Source: an uncultured Methanoregulaceae archaeon
GTDB lineage: Archaea; Halobacteriota; Methanomicrobia; Methanomicrobiales; Methanospirillaceae
Length of the DNA stretch: 64,000 bases
Direction of reading: 5' to 3'
NCBI GenBank assembly: GCA_963737635.1
Contig: CAVTTL010000001.1
Location: 192,001-256,000 of the forward strand
The notes under the pieces are model-generated. The model worked only from the letters and a program-made list of their open reading frames with translations. It was not told the DNA's origin and searched no databases. Positions 1 through 64,000 of the stretch are shown here, piece after piece. Made by a program: the position numbers and the translations under genes. Within the stretch, counting starts at the first letter, position 1, and every line of letters starts with the position of its first letter.

Positions 1-218
1 GATAGCGGAATGTTCGATACTGAGCATCAGCACCCTTTTTACCGGGATCAGGTAGATGTGATGATCCACATCAAGCATGGCAATACGTTCTTCTGGCACA
101 GGTATCCTCTGTGAAGGATGGTACTTCGATCAGGGATAACGTATTTGTGCCCGCACCCGATCCGGACATCGTACCCATACAAAACTATAAGGTCTATTGT
201 CTCTTCACCATCTCCCGT

Positions 219-821
219 ATGCCAACGATCATCGGGCTTCTGGGGAGCCCGCTTTTAGAAGGCAATACCGCCCTGCTGCTCGATAAGGCCCTGGAGGGAG
301 CAAAGGCCGCCGGATGCGACGTTGAGCCTATCAGCGTCATCAGCCTGGACATCCAGAGCTGTCAGGAGATTTATCATTGTAAAGATCATGATACCTGCAT
401 CTTCAGCGACGATATGACCCAGATCTACCCGAAGGTTAAGACCGTGGACAGCCTGATCCTTGCCACACCGGTCATGACAATGGGGATCCCGGGGCCTCTC
501 AAATCGTTCATCGACCGGTTCCAGGTCTTTTACATGGCCAAATACTTCCGGAACCAGCCCCTGGTCTCTCCGGATCTCAAAGAAAGAAGAAAGAGTCTCC
601 TCATCGGCATCTCCGGAACGGCAGTTCCCGGTGTATTCGACGGCACACAACAAACGGTAAGAGCATTCTGTGACATCATTGACTGCCCGTACCATGACGA
701 CCTCCTTATCAGCGGCATGGACCGGATCAGGGACATAACGACGCGGCCGGATCTCCTCGATACCGCCTATAAGAAAGGATTTGCCCTCGGTGCCCTGCTT
801 ACCACGACCGGGAGCACCTGA
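219..821 (+). CDS. Flavodoxin-family / iron-sulfur flavoprotein (NADPH-dependent FMN reductase fold)
   Basis: N-terminal LGSP..GNT motif, CxxxxxC..C (CQEIYHCKDHDTC), ATPV..GxLKSFIDR; likely start at ATG 219 (MPTII) inside ORF 111..821. Confidence 0.85.
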   Translation: MPTIIGLLGSPLLEGNTALLLDKALEGAKAAGCDVEPISVISLDIQSCQEIYHCKDHDTCIFSDDMTQIYPKVKTVDSLILATPVMTMGIPGPLKSFIDRFQVFYMAKYFRNQPLVSPDLKERRKSLLIGISGTAVPGVFDGTQQTVRAFCDIIDCPYHDDLLISGMDRIRDITTRPDLLDTAYKKGFALGALLTTTGST

Positions 822-888
822 AAAACGCGGAGCCAGCGCCGTGATCGTATCATCCGGCAACCATTGTCCCGGATCCGATTTCTTTGAT

Positions 889-1302
889 TCAACAGTACGA
901 CGACCCGGTACCGATGACGGTCCCGGCGATATTATCGGTGGTATCGATAAGCGTGTGGGCAAGAAGGTACGCGTTATGGTACCCCATGATAACAGAGACA
1001 TCGTTGAGGGCGTCGAAAGCAGTGTATGCAACAATACACCCCAGGACCAGCATTGACAGGAGACCCAGTCTCTCGTTCTGTCTGAAGAGATAGGGTATGG
1101 CAACCATCACCGGTATTAGTGCCAGTATTCCGAGGAGCATGCTCGGGACCATGCCGATCCGGGTAAAAAAGGCGGCGGCAATCGAGTCGCATTCCATAAA
1201 ATGCACGTAGACCGACGAGAGATAAAGGGTGCAGAGAGACGCGACGGTCGCGGAGAACACCGCAGCCGCAATAAATGTCCAGTACCGTATATCGAACTTC
1301 AC
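889..1302 (-). CDS. Hypothetical membrane protein
   Basis: 137 aa ORF with three hydrophobic segments. Confidence 0.6.
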   Translation of the reverse strand: MKFDIRYWTFIAAAVFSATVASLCTLYLSSVYVHFMECDSIAAAFFTRIGMVPSMLLGILALIPVMVAIPYLFRQNERLGLLSMLVLGCIVAYTAFDALNDVSVIMGYHNAYLLAHTLIDTTDNIAGTVIGTGSSYC

Positions 1303-1396
1303 ATGACTCAGTCTGTGGTTGATCTATATCTAGTTCCAGACGGTGATAAAAAAAGACTGGGTTCTGTAAGGTAATTGAAAAGGGATTTTTCCCCAC

Positions 1397-3078
1397 TTAT
1401 GGAACGTCCTTCCGGAACAGGAAGATCGCACCGCACAGTCCAAGCGCTCCGATAACCAGTACCGCATCAAGTCCGGACCGGGGCGTATTCGTTGGTAGAG
1501 GCGGCTCGGTAGTTGATGCCGTAACCGGATCGTTCACGGTCTGTGTTACCGTGGGCATGAGTGTTGGCGTGGATAGCGCCTGCGCGGGAGGTGGTGTGGG
1601 ACCGGTATACCCGTTGCTCTCACCGGTTCCGGAGTCTGCCCAATAATCGGTGCTGCTGTGAGCGTTACTGCTGGGGGGATCAGCCGGTGTTGGCGTCGGG
1701 GCTGCCGATATCGGTCCAACCGGCGTGCTGTTGACTGAACCGGAGTAACCTCCCGTACCGGTGGCATTAGCCTCGATATACATGCCCAAGTCACTGGAAA
1801 CCGGTGAATAAGTATAGGATGTTGCCCCGGCGATAGGCGAATACGGGCCGTTTATGGAGGCAGATTCATTCCACTGGATCGTTGCGGGTGCACCGGCAGG
1901 CACCACCGTACCATTCGTCAGCGTCTGGCCGACCTGAGGCGTACCGGCGATCGCACCTATTGCAGTGAGGGGCGTTAGCGCGGTCACCGGTGCAGTCACC
2001 GGTGCACTCATCCGGTCCGGGCTCAGCCTGGCAGTTACGGAAAGGGTGTCAGTCGTTACCAATGCGGGAACGGTCACCGTCCAGGATCCTCCCGCAGCCG
2101 TCACTGCGGCCTGTGCTGTTCCATCGTACGTGAGCACGACACTCGCACCCGCAACAGCCGTGCCACTCACGCTGGTTGCACCTGCGTACACCGGGGTGGT
2201 GATAACCGGAGACGCCGTCCGGGTGGGCGGTACGATAAACTCGCCCCAGGCACTAGGTTCTGATCCAACGGGTATCGTTGTGGTAACCGTATTCGTGGCG
2301 GTGTTAATCACTGAGGTTGTGTTTGCTCCTAAATTCGCCACGTATACCGTTGAACCGCTCGGGGTCACCGGGGTCACGGCAACACCTTCAGGACCGGTTC
2401 CCACAGGCACCGTTGTGGTAACTGTATTCGTGCTGGTATTAATCACCGAGACCGCATTGGCTCCATACTCCGCCACGTATGCCGTTGCACCGTCCGGGCT
2501 CACGGCAACATTATAGAGAGTGGATCCGATAGTCACCGTTGTGGTAACTGTATTCGTGCTGGTATTAATCACCGAGACCGTGCCGTCTCCATAGTTCGTC
2601 GCGTATACCATCGAACCGTCGGGAGTCACGGCAATCCCCGCAGGCATCGATCCTACCGGTATCGTTGCGGTAACTGTATTCGTGCTGGTGTTAATTACCG
2701 AGACCGCATTGGCTCCATACTCCGCCACGTAGAGCTTGTACCGTCCGGGCTCACTACGACGTTATCAGGACCGGCGGAGGATCCAATAGTCACCGTCGCG
2801 GTAACCGTATTCGAGCTGGTGTTAATTACCGAAACCGTGCCGGCTCCATTGTTCGCCACGTAGACCGTTGCACCGTCCGGGCTCACGGCAGCACTCTCAG
2901 AACTGGTTCCTACATTTACCGTTGCGGTAACCGTGTCCGAGCTGGTGTTAATTACCGAAACCGTGCCGTCTCCTAAATTCGTAATATAGGCATACATCGG
3001 TGCGGGTACTGCGCTGCACAAGGGCATCACAAAGAAAAGCAGGAGTATCCCAAGAGCTGTTCGTGGAAAGAGTTCATC
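1397..3078 (-). CDS. YVTN beta-propeller repeat cell-surface protein with C-terminal PGF-CTERM-like anchor (frameshifted in this sequence)
   Basis: Repeated YV(A/T)N..GTVSVINTSTNTVTATIPVG..P.G.AVxPDG units in ORFs 1397..2728 and 2695..3030; signal-peptide-like start near 3078; Thr/Pro linker then SGLDAVLVIGALGLCGAIFLFRK TM plus basic tail. Confidence 0.85.
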
Positions 3079-3316
3079 TTTCGTTCACCCATTAGTACCG
3101 CCTCATTGACAGGCGGACAAAACCCGGGAATACACGTAGTATTCAGCGATAACCATGAGAGGTCAGGTTCCAAAATTCTGTGTACCCGGTTCATTAAATG
3201 AAGGGTAGAAGCGGGTATAAACGTTTTCAAAAAAGTGGGGTGACGGAGGATTGCCCTTACCCGGCAGTCTTTCCCTCGTGCCCCGTGTTTTCTGAAAAAC
3301 AGCGGGAACACCCGGA

Positions 3317-4216
3317 TTAATACCCTTTGAGCTCAGCGTCAATTCTCTCGAGCTGGGCAATCCGCTTCTCTAAGGGCGGGTGCGTAGCGAAGAGCTCCAT
3401 AATTTTATTACCGGAAAGTGCCGGGATGATGAAAAATGCGTTTGCTCCCTGGATACTCGCCTTTGCCTGGGGAGGGACCACATCCATCCTGCCGGTGATC
3501 TTGTTCAGCGCGGAGATGAGCGCCTGAGGGTTCCTCGTGATCAGCGCACTGCCGCGGTCTGCCGCAAATTCCCGGTACCGGGAGAGCGCGAGCATCAAGA
3601 GTGTTGCGACGACCCAGACCACGACTGACGCCAGCCCGACGATGATCAGGCCGCCACCGTTGCCCCGGCCGCGTCCGCCTCCCCCGAACAGTGCAGAGAA
3701 GAACAGGCTCTGCATGACCATCGACGCGATCATGGCAACGAAACTGGCAAGCGTCATGGTCAGGATGTCCCGGTTCTTAACATGGGACAGTTCGTGCGCG
3801 AGCACGGCCTCGAGTTCGTCGTGGTTCAGCAGTTTCAGGATCGAGTCGGTACAGCAGACAACCGCGTGTTTGGGGCTCCGTCCGGTGGCAAAGGCATTGG
3901 GTACCGGGCTTGGCATGATCGCGATCTTCGGCATGGGGAGATCCGCTTCCGTACACAGTTTCTTCACGATCTGGTGGAGCTCAGGATATTCATCTTCGGT
4001 GATGATACGGGCCCTTGTACTCCAGAGCACTAACTGGGCCGAGAAGAAATACTGGACAACGGCAAATCCAACGGCCAGAAGGATGATCAGCCCGAAACCG
4101 GCACCGAACTCAAAGAGAATAGTCATGAACACCAGGTAGACGATGAAGAGCAGGAACATCGTCAGCCAGACCCTGGCCGTCAGGCCCCAGTCACGTGTCC
4201 ATTGCATACGTGACAC
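3317..4216 (-). CDS. htpX: Zinc metalloprotease HtpX (M48)
   Basis: PNAFATGR, AHELSH (HExxH), SRYREFAAD, FATHPPLEKRI motifs; TM segments. Confidence 0.95.
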   Translation of the reverse strand: MSRMQWTRDWGLTARVWLTMFLLFIVYLVFMTILFEFGAGFGLIILLAVGFAVVQYFFSAQLVLWSTRARIITEDEYPELHQIVKKLCTEADLPMPKIAIMPSPVPNAFATGRSPKHAVVCCTDSILKLLNHDELEAVLAHELSHVKNRDILTMTLASFVAMIASMVMQSLFFSALFGGGGRGRGNGGGLIIVGLASVVVWVVATLLMLALSRYREFAADRGSALITRNPQALISALNKITGRMDVVPPQAKASIQGANAFFIIPALSGNKIMELFATHPPLEKRIAQLERIDAELKGY

Positions 4217-4641
4217 CTCTTAAGAAGATGATTTCTTTGTCCATACTGATCCATACACGCCGGAGGCTATATTAGTTGGCGTGAGGCCGGTTCCTGGTGG
4301 CGACGTAGTTCATAGTTTACGAGATAACATATTGACTGGAAAACCGTCATATTACCACCATCCTGAGAGGTACATGCTGAGCACCACTCTGCCGGATACC
4401 GCGTACCCTGAATTTCCGAGTACCAGGAGGGGGGATCAGTTTTGCACATCTCCGAAGTAAAATGACCATAGTGAGGGCCCGGGTACCCCGAATTTCTGGC
4501 CACCACACAAAAGAGTTTTGTCCGTCGTGGAAAACCCTTTCGTGGCAGGATTGTGCCCTGAGCATATAACTTAATAACCCTGCCTTTTTATGAATAACCC
4601 TGAAGGTATCTATAAAAAACAGAAAGAACGTACCTGTCTGG

Positions 4642-5667
4642 ATGAAGGTTGTCATTGATATTACCGAGGATACGCTGCACCGGATCAAGGAAGTTAATCA
4701 CGACTCTTCCCTTGCGGGTTTTATTTGTGTTGCCATTGAAAACCAGCTTTCCCTTGAGAAGGATCAACACTTACACACACGCCGATCTGGCAGGAAAATC
4801 CGACACACGGGAGACCGGCCTCTCCCGTCCCCGGAAACCATCGCGATCGTAAAAAATCCCTTACATTATGAACTACTCAAAGGCATCCCGTCGCATATCC
4901 CCCTCCAGAATTATTACCTCTGGGGCCAGTATAACAAATTCTTCCCCGTTAAATTTGCCGTGAGATACCTGGCATATATGCAGATAGAGAATAATGCAGA
5001 CCCGGTACCATTACCCGAATTCCAGATCCGGTGCTCACGATCCGCGTCCGGGATGAAACGTATATTGAAAGAGAGCGATACGAAGGCAGGAAGAATATGG
5101 GGAGAAGGATTTGCCGTGGGACTCCCTGATAACCAAGACAAATCCTGGACACGGTTCATCAATCATTTCATCGGGTATACCGATTCGTGGGATAAACCGG
5201 TGGGAGCCCTCCCGGATCTCGGATTTATCGTGATAGAGAAGGAATCCGTAGCGTTATCCCCCCACGGCCTTGTGTTTGCCAGAATATCCAATCCGGTCCT
5301 TGACACCGATGTATTGTCTTCGCATCTGTTCAGCCAGGAAGAAAAAGATTTCTTGATTCTGTACCTGAAAAGAAAGCATTCTGTCGAATGGGACGGTTAC
5401 CAGAAAGTCATGCGCTGGATCGGGATGGGATTCGATACTCCGGCTGCATTAAATGAACACTTTTCCACGCTTGACCGGAAATGGACGAAAAAAATGGCAA
5501 ATACCTACCGGACCGGGATGATCGGCAGAATGGTCGACCTGGGGCTCATCGCCCGGACAAAAACCGGGGTAAGAGTGAAGTATATCGTGACTGATTTTGG
5601 GATAAAGATGGAAGAACCTCTCATGGAAGACACATATAATAATAAATTTGTAATCCCTCGCGGATGA
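4642..5667 (+). CDS. Hypothetical protein, probable N-terminal ribbon-helix-helix and C-terminal winged helix
   Basis: 341 aa; N-term MKVVIDITEDTLHRIKE..SLAGFICVAIENQL (RHH-like); C-term RMVDLGLIARTKTGVRVKYIVTDFG (wHTH wing-like). Confidence 0.6.
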   Translation: MKVVIDITEDTLHRIKEVNHDSSLAGFICVAIENQLSLEKDQHLHTRRSGRKIRHTGDRPLPSPETIAIVKNPLHYELLKGIPSHIPLQNYYLWGQYNKFFPVKFAVRYLAYMQIENNADPVPLPEFQIRCSRSASGMKRILKESDTKAGRIWGEGFAVGLPDNQDKSWTRFINHFIGYTDSWDKPVGALPDLGFIVIEKESVALSPHGLVFARISNPVLDTDVLSSHLFSQEEKDFLILYLKRKHSVEWDGYQKVMRWIGMGFDTPAALNEHFSTLDRKWTKKMANTYRTGMIGRMVDLGLIARTKTGVRVKYIVTDFGIKMEEPLMEDTYNNKFVIPRG

Positions 5668-5863
5668 TACCCGGGAAAAACGTTTTGGTTAACGTGGTAG
5701 GGGCAATCACGTTTCCAGCGCCTCATAAAATTCTCAATCCCTCGATCACGTTAACAGAACCGAAAGAGGGTAAACCGGCGTATTCAGACGAGGTTTTATT
5801 TTTAAAATATGAGTACTTTATATATAATGTCTCCATACAACCTGCTATACCCTACCGTGTCTC

Positions 5864-7772
5864 GTGGTGAACTATGCCATGTGGGACATTTCCGCTCTTG
5901 TTACAAATCCGCTTTTTCTTCTGGTAGTCGCGGGTATTGGTGCCCTTTTTGGTTATGCGTTTAAAGTCTTCCGCGATGTCTGGAGGGCGAAAATCAAGCA
6001 TCGGGAGGAGTTGGCCACTCATGTCGTTAAACAGATCGAAAAATACGCGCCGGCGTTCTATCTCATGGTCAATTACTCTCATAACCTCGCTCATATTTTA
6101 AACGAATATCTTGAAGTGAAATGCTGGATCCAGATGCAGCAGGACCCATCAGGATTACCGGTTGGCGACCCCCGGGGCGCCGCGTTCCGTTACGATGAAA
6201 ACTCAAAAGCGTATGCTAAATATGCCTTGTTTCCAGCGGTCAAACTCTATTCGGTTATGTCCAACCGCTTGTGGAATAAAGGCGGTGTATATATCCTGCC
6301 GGATCGGTGGGCGAACCAGGCGATCGACGACCTTCACAACGAACTGGTCAAAGTGTTAACGTTTGATGCAGAAGTTCTTCTTAAATATGTCAATGAGAAA
6401 ACACCCGATTATAAATTTTACAACAAACTCAAAGATTCAGAAACTGATGAAACCCTAAAGGATCTTCAGAAATCTTACCGGGAATTCGAAGAATGGATGC
6501 AAACGAAGGACAGCGAGGTAAAGAAAGCTGCCGCCTTTGCAAATGCGTACAGTGATCTTTTCAGCAACCAGATGGTTACCCGCCTTTATAAAGACTGGTA
6601 TGATCGGGGATTTGTCTTTAAACCGGCAGAGAACCCCCTGAAAGCCCCGGAAGTAACATCATCTTCTTCAGATTTGTGTGAAGAGACCAGGGTAATGATC
6701 CGGCTGGCTGCACAACATCATTCCAGCCAACAAAGATTAAGAAGTAAGTTACTCCTCAGGAATATTGAAAACGACAAGCGAATCCGGAATTATAATTCCC
6801 ACTTCGAAATCGGGTGGAAATATTACGCCTATAAAAGCTATGATATGGCGATTGAGGAGTATACAAACGCTCTCCGTGAAGATCCCGGCAATGCGATTGT
6901 GTATAATAATCTGGGAAACGTATACGCAGACTTCAGGTCAAATGGACCGTGCCCTGGAAAACCTGGAGAAATCCCTGCAGTTATTTGAAGAGGCTTCACA
7001 GTGGGAAGCCAGAAATCCTCTTATTAAAAAAATGATTACCTTCTCTAACGGAACAACAAGACTGTTTAAAAAGATCTTAAAACCGGGCATGGAAAATCCC
7101 CTTACTCATGTTTATACGCCTTTGTTTTATAGCGAGGCACTGCTGAACGCCGGCAAAACCTATTATAATGCCGGATTTAATGCCGAAAAACCTGATACAA
7201 CAAAGGAATATTATGATAAGGCTATTGGCTGTTTCAGGAAAGGCCTTTCTCTTGAAGATTCAGCGAATGAATTCCTCTTCTATAACCTTCTGGCCCTGAT
7301 TAGTAATTTAAAAGGAGAATTTGCCGACGCTGCTGAAAATTATCATAAATCCATTGTTCTCTCACCAACTGACGCGACATTGTATGGGAATCTTGCGTCA
7401 AATTACAAAGAATGGAAAAAAAATGGCGCGGCACTGTGGGCTTACCAGGAAGCTATCGAGATTTCCAAGGATAACAAACAACAGGCCGGTTTTTACAACA
7501 AGAAAGGGATTATGTTACAGGACGATAACAAGTGGCCTGAAGCAACTGATGCCTTCTTAAAAGCGATGACGTGTGACAGTGCCGAAAAAAGCTATGCGAA
7601 AAACCTGATCGATGCCTGGAATACCTGGAGGGACCCCGGTAAGAAGTTTGATCAGGCGGGTCAGGATAAAACGCGTGAATCCGTCGAGAATATGATTGTA
7701 GGCACTGCCTTGAATTTGACTGACCCGGATCTTTGTGATACCGTAAAAACTGCCTTCAACCTTAGTCCATGA
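5864..7772 (+). CDS. Membrane-anchored TPR-repeat protein (frameshift near 6930)
   Basis: N-terminal TM helix; TPR motifs AIEEYTNALREDPGNAIVYNNLGNVY continuing in ORF 6765..7772 (AIGCFRKGLSL, AAENYHKSIVLSPTDATLYGNLA). Confidence 0.75.
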
Positions 7773-7935
7773 GAGGCAGACCCTGGTGATAAACAGGGAC
7801 TCGGGGGAGAGGCGGTTCTGTTCCTGTCCCGGTCCCTGTTTGTCGTATTGTTGTACCCGATCTGCGTGGTGTGTGCTGATGATTTTCTCTCACCCAGGAC
7901 ATCACGCTGGGATCATCGGGAGATGCTTAGCGTTC

Positions 7936-8277
7936 TTAGAAAACCGTATCCCCGGTCTCCCGGGTCTGGATCCTCATTGCCGTCTCTACCGGCGACACGA
8001 AAATCTTACCATCGCCGATATGTCCGGTACAGGCGCGATCGCTGATACCCTCAACGATAGTCCTGACGTCCTCGTCTTTCACGATAAGTTCGATCTTTAC
8101 TTTTGGCATGAAATCGTACAGGCTTGGACCCTCAGTGTCCTGGTACGGGTCGATCTCATTTTCGGTCCCCCGGTACCAGATATCATAATGGATCATGGAC
8201 CGGTGGCCCAGGGCAAGCAGGGCATCGTTTACTTCATTGATGCGTTCGGGCCTCACATATGCTTCAATCTTCTTCAT
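7936..8277 (-). CDS. P-II family signal transduction protein (divergent T-loop)
   Basis: MKKIEAYVRP, PKVKIELIV, TGHIGDGKIFVSPVE.AMRI.T.E.G signatures. Confidence 0.9.
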   Translation of the reverse strand: MKKIEAYVRPERINEVNDALLALGHRSMIHYDIWYRGTENEIDPYQDTEGPSLYDFMPKVKIELIVKDEDVRTIVEGISDRACTGHIGDGKIFVSPVETAMRIQTRETGDTVF

Positions 8278-8415
8278 GCATAAGTTATAGAGTTTTCATC
8301 AAAAATATAGTTTTTCTTTGTGATGATATATAGTAATGATTAAATCTATATATCTGCGGGATGAGATGGATGTACGGGTACCAGCCCGAAGCGCGGCTCC
8401 CCCGGGGAAAGGTCT

Positions 8416-8805
8416 ATGGTCTACCGTCTCCACCAGGAACAACTCAAAAACGTGGCGCAGGCACTCAAAGAGCCCTACCTGGTACGGCAGACGGCTTCCG
8501 GCGTGCAGGAAACTCCGGTCGCCGGAAAGACGCCGGTACACCGGGAACCTGCCACTCCGGTGGAGGAGGCCCATCCTGAGGACCGGGAAAGCGCCGGGCC
8601 GCACTCCCTGCGACCGGCACCGGCAGTTCCCTCTTCGTGGCTTCCCGCAATGCAGTGTGTTGAATGCAACGATCGTATTCCGGTGATGGATTTTCTCTAT
8701 GCCCAAAAGACCGGCTTATGTATCCGGTGTTGGGAGGAACAGGAGAGCCGGTATGACAACGAAAATACCCAGTTCCTGTCCCGGGCAGAATATCCTCTTC
8801 TGTGA
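8416..8805 (+). CDS. Hypothetical protein with C-terminal CxxC...CxxC zinc ribbon
   Basis: CVEC ... CIRC pair. Confidence 0.5.
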   Translation: MVYRLHQEQLKNVAQALKEPYLVRQTASGVQETPVAGKTPVHREPATPVEEAHPEDRESAGPHSLRPAPAVPSSWLPAMQCVECNDRIPVMDFLYAQKTGLCIRCWEEQESRYDNENTQFLSRAEYPLL

Positions 8806-8915
8806 GGTTTTCTTACTCCTCGTACCCTTTGTCCGATGGGAGTCACCAATTCCGCAGACAGTGTCTGCGCAATTGCCTTTTGTTATCCTGATTTGTCCTG
8901 CTCTCATCCTCCTCA

Positions 8916-8978
8916 CTCATTGTCGTTGTCGTACGAGTTGTCGCACCGTCGTAATAATGAGCGATCTGTCATTTTTTT
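8916..8978. repeat. Imperfect hairpin element with iterated TTGTCG, copy 1
   Basis: ctcatt...aatgag terminal inverted repeat; diverged second copy at 11417-11479. Confidence 0.75.
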
Positions 8979-9134
8979 CGCTATGGACGAGTACTACGCC
9001 CGCATGAGGTAATTGATGATCCAGCCGTCGCGGATGCTTCCCGGGCAAAACGGACGCCGATGACGGCAATGCTCCCGTGGAGGTAATACATCCTCTTAAA
9101 TACCGGAATCAAATATCTCTCTCAGATTCGAGGT

Positions 9135-9335
9135 TTGGGCATGGACTTCACAATTGCGATCGAACAGGATGAAGATGGCTGGTACGTTGTCACGGTACCG
9201 GCACTCCCAGGCTGCATCTCTCAGGGAAAGACTGAAGCAGAGGCGAAGAAAAACATTGCCGAAGCCATCGAGCTGCATCTCGGTGCACTTGCCCGGGATG
9301 GCATCCCCCTCTACCAGCGGCCGGGTACATCGTAA
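9135..9335 (+). CDS. hicB: HicB-family antitoxin (short)
   Basis: EQDEDGWYVVTVPALPGCISQGKTEAEAKKNIAEAIELHL. Confidence 0.9.
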   Translation: MGMDFTIAIEQDEDGWYVVTVPALPGCISQGKTEAEAKKNIAEAIELHLGALARDGIPLYQRPGTS

Positions 9336-9391
9336 TTCTGTAATAAGTTTCGGTACAGCCGGAGTTGATACGGGATACGTTCATTACGAGA

Positions 9392-10141
9392 CTACAACAA
9401 CGAAACAAAATCTTCGCATACCCGGCGGATTTCCTGTGGTGTCATCCTGTCATATCGTTTACCAGCGGCGTCAAGATCCGGTATTTCCGAAATTTTTTCT
9501 TTGAGAAATTCAGCTCGTGATATCTGGCTGCCGATAATCTCCAGGTCAATTTCACGTCCGCCCCGGTCTGGGTCAATTAAAGCGAGAATATCTGCTGCAT
9601 CTTTAATCCACTTTGCACCTTCCCAACTGGCATTGCCAGATGTCTGGTGGAGAATTCTATACGATCTATCCCATGCCGCTTTTAATTTTAGGAGAACTAA
9701 CATCGACCGATTCGGGACCTGTATTCTCGCTCCCCCGCGAACATTCCGGAAAACCGTGTTTCCTGTAAGAAGATCTAAGGAGAACGGGACTTCCGGGTGC
9801 CCTTCGAATTTATAGGAAATTCCCCGGGGAATAAAATCGAGAATGATTTCTCCGTGAGAAGTCATCTTTTCGACAGTGTCTGAAGGATAATTGATCCGGG
9901 GCGTATACCCTTCGTTGATCGTTAAATGCTCGATTAATAATCTTTGGGAAGTGTTGTCGGTAACAAGGTCTATATCAACCGACCCAAAATACGGGTTGTA
10001 GACATCCACAGCCCAGCCACCGATAAGTACGACATTGTCTGTTGAAGGTATCGAGCCGGGAATATTTATCCACGCTACAATGTTCCGGAGTTCTGCAAAA
10101 GAAGCCTCAATAATTTCCGGACCTGGATCATAAACCGGCAT
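9392..10141 (-). CDS. AbiEii-like nucleotidyltransferase (type IV TA toxin)
   Basis: VLIGGWAV...SVDIDLV Pol-beta NTase motif; KLKA and K..KDAADI C-terminal motifs; overlaps upstream gene. Confidence 0.8.
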   Translation of the reverse strand: MPVYDPGPEIIEASFAELRNIVAWINIPGSIPSTDNVVLIGGWAVDVYNPYFGSVDIDLVTDNTSQRLLIEHLTINEGYTPRINYPSDTVEKMTSHGEIILDFIPRGISYKFEGHPEVPFSLDLLTGNTVFRNVRGGARIQVPNRSMLVLLKLKAAWDRSYRILHQTSGNASWEGAKWIKDAADILALIDPDRGGREIDLEIIGSQISRAEFLKEKISEIPDLDAAGKRYDRMTPQEIRRVCEDFVSLL

Positions 10142-11147
10142 ACTTCTCCACCATTGCTGTTGTCAGGTCCATGGCACTATACCCAAGTCCGGCCAGATCG
10201 AGAAGTGTTTGCGCGGGAGACGCAATCGTAATGGATTCTTTTTCCTGAACATCCGCGAAAACATCCCGGTCCGGGGAATAAATGATGGCACGGATCGTAT
10301 TCTCTGTTTTCGATTCAAAATGTTCCTTAAATGCAGCTATTGATTCCTTTTTGAGATAGAGATAAACTGCATCATGCCGGAATGCGTATGAGGTATACAA
10401 TCCCCCCGACGTGTAGGTAGTAAATGCACACGGTATGTTCTGTTCTTTGAGAGCCCGGCTGATTTCCTGGGCTGCGGTATGCGCTCCGGAGAAATCGACA
10501 AATATTTTTTCATCGATTTCAAAATTCTTCATGGGGCGCTCCCATGCGACCGCATTCAGGAGCTTCTTCACATCGGCAATCGTTACGTACCCGCTGTCTT
10601 TTTTGACCACATTCTGGTCGAGGAGCATCCCGATTACCTTATGGGCCAAACCATACGAGACGTTTTCTTTGATGGCTGCCTGCCGGATTGAGGTACTTTT
10701 CTCTTTGAGAAGACGGGAGATCACCCTCCATGATTTTTCCGACGTAATTCTCATCCCGGATGGTGGGTGTTCCTTGTTTGGGGCAGTTTCAAGTGTCCAA
10801 GGCAATTTTATGAGCCGGATTCCTAACTCTCCTGCAAGCTGTTCTTCGCGCTGATGTATCCCTTTGGCAGCAATTACCAGATGGATATCGAAAGAGTCGG
10901 TCTCCCTCCGCCGCCACAATTCCCTGAGCAATGCCATTCTTGCGATGGTATCGATGGTAACCGCAGAACTTTTTACCTCAACGAAGTACAAGGTTCTGTC
11001 GTCTTTGAAAATACAGTCAGGTCGTATCGGTAGGTCCAATGAGAGGGTGGTATACATCGTACCTATATCGATCTCTTCAGCCGAAGAGGGCAGATTAAGT
11101 TGACCCCGAATGAAAGCCGCGACTTCCGGAAGTTGGGATGCATCCAT
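10128..11147 (-). CDS. AbiEi-like antitoxin/regulator with N-terminal PD-(D/E)xK fold and central HTH
   Basis: RPD....FVEVKS; SIRQAAIKENVSYGLAHKVIGML HTH; C-terminal IASPAQTLLDL typical of AbiEi-like C-domains. Confidence 0.75.
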   Translation of the reverse strand: MDASQLPEVAAFIRGQLNLPSSAEEIDIGTMYTTLSLDLPIRPDCIFKDDRTLYFVEVKSSAVTIDTIARMALLRELWRRRETDSFDIHLVIAAKGIHQREEQLAGELGIRLIKLPWTLETAPNKEHPPSGMRITSEKSWRVISRLLKEKSTSIRQAAIKENVSYGLAHKVIGMLLDQNVVKKDSGYVTIADVKKLLNAVAWERPMKNFEIDEKIFVDFSGAHTAAQEISRALKEQNIPCAFTTYTSGGLYTSYAFRHDAVYLYLKKESIAAFKEHFESKTENTIRAIIYSPDRDVFADVQEKESITIASPAQTLLDLAGLGYSAMDLTTAMVEKYAGL

Positions 11148-11150
11148 GAT

Positions 11151-11274
11151 TATCACTTATTAGTGATACTTTATTAATGTATCACTGATAAGTATCTCTG
11201 TTTAGTGATATATATATTAAGATATCACTGATAAGTACTTCTATTTAGTGATAGGTATATGAAGGTATCACTGA
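11151..11274. promoter_or_regulatory. Array of inverted-repeat operators upstream of the AbiE-like operon
   Basis: TTAGTGATA-N11/12-TATCACTGA at 11160, 11202, 11245 (period 42-43 bp) plus palindrome TATCACTTATTAGTGATA 11151-11168. Confidence 0.8.
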
Positions 11275-11416
11275 TAAAAATGATAATCCAATGAGCTTTT
11301 CCATGACTTCTGTGGGAAAAGTACGGTCTCTCAAATTCGTCAGACACTATCTGACTAATTCGTGATGGTATGAGCGTTTTTTGTCCTGATGTGGTCTATA
11401 CCTCGTTTTCTCCTAC

Positions 11417-11539
11417 CTCATTGTTGGTTGTCGTATGGGTTGTCGTACCGTTGTAGCAATGAGCGATTCGTCCTTTTTTGGTTTGCCGAAGCCATCGAAC
11501 TGCATCTCAGCGCACTTGCCCGGGATGGCATCCCCCCTC
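11417..11539. repeat. Diverged duplicate of 8916-8978 joined to a duplicate of the hicB 3' part (9256-9311)
   Basis: ttgccgaagccatcga(a/g)ctgcatctc(a/g)g(c/t)gcacttgcccgggatggcatcccc shared with hicB. Confidence 0.85.
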
Positions 11540-11875
11540 GGTTCTGATACGTTGGCGGTTGACGGGGGATTTTTTCCGGGATGAAAACGTGGAGCCGTTA
11601 ACGTATCAGGACCGGTAAAAGCATAATTAAAATCCCCTCGGCGATTTCGATGAAGTGATCGCTGCACTTGTGCTCTGTAATGACAACCAGATCATAACGC
11701 GGGATCGTCATTTTGAAAAAATCCCCCACCTTTCCGTAATACCATACTGATAGTGTCTCCCCTTGGCACCACGTGGGAGAAACCGGTCTTCCTCAGGTTT
11801 TTCCTTTTTTTAGTCAACATCAACCGGTTATGACGATATCGTTTTTCGTTATCCAGGCAACGCGAACGATACGGG

Positions 11876-12238
11876 TTACTTTCCCTGGATCTTCGCGAGC
11901 GCCTCTGCCGCTTTTGCGCGGGTTGTTTCGTCGGCATCCTTCAGTGCCTCGGTGAGCGCCCCGACCGCTTTTACCGATTTTATCTCGCCCAGTGCCCATG
12001 CAGCCCCGTGCCGGACGTACACATGGCTGTCTTTGAGGGCCTGGATGAGCGGTTCGACTGCTTTTTCTGCTTTGAGCTGTCCCAGGGCGCCGGCAGCGGA
12101 TGAACGGACTATTTCATCTTTGCCCTTTTTGAGGTCCTGTAGTAACTGCTCGACCTTTTTTTCCACCGGTCCGGGAGCGGCCGCGCCAGGATTGCCGGCA
12201 CTTGTCTTTGCCTTCTTTTTGTTGTTGAATACCTGCAT
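11876..12238 (-). CDS. HEAT-repeat (PBS lyase-like) protein
   Basis: VRSSAAGALGQL..EKAVEPLIQALKD..VRHGAAWALGEI repeats. Confidence 0.9.
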   Translation of the reverse strand: MQVFNNKKKAKTSAGNPGAAAPGPVEKKVEQLLQDLKKGKDEIVRSSAAGALGQLKAEKAVEPLIQALKDSHVYVRHGAAWALGEIKSVKAVGALTEALKDADETTRAKAAEALAKIQGK

Positions 12239-12563
12239 GCTGTTTCAACTCCTGTACTCATATCATCCGCGTGGACACCGGGATGGTACGTGTTTTTTTC
12301 GTACTCATGAGACCATTAAAAGATCTCTCCTGAAAATCAGGTGGTGAAACACCGTTTGCAATGTTCTCCCGTGTGTTGTTTCCTAACGTTTAAATAACAA
12401 AATGTAAAATGTGCTATACATTGTCTTTCGCGGATGCTGCTTTTCGGTATCAGCGAAGAACGAGGGAAACGAGCGGGGAGTATATACCGGATCTTCTTTT
12501 TCGCGGAGATCGCCCTAAAGAAAAACCGCCCCGTGGTTACCGATACTGGAGCTGAATTCTGAA

Positions 12564-13109
12564 ATGGGAAAAATCATTCTGGTTGTTTCTGCGTCTGCGA
12601 AAGGATCTACGCCCGAGATAGCACAGGCACTGGGAAACGAGCTGCAGGAAGCAGGATATTCCGTCGAAGTGGCCGATACAAACGATATCGTTTCACTCAA
12701 AGGCTGTACAGCGGTTGTTTTTGGCATCCCACTCTCGACCGTATGTTCAGGAAAGGACGACCTGTGCAGTTTCAAGCACCAGTTCAGCAAAGAGCTCGCT
12801 CAGATACCGGTCGCTGCATTCAGTGCGGGACTCTTCTATGAAGGGTTAAAGCAGGAACGAATTGACGCTCTTATGACGACCCTCAAGGAAATACTCTCCC
12901 CGCTCCAGCCGCTGGCGACCGGTGTATTTGTCGGTACGCTGGGACAGGAAAAAGCAAAGCCGGAAAACGGCGGGTACACCACCCTGCAATCGCCTGGACC
13001 GTTCCCGGACCCGGGTAAAATCCGGGACTGGGCACAGGCATTGCCTTCGCTTCTGGACCTGCGTCCGTCCGGCACGCGCATTGCCGGTACTCCCCGGGGT
13101 GGTGTATGA
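12564..13109 (+). CDS. Flavodoxin-domain protein (HemG-like)
   Basis: ILVVSASAKGSTPEIAQAL, AVVFGIP, DPGKIRDWAQAL. Confidence 0.75.
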   Translation: MGKIILVVSASAKGSTPEIAQALGNELQEAGYSVEVADTNDIVSLKGCTAVVFGIPLSTVCSGKDDLCSFKHQFSKELAQIPVAAFSAGLFYEGLKQERIDALMTTLKEILSPLQPLATGVFVGTLGQEKAKPENGGYTTLQSPGPFPDPGKIRDWAQALPSLLDLRPSGTRIAGTPRGGV

Positions 13110-13591
13110 CCGCACCACCGGATCCGCAACCTGCGGAACCACACAAAAAGGATTACCTGCATCACCTGAATGCCCTTGCGCTGGTGGGATGTATCCTTCT
13201 TATCGCACTGGTATTCCTTTTTATTGCACTGGTTTCAAGCGGACAGAACACAGGAAGTGCCGCTGGCGGCGTTTCTCCGGGAAACGGCCCGGTAGCATCA
13301 GAGATGCCGGTCGCAGAAATTACCACAAAAATGGTCACCTGCCAGGTCACGGGCGTGTTAAGTCTCACCGGGATGGTCAAGAGCAATGTCAATCGCCAGC
13401 TCTTCGTGCAGATTGAGGGTAACGCGTACGATGCTGAGGGTGACCAGCTGGGTACCGGCTCTGATACTGTCGCTCTCGATCCTGAAGGCACGAGCTCCTA
13501 CCACATTCGTATCATTGACGGCTGCCAGCTGGGAGAGACCGGGACGTATGATGTGCGGATTACCAATATCAACTGGCGCCATACCGATTGA
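13106..13591 (+). CDS. Membrane-anchored FxLYD-like domain protein
   Basis: Single TM; TGMVKSN...VQIEGNAYDAEGDQLG...LDP pattern. Confidence 0.65.
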   Translation: MTAPPDPQPAEPHKKDYLHHLNALALVGCILLIALVFLFIALVSSGQNTGSAAGGVSPGNGPVASEMPVAEITTKMVTCQVTGVLSLTGMVKSNVNRQLFVQIEGNAYDAEGDQLGTGSDTVALDPEGTSSYHIRIIDGCQLGETGTYDVRITNINWRHTD

Positions 13592-13627
13592 AAAAAGCCG
13601 GTACAGGAATTGCGGCAGATCATACCT

Positions 13628-13942
13628 TTAATTATTCATCGTGATCCGGTGAGATGACGCCACGGTATAGATCTTCAGTTCTGTGGGGGCCGCGTGCCAG
13701 GGTGCGGTCTTTGCAAAAAATTCCCGCATGTGGGGCTGTTCCCGGTGGGCGTCGAGATGACGCTGGCTTTCCCATTCTTCAAGAAAATGCACTTCTGCGG
13801 GAGAAATCACGCTGGCAACCAGTTCGTACCTGGTGCACCCGGCCTCGCTCCTGACCAGCGGCAGGATCTTTTCTGCTTCCCGGATAAACTCCCGGTGCAG
13901 TTCCGGCACCAGGATAATCTTTGCATCAACCAGTATCAACAA
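13628..13942 (-). CDS. Antibiotic biosynthesis monooxygenase (ABM) family protein
   Basis: VRSEAGCTRYEL, FLEEWES..HLDAH..QPHM. Confidence 0.9.
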   Translation of the reverse strand: MLILVDAKIILVPELHREFIREAEKILPLVRSEAGCTRYELVASVISPAEVHFLEEWESQRHLDAHREQPHMREFFAKTAPWHAAPTELKIYTVASSHRITMNN

Positions 13943-14053
13943 TCATCAACTCCTGCCGATGTACAAAACGAGTGATTCCAACGATATTAAAACACTGTAT
14001 GAAAGGAAAAGAGTTCACCAACCCTAAAGGAAGGAACGGTTTAACGCGGGTGA

Positions 14054-14188
14054 TTAGTTCTTTTCTTTAGACTCCAGATAAAAATCGATCAACCGGTTGA
14101 TGATGGTGTCATAACTTTCTGACTTCTTCCCTAAATCCGCTAATTTGTCCCTCGTCGCTGTCTGGATCTTGACGGTCGTCAGTGGCAT
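14054..14188 (-). CDS. Small ribbon-helix-helix / antitoxin-like protein (44 aa, below ORF-track cut-off)
   Basis: Manual translation MPLTTVKIQTATRDKLADLGKKSESYDTIINRLIDFYLESKEKN. Confidence 0.75.
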   Translation of the reverse strand: MPLTTVKIQTATRDKLADLGKKSESYDTIINRLIDFYLESKEKN

Positions 14189-14293
14189 AGCATGTTAATC
14201 TGTGAAGGTAGTCATAAGTATGTAATCCGTGTATAGGTGGATAATACGCGTATATGGGGATAAATTTATGCATTACGGATACCTCTTATCTTC

Positions 14294-14702
14294 ATGCAAC
14301 ATTCTCACGTGATAGGCGTTGTTTGTATGATGGTGTGCATGGTGAGTGCCCTCTTTGCGGGGTGTACGAGTTCAGCACCTTCTGACAGCGGTTCAACGCA
14401 AACAGTATCGCCAGCGTCGTCCACGTCGGCCACACAGGACGATCTCACGCTGGTTGAATCGCATCTGGCAGCAGGAGATGATGGAGAAACCTATGTTGCC
14501 GGGACCATCAGGAGCAATGTGGATAGGCAGTTGAGCTATGTCGAGGTTACGATCGCTGAGTACCGATTCCTCAGGAGCGCAGGTAGGATCGACCATGGAT
14601 AATATGAATGACCTTGAACCGTACGGCACATGGAAGTTCAAGGCGCCGGTGCTGGACAATGACGCCACCCGGTTTAAAGTGACGCAGATTACCGGTCGGT
14701 AA
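14294..14702 (+). CDS. FxLYD-domain lipoprotein (frameshift near 14563)
   Basis: Signal peptide LFAGC; YVAGTIRSN..LSYVEVTIAEY then shifted frame SSGAQVGSTMDNMNDLEPYGTWKFKA. Confidence 0.75.
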
Positions 14703-14771
14703 GATCCTTCTTTTTTCTACTCTTTTGGGATTGGTTCTGGTACGTCGGCGAATTGATGGCTGGCAGGAAAA

Positions 14772-15242
14772 TTAATTAAAATATCCTAATTTTTCGAGTA
14801 TCTTCTTGACAATGATCATTCCGTTGCCGTGGTGTTCCTGAGCATCGAGGAAAACCGCTCCGATGAGGGCTTCGAATACGGTGTCGAGTGCCTGGTCTCC
14901 TTTGATCCATTCTTCGTTCTTTTTTTCTCCTTCGCCCCAGAGAACGTATTTTTCTAGATGATGCTTTTCCGCAAACCCCCGGGTTCTTTCACGTTTCACT
15001 TCATTGGATTTTTCTATCGTAAGTTTTCCCGGATCACGTGTTCCTTCCTTATACAAATGGCACACGGTCACGGCATCGAGAATCGCATCGCCGACCGTAG
15101 CAAGCGGATCCATGCATTCCTTAATTTCATGATGCTCATTGATATATGCACGGCGGGTCAGTGCTGCGTCAAGCATTTTCCGATCCTGGAATCGGTATCC
15201 AATCAATTTCTCTAATTCTTTCGGTGACAGGGTTTCGGTCAT
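14772..15242 (-). CDS. Stand-alone ribonuclease III catalytic domain (no dsRBD)
   Basis: LEKLIGYRFQD..ML..ALT, LATVGDAIL, FEALIGAVFLD. Confidence 0.85.
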   Translation of the reverse strand: MTETLSPKELEKLIGYRFQDRKMLDAALTRRAYINEHHEIKECMDPLATVGDAILDAVTVCHLYKEGTRDPGKLTIEKSNEVKRERTRGFAEKHHLEKYVLWGEGEKKNEEWIKGDQALDTVFEALIGAVFLDAQEHHGNGMIIVKKILEKLGYFN

Positions 15243-15653
15243 GGGTATCAGTCCCTTATTTGTTGACTGTAGCTGCCCGGAATTATATACTTTATTTAAT
15301 ATTCTCTGTGATTCCTAGAATTGTCAGGTAATCCCGTGAGGCCAGGTAAATGCGGCACTCTGGCATTGCAGGGCACGAGATCGACAAACGCCTTCCGGGG
15401 CCGGCCGATGTCCCAGGACAGTATGCCCTGTTTATGTATTACCCAAAAAATCCATATCTCAAGATATTCGTATAGAAAATGTCGTTAATCTCTCCACATT
15501 GTTTGCGGGAGCTAATCAATAGATTTAAACTTTTTTAAATGTGAGTCAATTCCGAAATTTTACGACAAAAATAATATAGAAAGACATATAGTTTGTAGAA
15601 TTAATCCATACCTGTGGCGAAGAATAACCGAGTAAAGACAGCTCGAAAACGGT

Positions 15654-18143
15654 ATGGATAACAATAAACAAACCGTCTCGAAATGGGAAAACCTTTTTCA
15701 TGAGACAATTGAAAGCAGAATATTATGGAGTCTTAATAACGGTTATTTAAACTTCAATGGAAACAAAATTTCTCTCCATTCGATAAATCGCCAATCCCTC
15801 CTTTTTTTTAAAGCTGCGATGGTTAAAGAAACACCTGCACTTTTAGTATATCCTTCCTTGAAATTAACGGTCACACCACTTTTAGCACTTGAATCCCTGT
15901 ATTTTCGCATTTACGAAAAAAAACTACCCTCTGGTCGTAATCAATTGGTTGTATTCAGCAGCAGGGTCGAACTAAGAAAGGAGATCAAAGATAACTTTCT
16001 CGCTTTAAAAGTGAACACGATGCCTCTTGCCATAAATGTTTTCCCGGTTGGTAGAATCACATCTAGCGGAGATATCATTAAAATATCAAAAACAGATCTT
16101 GAACCAAAACTGCTTATCTCTACGGGGCCAGTTGCACTGCCCAATCCAGAAATCTCAAAGAAGATCTTTGGTGCAATACTTGAAGCAACTTCAGATTTGA
16201 TGGAAAATCAAGCAAAAGAAATCTTTGACTGGGGAACCAAAAACTCGGTTCCGTTCATTTTCGTTATCTCATCGGACCCTCCCACCAATCTCGCAAAATT
16301 GATGATTGAAAAAAAATATCCTTATTGGGGGTGGGATTCGGCAACATTAAATTCAGATTGTAAAATTGATGAAACAGATCTTGAAACTGGAAAATTTAAT
16401 TTCGGACAACCGTTTTGTAGAGATTATCTTGAGATTCGAACAAAAGCCAGTGGTGTAAAAAAGGTCATTGCTCCGGTTAAAGAAAAGACGTTAAATTTAA
16501 TGCTAATTGAAATTCGAAAAGACTATTATGAGTTATCTATTTCTGCAAAATCACTTAATTTATCGGCAGCTAGCGATATAGCGAGACGTTTTCTTGGATG
16601 CATTTATGGTCTCGAAGAGATGACATCCCCAATTGACTACGCAGAATTTGAATTATCTAAACGATGGGGTACAATCCCATTGAAGGAGAGGATCATTGCT
16701 TTGAGAAATCAATGCTCTGCAATAAATGCAGAAAACCCACTCTTCGCTTCTTTTGCAACTCGTTCGTCTGATAAGCTTATTGATATCTATAAATATTTGG
16801 CTGAAAAAAAGACCGGCAAGCATTTGATAATACTTCAGATTATTAAGGAAGCGCTAATTAATAAAAAAACCGTCCTTTTCATTACAAAAAATGAGGCTCT
16901 CAATGAAGCGCTGAAAAAGTATCTGAAAAATGAGAGAGATTTGGATATTTCTCATCTAAAAAAACTGCATATCGTTTTTCTTGCGGCCAGCAGAATTTAT
17001 AAAAGCACCGAAGAACAGCAATTATTTGACACATGTATTTTATACGGTTGCCCCCGCTACTATCAAAAAGACATTTTCTCATATGCACGAGCTCGCCGCG
17101 TAGGAATTATTGCATATGAATCAGAAATACCTGCGATAAAATACATTCAAAATGAAATAGATCAAGTTCAAAATTACTTCTCGGACGCTTCGAAAACAAG
17201 TATTGTAAAGAGACTAACCGGCAGTGTGCCAAAAGAAACAGCTTTAGCGGTTAAACCAGCTCAAGAATTAATTAAAACCGAATTAATATTTATTAGTCCC
17301 CAAGATGCTGAAATGGGGGATATTTCGCCTGAGTCGATACTAACGAATTTTTTATCGTTAGATTGGGCGGTTGATTTTGAATGCCTAACTGAAGCTGAAG
17401 CCAAATCGGTAGATGAGAGGCTAAAAAAAGACTTTTCGAATCCAACGAAAGCTGTAATGATTAAGTTGCAACGCGGGAGACATATTTTTCTCCACGAAGA
17501 GAAACCAATTCAAATATACGACGATTCAACGGAGAAGGTTAAAGACCGTTTGGCGAAGAATCTAAAAAAAGGAGAATTTCTTATTCTTGTTGAGGATTCA
17601 ACTCGCAAATCTCTTGCTCAATCCGTCATAAGCAAAGTTAAATCACACCCCTCTATGATGAAAGTAGTGGTGTATCAGAAAGCTTGGTCATTTTATCTCA
17701 AACAGGCCCTTGAAGAGAGTCAGGACAGTTTTCTCGATGTAATTGAAAAACTTCACAATCGAGGAGCTGGTGAGCCAAATACGGCAATGTCAATATACCA
17801 ATGGATGAGCGGCGTAATTCTCGGACCCGGTGATTTAGAGAACATTAGGCGCATCGGCGAAATATATGATAAACCGTTTTTAGTGAATAATTACAAAGAA
17901 ATCATTGGAGCAATTTTACGGCTTCGGACGATTCACCGAAGTCTTGCAAAGCGTTTAAACAGATTAATACCTTTTGCAGGTATTGAAGCGGACAGAGGGA
18001 GGATTGAAAATGCAGTGATAGATGAGGAACTAGATCTTTATTTAGAAGATTTTGTAAACGTTGTCTCAGTTGAGCGTATCGAATCTGCAGAAATTGTTGA
18101 AATGTCTTCAGATAAAGTTCTTGACAGAGTAGTTTCAAATTAG
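15654..18143 (+). CDS. drmE: DISARM class II DrmE-like protein
   Basis: 829 aa directly upstream of DrmA-like helicase; degenerate helicase-like core; C-terminal NLKKGEFLIL...SIYQWMSG..GPGD.ENIRRIG pattern recalled from DrmE. Confidence 0.7.
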   Translation: MDNNKQTVSKWENLFHETIESRILWSLNNGYLNFNGNKISLHSINRQSLLFFKAAMVKETPALLVYPSLKLTVTPLLALESLYFRIYEKKLPSGRNQLVVFSSRVELRKEIKDNFLALKVNTMPLAINVFPVGRITSSGDIIKISKTDLEPKLLISTGPVALPNPEISKKIFGAILEATSDLMENQAKEIFDWGTKNSVPFIFVISSDPPTNLAKLMIEKKYPYWGWDSATLNSDCKIDETDLETGKFNFGQPFCRDYLEIRTKASGVKKVIAPVKEKTLNLMLIEIRKDYYELSISAKSLNLSAASDIARRFLGCIYGLEEMTSPIDYAEFELSKRWGTIPLKERIIALRNQCSAINAENPLFASFATRSSDKLIDIYKYLAEKKTGKHLIILQIIKEALINKKTVLFITKNEALNEALKKYLKNERDLDISHLKKLHIVFLAASRIYKSTEEQQLFDTCILYGCPRYYQKDIFSYARARRVGIIAYESEIPAIKYIQNEIDQVQNYFSDASKTSIVKRLTGSVPKETALAVKPAQELIKTELIFISPQDAEMGDISPESILTNFLSLDWAVDFECLTEAEAKSVDERLKKDFSNPTKAVMIKLQRGRHIFLHEEKPIQIYDDSTEKVKDRLAKNLKKGEFLILVEDSTRKSLAQSVISKVKSHPSMMKVVVYQKAWSFYLKQALEESQDSFLDVIEKLHNRGAGEPNTAMSIYQWMSGVILGPGDLENIRRIGEIYDKPFLVNNYKEIIGAILRLRTIHRSLAKRLNRLIPFAGIEADRGRIENAVIDEELDLYLEDFVNVVSVERIESAEIVEMSSDKVLDRVVSN

Positions 18144-18152
18144 GGTGATTTT

Positions 18153-21100
18153 GTGGTTGAATGTACTGGTGCAAATAACATTGTAAGAGGGAAATTCGTA
18201 AAGAAAATCCTTGAAAATATCCGATCTGTTGCTGATGGTTCAGCTTTCGATAGAGTCCTCGATGAAAAACCATCGAAAAAATTATTTATAGGTAACCTTA
18301 GTCCAAAAAAGAAATTGTCTGAAGTATCGTATATTTACTCAAAAACTGCTCCTTCGTCAGTTGGATTTGATGTTTTACTGTCTAAAAAAAATGCCGAAAA
18401 TGACAAAATTCGAATTAAAGTGAAGATTGCGTTCTATTATAAGGTTTTTCCAACTCGAGAGGAGCAAAAAGAGGTTTTCAAACAGCAGGATGAAGGGATA
18501 TATAGTCGAGATTCTTCCGGAATGGACTTGGAATTTGATGGCGAAAAAAGTGATTCATCTGACTCAGGTTACCGTCTTCGGACCGCATATGTAAAGACTA
18601 AACCAATTGAAATAGAAATTAACAAAAAAATCTCCGATTTAATTAACAAAGATTTGAATGGTTCTGGCCGTTTTCCCGAAGCTGATCGAATCGTCGCAAA
18701 AGCTAAAGAGGTTTTTAATAATGATTCGAATCGCTTCCGTTCTTCGAGAAATTCCGGTTTGAGCAGCGAATCAAGACATAAAGAGCCAAATGTTCCAAGA
18801 ATCGCGTTAGCGACAGCGGAATCCTGGCAAGATTTTATCCAGAAATGGGGGGAAAGAATTCCCGAACCCAAATGGAATGTTCAGATTTCATACAAAATAG
18901 CAGAATTCAATAATGACATCATTAAATTAACACTCATCGTTGAGAATGCACTTGAGGAGAACCAGGAAAAACAAGATATTGAAAATTCATTATTTGAGAC
19001 GGCTCTTTCCGTTGAGCCTATAGGTTTTGCTTTTAAGGACTATGTCCTCGAATATCTCAAAGACGACTATAAATATGACGGCAATATCCACGCTAGTGGA
19101 ATTAACTGTTCTACAGTGAAAGATGGCAATATTATCCGCATTGAACATATGCCGATTTTTATTCAGAAAAAATACAAATCAACCCAGTATGTCGATCCAA
19201 ATTTTAATATCTTATCAATGAATCCTGTACCCCTTTTAAAAACACTTTCTGACTTGATGGTCACAGAAATCAATGATCTTGAACAGAAGTTTAAGCAACG
19301 GATCGATTTAACAGATCAGGCTCGAAACCTCTTTAGAAAGGATATTAACGATTTTAAAGGAGAGGTGAGACGGTTTAATGATGGGATCGCTTGCCTTGAG
19401 AACGACCCTCAAGCGATGGAAGCGTTTTCATTAATGAATAAAGCATTTGCACAATCTAGTAAAGGTTTCTCATCTTGGCGTCTTTTTCAAATTGCATTTA
19501 TCGTAATGGAGATTCCAGATATTTTAACAGCATCTGGCAGAGGAAGTTCGACTACTTTAGGAGATGTCGATTTAATTTACTTCCCCACTGGCGGAGGGAA
19601 AACTGAGGCATATCTGGGTCTTGTGGTATTCACAGTTTTTTTTGATCGATTACGAGGGAAGAAGGAGGGTGTATCCGCAATCACGAGATTCCCTCTTAGA
19701 CTACTTTCACTTCAACAGCTTCAGAGAATTGCTGACATATTCGCAAAGGCAGAGATACTGAGAAGACGGCATCCGATAATTGGTTCAGCTGGATATGCTC
19801 CGTTCAGCACAGGATATTATGTCGGAAAAGATAATACACCGAATGAAGTCTATAAGGCAGGTTACCGAGAGAAAGAAACAATAGATGAAATTACACCGAT
19901 AAACACTGATTTAGATAGACAAGAGATATATAAAATCATTTCAACATGTCCTTTCTGCGGTCACGAATCGATTTCGATTCGAGGAGATCTCCCCTCACTT
20001 CGAATAATCCACCAATGTACTAATCCGAACTGTAAAGAAGAAATTCCCGTCTACATATCCGATCATGAAGTTTATCGGTATTTGCCGACATTCATCATTG
20101 CAACACTGGATAAAATGGCATCTGTTGGGTGGAGTAAAGAATTCAAGACTATTTTTGGTTCTGTATCCGGCAAATGCCCAAAACATGGTTTCTTTACCGG
20201 AGATCATTGTCTATATTGGAAAAAAAGCTATGATAAAGAAGATCCGAATCTATGTCAGATAGAAAAATACATTCCAGTAAAACTGTTTGACCCTGTCCCC
20301 ACTCTTATAATTCAGGATGAAATGCATTTAATACGGGAATCGCTTGGCACATACGATTCTCATTACGAGACGTTCATTGAACATTATACAAAAGAACTCT
20401 CTGGAGGCAAACTTGTAAAAATTATCGGCTCTTCTGCAACAATGACTGAATATTGGGGGCAGATTCGCCAGCTTTATATGAAAAATGGGCATCAATTTCC
20501 CTCAAATCGACATTTTTATGCTTGTGAGGATGATAATGAGACCTCCCGCTTAATCACCGGAATTATGCCCCACAACAAAACGGTAATTTTTGCAGTTTTA
20601 GATCTCATCGAAATGTATTATGAAGCAATCCATGACTTAAAAGAAAATCCCTCAAAAGCCCTCGCTATGAATGTAGGTTTTACGTCGACTGAAGAGGTAA
20701 TCCGAACTCTTAATGATTATGATCTCGGCTTAAGCTATAATTTAGTAAAATTAGAGGGGGATGCAATAAGCCAATCGATTCGGACCATGGTAAACGTTGA
20801 TCTTAAAAAAAGAAATATTCGCGAAATGTGCCCGGTAAAGATGACCGGAGATGTCACATTTCGTGACGTAAAAGACATCCTAAAAACAGTGGAGAGTAAC
20901 AATCCAAACAGTCATCTGGATTTGATTGTTGCCACGAGCATGATATCTCACGGTGTAGATATTGACAAAATGAATTATATGGTGTTCCGAGGCATGCCTA
21001 GAAACACCGCTGAATACATTCAAGCATACAGTCGGGTCGGAAGAAAATACCCTGGAATTATTTTTGTTGTTTTCAATCCAGCACGGGAGCGGGATCAAAG

Positions 21101-21584
21101 TTATTATAAGTATTTCACAAAATACCATGAATTTAAAGATATTCTTGTCGAGCCAGTTCCTTTGAATAGATGGGCAAAATTCGCAGTCAATAGGACTCTA
21201 CCCGGTATTTTCTCAGCCTATATTTTGAATTTTGTGAAAGATGAACATGGAAAAAGCCCATATATGACCAACACTTTTCGCGAGGCGATAGCCTCGCAGA
21301 CAATCACTGTTGATCAGATTACCAAATTTATCCTATCTTGCTATCAATGCAACGATCAAGATATGGGCCCATATTATCAGGATTACATTAGAAACAAGGT
21401 TATAAATTATGTCGACCGAATCCTTGCACATGACGGGAAGCCGGCTTTTATTCCAATGATTATGGCAGAAAAGCCGCTTACGAGCCTTAGAGATATGGAT
21501 ATACCAATTGAAATTTATCCGACGCGCGAAAGCTATCATCCAATGACTATGGTTCATGCACAATATTCACGGAGTGTTGAATAA
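18153..21584 (+). CDS. drmA: DISARM helicase DrmA (SF2)
   Basis: WRLFQIAFI, FPTGGGKTEAYLG, RFPLRLLSLQQ, IQDEMHL, ATSMISHGVDI, AEYIQAYSRVGR; CPFC/CTNPNC zinc motifs. Confidence 0.9.
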   Translation: MVECTGANNIVRGKFVKKILENIRSVADGSAFDRVLDEKPSKKLFIGNLSPKKKLSEVSYIYSKTAPSSVGFDVLLSKKNAENDKIRIKVKIAFYYKVFPTREEQKEVFKQQDEGIYSRDSSGMDLEFDGEKSDSSDSGYRLRTAYVKTKPIEIEINKKISDLINKDLNGSGRFPEADRIVAKAKEVFNNDSNRFRSSRNSGLSSESRHKEPNVPRIALATAESWQDFIQKWGERIPEPKWNVQISYKIAEFNNDIIKLTLIVENALEENQEKQDIENSLFETALSVEPIGFAFKDYVLEYLKDDYKYDGNIHASGINCSTVKDGNIIRIEHMPIFIQKKYKSTQYVDPNFNILSMNPVPLLKTLSDLMVTEINDLEQKFKQRIDLTDQARNLFRKDINDFKGEVRRFNDGIACLENDPQAMEAFSLMNKAFAQSSKGFSSWRLFQIAFIVMEIPDILTASGRGSSTTLGDVDLIYFPTGGGKTEAYLGLVVFTVFFDRLRGKKEGVSAITRFPLRLLSLQQLQRIADIFAKAEILRRRHPIIGSAGYAPFSTGYYVGKDNTPNEVYKAGYREKETIDEITPINTDLDRQEIYKIISTCPFCGHESISIRGDLPSLRIIHQCTNPNCKEEIPVYISDHEVYRYLPTFIIATLDKMASVGWSKEFKTIFGSVSGKCPKHGFFTGDHCLYWKKSYDKEDPNLCQIEKYIPVKLFDPVPTLIIQDEMHLIRESLGTYDSHYETFIEHYTKELSGGKLVKIIGSSATMTEYWGQIRQLYMKNGHQFPSNRHFYACEDDNETSRLITGIMPHNKTVIFAVLDLIEMYYEAIHDLKENPSKALAMNVGFTSTEEVIRTLNDYDLGLSYNLVKLEGDAISQSIRTMVNVDLKKRNIREMCPVKMTGDVTFRDVKDILKTVESNNPNSHLDLIVATSMISHGVDIDKMNYMVFRGMPRNTAEYIQAYSRVGRKYPGIIFVVFNPARERDQSYYKYFTKYHEFKDILVEPVPLNRWAKFAVNRTLPGIFSAYILNFVKDEHGKSPYMTNTFREAIASQTITVDQITKFILSCYQCNDQDMGPYYQDYIRNKVINYVDRILAHDGKPAFIPMIMAEKPLTSLRDMDIPIEIYPTRESYHPMTMVHAQYSRSVE

Positions 21585-23413
21585 TGAAGCGTGGAAAAAG
21601 TCAGGTCCTTTTTCGATATTTACCTGAATGTATCATAGATCATTCCGATTCACAGGCTATCGTAAAGATCATCTCATGGGATGCCGTTAAATCTGAAACA
21701 ATTAACGAATCGCGATTATCTTCAGAAGTGATTAGGAGACTTGATCGATTCAATAGAAAACATGGCTTTCCTACAACACCTCGTCCGGAATCGTTTGTCT
21801 TTCTTGAGCCAAAGTCGATCGATGTAGAATTATTTCCCCTAACTTTTGTCTGCAATAACTGTGGCAAATCTTATTCTTTTGACAATATTAGCCAATTTAC
21901 ACACCATTTCGGGGCTGCCGGATACCATTGTTCGTGCGGCGGGAATCTGCGACAACTGGATATGATTAATTATCATAAATGTGGAAAAATGTCCGGCCTA
22001 AAAATTCGGCCCTGCCCTACTCACGGCTTTCAGTTTATCCAACTTCAAACTAACAATAGCAGCCGAACCTCAAATTGGAGATGGAGATGTAATATTTGTG
22101 GGCGTGAAACAGGCGATGTATCTGAATGGTGTAGCGAATGCAAGCAACCAATGGAAACTGCCCCTTTCAGAAAAAGTCAGGTATTCTACCCTCATTCAAT
22201 ATCACTGATCAATACTGGAGGGATAGGCAAATTAGTAAACTATAGCGATTCAGATCTGCTAAAACTCTACATCGCGCAATACCTCGGAATGATCTCCAAA
22301 GAAAAATATCTGGAATATCGTGATTCTTCAAAAGATAATGAACGGAAAAAGAACGCCGAGAAAATACGTCAAGAATTGCTCGCGAAGGGTTTTCCGGAAG
22401 CCCTCATTAGCGCCGCCGTTGGGGCGGTTGAAGGTTCAGAGGACCATAAAAAACGCCAAGAAATTATTATGAATATAAACAAAGGTCTTGGCGTTGAGGG
22501 CGATGCTTTGGTGTCTTTAGTTTCATCATTGCAAAGTTTTCAGGATGCAGTAAATCTTCCCGAAACAAAAAATTTAAAAAATGTAATGGATGAAGCAAAA
22601 GTAAGGAATGATCCCAATTATAGACAGATCACTGAATTTCCGAAAGCCTTGGAGATGGCAGGGATAAATGAAGCGTACGTTGTAAGCGACCTTCCAGTAG
22701 TATCAGCTGTTTTTGGCTATTCGCGATCAACGCCAAACCCCGCTGAGTGTACATTGAGAGGATTTAATTTTGACAGGAAATATGAGGATAAAACTCCTAT
22801 TTATGTAAATCCGACGGAAACTGAAGGAATAATAATTGTATTCGATCGATGGAAGATACTCCGTTGGATGCAGGAAAATCAATTTGTATTCGAAATCCCC
22901 GATAAGAATGATGCACAGGGATTGAAGCAATGGTTCTTGCAAAAGATCAGATCTAACGAAATTCCAATTTATGATGAAATTCCTAACGTTCAGGCAGAAA
23001 CCAAAATGGTTTATTCGTTGATTCATACACTATCTCATATACTTATAAAAAACGCTGCGGGACTCGTGGGCATGGATAAGGACTCTCTTGCCGAAATCAT
23101 TTTTCCAACAGTGCCCGCTATTGTAATTTACACCAATAATGCTCATGATTTTCAGATCGGTGGAATGCATACGCTGTTCGAAACTGGAATTATTCCCTGG
23201 ATTAATATGGCATTTGAAAATGTTGAGACCTGCCTTTATGATCCAGTTTGCATTTCTTCAGAAGCATCTTGCCATGCCTGTCTCCATATCAGCGAAATAT
23301 CCTGTGCACATTTCAACAGAGATCTCGGGCGACATTATTTAATTGGGCGAGAAGATGAGCATGGCCGGTTACTAGGCTTTTGGGAGCGCGAATTTCTTAG
23401 AAGGCTGAAATAA
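21584..23413 (+). CDS. drmB: DISARM DrmB, DUF1998 (MrfA-like Zn-binding) protein
   Basis: LIHTLSHILIK and C-terminal CLYDPVC...SCHACLHISEISCAHFN.DL.R; translationally coupled to drmA. Confidence 0.9.
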   Translation: MKRGKSQVLFRYLPECIIDHSDSQAIVKIISWDAVKSETINESRLSSEVIRRLDRFNRKHGFPTTPRPESFVFLEPKSIDVELFPLTFVCNNCGKSYSFDNISQFTHHFGAAGYHCSCGGNLRQLDMINYHKCGKMSGLKIRPCPTHGFQFIQLQTNNSSRTSNWRWRCNICGRETGDVSEWCSECKQPMETAPFRKSQVFYPHSISLINTGGIGKLVNYSDSDLLKLYIAQYLGMISKEKYLEYRDSSKDNERKKNAEKIRQELLAKGFPEALISAAVGAVEGSEDHKKRQEIIMNINKGLGVEGDALVSLVSSLQSFQDAVNLPETKNLKNVMDEAKVRNDPNYRQITEFPKALEMAGINEAYVVSDLPVVSAVFGYSRSTPNPAECTLRGFNFDRKYEDKTPIYVNPTETEGIIIVFDRWKILRWMQENQFVFEIPDKNDAQGLKQWFLQKIRSNEIPIYDEIPNVQAETKMVYSLIHTLSHILIKNAAGLVGMDKDSLAEIIFPTVPAIVIYTNNAHDFQIGGMHTLFETGIIPWINMAFENVETCLYDPVCISSEASCHACLHISEISCAHFNRDLGRHYLIGREDEHGRLLGFWEREFLRRLK

Positions 23414-23556
23414 TGGTCTATCTAATAGCCGCCAATATCACAATGCATTGTTTAAAAAATAATTTTGAAATTGACGTTATTCTCAAAGGGGCAATAGTGA
23501 GACCTCTTTCTGGCATTACTGCTCATGTAGGGGCAACTTGGTTCATGTCGATTTAG
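23413..23556 (+). pseudogene. 47 aa remnant resembling the C-terminal part of a phospholipase-D-family DrmC
   Basis: ATG overlaps drmB stop (TAATG); MVYLIAANITMHCLKNNFEIDVILKG resembles the PLD xxGSANxTxxGLxxNxExxV motif but lacks HxK. Confidence 0.5.
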
Positions 23557-23595
23557 ATAAAGAGAAAATCATTTGAAAACAATGGATGAAGGAAC

Positions 23596-24760
23596 ATGGC
23601 TGAATTAAAAAACGGCATCTTAGATATTTTCTGCGGAGCTGGGGGCCTTAAGCTTAGGATTCCTTCTTGAAGGATTTGACGTTGTTTATTCGAGCGATAG
23701 CAATTCGAGGGCAATAGAAACGATAGAATACAATCATAAGAAAATTCATTTAGCTAAAGAGGAGGAGAATTATCATTGTACTGATGTTGAAGATATTAAT
23801 GGGCTCAATCCACGAAAAGTCAGAAAAATATTTCGAGAACGTGGTTATCGTATTCAAGGGATTATAGGTGGGCCGCCGTGTCAAGGCTTCTCAGTAGCAA
23901 ACAAAAAGACACGCACAATAGACAATCCCGCAAATTCCCTCTTCAGACAATATCTGAGATTAATCGGGGATCTGCATCCAGATTTTATTGTATTTGAAAA
24001 TGTTGTTGGCTTTTTATCTATGGCTGACGGGGAATTCAAAGAGACAATACTAACAACTTTACGTGATCTGAACTATGTGGCTGATTGTAGAGTCCTAGAT
24101 TCCCATTGGTATGGTGTTCCTCAAACCCGAAGGCGTGTAATTATCATTGGAATTAAACGTTGCAAAGTGAAAAAAGACTATAAGGAAAAGATCGAATTCC
24201 CAGAGAAAAAAGTAGATTCTGCACCAACTGTTAAAAATGCTTTTTCTGGCCTCCCAAAGATTAAGATGGGAGAGACTTGCGAAATTCAATCCTATAGACC
24301 CGGACGCATGAGTCGCTACGCAAAAGCATTGCGGTCATCCCCGGAAGTGAAGCTTTCATCGGATAATGTATTAAATCATGTTACAACATTAAGTAACAAT
24401 TTGGTTCTTAAACGGTATAAAATTCTGAAGCAAGGACAAAATTGGGAAAATCTTCCTAAAAGACTTCTCAAGAACTATGACGCTGATAATCGCAAGCATT
24501 CATATATCCATTCCTATATCTACAAACGTCTAGAGGAAGATAAACCCAGTATAACTGTGAGCGATTTCCGCAAATGCATGTTCATCCATCCCAGTGAGGA
24601 TCGAGGATTGTCCGTTCGAGAAGCGGCACGACTCCAATCATTTCCTGACTGGTATGAATTTAAAGGTGAATTGGGCAACAAACAGCAGCAGGTTGCCTGT
24701 GCTGTTCCTCCACTAATGGCGAGGGAAATTGCGAAAGCAATAAAGAAGATGCTAAAGTAA
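23596..24760 (+). CDS. DNA (cytosine-5) methyltransferase, DrmMII-like (frameshift near 23650)
   Basis: Motif I DIFCGAGG after ATG 23596; in shifted frame GGPPCQGFS, FENV, YGVPQTRRR, RGLSVREAARLQSFPD, AVPP. Confidence 0.9.
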
Positions 24761-24770
24761 TTCCTCTCTT

Positions 24771-25178
24771 ATGACTGACTGTTACCCAAAAGAAGTGAGA
24801 AGCAGAGTGATGTCAAACATCAAATCAAAAAATACCAAACCTGAAGTTTTACTGAGGAAATGCCTTTGGAATCAAGGATATCGAGGCTATAGAATACATA
24901 ACAAGACTCTGCCAGGGAAACCAGATATTGTATTCAAGAAACAGAAAATTGCAATTTTTATCGACGGATGTTTCTGGCATAAATGCCCCTTAGATTTTCA
25001 GACGCCAAAAACTAATACAAAATACTGGATAAGAAAGATTGAAATAAATGTCGAACGGGATAAAAAAGTCAATGAGGAGCTACGAAGGGAGGGTTGGATT
25101 GTCGTCAGGATTTGGGAACATGTAGTAAAGAAGGACCCTCAAAATGCTATTGATAAAATCATTCCATTTTTTGATTGA
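24771..25178 (+). CDS. vsr: Very short patch repair endonuclease
   Basis: RSRVMSNIKSKNTKPEV, LPGKPDIVF, FIDGCFWH, RIWEH. Confidence 0.95.
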   Translation: MTDCYPKEVRSRVMSNIKSKNTKPEVLLRKCLWNQGYRGYRIHNKTLPGKPDIVFKKQKIAIFIDGCFWHKCPLDFQTPKTNTKYWIRKIEINVERDKKVNEELRREGWIVVRIWEHVVKKDPQNAIDKIIPFFD

Positions 25179-25301
25179 AGAATACAACTTAAAATTGAAA
25201 CCTACTTAATATTTCAGAATATTGATACCATTCCCAAATATTGAAAAATTGAAATAATTGATTCATATTTTGTAGAATTGAACGAATTCTTGCTCAAAAG
25301 C

Positions 25302-26181
25302 TTATGACTCGTAATCGAATTCAATAATATAAAGCCAACTTTTTTCATATCCTTGAGAAGCTTTTGAATTATATTCCATTGGATATGGGTATATTACTCG
25401 ACATTCAGGATTTTCTAATACAAATAAAAAACAACCCAATGCCATTGGTTTGGTACTTAATGGAGTGTACTGAGATATTATATCGTTTTTTCCGCTCTTT
25501 ATAAATTTGTATTAATTCGTTTCTTGTTTCAAAAGGATCGTTGAAGGGGGCATAGCTGAGATTTTTTACAGTTTGACTCTCTTTTAATATTTCATCATTT
25601 AATAGTAGACAAATATCTTTGAATTCAGGTCGATAGCTTGGAAATCCGTTAATTGGAATCGTTACTTCAGGATTGATTTCATTTGTAACTTCTTTTGCTC
25701 TTTGGCCTTCACCCCCCAATAAAATAATCAATGCGTCGTCCTTTGTAGAATTCTGACACCCAGAAAATGATAGCATATCTTTCGGAGGGGTATTACTTCC
25801 CCGTGTAAAATATGGATCATCATGCTGCTTTTTCTGAATGTCATATGTCTTTGGCTCAGTATAGAGCAAAAATATCTTTTTAATTCTTTTATATACAATA
25901 AGAAATTTCAATAAAATAAAAAAGTAAGGTTTAACCATTACAGAAAAGTCAAGAATTATTGATAATTGATCAAGATCTTTGTACTCTGAATCTATAAATT
26001 CCATAAATGATTCTAATCCAGTAGACTCATCCATCATTTTAACAAATAATTGTTTATCATTTTCATTAAAATCAAAAATTGAGTTAAAATAAGCAATATT
26101 TCGTGATCTTGTTACATTATCTTCAAAAGATTCTTTTCTATCAACTACTTCATTGAAAAAAAAGAGAACTTTCTTTTTCAC
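25302..26181 (-). CDS. Uncharacterised Rossmann-like partner of the PRTase/ATPase operon (frameshift near 25470)
   Basis: ILDFSVMVK, LYTEP..Y, ILLGGEGQR, GFPSY, DPF; shifted frame continues TPLSTKPMALG...VIYPYPMEY...SQG to stop at 25302. Confidence 0.7.
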
Positions 26182-26198
26182 ATTAATATCAGATGATT

Positions 26199-28164
26199 TT
26201 AATAAATTCCAACCAACTGGACACCGTTCTTCGGAATCCTGCCTCGCGTATTATAAGATATTGAAAATTTTGGAGATAGAATGTGATTTAAGACATAGAC
26301 ATCTAACAACGGAGATCCTGGCTTTTTCCCTCTCATCGGTTCTTTTTGTTGCAATATCGACCATTGAACTGCTTTATCCAAAACATCTTTTACTTTAGGA
26401 GATAATGTTGTTTTGTCGACGTAAAAATATGTAACTTCAGGTTCGCTAATCCTCGGATCGGAATACCACGAGGAAAAAATTGCTCCCAAAGATTGAGTTA
26501 AGGATTTAATTTCATTACCATATTCTGGAATGTTTTCGATACTCTTGAAAAATTTTTCTGAACGAATATTTGCAGATTTTGTCTGAAGTTCAAAGTCGAT
26601 ACATTTATTCTTAATCACAGAGCCAGAGGCATAAAAAAAATCGTTTTTAAAACTTTGATAACATAATTCAATAAAATTACGAATTAATCCTGATGAAAGT
26701 TGTCCGAATACCTGGAAGCCGGCATATTCTTTTTGTGTTGGGGGATAATAGGAAATTCAGCTGAAATACTAATGCTAATTTATTTTTGCTATAAAGATCA
26801 TCATATGTTTTTATAATTTCCGATTCAGCATTGGAAGGGGAGCCTTTTTTCTGTTTCAAATATGACTGAGTGATTATCTGTAATTCATCGAGTGAATATT
26901 TCCCTCTGATAATTAGAACCATGCTAAGGATATCAATAAGCGGATTATCAATAGAGATCAAATTTTTCAAAATTGTATCTACATTATTCAGATTATCATT
27001 TTTAATCCGAACAGATAAAATTTCGTGTAATTTTACAACATGCTTTTTTTTCTTATACGTATCAAAATCACAACTTGTATCTTTGTTATTTTCTTTTCCA
27101 AATACAATTTTTCGGGCTTCCATCTCTGGAGTTAATTTTCCCAAAATTTTCTCTATATCGTAATTATTACGATTTTTAAATATTTCCCTTTCTTCCAATC
27201 GCTTATCAGCGATAGCTCGAATAAATCGAAAATAATCTTTGTCTGATACAACATCTTCAAAAGAAATTGTTCTAAAATCTGCATCCTCCATTAAAAATTC
27301 ATCTTTATTCATTGTGTCGAAGGTTTTTAAACCGTAAAATCTGCTACCGATAACAAAAGTAACGGGAGGTTGAACATGCTTAATAAGAGTATTGATAATC
27401 AATTGCTGCATTCTCGATGCATTTTCATATTCGTCTAGTAAAATTACGAATTTTTTCCGTTTAAACGAAGGGATAATATTATTAATTATTTTAGGAACGC
27501 CAAATATCAAATACCCAGACGAAAAAATAAATTCGGATTCAAATTTGGGGTTTTTATTAAACGGAGCATTGTTAATAAACTTAAAAACTTTCTTTGACAA
27601 TGACTCTAACTTTTCAATAAGAATTTCGAAGGATGTATCTCCAATATCCGACTCCGATGACTCAAAAATATATTTATCAAGATCGCGAATCAATTTTTTA
27701 ATCGTATTTTCGTCAACATCCAAATATTCATTTGCTTTAAGATTTTCTAGCATTTGGACATATTTTTTACAAATCACTATTTCCATGTAATGTTTAAATA
27801 TAGTCTCCCATTCAGTATCACCAAGGTTTCGTTTTTCAAAGATTGAAAGCGATGGGCCATCAAATCTATTATAAACCCCAATATAATGCAAATTTGCTAG
27901 AAAATCATTTTTTGAAATATTATCAATTTTTGATCTTTTAATTTGAATTTCATTTGACATATATTTAAGAATCATTGTTTTTCCGCAGCCTCTCCCACCC
28001 ATGAAAAATATCGGAGGTGAAGATATCAATTCAGCTCCATTCTGTATCAAATCAGAAAGAGGACCTGGAGTAATCCAAAATCTTATAATTTCGTCATCTT
28101 CCATGAGATTTGCGTTGAAGCCTGCAAACGGATTAACCATTCTTTCTGCCATATTTAGCTCCAA
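26199..28164 (-). CDS. AAA+/STAND-like (ORC/CDC6-like) NTPase, about 650 aa after frameshift correction
   Basis: N-terminal NPF; Walker A GGRGCGKT; Walker B ILLDEYEN; bridging frame ~26640-26750 reads EYAGFQVFGQLSSGLIRNFIELC, joining ORF 26677..28164 to 26199..26618 (YVLNHILSPKF.ISY.TRG). Confidence 0.8.
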
Positions 28165-29039
28165 TACTTTTTTCTTCTTCTAGGAAATATCGGAACCCAA
28201 TCTTTATTACTAGACCAAATAACTGGAAGTGTGTTATTAGGAATGTTATGATGTAATCCTATAAGAAGTTCTGAATTTTTATATCCCAAAGCATACATAT
28301 CTCCCTCTAAAAAAATTCCGATTTTTTGACACGTGATCTGTGCTATTTTCATATCTGATGCTGAATAACCTGATAATATCTTTGTGTCGGGAGAAAATAC
28401 TTTATACTCTTGAGGTATCATCTCGGCATAAATCAACTTACAATTTGCATCAGATGACTGGATTTTTTTTAAACCTAATTCTGTAACTATCAAAGATAAA
28501 TAGTAAATTTGGATTTTTGGAAATTTTGTAAAAATTCCTGCATTTTTCAAGGATTGGTTAAATTTTAATACCGTATCACCAGTACCAATAAAATCATCAA
28601 CAAAAATCAATGTCTGCGCATCTGGTTTGATTTCATCAATTGAATTAATGAAAATATCTAATGGAAGATCATGAATTTGTCTAAACAGATATGCAAAATG
28701 CGCGCTACTATCTCCATTTTTTCCAATAAATTGTATTTTATTTATTGAGTCATTAAAAGATTTTTCGGCGTCTTTAATCGATATCCCCGTTAGTATTTTT
28801 TCTTTTATCATCTGTCGTTTATATTCAGAGAATGCATGTTTGCATAAATATTTAATTTCAGATTCATTATAATAGATAAATCCAAGTAATAAGTCCATTG
28901 CTAATTGTCGAACATTAATATTTTTTTGAGGTTTGAAATTTTTTATCCAGTCTTCAACATCCTGTTTTGAAATACGCCTCTCCCAAACTACTTCGTTGAC
29001 ATCATTGCAATATTGGAAAAATTTTTCTTCGTCGATCAT
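28155..29039 (-). CDS. Phosphoribosyltransferase-like protein (conflict-system type)
   Basis: PRPP-binding loop LIFVDDFIGTGDT; C-terminal LGY......HHNIPNNTLPVIW....W.PIFPR; overlaps ATPase start. Confidence 0.85.
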   Translation of the reverse strand: MIDEEKFFQYCNDVNEVVWERRISKQDVEDWIKNFKPQKNINVRQLAMDLLLGFIYYNESEIKYLCKHAFSEYKRQMIKEKILTGISIKDAEKSFNDSINKIQFIGKNGDSSAHFAYLFRQIHDLPLDIFINSIDEIKPDAQTLIFVDDFIGTGDTVLKFNQSLKNAGIFTKFPKIQIYYLSLIVTELGLKKIQSSDANCKLIYAEMIPQEYKVFSPDTKILSGYSASDMKIAQITCQKIGIFLEGDMYALGYKNSELLIGLHHNIPNNTLPVIWSSNKDWVPIFPRRRKKYWS

Positions 29040-29386
29040 AAAAATCTATTAAGTTTGTATTCCGTTTGCATCATTTGGATATTTCCATTTTAAAGAATGA
29101 ACTCTCGTATTAATTGTAATTTTTTAAATATAAAATGATTACTTTTTTATTCAAAAAGCAATTCTTCAGGTCGCCGAGTTTTAACTTTATTCTCATACTG
29201 AGATCCACACCCTAAGGAACGATTCAATACTCCCATCTTTCCTTCGTCGTGTAACCTTCTTCCATAAAACTGCTTTAGGATCATCTCCCACCTCTCCGAA
29301 TCGTTCTCACGTCGCCACGCCAGTGTTCATCCCCTGGCCCATCCCGTTTCCATCCAACCAGAATCGCTTCATCGTACCCTTTTCTC

Positions 29387-30004
29387 TCACGGGAAGCTGA
29401 CCGCAGGAATGATATACAATACACCAACGAAAACCACGATGAGAACCGAGACGATCAGTGCACGTGCAGCCCGCTGGGTACTGAGCCCGGCATATTCGCG
29501 GATGCCAAGAACCGTCAGAATGAACGACCACACCGCAAAGAGAATCCCTATCACCGGGATCCAGCCAAAGAGCAGGGACGGGGTCACGCCATACGCGAAT
29601 CCCTTCATCGTCTGGAGAATGCCCTTTCGGCCACCAAGGATAACAACCCAGAGATGGATCCATGCACCGGCAAGGAACAGGAAAACGATCCAGTAAAGAA
29701 GGATGTTGAAAAAGACTGCACATAGAAGCCCGATCCCGCTCGGAGCCCACAACACCAGAGGTAACCCCGTCATAAGCCAGGTGTACAGCCGCAGGTGAGG
29801 TACGAGAGTAACGGAGATCGCGACAATGGCAGAATTCATACATGCGTTGAACAGGAGGAGAACGCCGAGGTAGAGACCCAGGGAATTATCGGTGCCGTCG
29901 TGAATCGTCCGGAATGTTTCGACCGGATCGAGGATGACCCCCCGGGTTCTGGCGATAATACGCTGCATCGCCATCCCCGTTTTCTGCAACCTTTTTACGG
30001 TCAT
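29387..30004 (-). CDS. YIP1-family membrane protein
   Basis: ILDPVETFR, HLWVVILGGRKG..QTMK.FAYG.TP.LLFGWIP, LGIREY..LS. Confidence 0.85.
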   Translation of the reverse strand: MTVKRLQKTGMAMQRIIARTRGVILDPVETFRTIHDGTDNSLGLYLGVLLLFNACMNSAIVAISVTLVPHLRLYTWLMTGLPLVLWAPSGIGLLCAVFFNILLYWIVFLFLAGAWIHLWVVILGGRKGILQTMKGFAYGVTPSLLFGWIPVIGILFAVWSFILTVLGIREYAGLSTQRAARALIVSVLIVVFVGVLYIIPAVSFP

Positions 30005-30763
30005 TTATTTCCCCGGGTAAAATACCAGTATCCCGATAACGACCAGAAAAAGGAGGGTAAGCCATGGTAGTGATAAGAACGAAGGGCTAGGTGAATAAGA
30101 TGACGACAAGAGGACTGAAGGATTGAACACGTAGATTTCGTGTTCCAGCGTTTCCGGAATAACACTCATGATGAAGGTATTCAGGAGCGTTGAGTTATCT
30201 TCCAGACGGCTCGACCCGGCCAGCCCATAATACGCGATGTAATAGCTCTCTCCGGGAAAATACCTCGTACTGAATATCACAAAATATCCTGACGTTCCAT
30301 TACTTTCATATGCCAGAACCGGAACCTGATGAACAGAGTCTTCAGCAATTTCCGGATCCGCAGACATCCGGGACAGTTCCGGGGAAATATCCAGCGTCGT
30401 ATTGGAGACCGTACCGTGCGAGGCAAGATACGCAAAGAGACCGGTCCTCTGCACGGAGAATGCAGTCCAGTCGTTGAAATACCAGCATTCAGAGACATAA
30501 TCTTCACCGGTTTTCTCATCCAGAATATTCCGAGATGCATAATACGGTGACAGAGGGGGAAATGCTGGTACCGGTTCATCGGTTACGGTAAGATACATGC
30601 GGGCAGAAATGTTGATAGTACCGAGGCTCGGCAGAAGATAAGCAGCCCTGTCTTCCAGTGGCGGAGGGGTTGCACCGGCTACTGCTACTATGAATGTGGA
30701 GAGGAAAATGAAGGCGATAAGGAGGATTACCATGCCTGATTTTTGGTTAATCACAATCACCAC
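30005..30763 (-). CDS. Secreted/membrane-anchored hypothetical protein
   Basis: Signal peptide and C-terminal TM; overlaps neighbour. Confidence 0.65.
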   Translation of the reverse strand: MVIVINQKSGMVILLIAFIFLSTFIVAVAGATPPPLEDRAAYLLPSLGTINISARMYLTVTDEPVPAFPPLSPYYASRNILDEKTGEDYVSECWYFNDWTAFSVQRTGLFAYLASHGTVSNTTLDISPELSRMSADPEIAEDSVHQVPVLAYESNGTSGYFVIFSTRYFPGESYYIAYYGLAGSSRLEDNSTLLNTFIMSVIPETLEHEIYVFNPSVLLSSSYSPSPSFLSLPWLTLLFLVVIGILVFYPGK

Positions 30764-31386
30764 TCTCGATGAATTGAACTCAGGATCACCATTGCCGTGA
30801 CGACAATAATGGGCAGTGCTGCCGGGAGGGGGGAAGACTGGGTCGTTGGTGAGGGTTCGATTGTTCTATTTTCGTAGTATGCGCTGGATGCAACTGGAAT
30901 TGTTTGACCCGGGGAGACGGAACTACCGGATGGGAAGATGAAAAATAATTGTCCAGGGGTAAACGTTTCCAAGGGACCATAAATAAACGCCCGATATTCA
31001 TCTGGTTTGGCATCAGGAACGGGGATCTGGCGGGGACCTATACCGAACGTCTCCCACAGGGATGTAGTAACATTACAGGACCAGGTGTTGATCCCATTTT
31101 CTCCGGGTTGTATGGATACGTTTGAATGGAAAGAAGACCCGGCTCCACCGGGGTTAATATGGGTAGTTTCGATTTCAAGGATAAGAGGCCCGCTATCTGA
31201 CGGCAGACTCGTCGTCCCATTAATAAAGAATACCTCATCAATCGTGTGGTTCCCGATGGGATCGATCGTGATAAAAGGCGTTGTGATGGGCGTTATATTT
31301 CCATCATCCGCACTCACTAATGGGACAATTATTACCGCTGCAAGGAATATTGCAAACAATGTGAGAAACATAATTTTTAATTTCAT
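30757..31386 (-). CDS. Secreted hypothetical protein with C-terminal anchor (paralog of 39891..40598)
   Basis: PFITIDPIG.H...EVFF.NGTT.L and SIQPGENGI.TWS shared with 39891..40598. Confidence 0.75.
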   Translation of the reverse strand: MKLKIMFLTLFAIFLAAVIIVPLVSADDGNITPITTPFITIDPIGNHTIDEVFFINGTTSLPSDSGPLILEIETTHINPGGAGSSFHSNVSIQPGENGINTWSCNVTTSLWETFGIGPRQIPVPDAKPDEYRAFIYGPLETFTPGQLFFIFPSGSSVSPGQTIPVASSAYYENRTIEPSPTTQSSPLPAALPIIVVTAMVILSSIHREW

Positions 31387-31499
31387 ATCATTCGACCTTA
31401 CCTGATGGTATATTTAGTATGCGAGGCTTGTACTCAATATCGCGAACTCTAACAATTTAGATCAAAAAAATACTTATTTATTATTAATTTATTAATATT

Positions 31500-32712
31500 T
31501 TAGTGAGTGGTGAAGATAAGCGGATAGTGAATCGAATTCGGCCAATAGTTGGTATTAGCAATATTCAACGTCAAATATGGGAAGAGGGCTCTCTGATAGT
31601 CTGTAGTAATCGGTACTCGGGTAGCAATTGTTGCCATTTGTGTCATGTACGACGAAGGAATAGAATGAAGCTGGTCCAGGCATGAAACTAGGTAAACCTT
31701 GCGCCCATGATTCCAAGTAAACCTCAATTGCAACATTTGAGTTTGGCAGCCAATTTGTGGCAGTCAACGTAGCGGCGGTAGATCTGGATGTATCTTCTGT
31801 AGTTATAGTCCACGTCAATGAATTTGGGTTGTAGAGCATTTGGCCAAGAATCACATCTCCTGAAGATACCCCCGTAACATCATTGGTTTTAACATCTAAA
31901 TCCCCGTTAGTACCGTAAATAAGCCAAGATGCCATACTCCATTCGCCGGATTCGACATTCCATTGTAATACGGGTTGTATTAACACCGGCCAACTGGATC
32001 CAGGCACATTTCCGTTTGATTGTACCCCATCCCAAAGAAATACGGGTGAACCGGGAACAGATTGGCTAGGATTTGAGGGCACAGTCCATTCGGCACCGTA
32101 ATTACCAAGAGATGAGGATGTTGGAGTACCATCTATGCCTTCAACATAGTACTGGGGGTCAGTCACTTGTGGAGTTACCGAAGATGCCGTTAATCCGGTT
32201 GGCGTGCTCAAATCAATCTCTCTAAAGAGCAATACATTTTGATACGAAACATACGCAATATTTCCTGAAAATGTCACAACTGATCCAGATGGGACCCCAT
32301 GTACATGGGTTGCCGGCGTCAATCCATCTGGTGTAGGAATGTTTGTGGAGTTTGCATCTTCTGCAGCGAACAACTGATTCCCGTTTGCATCAAAAACCGT
32401 TGTTATGCCATTTTTTGAATGATAAATTATTGAGCCGTACGGGATTTTCGATATGCTCGGGTTCTGGGATGTTGCAATCAAATGTGTAACATCTGATACC
32501 TGCGTATTGAGATCGGGATCCAGCTCGGTGTTTACAGTTACATGTTTTTGAGATGTATTGAAATGCAGTTGTGGAACTGATAACGTACTTACATCGGATG
32601 CTAAGGAATAATTTATTCCCCCGGACGCGTTCACCATCGGTACCATCACCATCGCTGCCAGCAGGAATGCCAACAGCATAATGCCCATTTTCAAAGTTTT
32701 CATGTATTTCAT
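31500..32712 (-). CDS. Secreted protein with beta-sandwich (G1 glutamic-peptidase/concanavalin-like) C-terminal domain; C-terminus probably frameshifted
   Basis: Signal peptide; AEWTVPS.P...VFLW.G.Q...LIQPVLQW...W motif; YLES. Confidence 0.55.
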
Positions 32713-33106
32713 TCCTCCTTTTCGATACGCTCCGCTCGCCGGGCATGGGAATCACATAAGCCTCCATCTTCACGCCATCGAGCGTTTCGGGGCCCTGAAG
32801 ATCATAAGACGGGGATTATCATCAGAGTACCCTGAGGGAATACCACATGAGTATTCGCAGAGGGATCTTCCGAAATGTCTCCTTTTATATTCTCTGTCCA
32901 AACATTCCAACTGCCAGTTGGGATCTTTGGACAGGGAATTTTGAGCCCCTGCAGTATCCCCACAAGGATGGTACTACGATGTCGTATATACCAATTCTAG
33001 TCCATTCCTCTACCGGTTGCAGGATCGGTAGACGATTGAACCAGAACACTTAATTGGCAAATGTTGGAACCAGTTCACCGGCTCACGAATGTATTCGTGG
33101 GAGTGG

Positions 33107-33487
33107 TCATGCCGATTCGATCATTACGGTTCTCAGGCTGGCTGATGGTACCCGCTCAGATACCCTGAGAATTTCTACACCGACAAGGTTGTTCTGGTCA
33201 TCATAATCCAGGATTATGCCGGGTTTCACTTCTTCCGATTCATGGATACGGGTATCGGAAATACGCATATACAGCGCATCCGCCTCTTTGTCAACGGTCA
33301 CTTCCACTTCAACCGGCACCGGTTTTTTGAGGAGCCGGAGGGTTTCAATATACCCGGCTATCGCCTCTTCAACATTTTTCAGCGCCTCATCCCAGCGGTC
33401 ACCTTGGGAGACGCAGCCTTCCAGGGCGGGAACCGTCACGGTGTAACTCCCGTTCGTATTCCGGTCCATCAGTACGGTATAGCGCAT
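33107..33487 (-). CDS. HicB-like domain fused to DUF2283-like domain
   Basis: N-half YTVTVPALEGCVSQG....EAL.N..EAI; C-half DKEADALYMR......SEEV.PGIILDYD....LVGVEIL. Confidence 0.8.
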   Translation of the reverse strand: MRYTVLMDRNTNGSYTVTVPALEGCVSQGDRWDEALKNVEEAIAGYIETLRLLKKPVPVEVEVTVDKEADALYMRISDTRIHESEEVKPGIILDYDDQNNLVGVEILRVSERVPSASLRTVMIESA

Positions 33488-33577
33488 CCGCGTGTGTTTC
33501 GTACCTGCACCTCGCTTGTTTCAGATATTTTTTACGCGATTAAAGTATCTTCCGGTAAATTCTGATATCACTGGGAC

Positions 33578-33705
33578 AACGGGAGGTACAACCTCTGCAT
33601 AGATGAGCCTACGCGGCGAGGGGCGATAAGCCCCGGTGAGCGTCTTTTTAAAAATCTCCCCAATCTCCCGGATAACCTTCCCCACAACCTCCTCAAATGC
33701 CTCCC
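33578..33705. repeat. ~128 bp diverged duplicate of aroK 3' end and downstream DNA (partner 34451-34581)
   Basis: aacgggaggtacaacctctgcatagatgagcctacgc...gggcgataagccccggtgagcgtcttt...cccacaacctcctc(a/g)aatgcctccc in both places. Confidence 0.9.
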
Positions 33706-33745
33706 GTTCTCTCTTTCCACCGTACCCCGGATACCCCGGTTCAAA

Positions 33746-33767
33746 TGTTATATATAGTTATATAACA
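33746..33767. promoter_or_regulatory. Palindromic operator/TATA upstream of TA pair
   Basis: TGTTATATA-tagt-TATATAACA perfect 9 bp inverted repeat 12 bp before ATG 33779. Confidence 0.6.
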
Positions 33768-33778
33768 AAATCCCGGTA

Positions 33779-34051
33779 ATGATATCCGGAACCAAAACGG
33801 CCCATTCACCGCAGCTCGACACCGTACTGATGGTGGAATCATTCATAAAAGAGCACAGCGGGGAATACAAAAAGCGGGCCCTCTGGGAGAACCTTCCCAA
33901 AAAGATGATGTACCAGACCTATTCTGTGATCATCGGGTATCTCCTGGACTCCGGGAAGATTGCAGCCGATAAAGACGGGAAAATCTGCTGGATCTATAAT
34001 CCGGAACTTATAAAACGCTTGCTCGATACCAATGATCTGAAAATCCGATGA
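33779..34051 (+). CDS. Putative winged-helix antitoxin
   Basis: 90 aa, SPQLDTVLMVE..I...LWENLPKKMMYQT..II.YL.DSGKI; ATGA overlap with downstream gene. Confidence 0.7.
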   Translation: MISGTKTAHSPQLDTVLMVESFIKEHSGEYKKRALWENLPKKMMYQTYSVIIGYLLDSGKIAADKDGKICWIYNPELIKRLLDTNDLKIR

Positions 34052-34377
34052 GAGCCGCCGTTTTTTTCGCCGACAACCGGATCAAAGAATCTTTTCGTGC
34101 ACTCGCGTCTTCAACAGCAGAGGATGCAGATATCTATCGCGGCTTGAACGAAGCATTCGATGCGCTCGCCCTCGATGCATTCTGCGGGATCCAAGTCCCA
34201 AAACGCCTGATCCCCAAATCCTATATCGCCAGGTACGGGATCGATAATCTCTGGAAATATAATTTTCATAAAAACTGGCGGCTGATGTACTCGGTCGCCG
34301 GTGACGGGAAAATGGTCATTGCCCTGATCCTTGAATGGCTCCCCCACAAGGAATATGAGCGAAGGTTCGGGTATTGA
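34048..34377 (+). CDS. RelE/YoeB-like toxin
   Basis: GIQVPKRLIP..Y...YGIDNLWKYN...NWRLMYSV....ILEW..HKEYERRFGY. Confidence 0.7.
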   Translation: MRAAVFFADNRIKESFRALASSTAEDADIYRGLNEAFDALALDAFCGIQVPKRLIPKSYIARYGIDNLWKYNFHKNWRLMYSVAGDGKMVIALILEWLPHKEYERRFGY

Positions 34378-34522
34378 ACACGGGCAAAAGGGCCCTAAAG
34401 TACCTTGTCGCCACGTACCCGGGGGAGTCTCATCCAATGGGTCCCAAGGTAACGGGAGGTACAACCTCTGCATAGATGAGCCTACGCTGGCTGTGGGGCG
34501 ATAAGCCCCGGTGAGCGTCTTT

Positions 34523-35026
34523 CTAAAAAATCCTCCCAATCTCCCCGATAACCTTTCCCACAACCTCCTCGAATGCCTCCCCTTCACCATCGACCGTAAT
34601 ATCGGCATACTTCTCATACAACGGGACCCTCTGCCGGTACATCTCGGAAAGGCTCTGGCCCGGAACAAGGACAATACCCCGGGTCGTGATGTTGTTGAGC
34701 CGGTTCACCATCTCCTCACACGGGATCTTCAGGTACACGACGACACCCTCCTGTTCCAGGTGTGCCATCGCTTTGTGGGAAAAAACCACGCTGCCCCCGG
34801 TGGCAATCACGGCATTGCGGCAGTTGAGGGACAAGATGGTCTCTTCCTCCATCGCAAGGAACGCAGCCGGCCCCTCCGTGTCGATCATCTCCTGCAGGAG
34901 CCGCCCGGCACGTTCCTGTATCAGGATATCGGTATCGACAAACGCCATCCCGAGCGTCTTTGCAAGGATAACACCCACGGTGCTCTTCCCTGCGCCGGGC
35001 ATACCGATGAGAACAATGTTTTTCAT
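34523..35026 (-). CDS. aroK: Shikimate kinase, bacterial AroK type
   Basis: MKNIVLIGMPGAGKST, FVDTD, VIATGGS, R.PLY.KYAD. Confidence 0.9.
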   Translation of the reverse strand: MKNIVLIGMPGAGKSTVGVILAKTLGMAFVDTDILIQERAGRLLQEMIDTEGPAAFLAMEEETILSLNCRNAVIATGGSVVFSHKAMAHLEQEGVVVYLKIPCEEMVNRLNNITTRGIVLVPGQSLSEMYRQRVPLYEKYADITVDGEGEAFEEVVGKVIGEIGRIF

Positions 35027-35668
35027 AGGGGTGTACCGCCTCCCGGTCCTCACGTCGCCACGCCTACGTTCATCCCCCGGCCCACCCCGGTACTTGTCCT
35101 CAAGGGCCATCTCCTTGGGCAGGTACTCATTCTGGTACACCGTATTCAGGGTGTTCCACGTCGTATAATCCGGAGTATAGACCGTCGTGTAATAACTCTG
35201 GTATGCACTGTACGCCTGGTTGTACATCTGTACATCGGAGGGATAGTCCGACGAATCGCCATTCGAAAGATCGGCCTGCACCTTATTTTTCCAGAGGGTT
35301 ACCGTCGCTGCGAGCGTATTGAGCTGCTGTATCGATGCGTTCAGCACAAGAGCGGCTGTTATCACCTGGCCCCCTTCAGTATACACTTCGAGGGGAATAA
35401 ACCCCTGGTTCCCGTCCAGCGTATAGTAGTATATTTTATTGATTTGCCCCTGTGATTCGAGGTCCGGGGTAGGGGAAGGAACAGCGGTAAGGGACGGAAC
35501 AATAGTCAGTGTCGGGGAGACAAGGGTCGTGGTGCTTTCACCGGAGACCGGAGAAGCATTGGCCGGCGTGGCGTTTGGGGTATGAGACCCTGTGGAAGGG
35601 GAACTGACGCATCCCCCGGCAAGGAGAAACAAGAGAGCAATGGTGAAGAAAAGAGCGGGGATCTTCAT
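35027..35668 (-). CDS. Lipoprotein-like secreted protein fragment, in frame with aroK (no intervening stop)
   Basis: MKIPALFFTIALLFLLAGGC signal peptide, Ser/Thr/Pro linker, Tyr-rich helical segment. Confidence 0.5.
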
Positions 35669-35991
35669 CAGAAGAGTGGAGTATTTTTGCGGGGATAAAG
35701 ATGCTGGAGGTTCTGTCCCCGGCATGGTCCTGTATCCGACAATGTATACATTTTTTACTCAATTGGATACATTGTGTACTCATGCTCGAAGCGCTCATCC
35801 CCTCAAAGACCCGGGTGACAAGAAGGGTTATCACGAAGGGAATTTTCGGGCTGCTCCCAGAGTGGAAGATCGATACGCAGAAACGTAAGGACGAACTGCG
35901 CGATTGACAATGGCCTCTTTTTTTGCGGATTCATACGCTGTCATTCGAGATCCTCCAAAGGGAATGAAAATGTACCCCCACCTACAGGTTC

Positions 35992-36029
35992 ATTTACTTT
36001 AAACTTTAAGTAAATAACAAAGTAAATAA
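35992..36029. promoter_or_regulatory. Putative operator upstream of HTH-antitoxin-MazF operon
   Basis: ATTTACTT (35992) / AAGTAAAT (36008) inverted repeat plus direct repeat AAGTAAATAA at 36008 and 36020. Confidence 0.5.
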
Positions 36030-36050
36030 TCAAACGGAGAGAACGAAAAA

Positions 36051-36377
36051 ATGCCGGATGATATCCTCTCCATCTTAAACGAGTCTGAAGCGCTCAATGC
36101 AAAAGTCTTCTCGCTTGTCAGGATGAAACTGCTCGCAAGCCTGGCCGCACTTGGTGCCGATGGGGCAACCTACCGGGAACTTAAGGCAGCGCTCAGCATC
36201 AATGACGGCGTACTGTTTGCAAACCTCAATGTCCTCAAAGACATGGGCTATCTTACGTCAGAGAAGATCATCTCTGACGGAAAAGAACTTGAACTGTATA
36301 CCATCACACCGGAAGGTCAGGACGAATGGGAGAGGATTACGTCCTGGTTACGCAGGTTCCTTGACTGTGGAGCATGA
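36051..36377 (+). CDS. Winged-helix (ArsR/MarR-like) transcriptional regulator
   Basis: VRMKLLASL...ATYRELKAALSINDGVLFANL.VL...GY....Y.IT.EG. Confidence 0.85.
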   Translation: MPDDILSILNESEALNAKVFSLVRMKLLASLAALGADGATYRELKAALSINDGVLFANLNVLKDMGYLTSEKIISDGKELELYTITPEGQDEWERITSWLRRFLDCGA

Positions 36378-36910
36378 ATATGGAAAAACACAAAAAAGTA
36401 ATTGCGTTCTTTAAGGAACTGGGCTTTGAGTTCACTCTATCACGGTTCGACGACCGGCTCATTGCCCAGAAACTTGTCTGCCTTTTGGAGCTCAGAGGCA
36501 TTAGTCTCGGATATCCCTGCAGCATTTACGTACGGGGACCGTATTCCCCGCACCTTGCAGAAGATCTGTTCACCTTCAAAAACGAGTTCGAGAAGAGGGA
36601 AACCACGAGCCACCTCAGCTCAACAGAGAAAGAGACCGCAGGTGACCTCGGCAGGATCTTCGGGCTCAAACCCGTCCCGCTCGAAATCGGCGCAACCTAC
36701 GGGTATTATACAATACGGCAGGACTTTGATCCCCTCCAAGCACTCCGGCAGGTCAAACGACTCAAGCCATTCTATTCAGAGGCCCAGATTGCCCTTGGTA
36801 TCTCCAAAGCAAAAGAGTTCCTCTTCAGGCCAACGCCCGGCGACCTCGAAGAACTGAAAAAGGAGACGGGAATCTGGCAGAGGGCTTCATTGAAAACAGT
36901 GGAGCACTGA
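36374..36910 (+). CDS. SocA/Panacea- or YwgA-like putative antitoxin
   Basis: RLIAQKLV.LL...G..L.Y...Y.RGPYS..L..DL motif; ATGA overlap. Confidence 0.6.
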   Translation: MNMEKHKKVIAFFKELGFEFTLSRFDDRLIAQKLVCLLELRGISLGYPCSIYVRGPYSPHLAEDLFTFKNEFEKRETTSHLSSTEKETAGDLGRIFGLKPVPLEIGATYGYYTIRQDFDPLQALRQVKRLKPFYSEAQIALGISKAKEFLFRPTPGDLEELKKETGIWQRASLKTVEH

Positions 36911-36913
36911 TCA

Positions 36914-37240
36914 ATGAAGAACGGCGATATCTGGCTGGTGGATCTCTCTGATGCAAAAGGACATGAACAGCGAGGTATGCGCCCGGCAATTGTTGTGGGT
37001 GGTGCCAATGGCCTCACCCTCGTCGTCCCATTGACCAGCAGCATGAGCAGTGCCAGGTTCTCGCACACGTACATCATTTCACCAAGCCCACACAACGGCC
37101 TCGATGTCGAAAGCATTGCACTCGTATTCCAGATCGTTTCTCTGGACAGGGACCGGTTCGAGCACCGGATCGGTGCCATCGGTGAACAGCACAGGCTTGC
37201 GATCGTTGCTCTTATCCGTGACCTTATGGAACTGGATTAA
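36914..37240 (+). CDS. mazF: PemK/MazF-family toxin
   Basis: GDIWLVDL...KGHEQRGMRPAIVV...VVPLTS...NGL...S..L..QI..LD..R. Confidence 0.9.
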   Translation: MKNGDIWLVDLSDAKGHEQRGMRPAIVVGGANGLTLVVPLTSSMSSARFSHTYIISPSPHNGLDVESIALVFQIVSLDRDRFEHRIGAIGEQHRLAIVALIRDLMELD

Positions 37241-37277
37241 CCGGTACCCCCGGAAAGCATTTTCAAAACAGAACGAC

Positions 37278-37394
37278 GCCAAGGTTGGAGTTCGAATCCG
37301 AGTCGATCCCGTGAAAGCAATCATGATAGGCGGCTGCACTACCTGGACATACAGTATGTTCCACCTCCTGGATTCGGACCGGGGACATCGCGGT
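37278..37394 (-). pseudogene. Degenerate duplicate of tRNA-Asp plus the 3' half of tRNA-Tyr
   Basis: ttcgaatccgagtcgat, caatcatgataggc, cactacctgg, atacagta, ggattcggaccggggacatcgcggt colinear with 40701-40823; anticodon arm disrupted. Confidence 0.85.
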
Positions 37395-37432
37395 TCTGCA
37401 TCCAAAGGAAGCGTTAAAAAAGGAAATGCCAG

Positions 37433-37630
37433 TTACGTATGAAAGCAGGGCGTTGAAATGGTTGAACGGTTCTTGCACTGCCGGGATGAGGAATCCCGGG
37501 ATGCCTTGAAAAACTCCCCTGCTGTTCTGTTGATAATTTCATTGTCTGCATAACACGTGGGACAGGTCCACCGGATGATATATCCGGAGGGTGTTCCCAA
37601 AACTACCGATTTGAATAATTGTTTAGCCAT
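37433..37630 (-). CDS. Small zinc-ribbon-like protein
   Basis: WTCPTC plus a degenerate second Cys pair. Confidence 0.5.
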   Translation of the reverse strand: MAKQLFKSVVLGTPSGYIIRWTCPTCYADNEIINRTAGEFFKASRDSSSRQCKNRSTISTPCFHT

Positions 37631-37900
37631 GGTTTACTCATTGATATGCTGAAATCAGCCGGGAGCCGGAAGATACCGGTCTCTGGTTTTTAATCGATCG
37701 ATACTACAAAAAGGGTTTCATTGAGGAGGTCATGGATCGCTGGTATCATCAGGAACGGGCGCGATCGAATGTATGCCCAAAACCGTTTGTGTACATAAGA
37801 ATAGGTTGTCCGAGCGTATAGCATGATGTGTGGGAACAAGTTCGTTCCGGGAACAATGGGCCCGCATTACCGCGAAAGCCAATCAAAAAAAAGGGGGGGG

Positions 37901-39545
37901 TTAATACTCTCCCATTCCCGGGGGCATTTGGCCCATCCCACCGGGTGGCATCCCGCCTTGCGGGGCCGATGCTTTTGACGAGGAGATGACATCATCGATG
38001 CGCAGGATCATGACTGCTGCCTCGGCTGCGCTCGTGATCGCCTGGGTCTTGACCCTCAACGGCTCAACGACGCCGGCTTTGAGCATGTCGACGGGTTTTC
38101 CCGCGTAGACGTCAAGCCCGAAGGTCCGGTGCCCGGCTTCATGTGCAGCCCGGATCGCAACCAGCATATCGATAGAATCAAGGCCGGCATTCTCGGCAAG
38201 GGCACGGGGGATCACATCCATTGCTGCGGCAAATGCCTCAACGGCAAGCTGGTTGCGGCCCCCGAGGGTCGATCCATACTGCCGCAACTGGAGCGAAAGT
38301 TCGGTCTCGGGCGCCCCGCCCCCTGCAACGATTTTCTTGTCCTTGACGACAACACTGACTACCATGAGTGCGTCATGGAGGGCACGCTCGATCTCGTCGA
38401 TGATATGATCGGACCCGCCCCGGATAATGATGGAGACCGCTTTTGGGTTTTTGCATTTCGAGACGGTAATCATCTCTTCCCCTGAGAAACTTCTTCTCCT
38501 CGACGAGGCCGGCGGTCCCGAGATCGGCGGGGGAAATGGCGTCGATGCTGTTGACAAGCGCTGCACCGGTAGCGCGGGCAAGGTTCTCCATGTCGCTCTT
38601 TTTTACCCGGCGCACGGCAAGAATGCCGGCTTTTGCAAGATAATGCTGGGCGACATCGTCAATGCCTTTCTGGCAGAACATCACGTTCGCACCGCTTGCG
38701 ATGACCTTGTCTGCAAGAGCGTGCACCATCTGTGCTTCCTCGTCAAGGAAAGCCTGTAACTGCTCGGGGCGGGAGATTTTGATCTCGGCGCTGACTTCGG
38801 TCTTCTTGAACTCGAGTGCTGCGTTGAGAAGAAGGATCTTCGCGTCCTTTACCACTTTTGGCATGCCGGGGTTTGCCCGCTCCTTGTCAAGGACCATACC
38901 TTCGATGAGAACGGTATCTTCTACGGCGCCCCCGACCTTCTTTTGCACGTTTATGTGTTTGATGTCGACCGTGCCGTCGGGGTCGGCGATCGATGTGACC
39001 GCTTGTACGACCATCGCACAGAGCAGTTTCTTGTAGGCCTCTGCACCTTTACCGCTGATCGCTGTCTCCGCGACTTTTTCAAGCGTCGCCGTATCGGTGG
39101 GTTTTACCGCAACGGAGATGCTCTCAAGGATCGCCAGTGACTTGGCAGCCGCCTGCTGGTACCCTTCCGCAATGACGGTCGGGTGGACACGCGACTGGAG
39201 CAGTTCCTCTGCCTGCTTTAAGAGTTCACCGGCGATTACGACAGCCGATGTGGTGCCGTCGCCTACTTCGTCGTCCTGGGTCTTTGCAATCTCGACCATC
39301 ATCTTTGCGGCAGGATGTTCGATGTCCATCTGTTTGAGGATGGTTGCGCCATCGTTCGTGATGACGATATCGCCCATTGAGTCGATGAGCATCTTGTCCA
39401 TGCCTTTTGGCCCGAGCGTCGACCGGACCGCGGTTGCCACTGCCTTTGCTGCGGCAATGTTATTCTCCTGGGCTTCCTGCCCGCGATTCCGTGTCGTTCC
39501 CTGCCTGAGAATGATAATGGGCTGTCCGCCAAGCTGTTGTGACAT
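37901..39545 (-). CDS. Thermosome (group II chaperonin) subunit, frameshift near 38485
   Basis: [40 protein letters not shown] tail across ORFs 38373..39557 and 37901..38581. Confidence 0.95.
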
Positions 39546-39780
39546 TTCAAACCTCACTTTTTTTTATTCGTTTGTGGTATGTTCCGGCAAAGCCGTTTGT
39601 ACTCCCGGTATGCTACCACCGGGTGCTGGAGATTCGTGACAGGAGATGTACCATCTCTCTCTATCACCCTGTGTTCGTAGGGACGTCGCCGGCCCGGCCG
39701 GTGACACCTTTTCCTCTTGTGACTGGCAAGACTTGCTTCGTGGCCTCATATGTCTATCTGTAGTCCGGGTTTTTCATCCC

Positions 39781-39885
39781 CCGGCATGTGCCTGTATCAG
39801 GATATCGGTATCGACACAATGCTGCCCCCATGGTGCTTTTCCCTGCGCCAGGCATACGATACGAATACTGTTTTTCACGGGGGTG
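39781..39885 (-). pseudogene. Decayed remnant of aroK 5' end
   Basis: cctgtatcaggatatcggtatcgaca and ggtgct(t/c)ttccctgcgcc(a/g)ggcatac...tgtttttca match 34905-35033 with an internal deletion. Confidence 0.8.
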
Positions 39886-39890
39886 CGCAG

Positions 39891-40598
39891 TCACTCTCTT
39901 TTTCTGGCGTTAAACACGGCCAAAAGGACCACCCCCATAAAAACCGCAATAACCGGTACTATCACGGGAACGGGAGTGCCCTGCCCGGCTGGAGAGGGTG
40001 TGTTTCCTGAGCCTGTGCCCATTGGTGATGACGATTGCACCCCGGCAGGGGTTGTGGATGTCGGGGTGACGTTGTTCTCCGGCGGAACGATACCAAAAGT
40101 CTGTTGGGCTGCTACAGAAGGCCCAAGGGGGGTTGAAGATTCAACATTCGCCACGTATTCACCGGAGTACACCCTCGCAAACACGGGTGCCGGATGATAC
40201 GAGGGAGATTCGTTATATCTCTCCCATTGGGAGGGGATAATTGCCGCAGACCAGGTACCGATCCCATTTTCCCCGGGCTGGATGGATGCGTTTGTCCTAT
40301 AAAACGATGAACCAAAGCCCCCGGGGTTAAAACCGGACCACTCGATATCCAGGATAAGAGACTTCTCCCAGGTACCCAGGTTCGTTGTCCCGTTCACAAA
40401 AAACACTTCGCCGACCGCATGGTCCCCGATGGGATCGATCGTAATAAACGGTATTCCCGGAGAGGTCGTGGGGATCGGGTTCAGGGTGACATGGCTCGCA
40501 CCAATAGTGACAGATCCGGCAGGCGCCGCTGGCACCACCAGGAGGGCTGCGGCGAACAGGAAGGTAAGAAAGAGTATCTCTGACTTCATGTCATTCAT
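39891..40598 (-). CDS. Secreted hypothetical protein with C-terminal anchor (paralog of 30757..31386)
   Basis: Signal peptide, shared PFITIDPIG motif, TM plus RKRE tail. Confidence 0.75.
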   Translation of the reverse strand: MNDMKSEILFLTFLFAAALLVVPAAPAGSVTIGASHVTLNPIPTTSPGIPFITIDPIGDHAVGEVFFVNGTTNLGTWEKSLILDIEWSGFNPGGFGSSFYRTNASIQPGENGIGTWSAAIIPSQWERYNESPSYHPAPVFARVYSGEYVANVESSTPLGPSVAAQQTFGIVPPENNVTPTSTTPAGVQSSSPMGTGSGNTPSPAGQGTPVPVIVPVIAVFMGVVLLAVFNARKRE

Positions 40599-40699
40599 GG
40601 TTTTCTTTCATTCGATCTGATATATTTTTTTGATCGTCTTTAAAGAGGAGAACCTCTTCGGAATCGATTTTTTTTCAAATAGATAAAAAAAAGAGCGAG

Positions 40700-40772
40700 C
40701 GCCCAGGTCGGAATTCGAATCCGAGTCGATTGCGTGACAGGCAATCATGATAGGCCGCTACACTACCTGGGC
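40700..40772 (-). tRNA. tRNA-Asp(GTC)
   Basis: GCCCAGG acceptor stem, anticodon GTC in ATTGC-ctGTCac-GCAAT, TTCGAAT T-loop. Confidence 0.95.
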
Positions 40773-40787
40773 ATGTGATACAGTAGA

Positions 40788-40893
40788 TCCCGCCTCCCGG
40801 ATTCGGACCGGGGACATCGCGGTAGCCGCGCAGTTGCCGATACCGGCAAACCATACTACAGCCGCGCACTCTACCAGGCTGAGTTAAGGCGGG
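40788..40893 (-). tRNA. tRNA-Tyr(GTA) with 32 nt intron at 37/38
   Basis: CCCGCCT/AGGCGGG acceptor stem, CGCGG-CT-GTA-G then intron TATGG...GCGGCT; T-loop reads TCCGAAT. Confidence 0.9.
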
Positions 40894-41047
40894 GCACTGC
40901 CTAATAATGTAGGGACAGTTTCGTATTAAACGTATCGTACGTTTATCCGTTTCTCTGGCGGCCAAACCGAAGAAAAACAGAAATCTGGTGCAGGGATTCT
41001 TTAAATAATCCGGGTGCTTACAAGAATAACCATGACTCGCAAGGATT

Positions 41048-42565
41048 TTGCGGGGGATCGTCTTCTTCACCGATAGCCGTGCGCATGAAGACGTGACCGT
41101 TTTTGATACTACGCTCCGGGACGGAGAACAGACCCCGGGGATAGCATTCACGTTTGAACAGAAGATCGAAATTGCCCGTCAGCTCTCAGCCATCGGTGTC
41201 CATACCATCGAAGCAGGGTTTCCTGCATCCTCGGCCGCCGAGAAAGAGACCGTTTCTGCCATCAAAAAACTGGGATTAGAAACCAACGTCTGCGGACTTG
41301 CGCGATCTGTCAAAGCCGACGTCGATGCCTGCATCGACTGCGACGTTGACATGATCCACGTGTTTATCCCGACCTCGGATATCCAGCGGGAGAACACCAT
41401 CAACAAGACCCGGGAGCAGGTGCTCGAGATCACCGATGGGATCATCCGGTACACCAGGAAACATGTCAGTATGTGCATGTTCTCACCCATGGATGCGACC
41501 CGGACCGACCCCGACTACCTGGTCGAGGTCTGCCGGACCGCATGCCAGGCCGGGGCGACCATCATCAACATCCCGGACACTGTGGGCGTCATCTCCCCAT
41601 CGGGGATGAAGGCACTGATGGGCCGGCTTGCAAAAGACGTAGACTGCCCGCTCGACGTCCACTGCCATAACGACTTCGGCCTCGCAGTGGCAAACACCAT
41701 CGCCGCGGTGGAAGCCGGCGCCTCTCAGGTCCAGGTGACCGTCAACGGCCTTGGCGAAAGGGCCGGCAACGCCGACCTCGCCCAGACCGTCATGATCCTG
41801 GAGTCGATCTACGGCGTCCACACCGGCATCAGGAAGGAACGCCTCGTCGAGACCTCGCGCCTTATCTCCCGGTTCTCGGGAATCGGGATTCCCCCCACCC
41901 AGCCGGTCGTCGGGGAAAACGTCTTCTCGCACGAGAGCGGGATCCACACGCAGGGCGTCCTCAAGTGCTCGGAGACCTTCGAGCCCGGCATCATGACCCC
42001 GGAGATGGTCGGGCACCGGCGCCGGTTGACGCTCGGGAAACACGTCGGCCGGCATGCGGTGCGCCAGATGCTTGCCGATGCCCATATCGAACCTGACGAT
42101 GCACAACTCGATGCGATCGTCGAGAGGGTCAAGGCAATCGCCAGCAAGGGAAAACGCCTGACTGACGCCGACCTGTACGAGATCGGCGGGAGTATCATGG
42201 GCACCGGGGCCGGGGAAAAGGTATTCCGGCTGGACGATATCGCGATCATGACCGGCAACCACGTTATCCCGACCGCAAGCGTGCGGGCCCAGGTCAACGG
42301 GTGCGAGCATGTCTTCTCCAGCGTTGGAAACGGCCCGGTGGATGCAGCGCTCAAGGCGATCCTCGGGATCATCCCGGCCCAGATCCAGCTGACCGAATTT
42401 CACATCGAGGCGATCAGCGGGGGTTCGGACGCGATGTGCCATGTGACCATTGCCGTCGCAGACGAACACGGGCGGATCTTTGACGCCAGTGGCACCGGCG
42501 ACGACATCGTGCTCGCCTCGGTCGATGCGCTCGTAAACGCGATCAACCTGACCAGCCGGGAATAA
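41048..42565 (+). CDS. 2-isopropylmalate synthase / (R)-citramalate synthase family (LeuA/CimA)
   Basis: DTTLRDGEQTPG, HCHNDFGLA, GLGERAGNA, HESGIH, C-terminal GNGPVDA regulatory domain. Confidence 0.9.
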   Translation: MRGIVFFTDSRAHEDVTVFDTTLRDGEQTPGIAFTFEQKIEIARQLSAIGVHTIEAGFPASSAAEKETVSAIKKLGLETNVCGLARSVKADVDACIDCDVDMIHVFIPTSDIQRENTINKTREQVLEITDGIIRYTRKHVSMCMFSPMDATRTDPDYLVEVCRTACQAGATIINIPDTVGVISPSGMKALMGRLAKDVDCPLDVHCHNDFGLAVANTIAAVEAGASQVQVTVNGLGERAGNADLAQTVMILESIYGVHTGIRKERLVETSRLISRFSGIGIPPTQPVVGENVFSHESGIHTQGVLKCSETFEPGIMTPEMVGHRRRLTLGKHVGRHAVRQMLADAHIEPDDAQLDAIVERVKAIASKGKRLTDADLYEIGGSIMGTGAGEKVFRLDDIAIMTGNHVIPTASVRAQVNGCEHVFSSVGNGPVDAALKAILGIIPAQIQLTEFHIEAISGGSDAMCHVTIAVADEHGRIFDASGTGDDIVLASVDALVNAINLTSRE

Positions 42566-42764
42566 ACCCGGTCGTATCTTTTTTAGTTACTTGAAGAAAT
42601 CACCATTGAGAGACCTCAGGTAAAAATTACGAAAACGAGCAAAAAACAGGGTTCTGTTGCTCCGGTCGGCAACCAGTATTTCATTTCGTTAAAAGGGTCC
42701 AATCAACCGCCACAGCAACTGCACCAACCGAATATTCATTACCTTTCACTCCTGATCGGATACT

Positions 42765-42959
42765 ATGCACGATATTGTCAGCAGCAAAAAAATGGAGAAC
42801 GGGATCGTGGTGTTCTGGGACGAGAAGGGCGAAAAGAAATCCGAGTCATTCAATTATGCCGAACTGGTCGACATGAAGATCAACGCGCTTGATCTTCTTG
42901 ATCGCCCGAAATCCTACAAAATCGATACGGATGCACGCACGCTTATCTCAAAGAAATAA
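42765..42959 (+). CDS. Small hypothetical protein
   Basis: 64 aa ORF with plausible start and coding composition. Confidence 0.65.
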   Translation: MHDIVSSKKMENGIVVFWDEKGEKKSESFNYAELVDMKINALDLLDRPKSYKIDTDARTLISKK

Positions 42960-43121
42960 TCCGCAGATCCCGGTTCTTGGCTTGAGACCGTGCGGTACGA
43001 TCTTCTTGTTCCGGAAAGAACGTGAATGAATCTTTTTTCTTCGATAAAAGGGGGTAGTATTTGTCTGAAGATGATGAGAGCGTAATAGTCCCTTTTGGGG
43101 AATTCTCAAGAGCCGGAAAAA

Positions 43122-43430
43122 TTATTTTTCATTCTTTTCTGTCTGTTTCTCTTCTGGTTGTGCCTTTCCTTTTTCCTCGTCTATTTCACACTCGTCTTCG
43201 TCTTCTGCGTCGTCATCTTCCTCGTCTTCGTCTTCAGTCTGGCTCTTTTCCTGGACCAGAAAATAAATCACAAGCGTTATGACGGCCGCAACTCCTGCAT
43301 TAATAGCGAACGCTACGATACCGATAGCATTGGTAAATCCGCCGTTAAACACAAACGCGGTAATCGGAAAGTATACTGCCATAAAGACGAAGAACATCCC
43401 AAGAATTAAACCTGCATCCCGTTTTTTCAT
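43122..43430 (-). CDS. Small two-TM membrane protein with acidic tail
   Basis: MKKRDAG..., two hydrophobic helices, EDEDEEDDDAEDEDE tail. Confidence 0.65.
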   Translation of the reverse strand: MKKRDAGLILGMFFVFMAVYFPITAFVFNGGFTNAIGIVAFAINAGVAAVITLVIYFLVQEKSQTEDEDEEDDDAEDEDECEIDEEKGKAQPEEKQTEKNEK

Positions 43431-43596
43431 GTCTGTTTCATTGGTTGTTTCAAAATATACATGTTGAGGTCGACAGAAACTCCCTGTAGAAATGCTCATA
43501 AAGATCTCGCTAAAACCCTTCAGAGTGATTTTATAGGTCTTAAAAGAAAAAATTGAGTATATTTAAAAGGTACATTGATCTGTGTGAGGCCCGGTA

Positions 43597-44352
43597 ATGA
43601 CACCCGTAACAAAGCTGATCATGAGTGCAGTGATTTTGATGGTGTGTATTCCGGCAGCTTCAGCAACGTGCAATCAGGTCAACAGTGGGGGTAGTGCTGA
43701 ACTCAACCGGACCGTTGTAGCGGTAAATTGCATCGATATCACGAACGCTATTTCAGAAGAAAACACAAACCTTCTGGCGCTCAAATCTGATATCGATACT
43801 AAATCTGCCATGGGAGTAGATACCTCGGCAGCCGAGAAAGATTATTTTAACGCCCAAACTCAAATCGCAAACGCATCATCACGGTCTGCTATCCAATATA
43901 CGGATGCCCTTGAGGATCTGAGTGTAGCACAGGCATCGGTCGAGGCTGGTAAGAGAGCAGTTGATAAAGCATGGGCCGAATCTGAGATCGCTACTGCACA
44001 AGTCCCCGTACATAATGTCGATTCGTTGATCGCTTTTTTCCAGGCCAATCAAAACACCGCACAGGACCCCAGATTGTCAACGATTATCGATGAACGAGAC
44101 AGTGCAATTGGGTATATATCACTGGCAAATGACGAGGTCTCAATGGGCAACTATACTCAGGCGCGTGTCAACGCGGAGGAAGCATACCAGATGGGGAATG
44201 AATCGTATGACGATGCACTTTACCTGTCAACTCCGATATGTGGCGATTGCGGACCGTCCCCTGAAATACTGCTGTATACTGCAACCGTCATTGGGGCAGT
44301 TGTCCTTCTCGTTGCAGGAATATTCTGGTGGAAAAAACGTAATCAACGGTGA
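43597..44352 (+). CDS. Secreted helical protein with C-terminal TM anchor
   Basis: Signal peptide; TM plus WWKKR tail. Confidence 0.7.
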   Translation: MTPVTKLIMSAVILMVCIPAASATCNQVNSGGSAELNRTVVAVNCIDITNAISEENTNLLALKSDIDTKSAMGVDTSAAEKDYFNAQTQIANASSRSAIQYTDALEDLSVAQASVEAGKRAVDKAWAESEIATAQVPVHNVDSLIAFFQANQNTAQDPRLSTIIDERDSAIGYISLANDEVSMGNYTQARVNAEEAYQMGNESYDDALYLSTPICGDCGPSPEILLYTATVIGAVVLLVAGIFWWKKRNQR

Positions 44353-44368
44353 AATTTCCTAAAAAACG

Positions 44369-44752
44369 TTATGCGGCGTTCGGGGCGCCTTTGCCCTCGA
44401 TCGCGGCCTTGATCTGGGTCTGGAGCTGCTCGAATTTGCCCTGCAGCATCGTCTCCTGTTTCTCGAGGGACTTGATCCGGAGTTCGAGCGTTTCAACCTT
44501 CTCGGTGAGCTTCTCGGTCACGTACTCCTTCTTCTTCTGCACCATGATGGTCCCAATGCTCATGTACATCGGCGTCTCATCGGCAGAGTCCTTGACTTCT
44601 TCCTCGGCACGCTTTGCCTCGCGGACCGCCATCTCGTACTGGGCCTTTTGCTGGACAACCGTCTGGAGCTGCTGCTGGACCTGCTGGAGCATGGCAATCT
44701 GGTTCTGGATTTTGGGGGATAGGTTCTGCATAGTCTTCCTATCAGGTTTCAT
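44369..44752 (-). CDS. pfdB: Prefoldin beta subunit
   Basis: QQVQQQLQ..QKAQYE, YMSIGTIMV, ETLELRIKSLEKQE; superoperon context. Confidence 0.95.
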   Translation of the reverse strand: MKPDRKTMQNLSPKIQNQIAMLQQVQQQLQTVVQQKAQYEMAVREAKRAEEEVKDSADETPMYMSIGTIMVQKKKEYVTEKLTEKVETLELRIKSLEKQETMLQGKFEQLQTQIKAAIEGKGAPNAA

Positions 44753-44811
44753 CTGCCAGCATTAAAAATGATTCCGAACGTTTCACCGGCGGTTATTGAC
44801 CAGCAGCCTAT

Positions 44812-45048
44812 TCAGGCGATCTGCTGCATCTCGTCAGCGATGCTGACCAAGCGCAGGAACATGTTGAGCGCTGCACGAAGCGCCGCGATGTCCTGTGCTT
44901 CGATCCGCAGGACAAGCGTTGCATTCCCCTCGACCCAGCAGGTGGTCGCAGATCTCGGATTCACTTCATCTTTGAGCTCGGGAAGGAGTGAACGGTAGAT
45001 CTGCTCTGCGTGATCGGTCGTAAACCGGAACAGGGCTTCGTGCGGCAC
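44812..45048 (-). CDS. pcc1: KEOPS complex subunit Pcc1
   Basis: IYRSL.PE, RS, L.IEA.DI.ALRAALN.FLRL. Confidence 0.9.
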   Translation of the reverse strand: MPHEALFRFTTDHAEQIYRSLLPELKDEVNPRSATTCWVEGNATLVLRIEAQDIAALRAALNMFLRLVSIADEMQQIA

Positions 45049-45114
45049 AGGAGTACCTCATCAAGGTAGTGGGAAAAACAAGAATAAAAATGAGCCGGGA
45101 ACTGCCCGGCGCTT

Positions 45115-45249
45115 TTACTGGGCTTTAAGCTCTTTTATTGCCGATCCGCGTTCCTTGAAGAGGATGCGGTGGCCGCAGTAGGGACACCGGACGTTGACGT
45201 CGATCTCTACTTTCTGTTTGCACCGTGCGCACTTGTATGTACTTGCCAT
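45115..45249 (-). CDS. rpoP: DNA-directed RNA polymerase subunit P (Rpo12)
   Basis: YKCARC...[15 protein letters not shown]. Confidence 0.95.
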
Positions 45250-45262
45250 TATGTAGTACCGG

Positions 45263-45580
45263 TTACTGGATCTTCTTCTCTTCAACAACGACGTTCGTGC
45301 GTTCGATCGCACGAAGGGCTACGCGGAGAGCCGGGGTCTCGGGCTGGTAGGTGCCGCCGGCAAACTTGTACCCGCACTTCCGGCATTCCCAGATGCCAGT
45401 CCCTTTCCTCTGCACGGACTGCATATCGCACTTGGGGCAGCGGTGTAGTGCCCGGGAAATCTTCTCCATCTCGGCGACACGCTTGCGCACAAACCGTCCG
45501 TACCGGCAGCCGAAACGTCCTGCACTACCGGTTACTTTTCCCTTTGCTGAACCTTTTGCTGAATGATCCGAGCTTGCCAT
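45263..45580 (-). CDS. rpl37ae: 50S ribosomal protein L37Ae (eL43)
   Basis: [29 protein letters not shown]. Confidence 0.95.
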
Positions 45581-45620
45581 GATAGCCACCGAAATTGACT
45601 TTCTATATTTGTCCTCTCGA

Positions 45621-46325
45621 TTAATATACTTGATTGAGGATCTTTACCTGGCCTTCGCCTTTGCTGAGCTTGTTTACCAGATCGTAGAACTCAACCTGGA
45701 TGCCGGCCGGAATACGCACGACGCAGACCCAGGAACCGTCTTTCTGCCACTCGTCTTTTTCCATGGTGCTTGCCGCCGCAATATCCCCGTATGCGCGGGC
45801 CGCATGGTCGGGCGGGATCCTCACGGCGAGCCGGAGTTCCTCGAACCGGATGGGCAGGATCGGCCGGAGGGCTTTTACGGTCTCTTTGACCTGCTCGTCG
45901 ACATGCTTGAATGGATCGATATTGACCCGGGCCTGTTCCATGGCCATCTCGATCCGCGCCGGCGGGTGCGGGTGGCCGGTCTGGGGGTTGACCGCGTTTC
46001 GCGCAATAAACGTGATCACCTGCCGGCGCTTCTCCTCCATCATCTCTTTGCGCTGATCGGCAGTGAGGTGGATCTCGCCTTTTTCGATGATCTTCTTTGC
46101 GACGGTGGCAAAGTCCGTGGTATGGAACACTTTTTCCAGCGATTCCTCAGAGGCCCGGGTCGCCTTTGACGCATTCCCGAATACGTTTAAGGCGGCGACG
46201 GCATCTTCGATATTGACGGTTTCGCCCTGCCGTATCCGGGCTGCAAGATGGGGTTCTACGAGGATTTCGAACTTTTCCCCGTGGCTTTCCAGCCGGGCCA
46301 CCACTGCCTGCTCAAGAGAGATCAT
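45621..46325 (-). CDS. Ribosome maturation factor SBDS/Sdo1
   Basis: VVARL..HGEKFEILV, GEIHLT.DQR, PHPP.RIE.AM. Confidence 0.95.
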   Translation of the reverse strand: MISLEQAVVARLESHGEKFEILVEPHLAARIRQGETVNIEDAVAALNVFGNASKATRASEESLEKVFHTTDFATVAKKIIEKGEIHLTADQRKEMMEEKRRQVITFIARNAVNPQTGHPHPPARIEMAMEQARVNIDPFKHVDEQVKETVKALRPILPIRFEELRLAVRIPPDHAARAYGDIAAASTMEKDEWQKDGSWVCVVRIPAGIQVEFYDLVNKLSKGEGQVKILNQVY

Positions 46326-46331
46326 ACCTGA

Positions 46332-47054
46332 TCACTGTTTGAACTGTTCGACGTACGATGCGACTTCTTCCTTGGTCATCTTCCGGAACGTTTTAGCCTC
46401 GCATTCGACGATACCCATCTCCACGGTATCGACGTCGAACTTGCCTTCGGTTGCCGAGTGCAGCGCTTTGAGGCCCAGCAGGATCGCGTCTTTGATCGAG
46501 AGGGTCGCGGTGTATTCCTCTTCAAAGACCTTCATCGCTGCCGGCCTGCCGATACCGATCCCGGTCGCCTTGTACTCCAGGAGCGTGCCGGAGGGGTCCG
46601 TCTCGAAGAGCCGGCACTCGCCGTCGCTTACCCCGGCAATCAAAAGGGCCGTGCCGTACGGGCGGATACCGCCGTACTGGGTGAGGGTCTGCATGTGGTC
46701 ACAGAGCTTCTTTGCGAGCGCCTCGACCTCGATCCGCTCATCATAGGAGACCCGGTTGATCTGGCATTCGATCCGGGCCCGGTCCACGAGCGCCCGTGCG
46801 TCGCCGACAAGGCCTGAGGAAGCGACCCCGATGTGGTCGTCGATCCTGAAAATCTTCTCGATCGATGATGATTCAAGCAGCTTGGAGGTGACGCGCTTGT
46901 CGACAATAAGCACGACGCCCCCCTGTGCCTTTATCCCAACTGCGGTTGTCCCGCGCTTTACTGCTTCCCGGGCATATTCTACCTGGTACAGCCTGCCATC
47001 GGGCGAAAAAACAGTAATCGCCCGGTCATAGCCCATCTGGTATTGTGGTTGCAT
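46332..47054 (-). CDS. psmA: Proteasome alpha subunit
   Basis: [25 protein letters not shown] signature. Confidence 0.97.
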
Positions 47055-47574
47055 GGATAATCTCCAGATCTTCTGTTGTTAAGAACAATCGGCGTGTATT
47101 TTTAAATCCCTTTTCTATGACATCAACCTTGTGACCGTGCCATGTCACGACCTCGACCGGGGTGGAACCGAACTGGTACCGGGGCATTCCGGGTGCCTCT
47201 TCCCCGGTTGAAACCGCATCCTCCGGTGCAGCCTGCAAGGGAAACGTGCCGATCCGCTCCCGCAGGCTCTCGATGGTCCCCGAGACCGCGAGGATACGCA
47301 ACGCCACCGGGCATTCCCGGCAGGCCGTGACCGTAGAGAGGGCGATGGCAAACTCACGTTCGGCACCACGGCGGCAGCGCAGGATCACGTACGCTCCTTC
47401 CACCGCGAGCACTGACGGCTGCATGGCGGCCGCCGCAATATCTCCAAACAGCGAGACGACCGCCTCGTACATCGCATAATACAGGTCCTTTGCTTCGATC
47501 CCTGTCCCGGCCGGGTCGAGACGGGCGAGGATATACCGCCGTTTTTCCCGGAGGGTGGGTGGGCGGACGCTCAT
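47026..47574 (-). CDS. rnp2: RNase P component Pop5/Rpp14
   Basis: [20 protein letters not shown]. Confidence 0.9.
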
Positions 47575-48216
47575 CGGATCACCGTCACAGCATCTCTGCC
47601 CGGATCAGTTACCCGGCTCGACTCCGGCAAGTGCGGCCTGCACGTCTGTCTCACCCATACCAAACAGCGAACAGAGGCCGGTGACTTCCCGGACGGCTCT
47701 CATGTCGAGGACTGAATGAGCCGACGAAGAGATGGTAAGCGGGAACTCGAACCTGCGATAGAGGATCATCAGGTCGAGATAGCGGTGGATCGCCTTCTGC
47801 CGTGCGTGCCCGCGCCCGAAGAGCAGAGAGGACAGGTCGATGTCGAGGGCAGTCATATTGTCGGCGGCGATCTTGGCGGCCACGTGATCGAACGCACGCT
47901 TGTCGGCGGCACCTATACCCCGGAGAATATGGACGCCGTTCGTCCCGGCAACGGCCCGGTTGAAGCCGTTGTCTCCCATTGCTACGGCGATGACTGCCCC
48001 CGTGCCCCGGCTTTGCTTGGCCTGTTTCTGGACCTCCCGTGCCGGGATACCGGTAAGGAATGTGCCGGGGATCACGGCGATGCCAAAGACCTCGGCGGCA
48101 GGCGTATCTGCGGCAACGATGCTGTCGTACCCGCACGAACGCGCCTCGAGGGCGAGCCTGCGAAGAGAGGAATCACCGGCAGGATACGGAAATACACAGG
48201 CATCGGTGATCTTCAT
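47571..48216 (-). CDS. rnp3: RNase P component Rpp30 (C-terminal frameshift likely)
   Basis: NRAV, FDHVAAK.A, ISS.A.S.LDMRA.RE; context. Confidence 0.85.
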
Positions 48217-48248
48217 GAAGATACCTATAGCGGGAAAAAAGGATAAGA

Positions 48249-48840
48249 TTATTTGCCCTGATTGGCGTGGGAGCGGATGCTCGGGCGGGTCTTCTCGGTA
48301 CCCCGTCCTCTGGTCCTCATGCCACGGCCCTTGCGTCCTGCCGAGGTCTTGCCACGTTCTGCACGGCCGCGGTGGGTGGGGTTTGCGAGCCAGGCGAGGT
48401 TCTTATCGGCCCGGATTGAGGGGTGATGGCCGTCTACGAGGATAACCTCATAGTACTTCGAGCTTGCCATCCTGACCAACCCAGTACCAGTTGAGTACTT
48501 CCATGTTCGGGTACCGGCTGGATGCACGTTCCTCAGCAATCCGCTGGATGCTTTTTCCCGGGGTGCTCCGGTTCTTGCCCATCCGGGCTGACCGGCGTGC
48601 CCGGACATACCGGGAGACCCGGCGGCCACCGCGGCGGACCTGAACCCGGACAACGGCAATACCTTGCTTTGCCTTGTACCCGAGCGAACGGGCGCGGTCG
48701 ATACGGGTCGGGCGGTCGATACGAGTGACGCTGCCTTCGCGGCGCCAGTCCTGCATCCTGTTCCAGAGCAGTTCTTTCACGTCGGACTTGTCAGGTCGGG
48801 CCCATGCCTCCCTGACATACGCATACATCGATTTTACCAT
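48249..48840 (-). CDS. rpl15e: 50S ribosomal protein L15e (single-base insertion near 48460)
   Basis: [32 protein letters not shown] then shifted [11 protein letters not shown]. Confidence 0.95.
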
Positions 48841-48956
48841 TGGTATAACACCTCAAGGTTCGGCCCTGTGACGGGCTACATTCCTTTCAACGGGACGAAT
48901 CCCGTAGTCCTATAGAATTGGACAGGGAGGATATTAAAGTACCCGGGCACGACCTA

Positions 48957-49436
48957 TCAGGTCGCACACGGTGTCCCTTTTCGTTTCTTCACGACATGGA
49001 TACCCTCAATCCGGGTGACCGGGTACTGGCCGTTTTCGTCCTTTTCTGCGGACTTGACCATGTCCCAGATCGTGAGAAGCGCGACCGAGACGCCGGTCAG
49101 GGCTTCCATCTCTACGCCGGTCTTTCCGGTGGACTTTGTGCTCACGGTAGCCTCGATATACTCTTCACCCTCGGTAAAGTCCACCGTGATGGCACCAAGC
49201 AGGATCGTATGGCACAGCGGGACGATCCGGGGTGTGTCTTTGACCGCAAGCGTTGCAGCCACCCGCGCTGTCGCAAGCACATTTCCCTTGACGACAGTGC
49301 CTTCCCGGATCGCGGCAAGCGTTGCAGGCCGCAGGTAAATCCGCCCGGCAGCCACCGCTTCGCGCACGACATCCGCTTTCCCCGTGATATCCACCATCTG
49401 TGCCCTGCCATCCGCAATATGAGTAAATTCGACCAT
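48957..49436 (-). CDS. moaC: Cyclic pyranopterin monophosphate synthase MoaC
   Basis: FTHI...AQMVDI..K, KGNVL.TA, PLCH, TGVEMEALTG, IWDMVKS. Confidence 0.95.
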   Translation of the reverse strand: MVEFTHIADGRAQMVDITGKADVVREAVAAGRIYLRPATLAAIREGTVVKGNVLATARVAATLAVKDTPRIVPLCHTILLGAITVDFTEGEEYIEATVSTKSTGKTGVEMEALTGVSVALLTIWDMVKSAEKDENGQYPVTRIEGIHVVKKRKGTPCAT

Positions 49437-50860
49437 TACCTCTGTCTCCTGAACAACTCTTCCGGGATGCAGTCCATGAGATCGGAGGCGAGCATCCCCT
49501 CGCCCCGCTTCTCCGCCACTCGCTCCCCGGCCCTGCCGGTCACGTATGCCGCAATCCCCGCCGCCTCGAATGCAGGCAGGTGGCAGAGAAGCGCCCCGCA
49601 CACCCCGGCCAGGACATCCCCGGTCCCGCCTACGGTCATGGCAGGATCGCCGGCCCGGTTGAACCGGGTGCGGCGGCCGTCGGTGATGACGTCGACGGGG
49701 CCTTTGAGCAGGATGGTGCCGCCAACCGCTGCCGCCGCTTTCTGTGCCAACCGCGCCCGCCCGCATGCATCCCCGGCGTCTTCCGGAACTACGGTGCCGG
49801 TGATTCGCGCAAATTCCCCGGCATGGGGGGTAAACACGGTTCCGCCGCTGGCCCGCGGTAGGGGCAGCCGGAGGGCATCGGCGTCAAAGACTGCCTTTTT
49901 GCAGTACGGGGCAACCGCGAGGACAACCTCATGGCTCCCGGTGCCGATCCCGTTTCCGCAGACGACCACATCGGCACGCCCTGCAAGCGTGATGAGCTGT
50001 TCCGTGTGTTCCGTACCGATCCGGTCGCCGGGAAGACGCTCATAGATAAGATCAGGGACCGGTTCAAAGACCGGTGACGCGATCCGGACGATATCGGCAC
50101 CCGCGCGGAGCGCCCCCAGACCGGCAAGGTACGGGGCGCCCTGGTACGGCCCGCCGCCGATCACAAGCACCTCGCCTCCCACACCTTTGTGGCTGGTCCG
50201 GCTTCGCACCGGGATGAGACTGAGGTCCCCGGGCCCGGTGCAGATCTCCGCTTCGATCGGGATACCGATATCGGCTACCTCCGATCCCTTCACCTTAGGC
50301 CGGTGGAATGCGCAGATCCGGTCGGCCCGCATCCCAGGAGAAGGGATATCGGCGGCAACGATCTGTGCCGGTGACGCATTCGCCATCGCCACACAGGTGG
50401 CAAGGGGTTCCTTTACGATCCCTTCCGCCCCGGTCCCGAGCAGTGCGTCGACAATAACATCCGCTTTCGCAAAAAGAGGGGCAAGCGCCCGCAGGTCATC
50501 GGTCGACTGGAACGGGTGCAGTGATACCCGGGAGCCCCGGAGCGCAGCCAGCTGATGGGCACAGGAGGGGCTGCGGGTGCCGGCATCGAGATAGCAGACG
50601 GCGGTGTCCACGCCGTGCTGGAGGTACCGGGCAGCCACCATCCCGTCTCCTCCGTTGTTGCCCCGGCCGCAGAGGATAAGGACCGCCGCCGGGCAGAATG
50701 CGAGCACCGACTGCGAAAGGGCCTTTCCTGCACTCTCCATAAGCTGGAGACCGGTAACGCCGAGGGCCTGCGCGTTTTCGTCCACGGCGCGCATCCTTCC
50801 CGGTGTTATCATGCCGGTTTCGAGGAACTCTCCTGCACAATCGTTCAGGTCGGGCTGCAT
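49436..50860 (-). CDS. nnr: Bifunctional NAD(P)H-hydrate epimerase/dehydratase
   Basis: LMESAG, GRGNNGGDG, HKG.GG.VLVIGG, DADAL, TPHAGEF, GGTGDVLAG. Confidence 0.93.
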   Translation of the reverse strand: MQPDLNDCAGEFLETGMITPGRMRAVDENAQALGVTGLQLMESAGKALSQSVLAFCPAAVLILCGRGNNGGDGMVAARYLQHGVDTAVCYLDAGTRSPSCAHQLAALRGSRVSLHPFQSTDDLRALAPLFAKADVIVDALLGTGAEGIVKEPLATCVAMANASPAQIVAADIPSPGMRADRICAFHRPKVKGSEVADIGIPIEAEICTGPGDLSLIPVRSRTSHKGVGGEVLVIGGGPYQGAPYLAGLGALRAGADIVRIASPVFEPVPDLIYERLPGDRIGTEHTEQLITLAGRADVVVCGNGIGTGSHEVVLAVAPYCKKAVFDADALRLPLPRASGGTVFTPHAGEFARITGTVVPEDAGDACGRARLAQKAAAAVGGTILLKGPVDVITDGRRTRFNRAGDPAMTVGGTGDVLAGVCGALLCHLPAFEAAGIAAYVTGRAGERVAEKRGEGMLASDLMDCIPEELFRRQR

Positions 50861-50901
50861 AGGGTACACTTCATCTGTAAGAACTCCATACCTAATAGGC
50901 A

Positions 50902-52301
50902 ATGGGTTTTACTGATGACGTGAAGGCAGCTTCTGAGCAGATCGCGGCTGCACACGAGATTACCATCATCTCCCACATCGATGCCGACGGTATTTCCTGC
51001 GAAGCGATCCTCTCGCAGGCGATCTCCCGGCACGGCATCCCGGTCCGCTCTGTTTTTGTCCGGCAGCTTGAGCCTTTGACCATGCCGCAGGTCCCGGACG
51101 ATGCGTCGTTCAAGGTATTTGCCGATCTCGGCGCCGGCCAGCAGAACCTCCTTGCCGGCGGGGCCTCAGGGAAAAAGATGTGCTGATCGTCGACCATCAC
51201 GTTACCCAGCCCGGTGAGGTTACCTATCCCCAGGTCAACTGCCTCCCGTACGGGTACACGAAGATGAGCGCGGCCGGGGTCGCTTATCTCGTTGCAAAAG
51301 CGATGGACGAGGCAAATATCGATCTCGCGAAGCTTGCGGTGGTAGGGAACGTCGGGGACATGATGGCCCGGGAGACCTGCGGCCTTGTCGGCCCGGCCCG
51401 AGACCTGATCGTGGAAGACGGTATCCGGCACCGGTCGGTGAAAGTCTGCAAAAAAGACCTCAACTGCTATGGCACCGCAACCCGGCCGGTGCATCTCTCG
51501 CTTGCCTACAACGACGATCCATTTATTAAAGGGATCAGCAATAACCCCGAAGGGGCAAAACAATTCTTAAAGAAACTCGGGATCGTCCAACAGACTCCCG
51601 AAGGGCGCTGGTACGTATGGGAGGAACTCGCCGATGACGACCGGCGCACGATCATCTCCGCGCTTGCCGAGCAGCTGATCGCAAACGGGGACAGCGTCGA
51701 CCGGCTCCTCGCTGAGACCTACCGGTTCCCGGACGAGATCCCGCGGACGCCGCTGCGGAACGCACAGGAGTACGCAACGCTCCTGAACGCCTGTGGCCGG
51801 TGGACAAAACCGGCGGTGGGAAGCGCGATCCTCAAAGGCGACCGGGGACCCGCGTACCGGGAGGCGGAACATATGCTCGGGAACCACCGGGCGATCATCC
51901 GGAACCTGCTCCAGTATATCATCGATACCGGAGTCTGTGAACTTGATAACGTCCAGTACATCCACGTGGGAGGAAAATTTCCGGACACCATTGTCGGCAT
52001 CGGTGCCGGAATGGCGCTTTCCAAACTCAACAGCACTAAGCCCATCCTGATCATGTGCGAGGTGCCTGAGGACAAGAACCTCACCAAGGTCTCGATGCGG
52101 ACGACGGAACGGGTCATCGAGCGGGGGATCGATCTCCAGAAGGCCCTCAGCGACGCCTCGGCCGAGTACGGCGGTGGTGGCGGGGGACATAAGATCGCAG
52201 CCGGGGCGTTTATCCCAAAGCCGGCAGAACAGGAGTTTGTCAACCGTGTCAACAGGATACTCGGAGAACAGTTCGCTTCGCAGGGTGCAGCTCATCGCTG
52301 A
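50902..52301 (+). CDS. DHH-family phosphoesterase (archaeal RecJ-like), frameshift near 51160
   Basis: SHIDADG, ADLG, DHH, VGDM, LNACGR, GGGGGHKIAAGA. Confidence 0.9.
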
Positions 52302-52800
52302 TTACCAGTTCGGGAACCTGGCGGGGACCGGGCTCTTTCCCGAGGGTTGCACGTTCCTGCTCTCGACGACAGGACGGGTCCGGCAGATCCTCTATAACGG
52401 TGTGCGGCTTGCAACAGTCCGTGCTTCTGACGGGAGGCTCACGCTCGGGATGGAAGGGGCACGCCGGCTCCATGCCATTCTCCCGGTGCCCTGCTACCGG
52501 GTCGCGATCCGGGACGATGTCACTTCGTTTGTAGCGCAGGGAAAGAACGCGTTTGCAAAGCATGTCGTCGCGGCTGACCCGCAGATCCGCGCGGGCGATG
52601 ACGTGCTGGTGGTGGCTGGCGGCGATCGGCTTATTGCCTGCGGCGCTGCGCTCCTTTCGGGCGCGGAGATGCTCGCATTTAATTACGGTGCAGCGGTAAG
52701 AGTACGGCAGGGGAGTGAGAAGAATGCTTCCGGGAAACATCAATCCACGCCAGATGAAGGCGATGATGAAGAAGCTGGGCATGCAGGTCGACCAGATTGA
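52237..52800 (+). CDS. PUA-domain protein (archaeosine TGT C-terminal-like); start uncertain
   Basis: IADYQFG, TGRVRQI, GKNAFAKHV..ADP.IRAGDDVLVV. Confidence 0.85.
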   Translation: MSTVSTGYSENSSLRRVQLIADYQFGNLAGTGLFPEGCTFLLSTTGRVRQILYNGVRLATVRASDGRLTLGMEGARRLHAILPVPCYRVAIRDDVTSFVAQGKNAFAKHVVAADPQIRAGDDVLVVAGGDRLIACGAALLSGAEMLAFNYGAAVRVRQGSEKNASGKHQSTPDEGDDEEAGHAGRPD

Positions 52801-53065
52801 AGATGTCCAGAGTATCGTCATAAAAACACCCAAAGGTAACTGGGTCTTCGGGCCGTCTGAAGTGACCGCGATGTCCATGCAGGGGGTCACGTCCTACCAG
52901 ATAACGGGTACCCCGACGTTCGAGGAAGCGGCCGTCGAGATCCCGGCCGAGGATATCGCTATGGTTGCCGAGCAGGCGCAGGTACCGGCCGAGAAAGCAA
53001 AGGCAGCGCTCGTCGCATCCAAAGGCGACATTGCCGAAGCGATCCTGAAACTCTCCTCGCCATGA
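52724..53065 (+). CDS. nac: Nascent polypeptide-associated complex protein
   Basis: NPRQMKAMMKKLGM, YQI.G, EDI.MV.EQ, GDIAEAI.KL. Confidence 0.95.
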   Translation: MLPGNINPRQMKAMMKKLGMQVDQIEDVQSIVIKTPKGNWVFGPSEVTAMSMQGVTSYQITGTPTFEEAAVEIPAEDIAMVAEQAQVPAEKAKAALVASKGDIAEAILKLSSP

Positions 53066-53787
53066 TTGAGGCAGGGGACCGCGTCCTTTTAGTCGGTGAG
53101 GGCAGGGAATTTTTCACCCGGGCAGGCCCAGGTATGCTCTCAACCGACAAGGGCCAGCTCGATCTTGGGCAACTCGTCGGGGCATCGGCCGGTGATATAT
53201 TTACCACGCACACTGGGACGCAGTTCGTGCTCCGCATCCCCCGGCCCACGGATTTTTTTGTGCACGGTAAGCGCTCCGGCGCCCCGATGCTGCCAAAAGA
53301 CATCGGCCTTGTTATTGCCTATACCGGCATGAACCGACACGACGAAGTTCTCGATGCAGGAACGGGGAGCGGGATTGCGGCGATCTACTTTGGCGGGATT
53401 GCAGCGCACGTAACGACGTACGAGATCAGGCCGGACTTCTCGGCGCTGGCGGCAAAGAATATCAAGGAGGCCAAGCTCGACAACGTAGAAGCGATTGCCG
53501 CCGATGTCCTTGCCGCTGAAGGGACCTATGATGTCATCCATCTTGATTTGCAGATCGCCACAGAGCACGTGGCCTTTGCATACGATCATCTCCGGGCTGG
53601 GGAGTACCTTGCCTGCTATACGCCGTTTCTGGAACAGATGGCCATTGTCGTCGATGCGGCACAGGCTCGGTTCCCCGAGGTTCATACCCACGAGCTCATA
53701 GAACGCGAGATGACCCGGTCCAAACGCGGGACCCGGCCCTCGACCAGCGTGAGCCACTCAGGGTACATTACGATAGCACGGAAATAG
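53062..53787 (+). CDS. trmI: tRNA (adenine-N1)-methyltransferase
   Basis: PKDIG, VLDAGTGSG, YE.R, Y.P..EQ, RP....HSGYI..ARK. Confidence 0.9.
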   Translation: MIEAGDRVLLVGEGREFFTRAGPGMLSTDKGQLDLGQLVGASAGDIFTTHTGTQFVLRIPRPTDFFVHGKRSGAPMLPKDIGLVIAYTGMNRHDEVLDAGTGSGIAAIYFGGIAAHVTTYEIRPDFSALAAKNIKEAKLDNVEAIAADVLAAEGTYDVIHLDLQIATEHVAFAYDHLRAGEYLACYTPFLEQMAIVVDAAQARFPEVHTHELIEREMTRSKRGTRPSTSVSHSGYITIARK

Positions 53788-53850
53788 GCGCCATTTACGG
53801 GGAAGCCGTAATATTAAAAAAGACCATAAGCATTTTAGACTCGGAAACGA

Positions 53851-54201
53851 TTACCCGGAATCGGGAGCGAACAATTCAGAAACCAGATCCCGGATTTCCT
53901 GCATCTTTTCCTGCCTGACGACACCGATGGTATCGCAGATCAGTTCTTTCTCTAAGGCATAGATCCCGTCAGCCTGCACAAAACTGGGACGATCGAGAGG
54001 ATCCTTCCTGGAGATCTTTGTTTGCCAGGCTGGCCGCCATCATCTTTGGTTTCCGGGTGGTGATCTTTGCGACATCACATCACGGTATATCCTGTTATAC
54101 CCGGAATTGCTCACTACAAGCGCCGGGCGTACCTTGGACTGGATCTGGTCTGAATAGGTAAAATCCACAAGGACGATGGTTCCCTGTGCCGGATCATTCA
54201 T
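53851..54201 (-). CDS. mazF: PemK/MazF-family toxin (frameshifted; absent from ORF track)
   Basis: Manual translation MNDPAQGTIVLVDFTYSDQIQSKVRPALVVSNSGYN, then shifted frames AKITT and DRPSFVQAD.IYALEKELI...IG. Confidence 0.8.
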
Positions 54202-54409
54202 GCGCTAACCGGTTCTTCGCGTAATCCTTCCAGGCATCATCCGGGTTATCGTAATCGACCTCAATCTTTGCCTTCCGGAAGATGATCCTATCCTTATCTG
54301 AGGAAATGGTCAGGTAATCCCCGTCACGGATATCGAGATCTGTCCGGATCTTCTTCGGGAGGGTGATGAGTCCTTTTGATGAGACCTTAACAAGAGTCGT
54401 GTCAGGCAT
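54194..54409 (-). CDS. AbrB/MazE-family antitoxin
   Basis: VKVSSKGLITLPKKIR..L.I..GD.L; overlaps toxin start. Confidence 0.9.
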   Translation of the reverse strand: MPDTTLVKVSSKGLITLPKKIRTDLDIRDGDYLTISSDKDRIIFRKAKIEVDYDNPDDAWKDYAKNRLAHE

Positions 54410-54832
54410 ATGCACTACAACTTAGAATATAAAATTCTTATATTATCTGTGTTGCGGGTGAAGAAGTATCGTGATCGACCGGCAATGGCGAAAAATACTA
54501 AGGCACGATCGTGTGACCGGTCTTTTTGAAAATTTCCGCTCTTTTTTTTCCAACTTCCTGCGCTTTATATCTCCTTTCGGCCAAGCAGTGGATCAGCGAA
54601 ATAAACAAACCGGAGGAACAAACGATGACCGCTCATGTCATACTACCGATCCCGGATGGAACAGAACACGGACAGCTGAAGATCCCCTTTGTCATTCACC
54701 TGGCATGCATCCTGCTCCTCGTGGTGATTACGCTCTGCACCGGCCCGCTCGCCGTATACTTTGCGTAGGGCCGGCTCACAGGAACATACTCTCTTTTTTC
54801 CCGAGGGGAGCGTGCAAAAGCCGGAAATGCGT

Positions 54833-56578
54833 TTACAAAAAGGTGAGCGGGTGGAGGTCGCACTGTGCGGATGCATGCGTTTTGATGCGCCGGATGAGGG
54901 AGAGTTCGGTTGCAAGGCCCAGGTCCCGGGAAAATTGCTCAGCCTGCGCCAGCTTGTCTGCCGTATCCGCGTACTTGTCCGGGAACTCGTCTGCTATCGA
55001 ATGGTAGAGCAGCGCTTCGGCAATAAAACACTGCGCAATCCCCCACTTTGAACCGATCTGGCAGAATATGGCAAACGCGTTGCCAAATTTTGCGTCTATG
55101 TCCCGGGGGAGCGGCTTTTTGAATTGTTGTGAGGCAATGCGTGCGAGTTCACATTCGCCAATGAGGGCAGAAGCAAACCGGCTGATGCTCCTGATCCGCT
55201 GTGCAGCAGTCTTTGCTTCCTCGTACAAGCCTGCGGCCTGAGCGAGGTAACGATCAGCAGTGGGCCCGGTGCTGGAACAGGCACAGGCCCGGGCCAATTC
55301 GGCCTGTTCCGGCAGAAGTGCGGCCCGGCCCCGGAAGAGATCGTCCCGGTAGATCGCGTCTGCGGCATCGTAGCATTCGCGGGCCCGATCAAACTCCCCG
55401 GAGAGCCGGTGGAGTGTTCCCATCCTGCGCAGGATGTCGCCCCGGAGTTCCTCTACGTCGGGGTTGTGGCGGTCAGGATCAGCTTTTTGGGCGAATCCCA
55501 ACGCACGGGGGAACCGGGTTGAGGCAGGGGCCATATTCCCGCAGATCAGCTCTATTTCACCTGCCCCGAACAGGTTCTTTGCCTGTGCAAACGGGCCGAA
55601 AGCCTCATTCCGGGCACCGGCAAGGAACGCTTCCTTTGCACCGGCAAAATCGTTGAGATGAAGGAGGATACTGCCACGCGAGATCCGGGTATCGGCAAGG
55701 ATCGCTGCCGGGTCAAGTCCCCGGGATTCTGCAAGCCCGATCCCACGGTTAAATATCCCGGACGCTGGCTCATACAGGTCAAGGCTCTGGAAGAACTGCG
55801 CGTACCAGAAGAAGAACCGTATTTCATGCTCGCCGGGAGGTGCGGTGGCAACAAATCGAAGGAAATCCCGTGCAAGCGATCCATCGATGTCACTTGCCGG
55901 GACCGTGCCAAAAAAGATATCCGCATAGATCCCTTCGAGATAGTCCCCCAGTGCAGCCGGGTCGCCGATGCGTTTCTGGAAGGCCTCATAGGCAGCTTCG
56001 ACCTCGTGACTGCGTTTCGTTCGTTCGCCAATGGTGGAGATTACCCGGGGCTGGACTGGTTCCGGCGTCTCCTGTGCCGTGTTCCGTGCAATCTCGCCAA
56101 GAAGGACCTTGAGATCGAGAAGTCCCCCGGAGGGGTTGTCCCTGCACCTCATGCGGATATAGCGGTTGAAGAGCCAGGAACGGCTGATGAAATAGTACGG
56201 GTTTGTCCGCTCGGCGCCGGCCCGGGCAAGGATGCCCCGGGTAATAAGCAAATCGAGGCGTTTCCTGAGCGCGGACTCGGATATGGCGTGATCCTTCTGC
56301 CCGGCCCCGGCACCGTGTGGGGCGTTGATGAGGGAAAGGATCTGCCGGATTTTCAGGGGGCCGTCGTACAGTGCAAGGAGCGTTTCTTTCGCGGCCCCGG
56401 AGAGCTCAGGCTCCTCGTTTACGATCTGCCTGAACAAAATCCGGTCCGGATACATCATATCTTGAGGATTGTTGGAGCGACTCCGGTCATATAGGTTCCG
56501 GATTGGCGTTGGCGAGGTGCCCCGGTACAACATGTGCAACAGTTGGAAAAAAATACCGTCCTTTTTGCCCGGTTCCAC
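54833..56578 (-). CDS. Winged-helix plus TPR-like protein
   Basis: N-terminal ISESALRKRLDLLITRGIL..Y HTH; C-terminal TPR-like helices (GDILRRMGTLHRLSGEFDRARECY). Confidence 0.7.
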   Translation of the reverse strand: MEPGKKDGIFFQLLHMLYRGTSPTPIRNLYDRSRSNNPQDMMYPDRILFRQIVNEEPELSGAAKETLLALYDGPLKIRQILSLINAPHGAGAGQKDHAISESALRKRLDLLITRGILARAGAERTNPYYFISRSWLFNRYIRMRCRDNPSGGLLDLKVLLGEIARNTAQETPEPVQPRVISTIGERTKRSHEVEAAYEAFQKRIGDPAALGDYLEGIYADIFFGTVPASDIDGSLARDFLRFVATAPPGEHEIRFFFWYAQFFQSLDLYEPASGIFNRGIGLAESRGLDPAAILADTRISRGSILLHLNDFAGAKEAFLAGARNEAFGPFAQAKNLFGAGEIELICGNMAPASTRFPRALGFAQKADPDRHNPDVEELRGDILRRMGTLHRLSGEFDRARECYDAADAIYRDDLFRGRAALLPEQAELARACACSSTGPTADRYLAQAAGLYEEAKTAAQRIRSISRFASALIGECELARIASQQFKKPLPRDIDAKFGNAFAIFCQIGSKWGIAQCFIAEALLYHSIADEFPDKYADTADKLAQAEQFSRDLGLATELSLIRRIKTHASAQCDLHPLTFL

Positions 56579-56816
56579 TACCTTATATGCTACGGGGGCA
56601 GACCTATAAAACAGGCCTGGAAGATCACAGGCACGCTAAGAAACGGGGAAGAACCGGAAACCCTCTCCCGGGCAAGCCTCCTCCAAAGCCCCATACCTGG
56701 CAAACGGCACCCCGTTTCTTCTTGGCACTTTTTTGAAATCGGGTTCTGTTAATTTGTTAGGGGATCACCAACTTTCCCAATCCTGAAAAAATATACGATC
56801 CCTCAGCAAGGTAACA

Positions 56817-56902
56817 GAACTACTAAAATCAACTAATATCTACTAAATTAGTAGTTCACCCGAGTGACAGGAGTGACATAAACTCTAAAATTTTAGAATT
56901 TG
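56817..56902. promoter_or_regulatory. Cluster of inverted and direct repeats in AT-rich intergenic DNA
   Basis: GAACTACTAA (56817) / TTAGTAGTTC (56848) 10 bp inverted repeat; GAGTGACA twice; TCTAAAATTTTAGA palindrome. Confidence 0.5.
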
Positions 56903-56955
56903 CGTTTTCCTTTGATAACAATCAACTGCTAGGATATCCGGTTGATCGTAGTGTT

Positions 56956-58239
56956 TTATTTACCGTTCTTGTTCATTCGAAATGCCCCGACAGGCACCCC
57001 AATCTCGAACCGACTTCCCATCCCGACTTGGCCGTTCTCACATATGGAAATACCCGTCATCGCAAGAATACTCTTGATCAGAAACAGCCCAAGACCAGTA
57101 TTCTGCCCAAATCCCCGTTGGAAGATCTTCTCCTTGTTCTCCTCAGTCACTCCCTGCCCGTTATCTTCGCATACCAGCAAGAGACGGTCGGGCTCCTCTG
57201 TTGCGGAGAACCGGATCTCCGGATGAGAGCCCGAATATCTCACCGCGTTTTCAAGAAGGTTGAAGAACACTTTCTCCAGCAATGGATCCGCATAGATTTC
57301 CCATTTACTGCAAGAATCGTCAATAGTCACTGAAGCGAGTTTCAATGGCATCCGAGCTCTCAGAATCGTCTGAGAAATATTCTGCCACTGCGGCGATTCA
57401 ATTCCGATATTTTGGTAATCCCGGGCAAAAAGAATCTGAGCCTGGATGGTGTCGATAACACCTTCACTTTTCAGCAGATATTTTTTCGTCACTGGTTCTT
57501 CTGATTGTTTGCCGGCAAGACTAAGGAACGAGCTCAAGGCGGACAGTTGGTTAAGAATGTCGTGATGGGTGATTTCATTCATCAGGTTGAGTTTACGGTT
57601 CGTAGCCTCGATATTTTTCTCAGCGAGTTTCTGCGGCGTGATATCCGAAGAGATTATCGTGACTGCAATAACCTCGTTGATCGACGCGTCAACGACAGGG
57701 TTCAGTTTGCGCAGAAAATACCGGCCGTCGTGCTCATATTCATCCTGGACCAAACGCTTGGTTTCCAGGACTTTTTTTAGCTGATCTTCAAAGATCTTCG
57801 TCTCTTCAGCGGAATGGAAATCTGCGTATTTTTTACCCGCGTACGTCTGCGACGAGAGGCCCTTACGATCGAGGTGCTTGTCATTGATCAGGAGATACCG
57901 GCCATCGCGATCCACCGTGTAGATCGAATCTTCAACCGACTCAATGAATGAACGGATCTGCATATCGGATTTCCGCAGGTTCTCTTTTGTTTCTTCCTGC
58001 AATCGGAGCGCCTCTCTTGTCTTCTGCTGCTGGATATACGAAGTTCGGAGGGGGAAATACATCAGAACAACCGCCAGGACACTGGTAAAAATAATGGTGA
58101 TTACGTGGGATTCCCAAAGAGTAATCGCCGGGTTTAGCACCTGCTTTCCAAATTCAAAGAGAAACATAATGCCCAGCATCGACAGAAAAACCAGAGCCAG
58201 GACTGGATATAATGATTTTAGTTCGTTTCTTTGGGACAT
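56956..58239 (-). CDS. Membrane PAS-domain sensor histidine kinase
   Basis: Two TM helices, PAS, HDILNQL H-box, NLLENA, EDNGQG, FQRG, GLGL. Confidence 0.95.
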   Translation of the reverse strand: MSQRNELKSLYPVLALVFLSMLGIMFLFEFGKQVLNPAITLWESHVITIIFTSVLAVVLMYFPLRTSYIQQQKTREALRLQEETKENLRKSDMQIRSFIESVEDSIYTVDRDGRYLLINDKHLDRKGLSSQTYAGKKYADFHSAEETKIFEDQLKKVLETKRLVQDEYEHDGRYFLRKLNPVVDASINEVIAVTIISSDITPQKLAEKNIEATNRKLNLMNEITHHDILNQLSALSSFLSLAGKQSEEPVTKKYLLKSEGVIDTIQAQILFARDYQNIGIESPQWQNISQTILRARMPLKLASVTIDDSCSKWEIYADPLLEKVFFNLLENAVRYSGSHPEIRFSATEEPDRLLLVCEDNGQGVTEENKEKIFQRGFGQNTGLGLFLIKSILAMTGISICENGQVGMGSRFEIGVPVGAFRMNKNGK

Positions 58240-58976
58240 ATTGCGTATTATTATGGGGATGCCGGCACGATAAAAGAATCAGTGAAACGGAGGCTTCTGG
58301 GGGGTTTTCGGGACGTTTACATAGTCAACGTTTTCGGTAACGATTATACCATTTTTCGGTAAGTCCCGTTAACGCGACAGCGCCCACAAACTATCCTCGT
58401 TCAGATCCGGTTTCCGAGGCGGATTTTTTTCCAGAGGGATACGAGACAGGAGAACTCTTCGAAATTTGGATTTCACTTCATTTCCATTAATGGAAATTAA
58501 ACGGAAAAAAACGATTCGGGAAAAATAAATAGTCGATAACACGATCTTTTGGGATCGCTACGGAGGGTTAATATTTAAGATAACATCCCCGCAGTTTCCG
58601 AACGAGGGAAAACTGAATTAGTGCCTCATGTTCCCTTTCTTTTCTGATGCCATACATAATATCCCGGATGGTGGGCAGGGTCTCCTTGACACCGGCGTTC
58701 TCCTTTCAGGATTGGGGCTTGTGCAATAGTCCTGTCACCATCAGAATTTACGTGGCCATTCATTTTTCTCATCCTTAGAATATCGTCCCCGGGACCTCCT
58801 GTTGGACATGGGTACCTTTCCAAACTCAGACTGGCTTTTTTTTCCAAGAATGCAAGGCGAGAGGGTAGATGCATACATCTTGATTTGAGATCCCCGCCCC
58901 ATGCCGTTGGTCTATGCGGGTTTAACGTTCCGGATTAGTCATGATGGACATTTTCAAATCTCAAAAATACATAGAA

Positions 58977-59372
58977 TCACCCATTCCTGTTCGATGACGA
59001 CTGTATCGCCATCCGGATCACGTTCACCAGATGGTTGATCTGCTTTCCTACGTCGTGGTGTTTGGAAAGGGTGCCAAAGCACCCATACATTGCAGCAGTT
59101 CGAGCGAGTTCTTCGATATTCTCCACACCGGAAAAAAGAATAAATGGCGTAAGATCTCCCCGGGACCTGAGGATTTTCAGAAATTCAAGGCCGTTCATCT
59201 CCGGCATATCATAGTCTGAAACAATGGCATCAGCAGGGGTGAACGTAAGCCATTCAAGTGCTTCTTTTACGGACGAGAGGGTATAGATATGTATCCCGTA
59301 CTTATGAGACAGAATATGGCAGACCATTGAGGCTACGGCCGGATCATCCTCAACGTAGACCACCGATACCAT
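58977..59372 (-). CDS. Single-domain response regulator
   Basis: VYVEDD, DAIVSDYDMPEMNGLEFL, PFILFSG. Confidence 0.9.
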   Translation of the reverse strand: MVSVVYVEDDPAVASMVCHILSHKYGIHIYTLSSVKEALEWLTFTPADAIVSDYDMPEMNGLEFLKILRSRGDLTPFILFSGVENIEELARTAAMYGCFGTLSKHHDVGKQINHLVNVIRMAIQSSSNRNG

Positions 59373-59385
59373 GCAAGCACTTCAC

Positions 59386-60702
59386 TCATTTCTGCTTTTT
59401 CCTGAAGTGCAAAATTACATAGACGATACCGATGATCAGGCCGACGAGGACGGTGATATCGACGGGATTGGACACGATTCCCTGGATTCCGGCCAGGTTT
59501 TTGACATCGATAGAAACTTTCATCGGGTCGGAGACGTAGGTATCGTCGAGTGCGTCATTGTACCGGATCTCCGTATCCAGGCCGTATTCCTTAATTGTCG
59601 CGTCGCTGGCGACACTCATCTGGTAGGAAGCCACTGCGGACTGACCCGGGGCGAGATCACCGAGATAAGCGATATCGGACGAACTGGTAAAGGGATCGAC
59701 CACGCTGATACGAGCTTCCGCGCTGTGGACGGTAGAATCCCCGGTATTCAGGTATTCGACCTGGATCGTCCGTTTACTGCCCGGGCTCATCTCCACCGGG
59801 GAGGACAGGACCGAGAATGCGACTTTGCTCCCGACGTCAACACCGACCGTCTGGGTCTGGGAGGTAACAAAATCGCCTTCATTGTCCTGGTAGACCACGA
59901 CAACGTCGACCGGATAAGTCTTGTTGATGGCATCCGATGCCACGGCGACCTTGTACTGGCAGGCCACGGTACTGCCGGCCGGGAAGTCGCCGATATAGAC
60001 GCTGGTGTCCACCGGGCTGACCGGGCTTGCGGTATCCTGGAGAATCTGGACGGTCGCCTTGGACCCGTCCAGCGACCCGATATTCCTGATGGTCAGGTTG
60101 ACGTAACCCTGGGCACCGGCGACCAGCGAATCGGACGTTGCCGTGACTACTGCCGGGATTACTTCAGACTTGATCGACACCGGGACGGTGACCGTTACGG
60201 TATACGGCTCGTAATAATACCGGACCGTGTCGAGACCGTACTGATCGATATTCGTATACTGGGTATAACTGATATTGAGCGGAATCTGGTAGGTGCCGCC
60301 TTGTGCATCGGCGTTGACCTTCGCGGAAAACGTCACCGTCGCCTGGTCCTCGCTCGCAATATCACCGACCATCTGGGGATCGCTTTTGATCACCACCGGC
60401 GCATCTCCGGACCCCATCGCGACCGTGACGAACTTCGCCGTCGTGGGGATATCGGTACGGTTCACGATGTTGGACGATACCTCATAGTTCGTGCTGATAC
60501 CGGTGTTCTGGATCACGACCGGGATCGCAATCTCGCTCCCGGCCGTATACTGGTTCGTACCCGTTATATACGCCGTCAGGTTCGGGCTCCCGTCAAGGTA
60601 TTTGGTCCCGGCAAACGCCGGGGTCACAAGACACGCAATAAAAACGAGGAGGATCAAGACCGTCCTGCCATTTTTTGCATTATGTACCATAGGAATCACC
60701 AT
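59386..60702 (-). CDS. COG1361 S-layer-like domain protein (paralog 3)
   Basis: GSP.L.A...GTN, TAK, YIGDFP, YP.DV.V.Y, AEARIS..DPF, YGLD.E.RY; C-terminal TM plus basic tail. Confidence 0.85.
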   Translation of the reverse strand: MVIPMVHNAKNGRTVLILLVFIACLVTPAFAGTKYLDGSPNLTAYITGTNQYTAGSEIAIPVVIQNTGISTNYEVSSNIVNRTDIPTTAKFVTVAMGSGDAPVVIKSDPQMVGDIASEDQATVTFSAKVNADAQGGTYQIPLNISYTQYTNIDQYGLDTVRYYYEPYTVTVTVPVSIKSEVIPAVVTATSDSLVAGAQGYVNLTIRNIGSLDGSKATVQILQDTASPVSPVDTSVYIGDFPAGSTVACQYKVAVASDAINKTYPVDVVVVYQDNEGDFVTSQTQTVGVDVGSKVAFSVLSSPVEMSPGSKRTIQVEYLNTGDSTVHSAEARISVVDPFTSSSDIAYLGDLAPGQSAVASYQMSVASDATIKEYGLDTEIRYNDALDDTYVSDPMKVSIDVKNLAGIQGIVSNPVDITVLVGLIIGIVYVILHFRKKQK

Positions 60703-60711
60703 GTTCTCTCC

Positions 60712-62008
60712 TCATTTTTTCTTTCTCATCACAAACGTGTAGTACCCTGCCCCGATCACGACAAGTACGATGAGCGTAAGGGCTATCGGAGCCTGCCCGA
60801 ATCCACCGGCTGCCGTGGGATCAGCGACAGCGACATCTGCGGTGAAGGTATCGGAAACCTGGCTGTTATCGAGGTCGTCACGGTACCTGACCTCGGTATT
60901 GAGGGGATAGGTCCCCGGAGCAGCCCCGCTCGCGGCGGAGAGAGCGTAATGGGCGGTCACTTTCCCACCGGGCGGGATATCCCCGAGGTAGGCGAGCGTA
61001 TCCGAGCTTGAGAGCGGCCCATAGGTCGAAAGCCGGGCTTCGGCATTATTAGCCACGATCGCGCCCGTATTCTGGTATACTACATCAATCACGCTGTCAG
61101 ATCCCTGCGTGATCACTGCCGGAGGTGATGTAACGATGAAGGAAAGTTTACCCGCCACCGGGATGCCGACTGTGTCAATCGCCGAAGTCACCGTATTCCC
61201 GTCGGCGTTCGTGTAGGTCACTTCAACATCGATCGGGTAGGTCTGCTGCTGCGCGGCGCTGGATACGGCGACCTTGTACTGGCAGGTAACAATGCCGTCC
61301 CGGGGGAAATCCCCGACATAGACGCTGTCGTCAGTTGGGATGATAGCGCTGTTCCCCTGCTGCAGGATTTTGACCGTTGCCTGGGTCCCGTCCTCGTATC
61401 CGACATTCTTGATAGTCAGGTTGATGTACCCTTCCGTCCCGACCGCAAGGCCGGATGCATTGGCATCGAGCACGTCAGTCTGGACGACCGGTTTAATCAT
61501 AACCGTGAGCGGGATCGTCAGGGTCACGGGAGCGTACACGGCCTGGACTTGGTCGCTCGTAGGCTGGTTGGCGAGACTGTTGGAGAGATAGGTATACTGG
61601 ACTGTTAGGGGAAGAGTGTATTCACCGAGCGTCGCATCTGACGTGATCTTAGCCGAGAACCTCGCGGTGGTGATCCCGGGGCTTTGGATATCGCCCAGGT
61701 TCTGGGCATCCGTCGTGATGTTGATAGGAGCTCCGCCCGAGGTGAGTGCTACCGTGACCAGTTTCGCAGTGGTGGGCAGGTCGGCCTGCGGCAGGGTTCC
61801 CTGGTTGGTGTAGGTTACCGCGGTTGTCCCGCTGTTCTGGATGTCGACGGTGATCGTCGCGGTCTGTCCCGGGTAGAACTCATTGGTGCCGGCAAGGTAG
61901 GCCGTTATCTGGGGCGAGCCCCCGACGTATTTTTCCTGGCCCAGCGCGGGCATGATGCAGAACAGGACCTGCTAAGATCAAGAGAGCAAATGGGGTGTAG
62001 GATTTCAT
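60712..62008 (-). CDS. COG1361 S-layer-like domain protein (paralog 2; signal-peptide region frameshifted)
   Basis: Same motif set as neighbours; ORF 60712..61953. Confidence 0.8.
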
Positions 62009-62020
62009 GGAATGTGCCTC

Positions 62021-63394
62021 TCACCGTGGTTTGAAGCGTTTAACGTAGATCACGTAACCGGCGATGGCGAGCACTATGAGGATGATAGCGATAAGGCCCG
62101 GGAGTCCGATCAGGGAGACGACGGTTTTAGTCGGTACCACTTCGACGTTAACCTTGAGGGGGTCAGAGGTGAACTGGTTATCGAGTGCATCGCGGTAGAG
62201 AACCTCGGAATCCAGGCCGTATTCTTTCACGGTTGCATCCGGGTCGACAGAGACGGCAAAGGAAGCGGTGCGGATATCGCCCGGCGCCATCGTGCCCAGG
62301 AAGGCGGTATCGTCGTTGCTGGTAAAGGGGTCGACCGCGCTGATCCGGGCTTCGGCGTTATAGGCAGTAATGCCGCCAGTATTCTGGAACTGGACGGTAA
62401 TGACGGCGTTAGCGCCGGGAGTAACGTTCGCGGCGATGGGGGTAACTGCAAAGTCGACTTTCTGGCCGACCGGGACCCCGATGGTCTCGATAGGCGAATC
62501 CACGTAGTCCCCTTCGTAATTCTTGTAGTAGACCAGTACGTCGAGGGGGTAGGTCTTCTGCTGGGCGTCGCTAGCTACCTGGGCCCGGAACGTGCAGTTG
62601 GCCACCGCCCCGACCGGGAAATCGCCGACATAGAAACTACCGTCGGTGGGGGTGACCGGGCTCTGGCCGTTCTGCTGGATCCGGATCACGGCGTTCTGGC
62701 CGTCGTCAGACCCGACATTCTTGACGGTTACAAAGATATAGCCCTCGATCCCGGCATTCAGGCCTTCGGTCTGCACGCTGGGAACCGCGATCTGGACTTC
62801 CGGTTTAATCGTGATCGGGATGTCGATGGTCTCGTTGACGTTCTTGTACTGGTAGTTCAGGGTCTCGGTGCCTTCCTGGTTGGCCTGGTACAGGTACGTG
62901 TAATTCAGGACGACCGGGATCTGGTAGGTCCCTGCCGAGGCATACTGGTTGACCGTGATATGGAAGGTGGCGGTGGCGCTCGAACTTGCCGGGAGGTCCC
63001 CGACTATCTGGGGTGAGGCTTTGACCACCAGCGGGGCGTCCCCGGCGTCCAGCGTCGCGGTCAGCTGTTTTGCCGTGTTGGAGAGATCGCTCGGGCTGAT
63101 GATGCCGGACTCGACGATCATGAACTGGTTGAGCCCGGTGTTCCCGATGACGACCTGGAGGTTCACATCGTCTCCCGGCGAAAACTCGTTGGTGCCGGCG
63201 ATGTGCGCGTCCAACTGGGGGCTCCCGGCCATGATCTGCGTCCCGGCCATCACCGGCGATACGGCAAGCAAGAGGATTGCCACTGCGGCAAGGAACACAT
63301 ACAGGTATCTCCTTGTGTTGGCTTGGACCCCCTGCCCATCACTGCTCACCCCGGACGTTGTATTCTTTATCTTTCCTTTGATTGATTCGCTCAT
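62021..63394 (-). CDS. COG1361 S-layer-like domain protein (paralog 1)
   Basis: Same motif set; signal peptide and C-terminal TM. Confidence 0.85.
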   Translation of the reverse strand: MSESIKGKIKNTTSGVSSDGQGVQANTRRYLYVFLAAVAILLLAVSPVMAGTQIMAGSPQLDAHIAGTNEFSPGDDVNLQVVIGNTGLNQFMIVESGIISPSDLSNTAKQLTATLDAGDAPLVVKASPQIVGDLPASSSATATFHITVNQYASAGTYQIPVVLNYTYLYQANQEGTETLNYQYKNVNETIDIPITIKPEVQIAVPSVQTEGLNAGIEGYIFVTVKNVGSDDGQNAVIRIQQNGQSPVTPTDGSFYVGDFPVGAVANCTFRAQVASDAQQKTYPLDVLVYYKNYEGDYVDSPIETIGVPVGQKVDFAVTPIAANVTPGANAVITVQFQNTGGITAYNAEARISAVDPFTSNDDTAFLGTMAPGDIRTASFAVSVDPDATVKEYGLDSEVLYRDALDNQFTSDPLKVNVEVVPTKTVVSLIGLPGLIAIILIVLAIAGYVIYVKRFKPR

Positions 63395-63454
63395 AGTATT
63401 CCTCGATTTTCTTTGTTCATGCCTTTCCTCGTTTCTGATTAAGATCATAGAACA

Positions 63455-64000
63455 TCACTCCAGCGTGCGCCGGTAGGTGACAACGCCAAGGATGATCATT
63501 GCCGTTGAAAAGATCAAAAGCGCAATAAGATCAATCCCGATCACATTGAGCCCCTGGTTCCTCAGGATGATGCTCCGCAGAGCATGAACCCCGTAGTATT
63601 CAGGATTAATGACCGTAATCCAGCGCAACCAGCCTGGCATCCCGATGACCGGGTAAAAGGCTCCCGAGGTCATGAACAGGATCAGGTTGAGGAATGCAAT
63701 GACCGCCTGATACTCCTGCTGGACCGAGAACCGGGATGCAAAGGAGACGACCAGGCTCGTTACTCCTACAGAGGCGATCAGGATTACCAGCAAAACCATT
63801 AAAAAGTCCTGAAAACTCTGGAGGATGATGCCGGTGATCAACAGATCGATCCAGAAAAGGGTAAATCCCGCGATGAACGCCCGGACGGCACCACTTGAAA
63901 TGATCCCAGAGATGATGCTGGACCGTTTTACCGGTGTGACAAGATAACCTTCGTGGACACCGTTCTCCCGATCCTTGATGAGCGCGAGCCCGCCACCAAA
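63455..64000 (-). CDS. ABC-2 type transporter permease (5' end outside window)
   Basis: FMTSGAFYP...PGWL.WI..INP.YYGVHALR; upstream frame DRENG..EGYLVTPV.R. Confidence 0.9.
   Translation of the reverse strand, partial: FGGGLALIKDRENGVHEGYLVTPVKRSSIISGIISSGAVRAFIAGFTLFWIDLLITGIILQSFQDFLMVLLVILIASVGVTSLVVSFASRFSVQQEYQAVIAFLNLILFMTSGAFYPVIGMPGWLRWITVINPEYYGVHALRSIILRNQGLNVIGIDLIALLIFSTAMIILGVVTYRRTLE

Follow-up and report, generated by a model that had tools for sequence, protein, structure and literature searches.

A truncated methanogen copy of a widespread cassette of a PRTase-CE protein, an ORC/Cdc6-like ATPase and a tandem-CARF protein that is linked to DNA methyltransferases

In retrons of type III-A, such as Retron-Eco11, the effectors are labelled by the Pfam family PF24390 (PMC13712802), and a second source describes the effector as a PRPP-depleting abortive-infection enzyme (PMC12746101). 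On activation, the Retron-Eco11 PRTase cuts PRPP by ~50%, a result of a single study with P = 0.04 (PMC12746101). ShosT is described as a PRTase toxin that disrupts purine metabolism (PMC11961720). RADAR combines an ORC/Cdc6-clade ATPase, RdrA, with an enzyme that attacks the nucleotide pool, the adenosine deaminase RdrB. CARF and SAVED sensors are understood almost wholly as proteins responding to the cyclic nucleotides that Cas10 or CD-NTases produce. The CARF signature pairs a polar residue that ends strand 1 with a basic one that follows strand 4, frequently in the form [DN]X[ST]XXX[RK] (PMC4012209). Proteins with Zn-ribbon, Ser-Thr kinase, AAA+, CARF and wHTH parts were described by Makarova et al. 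2014.

The window (the whole 64,000-nt stretch of methanogen DNA analysed here) carries a cassette of three AT-rich minus-strand genes at 25302-29039, which encode a PRTase-CE protein, an ORC-CDC6-like ATPase and a tandem-CARF protein (Table 1). The initial annotation had described three AT-rich minus-strand genes with characteristic motifs, and all of them are present where it placed them. The GC content is 0.29-0.31 over 25001-29000, 0.36-0.40 in the adjoining DISARM genes and at least 0.48 just downstream. Because of their Pfam and PADLOC scores, the three reading frames are taken to be real genes and not chance ORFs. The families of the cassette already exist as Pfam and PADLOC models, and the cassette is therefore computationally recognised; no experimental characterisation of it, or of the activity of its three proteins, was found in the literature.

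Table 1. Coordinates of the cassette, the adjoining genes and the sequence lesions in the window
Feature	Position	Strand	Evidence
DrmE, class 2 DISARM	15654-18143	+	DrmE_C domain; PADLOC DrmE 8e-33
DrmA, class 2 DISARM	18153-21584	+	PADLOC DrmA 3.5e-196
DrmB, class 2 DISARM	21584-23413	+	PADLOC DrmB 7.3e-88
DrmC remnant, PLD family	23407..23567	+	matches L002 residues 239-292 of 294 alone (tblastn)
C5 cytosine DNA methyltransferase, DrmMII-like	23596..24760	+	profile search, PADLOC, L002 comparison
Vsr very-short-patch repair endonuclease	24771..25178	+	PF03852 1.4e-29; PADLOC Vsr
Truncated tandem-CARF gene, CARF6 family	25302..26181	-	PADLOC CARF6, predicted model, homolog alignment
Second spurious base, apparent frameshift near CARF C-terminus	25466..25467		Logan contigs
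ORC-CDC6-like AAA+ ATPase, ~650 aa after removing base 26758	26199..28164	-	PF24389; two frames
224-bp deletion junction	26232..26233		blastn vs L002, syntenic Methanoregula locus
Extra base splitting ATPase frame	26758		absent in Logan contigs of runs X1, X3, X4
PRTase-CE gene, 294 aa, intact	28155..29039	-	ORF; PF24390; PADLOC PRTase_III-A

In the PRPP loop of type I PRTases, a hydrophobic stretch is followed by DD and next by a T/S-G-x-T element. Judged by its residues, the PRTase of the cassette carries such a PRPP-binding loop in VDDFIGTGDT, together with HHNIPNNTLPVIW and a conserved C-terminal NIPNNTLP..W, and the intact loop and HNIPNNTLP..W-type tail previously ascribed to this 294-aa protein are indeed present. 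The protein matches PF24390 (PRTase-CE) at 175.1 bits (E 3.2e-51, model positions 1-253 of 253), the gathering cut-off being 27 bits for both PF24390 and PF24389. Comparison of 20 homologs showed that D148/D149, P267 and W281 are conserved. In the PF01555-linked clade of these homologs the PRPP loop has not kept its TG.T part, so PRPP use is perhaps not universal. The match to the PADLOC PRTase_III-A models extends over the full length (4.3e-40, residues 6-290), and by analogy with the retron proteins the PRTase is the presumed effector of the cassette. The proposal that the PRTase makes or consumes a modified nucleotide gains partial backing, again by analogy, from this full-length homology to the retron effectors, one of which depletes PRPP. 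The cassette differs from type III-A retrons in that it has no reverse transcriptase and presumably no ncRNA, an ATPase and a tandem CARF would replace the msDNA control, and a methyltransferase (MTase) is linked. Scans of the ORFs in and around the cassette and in homologous loci turned up no RT domain.

The ATPase is assembled as two frames (26677-28164 and 26199-26756, both on the minus strand) and shows the Walker A motif GGRGCGKT, with an Arg inside the P-loop, the Walker B motif LLDEYEN and SSGLIRNFIELC. G51, G56, K57, D237, E238 and E240 are invariant in 20 homologs. The ORC-CDC6-like profile PF24389 matches with its positions 1-349 (239.2 bits, 1.3e-70) and 448-569 (79 bits, 4.4e-22). 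Members of the ORC/Cdc6 clade are defined by an AAA+ core followed by a lid and then a C-terminal winged-helix domain; residues 566-612 of the predicted model (pLDDT 84.7) form a strand-helix-strand-strand arrangement with a winged-helix-like look. Foldseek returned RdrA, BrxC and archaeal Orc1/Cdc6 (2qby, 2v1u) as fold matches with probabilities of 0.97-1.0, but with TM-scores of 0.16-0.37. By PF24389 and these fold matches, the ATPase is probably an ORC/Cdc6-clade AAA+ protein. Its former label as STAND-like gained no backing from the profile searches, in which no STAND family reached its cut-off (the sole hit of this kind for the window ATPase was NPHP3_N at E 0.11, and the paralog ATPase scored 19 bits against nSTAND3, cut-off 27.2).

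Comparison with RADAR showed that the RdrA ring (8hr8) is the top Foldseek match of the ATPase model (E 1.5e-4, prob 0.97), and the two systems share the logic of an ORC/Cdc6-clade ATPase with an enzyme directed at the nucleotide pool. However, the global superposition is poor (TM 0.16-0.21), the NCBIfam RdrA model gives 19.5 bits against a cut-off of 600, and the cassette has no deaminase but an added CARF protein and MTase. The cassette resembles BREX and DISARM in its BrxC-like fold (9zdx, prob 1.0), in the co-inheritance of a dedicated MTase with an ORC/Cdc6-like ATPase and in the lack of an obvious nuclease. It differs from them in having no equivalents of PglZ, BrxL, DrmA or DrmB, in its PRTase effector and in its MTases, which are small type II-like enzymes of three classes. 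The likeness to the proteins of Makarova et al. 2014 lies in the GGRGCGKT motif, in a weak match of the window ATPase to PADLOC CARF6--CARF_STK_AAA (2.4e-4) and in the kinase-ATPase fusions followed by CARF in relatives, whereas the cassette has one gene each for its ATPase, CARF protein and effector, with a PRTase as the effector.

The CARF gene is likewise assembled as two minus-strand frames (25405-26181 and 25302-25511), and its protein carries the motifs DFSVMVK, YTEPKTY, LGGEGQR and STKP. It is matched by 12 PADLOC CARF6--CARF_CARF_CARF models (best 1.9e-35), which derive from a CARF classification, and the AF2 model of the CARF protein (pLDDT 82, pTM 0.87) consists of two Rossmann-like halves. 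Structural comparisons of the full-length homolog P0002 with VIA-align showed that both halves superimpose on Can1 (6sce; Z 13.5, rmsd 4.1, 244 aligned). The C-terminal half of P0002 has Z-scores of 9.2-13.1 to at least 12 solved CARF domains, including those of Csm6 (13.1), Can2 (12.3), Cam1 (12.1) and Card1 (11.2), and Foldseek gave a probability of 1.0 to Cam1, Csm6 and Card1; SAVED proteins reached Z 7-8.6 in VIA-align. DFSVMVK in the N-terminal half fits [DN]X[ST]XXX[RK] exactly, and K295 (PLGTKP) lies in the C-terminal half. D126 and K295 do not vary among 40 homologs, in which K132 reaches at least 90% conservation. The third protein had been thought to be a ligand-binding partner, either CARF-like or an inactive PRTase; the first option stands, in the form of a tandem CARF, and the second is left without support. 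As in the CARF/SAVED effectors of type III CRISPR and CBASS (Can1, Csm6, Cap4/Cap5), there are two CARF-like halves per chain and conserved basic residues after strand 4. Unlike those proteins, the CARF protein lacks a fused effector domain and is partnered by an AAA+ ATPase, its operon has no cyclase, and neither cas nor CD-NTase genes are its neighbours.

The best structural matches are cOA-binding proteins (Can1, Csm6, Can2, Cam1 and Card1), as would be expected if the tandem CARF sensed cyclic oligoadenylates from a Cas10 complex encoded elsewhere and the cassette were an ancillary effector module of type III CRISPR. We consider this highly improbable, because no cas gene was found in 148 neighbouring ORFs from the 25 loci where the query proteins matched, and because the four genes form a self-contained operon on Klebsiella and Moraxella plasmids. 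Type III CRISPR-Cas is not known from Klebsiella pneumoniae. A cyclase or CD-NTase able to make a CARF ligand was also not found beside any cassette among the neighbouring ORFs of the homologous loci.

Comparison with Logan contigs showed that base 26758 is left out in X1 (12.8 of 12.8), X3 (7 of 7) and X4 (2.7 of 2.7), the cover of X6 not reaching this place. As the read-based contigs of other runs do not have it, this base is an assembly error or a rare variant. At 25466/25467, X1 and X3 leave out one base and have one substitution, and the loose ends of X4 and X6 at 25468 agree with this shorter version, which restores the CARF frame and puts an Ala at the family-consensus Ala position. The frameshifts formerly listed for correction are thus not in the organism, the bases being missing from the read-based contigs. 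With two apparent frameshifts of a damaged copy being assembly errors, reads should be checked before pseudogenes are called in this assembly.

The 224-bp deletion is real, and the contigs of X1, X3, X4 and X6 span its junction collinearly with no gap. In blastn, L002 537-3514 corresponds to window 29232-26233 and L002 3739-4667 to window 26232-25312; in tblastn, residues 1-465 and 454-632 of the 672 of the L002 ATPase were matched. The deletion takes out residues 633-672 of the ATPase, the spacer between the two genes and residues 1-31 of the CARF protein, and through it the last ~40 aa of the nearest ATPase homolog are replaced by 9 unrelated residues. The first usable start of the CARF gene is a GTG at 26181, ~48 codons into the gene, giving ~291 aa compared with ~343 aa in homologs. 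What had been read as a complete protein of ~290 aa is therefore a truncated copy of a ~343-aa family; in this copy the N-terminal CARF domain lacks its first strand and first helix, and both Lys motifs after strand 4 (DFSVMVK and STKP) are kept. ThyX is absent from this copy of the cassette, most of DrmC is gone too, and the PRTase alone is fully intact. Because of the deletion and these losses, the local cassette is most likely inactive or only partly active.

Profile searches of the plus-strand DISARM genes (15654..23413) detected DrmE_C, helicase and MZB domains. The class 2 DISARM parts beside the cassette are DrmE, DrmA, DrmB and the C5 MTase; DrmC is a ~50-aa remnant, whose L002 counterpart is a PLDc_2 protein (L002:6998-7882). 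The C5 MTase frame is open from 23642, with the N-terminal 20 residues in another frame and an apparent 1-nt shift near 23650. Vsr, which usually accompanies a C5 methyltransferase, has a convergent orientation to the cassette and 71% identity to the L002 Vsr. With DrmE, DrmA, DrmB, the C5 MTase and Vsr directly adjoining the cassette, the defence-island setting recognised at first is confirmed.

Homologous loci were collected from genome contigs of archaea and bacteria. The gene order could be evaluated in 21 of the 28, six others being cut by a contig end and one (L029) being a weak fragment with no hits. The order PRTase-ATPase-CARF on the same strand is kept in 21/28 loci, that is, in all 21 evaluable ones, with a PRTase-ATPase fusion in L018, in keeping with the conserved conflict-type cassette of three genes that had been suggested. 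The earlier reading missed a near-constant fourth component in the relatives, a DNA methyltransferase, which lies beside the triplet in 19/19 loci with readable flanks (L003 and L010 are cut). The linked MTases belong to the C5, PF01555 or PF02384 classes, and their distribution agrees with the ATPase tree, in which the PF02384 group forms one clade (SH-aLRT 100); all labels together require 5 changes compared with a shuffled mean of 10.7, a number as low being reached in 0 of 200 shuffles. The cassette differs from strict restriction-modification in that the MTase of its relatives (19/19) comes with no cognate nuclease; Pfam and PADLOC gave no nuclease domain for any of the three proteins of the cassette. 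ThyX is directly downstream in 5/21 loci and ThyA nearby in one more (6/21 in total). This linkage is not accounted for by PRPP depletion.

The thymidylate synthase linkage, an HhH-GPD glycosylase in L003, L004 and L020, a Vsr gene in L002 and L005, Tmk or dNK close by in L004 and L013, and the metabolic genes around many loci would all suit a housekeeping or DNA-modification/repair module, whose PRTase, ThyX/ThyA, MTase and glycosylase/Vsr would be there to salvage nucleotides, supply thymidylate or modify DNA bases. Such a role is very unlikely in view of the distribution of the cassettes. They are AT-rich islands within GC-rich genomes, spread patchily (15/201 genomes of the class above cut-off, 6/41 in the genus at E<=0.001). 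ATPase homologs occur on 154 plasmids, 135 of them predicted to be conjugative, and the effector is exchanged with TIR. Known defence genes flank ~5/21 loci, the remainder lying amid housekeeping genes; the neighbours at some loci are DISARM, type I RM, AbiE and DruA. C5 methylases are commonly accompanied by Vsr and HhH-GPD, and no special pathway has to be assumed for these two. The module was found in archaea and at least 10 bacterial phyla, the CARF family comprises 2494 cluster representatives at 50% identity, and the same four genes (MTase, PRTase, ATPase and CARF) are present on a Klebsiella IncR plasmid and a Moraxella plasmid.

Metallophos, ORC-CDC6-like and CARF6 genes make up a second cassette of this genome, and relatives have a TIR-ATPase or a kinase-ATPase fusion followed by CARF. 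The ATPase-CARF pair therefore also occurs with TIR, kinase or metallophosphatase in the PRTase slot. No MTase of the three linked classes was found within ~8 kb of these versions and of one divergent PRTase version (tblastn, E<=1e-4), so the ATPase-CARF core appears, from gene content, to work without a methylation requirement. These MTase-less sister versions offer no explanation for the MTase of the PRTase subtype. Complex modelling of the ATPase (residues 1-655) with the CARF protein gave an ipSAE of 0.75 in each of three runs, compared with 0.01 for the best of three controls, with a contact agreement of at least 85% and a partner pLDDT of at least 79. The mark for such models was reached by 58/80 solved complexes and 2/110 mismatched pairs, counts that are rough since own alignments were used. 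The model supports binding between the two proteins, and the suggested sensor or switch role of the ATPase is plausible.

The same contact would also fit a scheme in which the PRTase makes a PRPP-derived messenger, the tandem CARF senses it and gates the ATPase, and the actual effector is the ATPase, directed at unmethylated DNA, for example through a block of replication, as proposed for BREX-type ATPases. The conserved CARF pocket residues, the absence of a cyclase, which leaves the PRTase as the sole candidate ligand maker in the operon, the BrxC-like fold and the agreement of a DNA-directed end point with the MTase linkage point in this direction. However, the PRTase slot of sister cassettes holds TIR, kinase or metallophosphatase, typical effectors rather than messenger synthases, the homologous retron PRTases act as effectors (PMC12746101), and the MTase-less versions speak against an obligatory read-out of DNA methylation. 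We regard this scheme as unlikely.

On balance, we favour reading the region as a decayed copy of a conflict module that is widespread and moves horizontally. In its intact form, this four-gene module would comprise MTase, PRTase-CE, ORC/Cdc6-like ATPase and tandem CARF, with the PRTase as a PRPP-consuming effector, and it is often joined by a thymidylate synthase. The fusions, the constant gene pairing and the complex model suggest that the ATPase and the tandem CARF form the sensing and regulatory core. The MTase would mark self DNA and keep the ATPase silent on the host chromosome, as suggested by its constant linkage and the co-phylogeny with three unrelated MTase classes. Because the CARF signature residues are conserved, the CARF pocket may bind a nucleotide-derived ligand that tunes the switch. 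Once licensed, the PRTase would consume PRPP and starve the infected cell of nucleotides, an effector role to which the homology to retron type III-A and the slot shared with TIR, kinase and metallophosphatase point. A bolder and more doubtful generalisation is that the ATPase and tandem CARF are a CRISPR-independent infection sensor with interchangeable effectors (PRTase, TIR, metallophosphatase or kinase). Its PRTase form, which comes with a DNA methylase in every case and frequently with thymidylate synthase, might then be a new class of epigenetically gated immunity by nucleotide-precursor depletion, with a cyclase-free CARF ligand possibly made by the PRTase.

The tandem CARF of the cassette is connected with three other components, an AAA+ ATPase, a DNA methylase and an enzyme predicted to use PRPP, and no cyclase was found; identifying its ligand would extend CARF signalling past CRISPR. 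The effector swapping is a natural experiment in which one sensor is joined to different effector enzymes, and the wide spread of the module makes intact versions easy to obtain and test. More than 100 Klebsiella plasmids predicted to be conjugative appear to carry the system, where all of its genes are annotated as hypothetical.

The three genes of the cassette are closely packed on the minus strand within the most AT-rich part of the window, with a GC content of 0.29-0.31 compared with at least 0.48 just downstream. The PRTase scores 175 bits against its Pfam family (cut-off 27) and aligns from end to end with PADLOC models for PRTase effectors of retron type III-A (4.3e-40). It carries the motif VDDFIGTGDT, the TG.T element of which is missing in one clade of homologs, and a conserved C-terminal NIPNNTLP..W. 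The ATPase matches its Pfam family in two segments (239 bits over model positions 1-349 and 79 bits over 448-569) and contains a Walker A (GGRGCGKT) and a Walker B (LLDEYEN) motif. No Pfam family matched the CARF protein, and the ATPase is not covered by any PADLOC model. None of the three proteins reaches an NCBIfam cut-off, the weak matches being DS32_1 (26.9 bits, cut-off 250) and RdrA (19.5 bits, cut-off 600), and no significant match came from searching PDB sequences with the PRTase and with the ATPase and CARF profiles. The ORF, Pfam and PADLOC analyses confirmed all the motifs and coordinates assigned to the three genes in the initial annotation.

Features of the cassette, its surroundings and two related operons (window coordinates unless another sequence is named)
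Feature	Coordinates	Strand	Description
Gene 1, PRTase	28155-29039	-	294 aa, intact; Pfam PRTase-CE PF24390
Gene 2, ATPase	within 25302-29039	-	Pfam ORC-CDC6-like PF24389; read across two frames
Gene 3, CARF	within 25302-29039	-	twelve PADLOC CARF6 models, best 1.9e-35
DrmE	15654-18143	+	DISARM gene, upstream of cassette
DrmA	18153-21584	+	DISARM gene
DrmB	21584-23413	+	DISARM gene
DrmC (PLD protein) remnant	23407-23567	+	last ~50 aa left; full 294-aa gene in Methanoregula L002
C5 DNA methyltransferase	23596-24760	+	after DrmC remnant
Vsr	24771-25178	+	after C5 methyltransferase
Second cassette, same genome	G000:C1 about 2130690-2134847 (L039 4690-8847), outside window		AT-rich, 31-33% GC
Four-gene operon	OW967834.1 (L030 2732-7783)		verified Klebsiella PLSDB plasmid

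Comparison of the window with L002, a syntenic contig of a Methanoregula MAG, revealed two insertions of 1 nt, one in the ATPase gene near 26758 and the other in the CARF gene near 25466, and a gap of 224 bp exactly at 26232/26233. The first reading was a pseudogene cluster with three lesions. The window stretch is present in soil-metagenome runs of several studies, and the Logan contigs of four of these were compared with it (X1, which may be the source sample, and X3, X4 and X6 from other studies). Base 26758 is missing from the contigs of X1, X3 and X4, X6 having no cover there. Similarly, one base at 25466/25467 is missing from X1 and X3, and the loose contig ends of X4 and X6 agree with this shorter reading. 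Both frames are intact in the shorter versions, which also match the family consensus. Because they are seen in X3, X4 and X6 of other studies, both frameshifts are errors or rare variants of the window assembly. The frameshifts that the initial annotation had proposed to correct are thus not lesions of the organism, and two of the three presumed lesions are overturned. Programmed +1 frameshifting, which the two shifts in the same direction had brought up, was dropped, both bases being missing from the read-based contigs. The assembly has two single-base errors in 3.85 kb when compared with contigs built from the reads of three or four runs, and a check against reads should come before any further 1-nt frameshift in this genome is called a pseudogene.

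However, the 224-bp deletion is real, because the contigs of all four runs cross the junction collinearly and without a gap. As a result, the final ~40 residues of the ATPase are exchanged for nine unrelated ones and the CARF gene loses its first 31 codons. Translation of the latter could next start at a GTG (26181), which would give a protein of ~291 aa, compared with ~343 aa in all eight close homologs. In the model of a full-length homolog, the first CARF domain has its strand 1 and helix 1 within the lost part. Also missing is ThyX, which L002 carries between its CARF gene and Vsr; only ~125 bp are left at this site. The window copy is a damaged example of a testable family.

The neighbourhood from DrmE to Vsr appears to be a class 2 DISARM locus, in convergent orientation to the cassette. 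McrA is encoded in the genome, and the host is therefore a methanogen-type archaeon. The entire island is syntenic with L002 at a nucleotide identity of 71-78%; the L002 contig contains DrmA, DrmB, an intact DrmC, the C5 methyltransferase, Vsr, ThyX and the triplet. Neither a tRNA nor an integrase was seen at the island borders. Immediately ahead of DrmE, the left edge of the AT-rich island carries an RNase III-like ORF (14772-15242, minus strand; PF14622, 1.9e-16). A weak 35-aa remnant (29150-29254, minus strand; E 1.6e-5) corresponds to the gene preceding the PRTase in L002, for which PADLOC gives a type II methyl-directed restriction enzyme (6.9e-53). The first 20 codons of the C5 methyltransferase (23596-23660, with the FCGAGG motif) are in a different frame from the rest, and this 1-nt shift near 23650 may be an assembly error rather than a break in the gene.

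The initial annotation had proposed that the three genes belong together. A related-locus search with the single PRTase protein as query found no relative. A pattern search with the CARF alignment, keeping one genome per species, yielded 28 homologous loci, and the PRTase, ATPase and CARF genes follow in that order on one strand in 21 of them, in agreement with the proposal. Six of the other seven end at a contig edge before the upstream genes, L019 and L024 being cut at the contig start; the seventh, L029, is a weak 78-aa tblastn match with no profile match and was excluded from the counts. Among the hosts are Methanoregula, Methanophagales, Bathyarchaeota, Caldisericota, Acidobacteriota, Bacteroidota, Planctomycetota, Nitrospira, Verrucomicrobia and Gammaproteobacteria. 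A natural PRTase-ATPase fusion of 956 aa occurs in one locus (L018 3492-6362), and the ATPase is divided into two ORFs in another (L022 5731-7690).

The AF2 model of the full-length CARF homolog P0002 (pLDDT 82, pTM 0.87) shows two Rossmann-like halves. A structure search against representatives placed Can1 at the top (6sce, Z 13.5, r.m.s.d. 4.1 over 244 residues), with both halves aligned. Can1, a nuclease activated by cA4, has two CARF domains in a single chain. The tandem-CARF protein lacks an effector domain. The C-terminal half of P0002 alone matches Csm6, Can2, Cam1 and Card1 at Z 11-13, and SAVED proteins score Z 7-8.6. Foldseek results are consistent with this assignment. The post-strand-4 signature of CARF domains defined in PMC4012209, [DN]X[ST]XXX[RK], appears in the first half as DFSVMVK, and the second half is marked by an invariant lysine (PLGTKP). 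The family is large, with 2494 representatives of 50%-identity clusters at E<=1e-3 and 1289 at E<=1e-10 in a profile search, nearly all of 290-345 aa.

The model of the L002 ATPase (pLDDT 84.7) matches RdrA of RADAR, BrxC of BREX and ORC/Cdc6 proteins with high probabilities and low global TM-scores. The arginine of the P-loop (GGRGxGKT) is nearly invariant among the homologs. Makarova et al. (2014) described an AAA+ ATPase in fusion with a kinase and a CARF domain. When the ATPase (residues 1-655) and the CARF protein were modelled as a complex, the ipSAE was 0.75 in all three runs, compared with 0.01 for the best of three controls. Of the solved complexes 58 of 80 attained the ipSAE mark applied, as did 2 of 110 mismatched pairs; these counts are approximate here, since the alignments were self-made. 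With a contact agreement of at least 85% and a partner pLDDT of at least 79, the model supports binding of the CARF protein by the ATPase. In the predicted interface, a helical insert in the AAA+ domain (94-132 and 176-195) meets the junction between the CARF halves. The complex modelling is thus in line with the partnership suggested in the initial annotation.

A Pfam scan of 148 neighbouring ORFs of the homologous loci found a DNA methyltransferase beside the triplet in all 19 loci with readable flanks. The enzyme belongs to PF01555 in ten loci, where it lies directly upstream, to the C5 class in four and to a PF02384/Eco57I-like class in five. These classes track the phylogeny of the ATPase: the labels require five changes on the tree compared with a shuffled mean of 10.7, and the PF02384 set forms a single clade (SH-aLRT 100). 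The C5 versions are accompanied by Vsr or an HhH-GPD glycosylase. ThyX, which exceeds the TIGR02170 cut-off, lies 3' of the CARF gene in five loci (L002, L006, L008, L011 and L020) and ThyA near the cassette in L014, so that one of these two unrelated families of thymidylate synthase is linked in 6 of the 21 loci. Thymidylate or deoxynucleoside kinases are found near the cassette in L004 and L013.

PF24389 is patchy in the class of the host, with 15 of 201 genomes above the cut-off. The second cassette of the genome encodes a calcineurin-like phosphoesterase (438 aa), a full-length ORC-CDC6-like ATPase (668 aa) and a CARF6 protein (280 aa); it appears intact, and its island has no methyltransferase. 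In other relatives, TIR-ATPase or kinase-ATPase fusions are followed by a CARF gene, and one kinase-ATPase and CARF locus adjoins DruA. None of the three linked methyltransferase classes was found within ~8 kb of the phosphoesterase, TIR and kinase versions. The enzyme upstream is thus interchangeable (PRTase, phosphoesterase, TIR or kinase) and the pair of ATPase and CARF protein stays constant as the core, a pattern that usually marks an effector slot. L036/L043 (G101:C1 about 448700-453000) contains a divergent PRTase-CE (387 aa) with an ORC-CDC6-like ATPase (654 aa). The 385-aa protein that follows matches neither the CARF profile nor any Pfam family and may be a different sensor partner.

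In the mechanism we propose, the ATPase-CARF complex would sense infection, a nucleotide-derived ligand would be held in the CARF pocket and, in the PRTase subtype, the methyltransferase would mark self DNA. Once licensed, the PRTase would consume PRPP, a step suggested by its homology to defence PRTases. The triggered PRTase of Retron-Eco11 (type III-A3) lowers PRPP by about half (PMC12746101), ShosT is a PRTase toxin disturbing purine metabolism (PMC11961720), and the defence PRTases of retrons, ShosTA and PsyrTA belong to one clade according to a preprint (10.1101/2025.09.30.679545). Full-text literature searches found no description or test of a system of PRTase, ORC/Cdc6 ATPase and CARF protein, with or without the methyltransferase; 'CARF6' gave unrelated matches only, and the PRTase term has disappeared from the CoCoNuT preprint. 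In line with the statement in the initial annotation that no experimental characterization is known, these searches found neither an experimental study nor a named system. An earlier computational description is possible, and the three families are already computationally recognized, because Pfam and PADLOC hold models for them. The system is therefore rated as a variant that combines known kinds, namely methylation-linked defence, CARF signalling and PRTase effectors.

Homologs of the ATPase occur in 154 plasmids of PLSDB; Klebsiella accounts for 128 of these, and conjugation is predicted for 135. Many conjugative plasmids of Klebsiella are taken to carry the four-gene operon, which was verified on one. 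The two plasmids checked (Klebsiella IncR and Moraxella) carry a tight operon of methyltransferase, PRTase-CE, ORC-CDC6-like ATPase and CARF6 genes. Both records list the PRTase, ATPase and CARF genes as hypothetical; the methyltransferase is listed as hypothetical on the Moraxella plasmid and as a tRNA methyltransferase on the Klebsiella plasmid. An aminoglycoside resistance gene lies a few kb from the operon on the latter. The cassette and a methyltransferase also adjoin a tRNA-Val on CAKLQF020000018.1 (L032), filed as 'Acinetobacter phage MD-2021a'. Its flanks hold ordinary bacterial genes (threonine dehydratase, cstA), and the sequence looks like a bacterial contig or prophage flank, not a phage genome.
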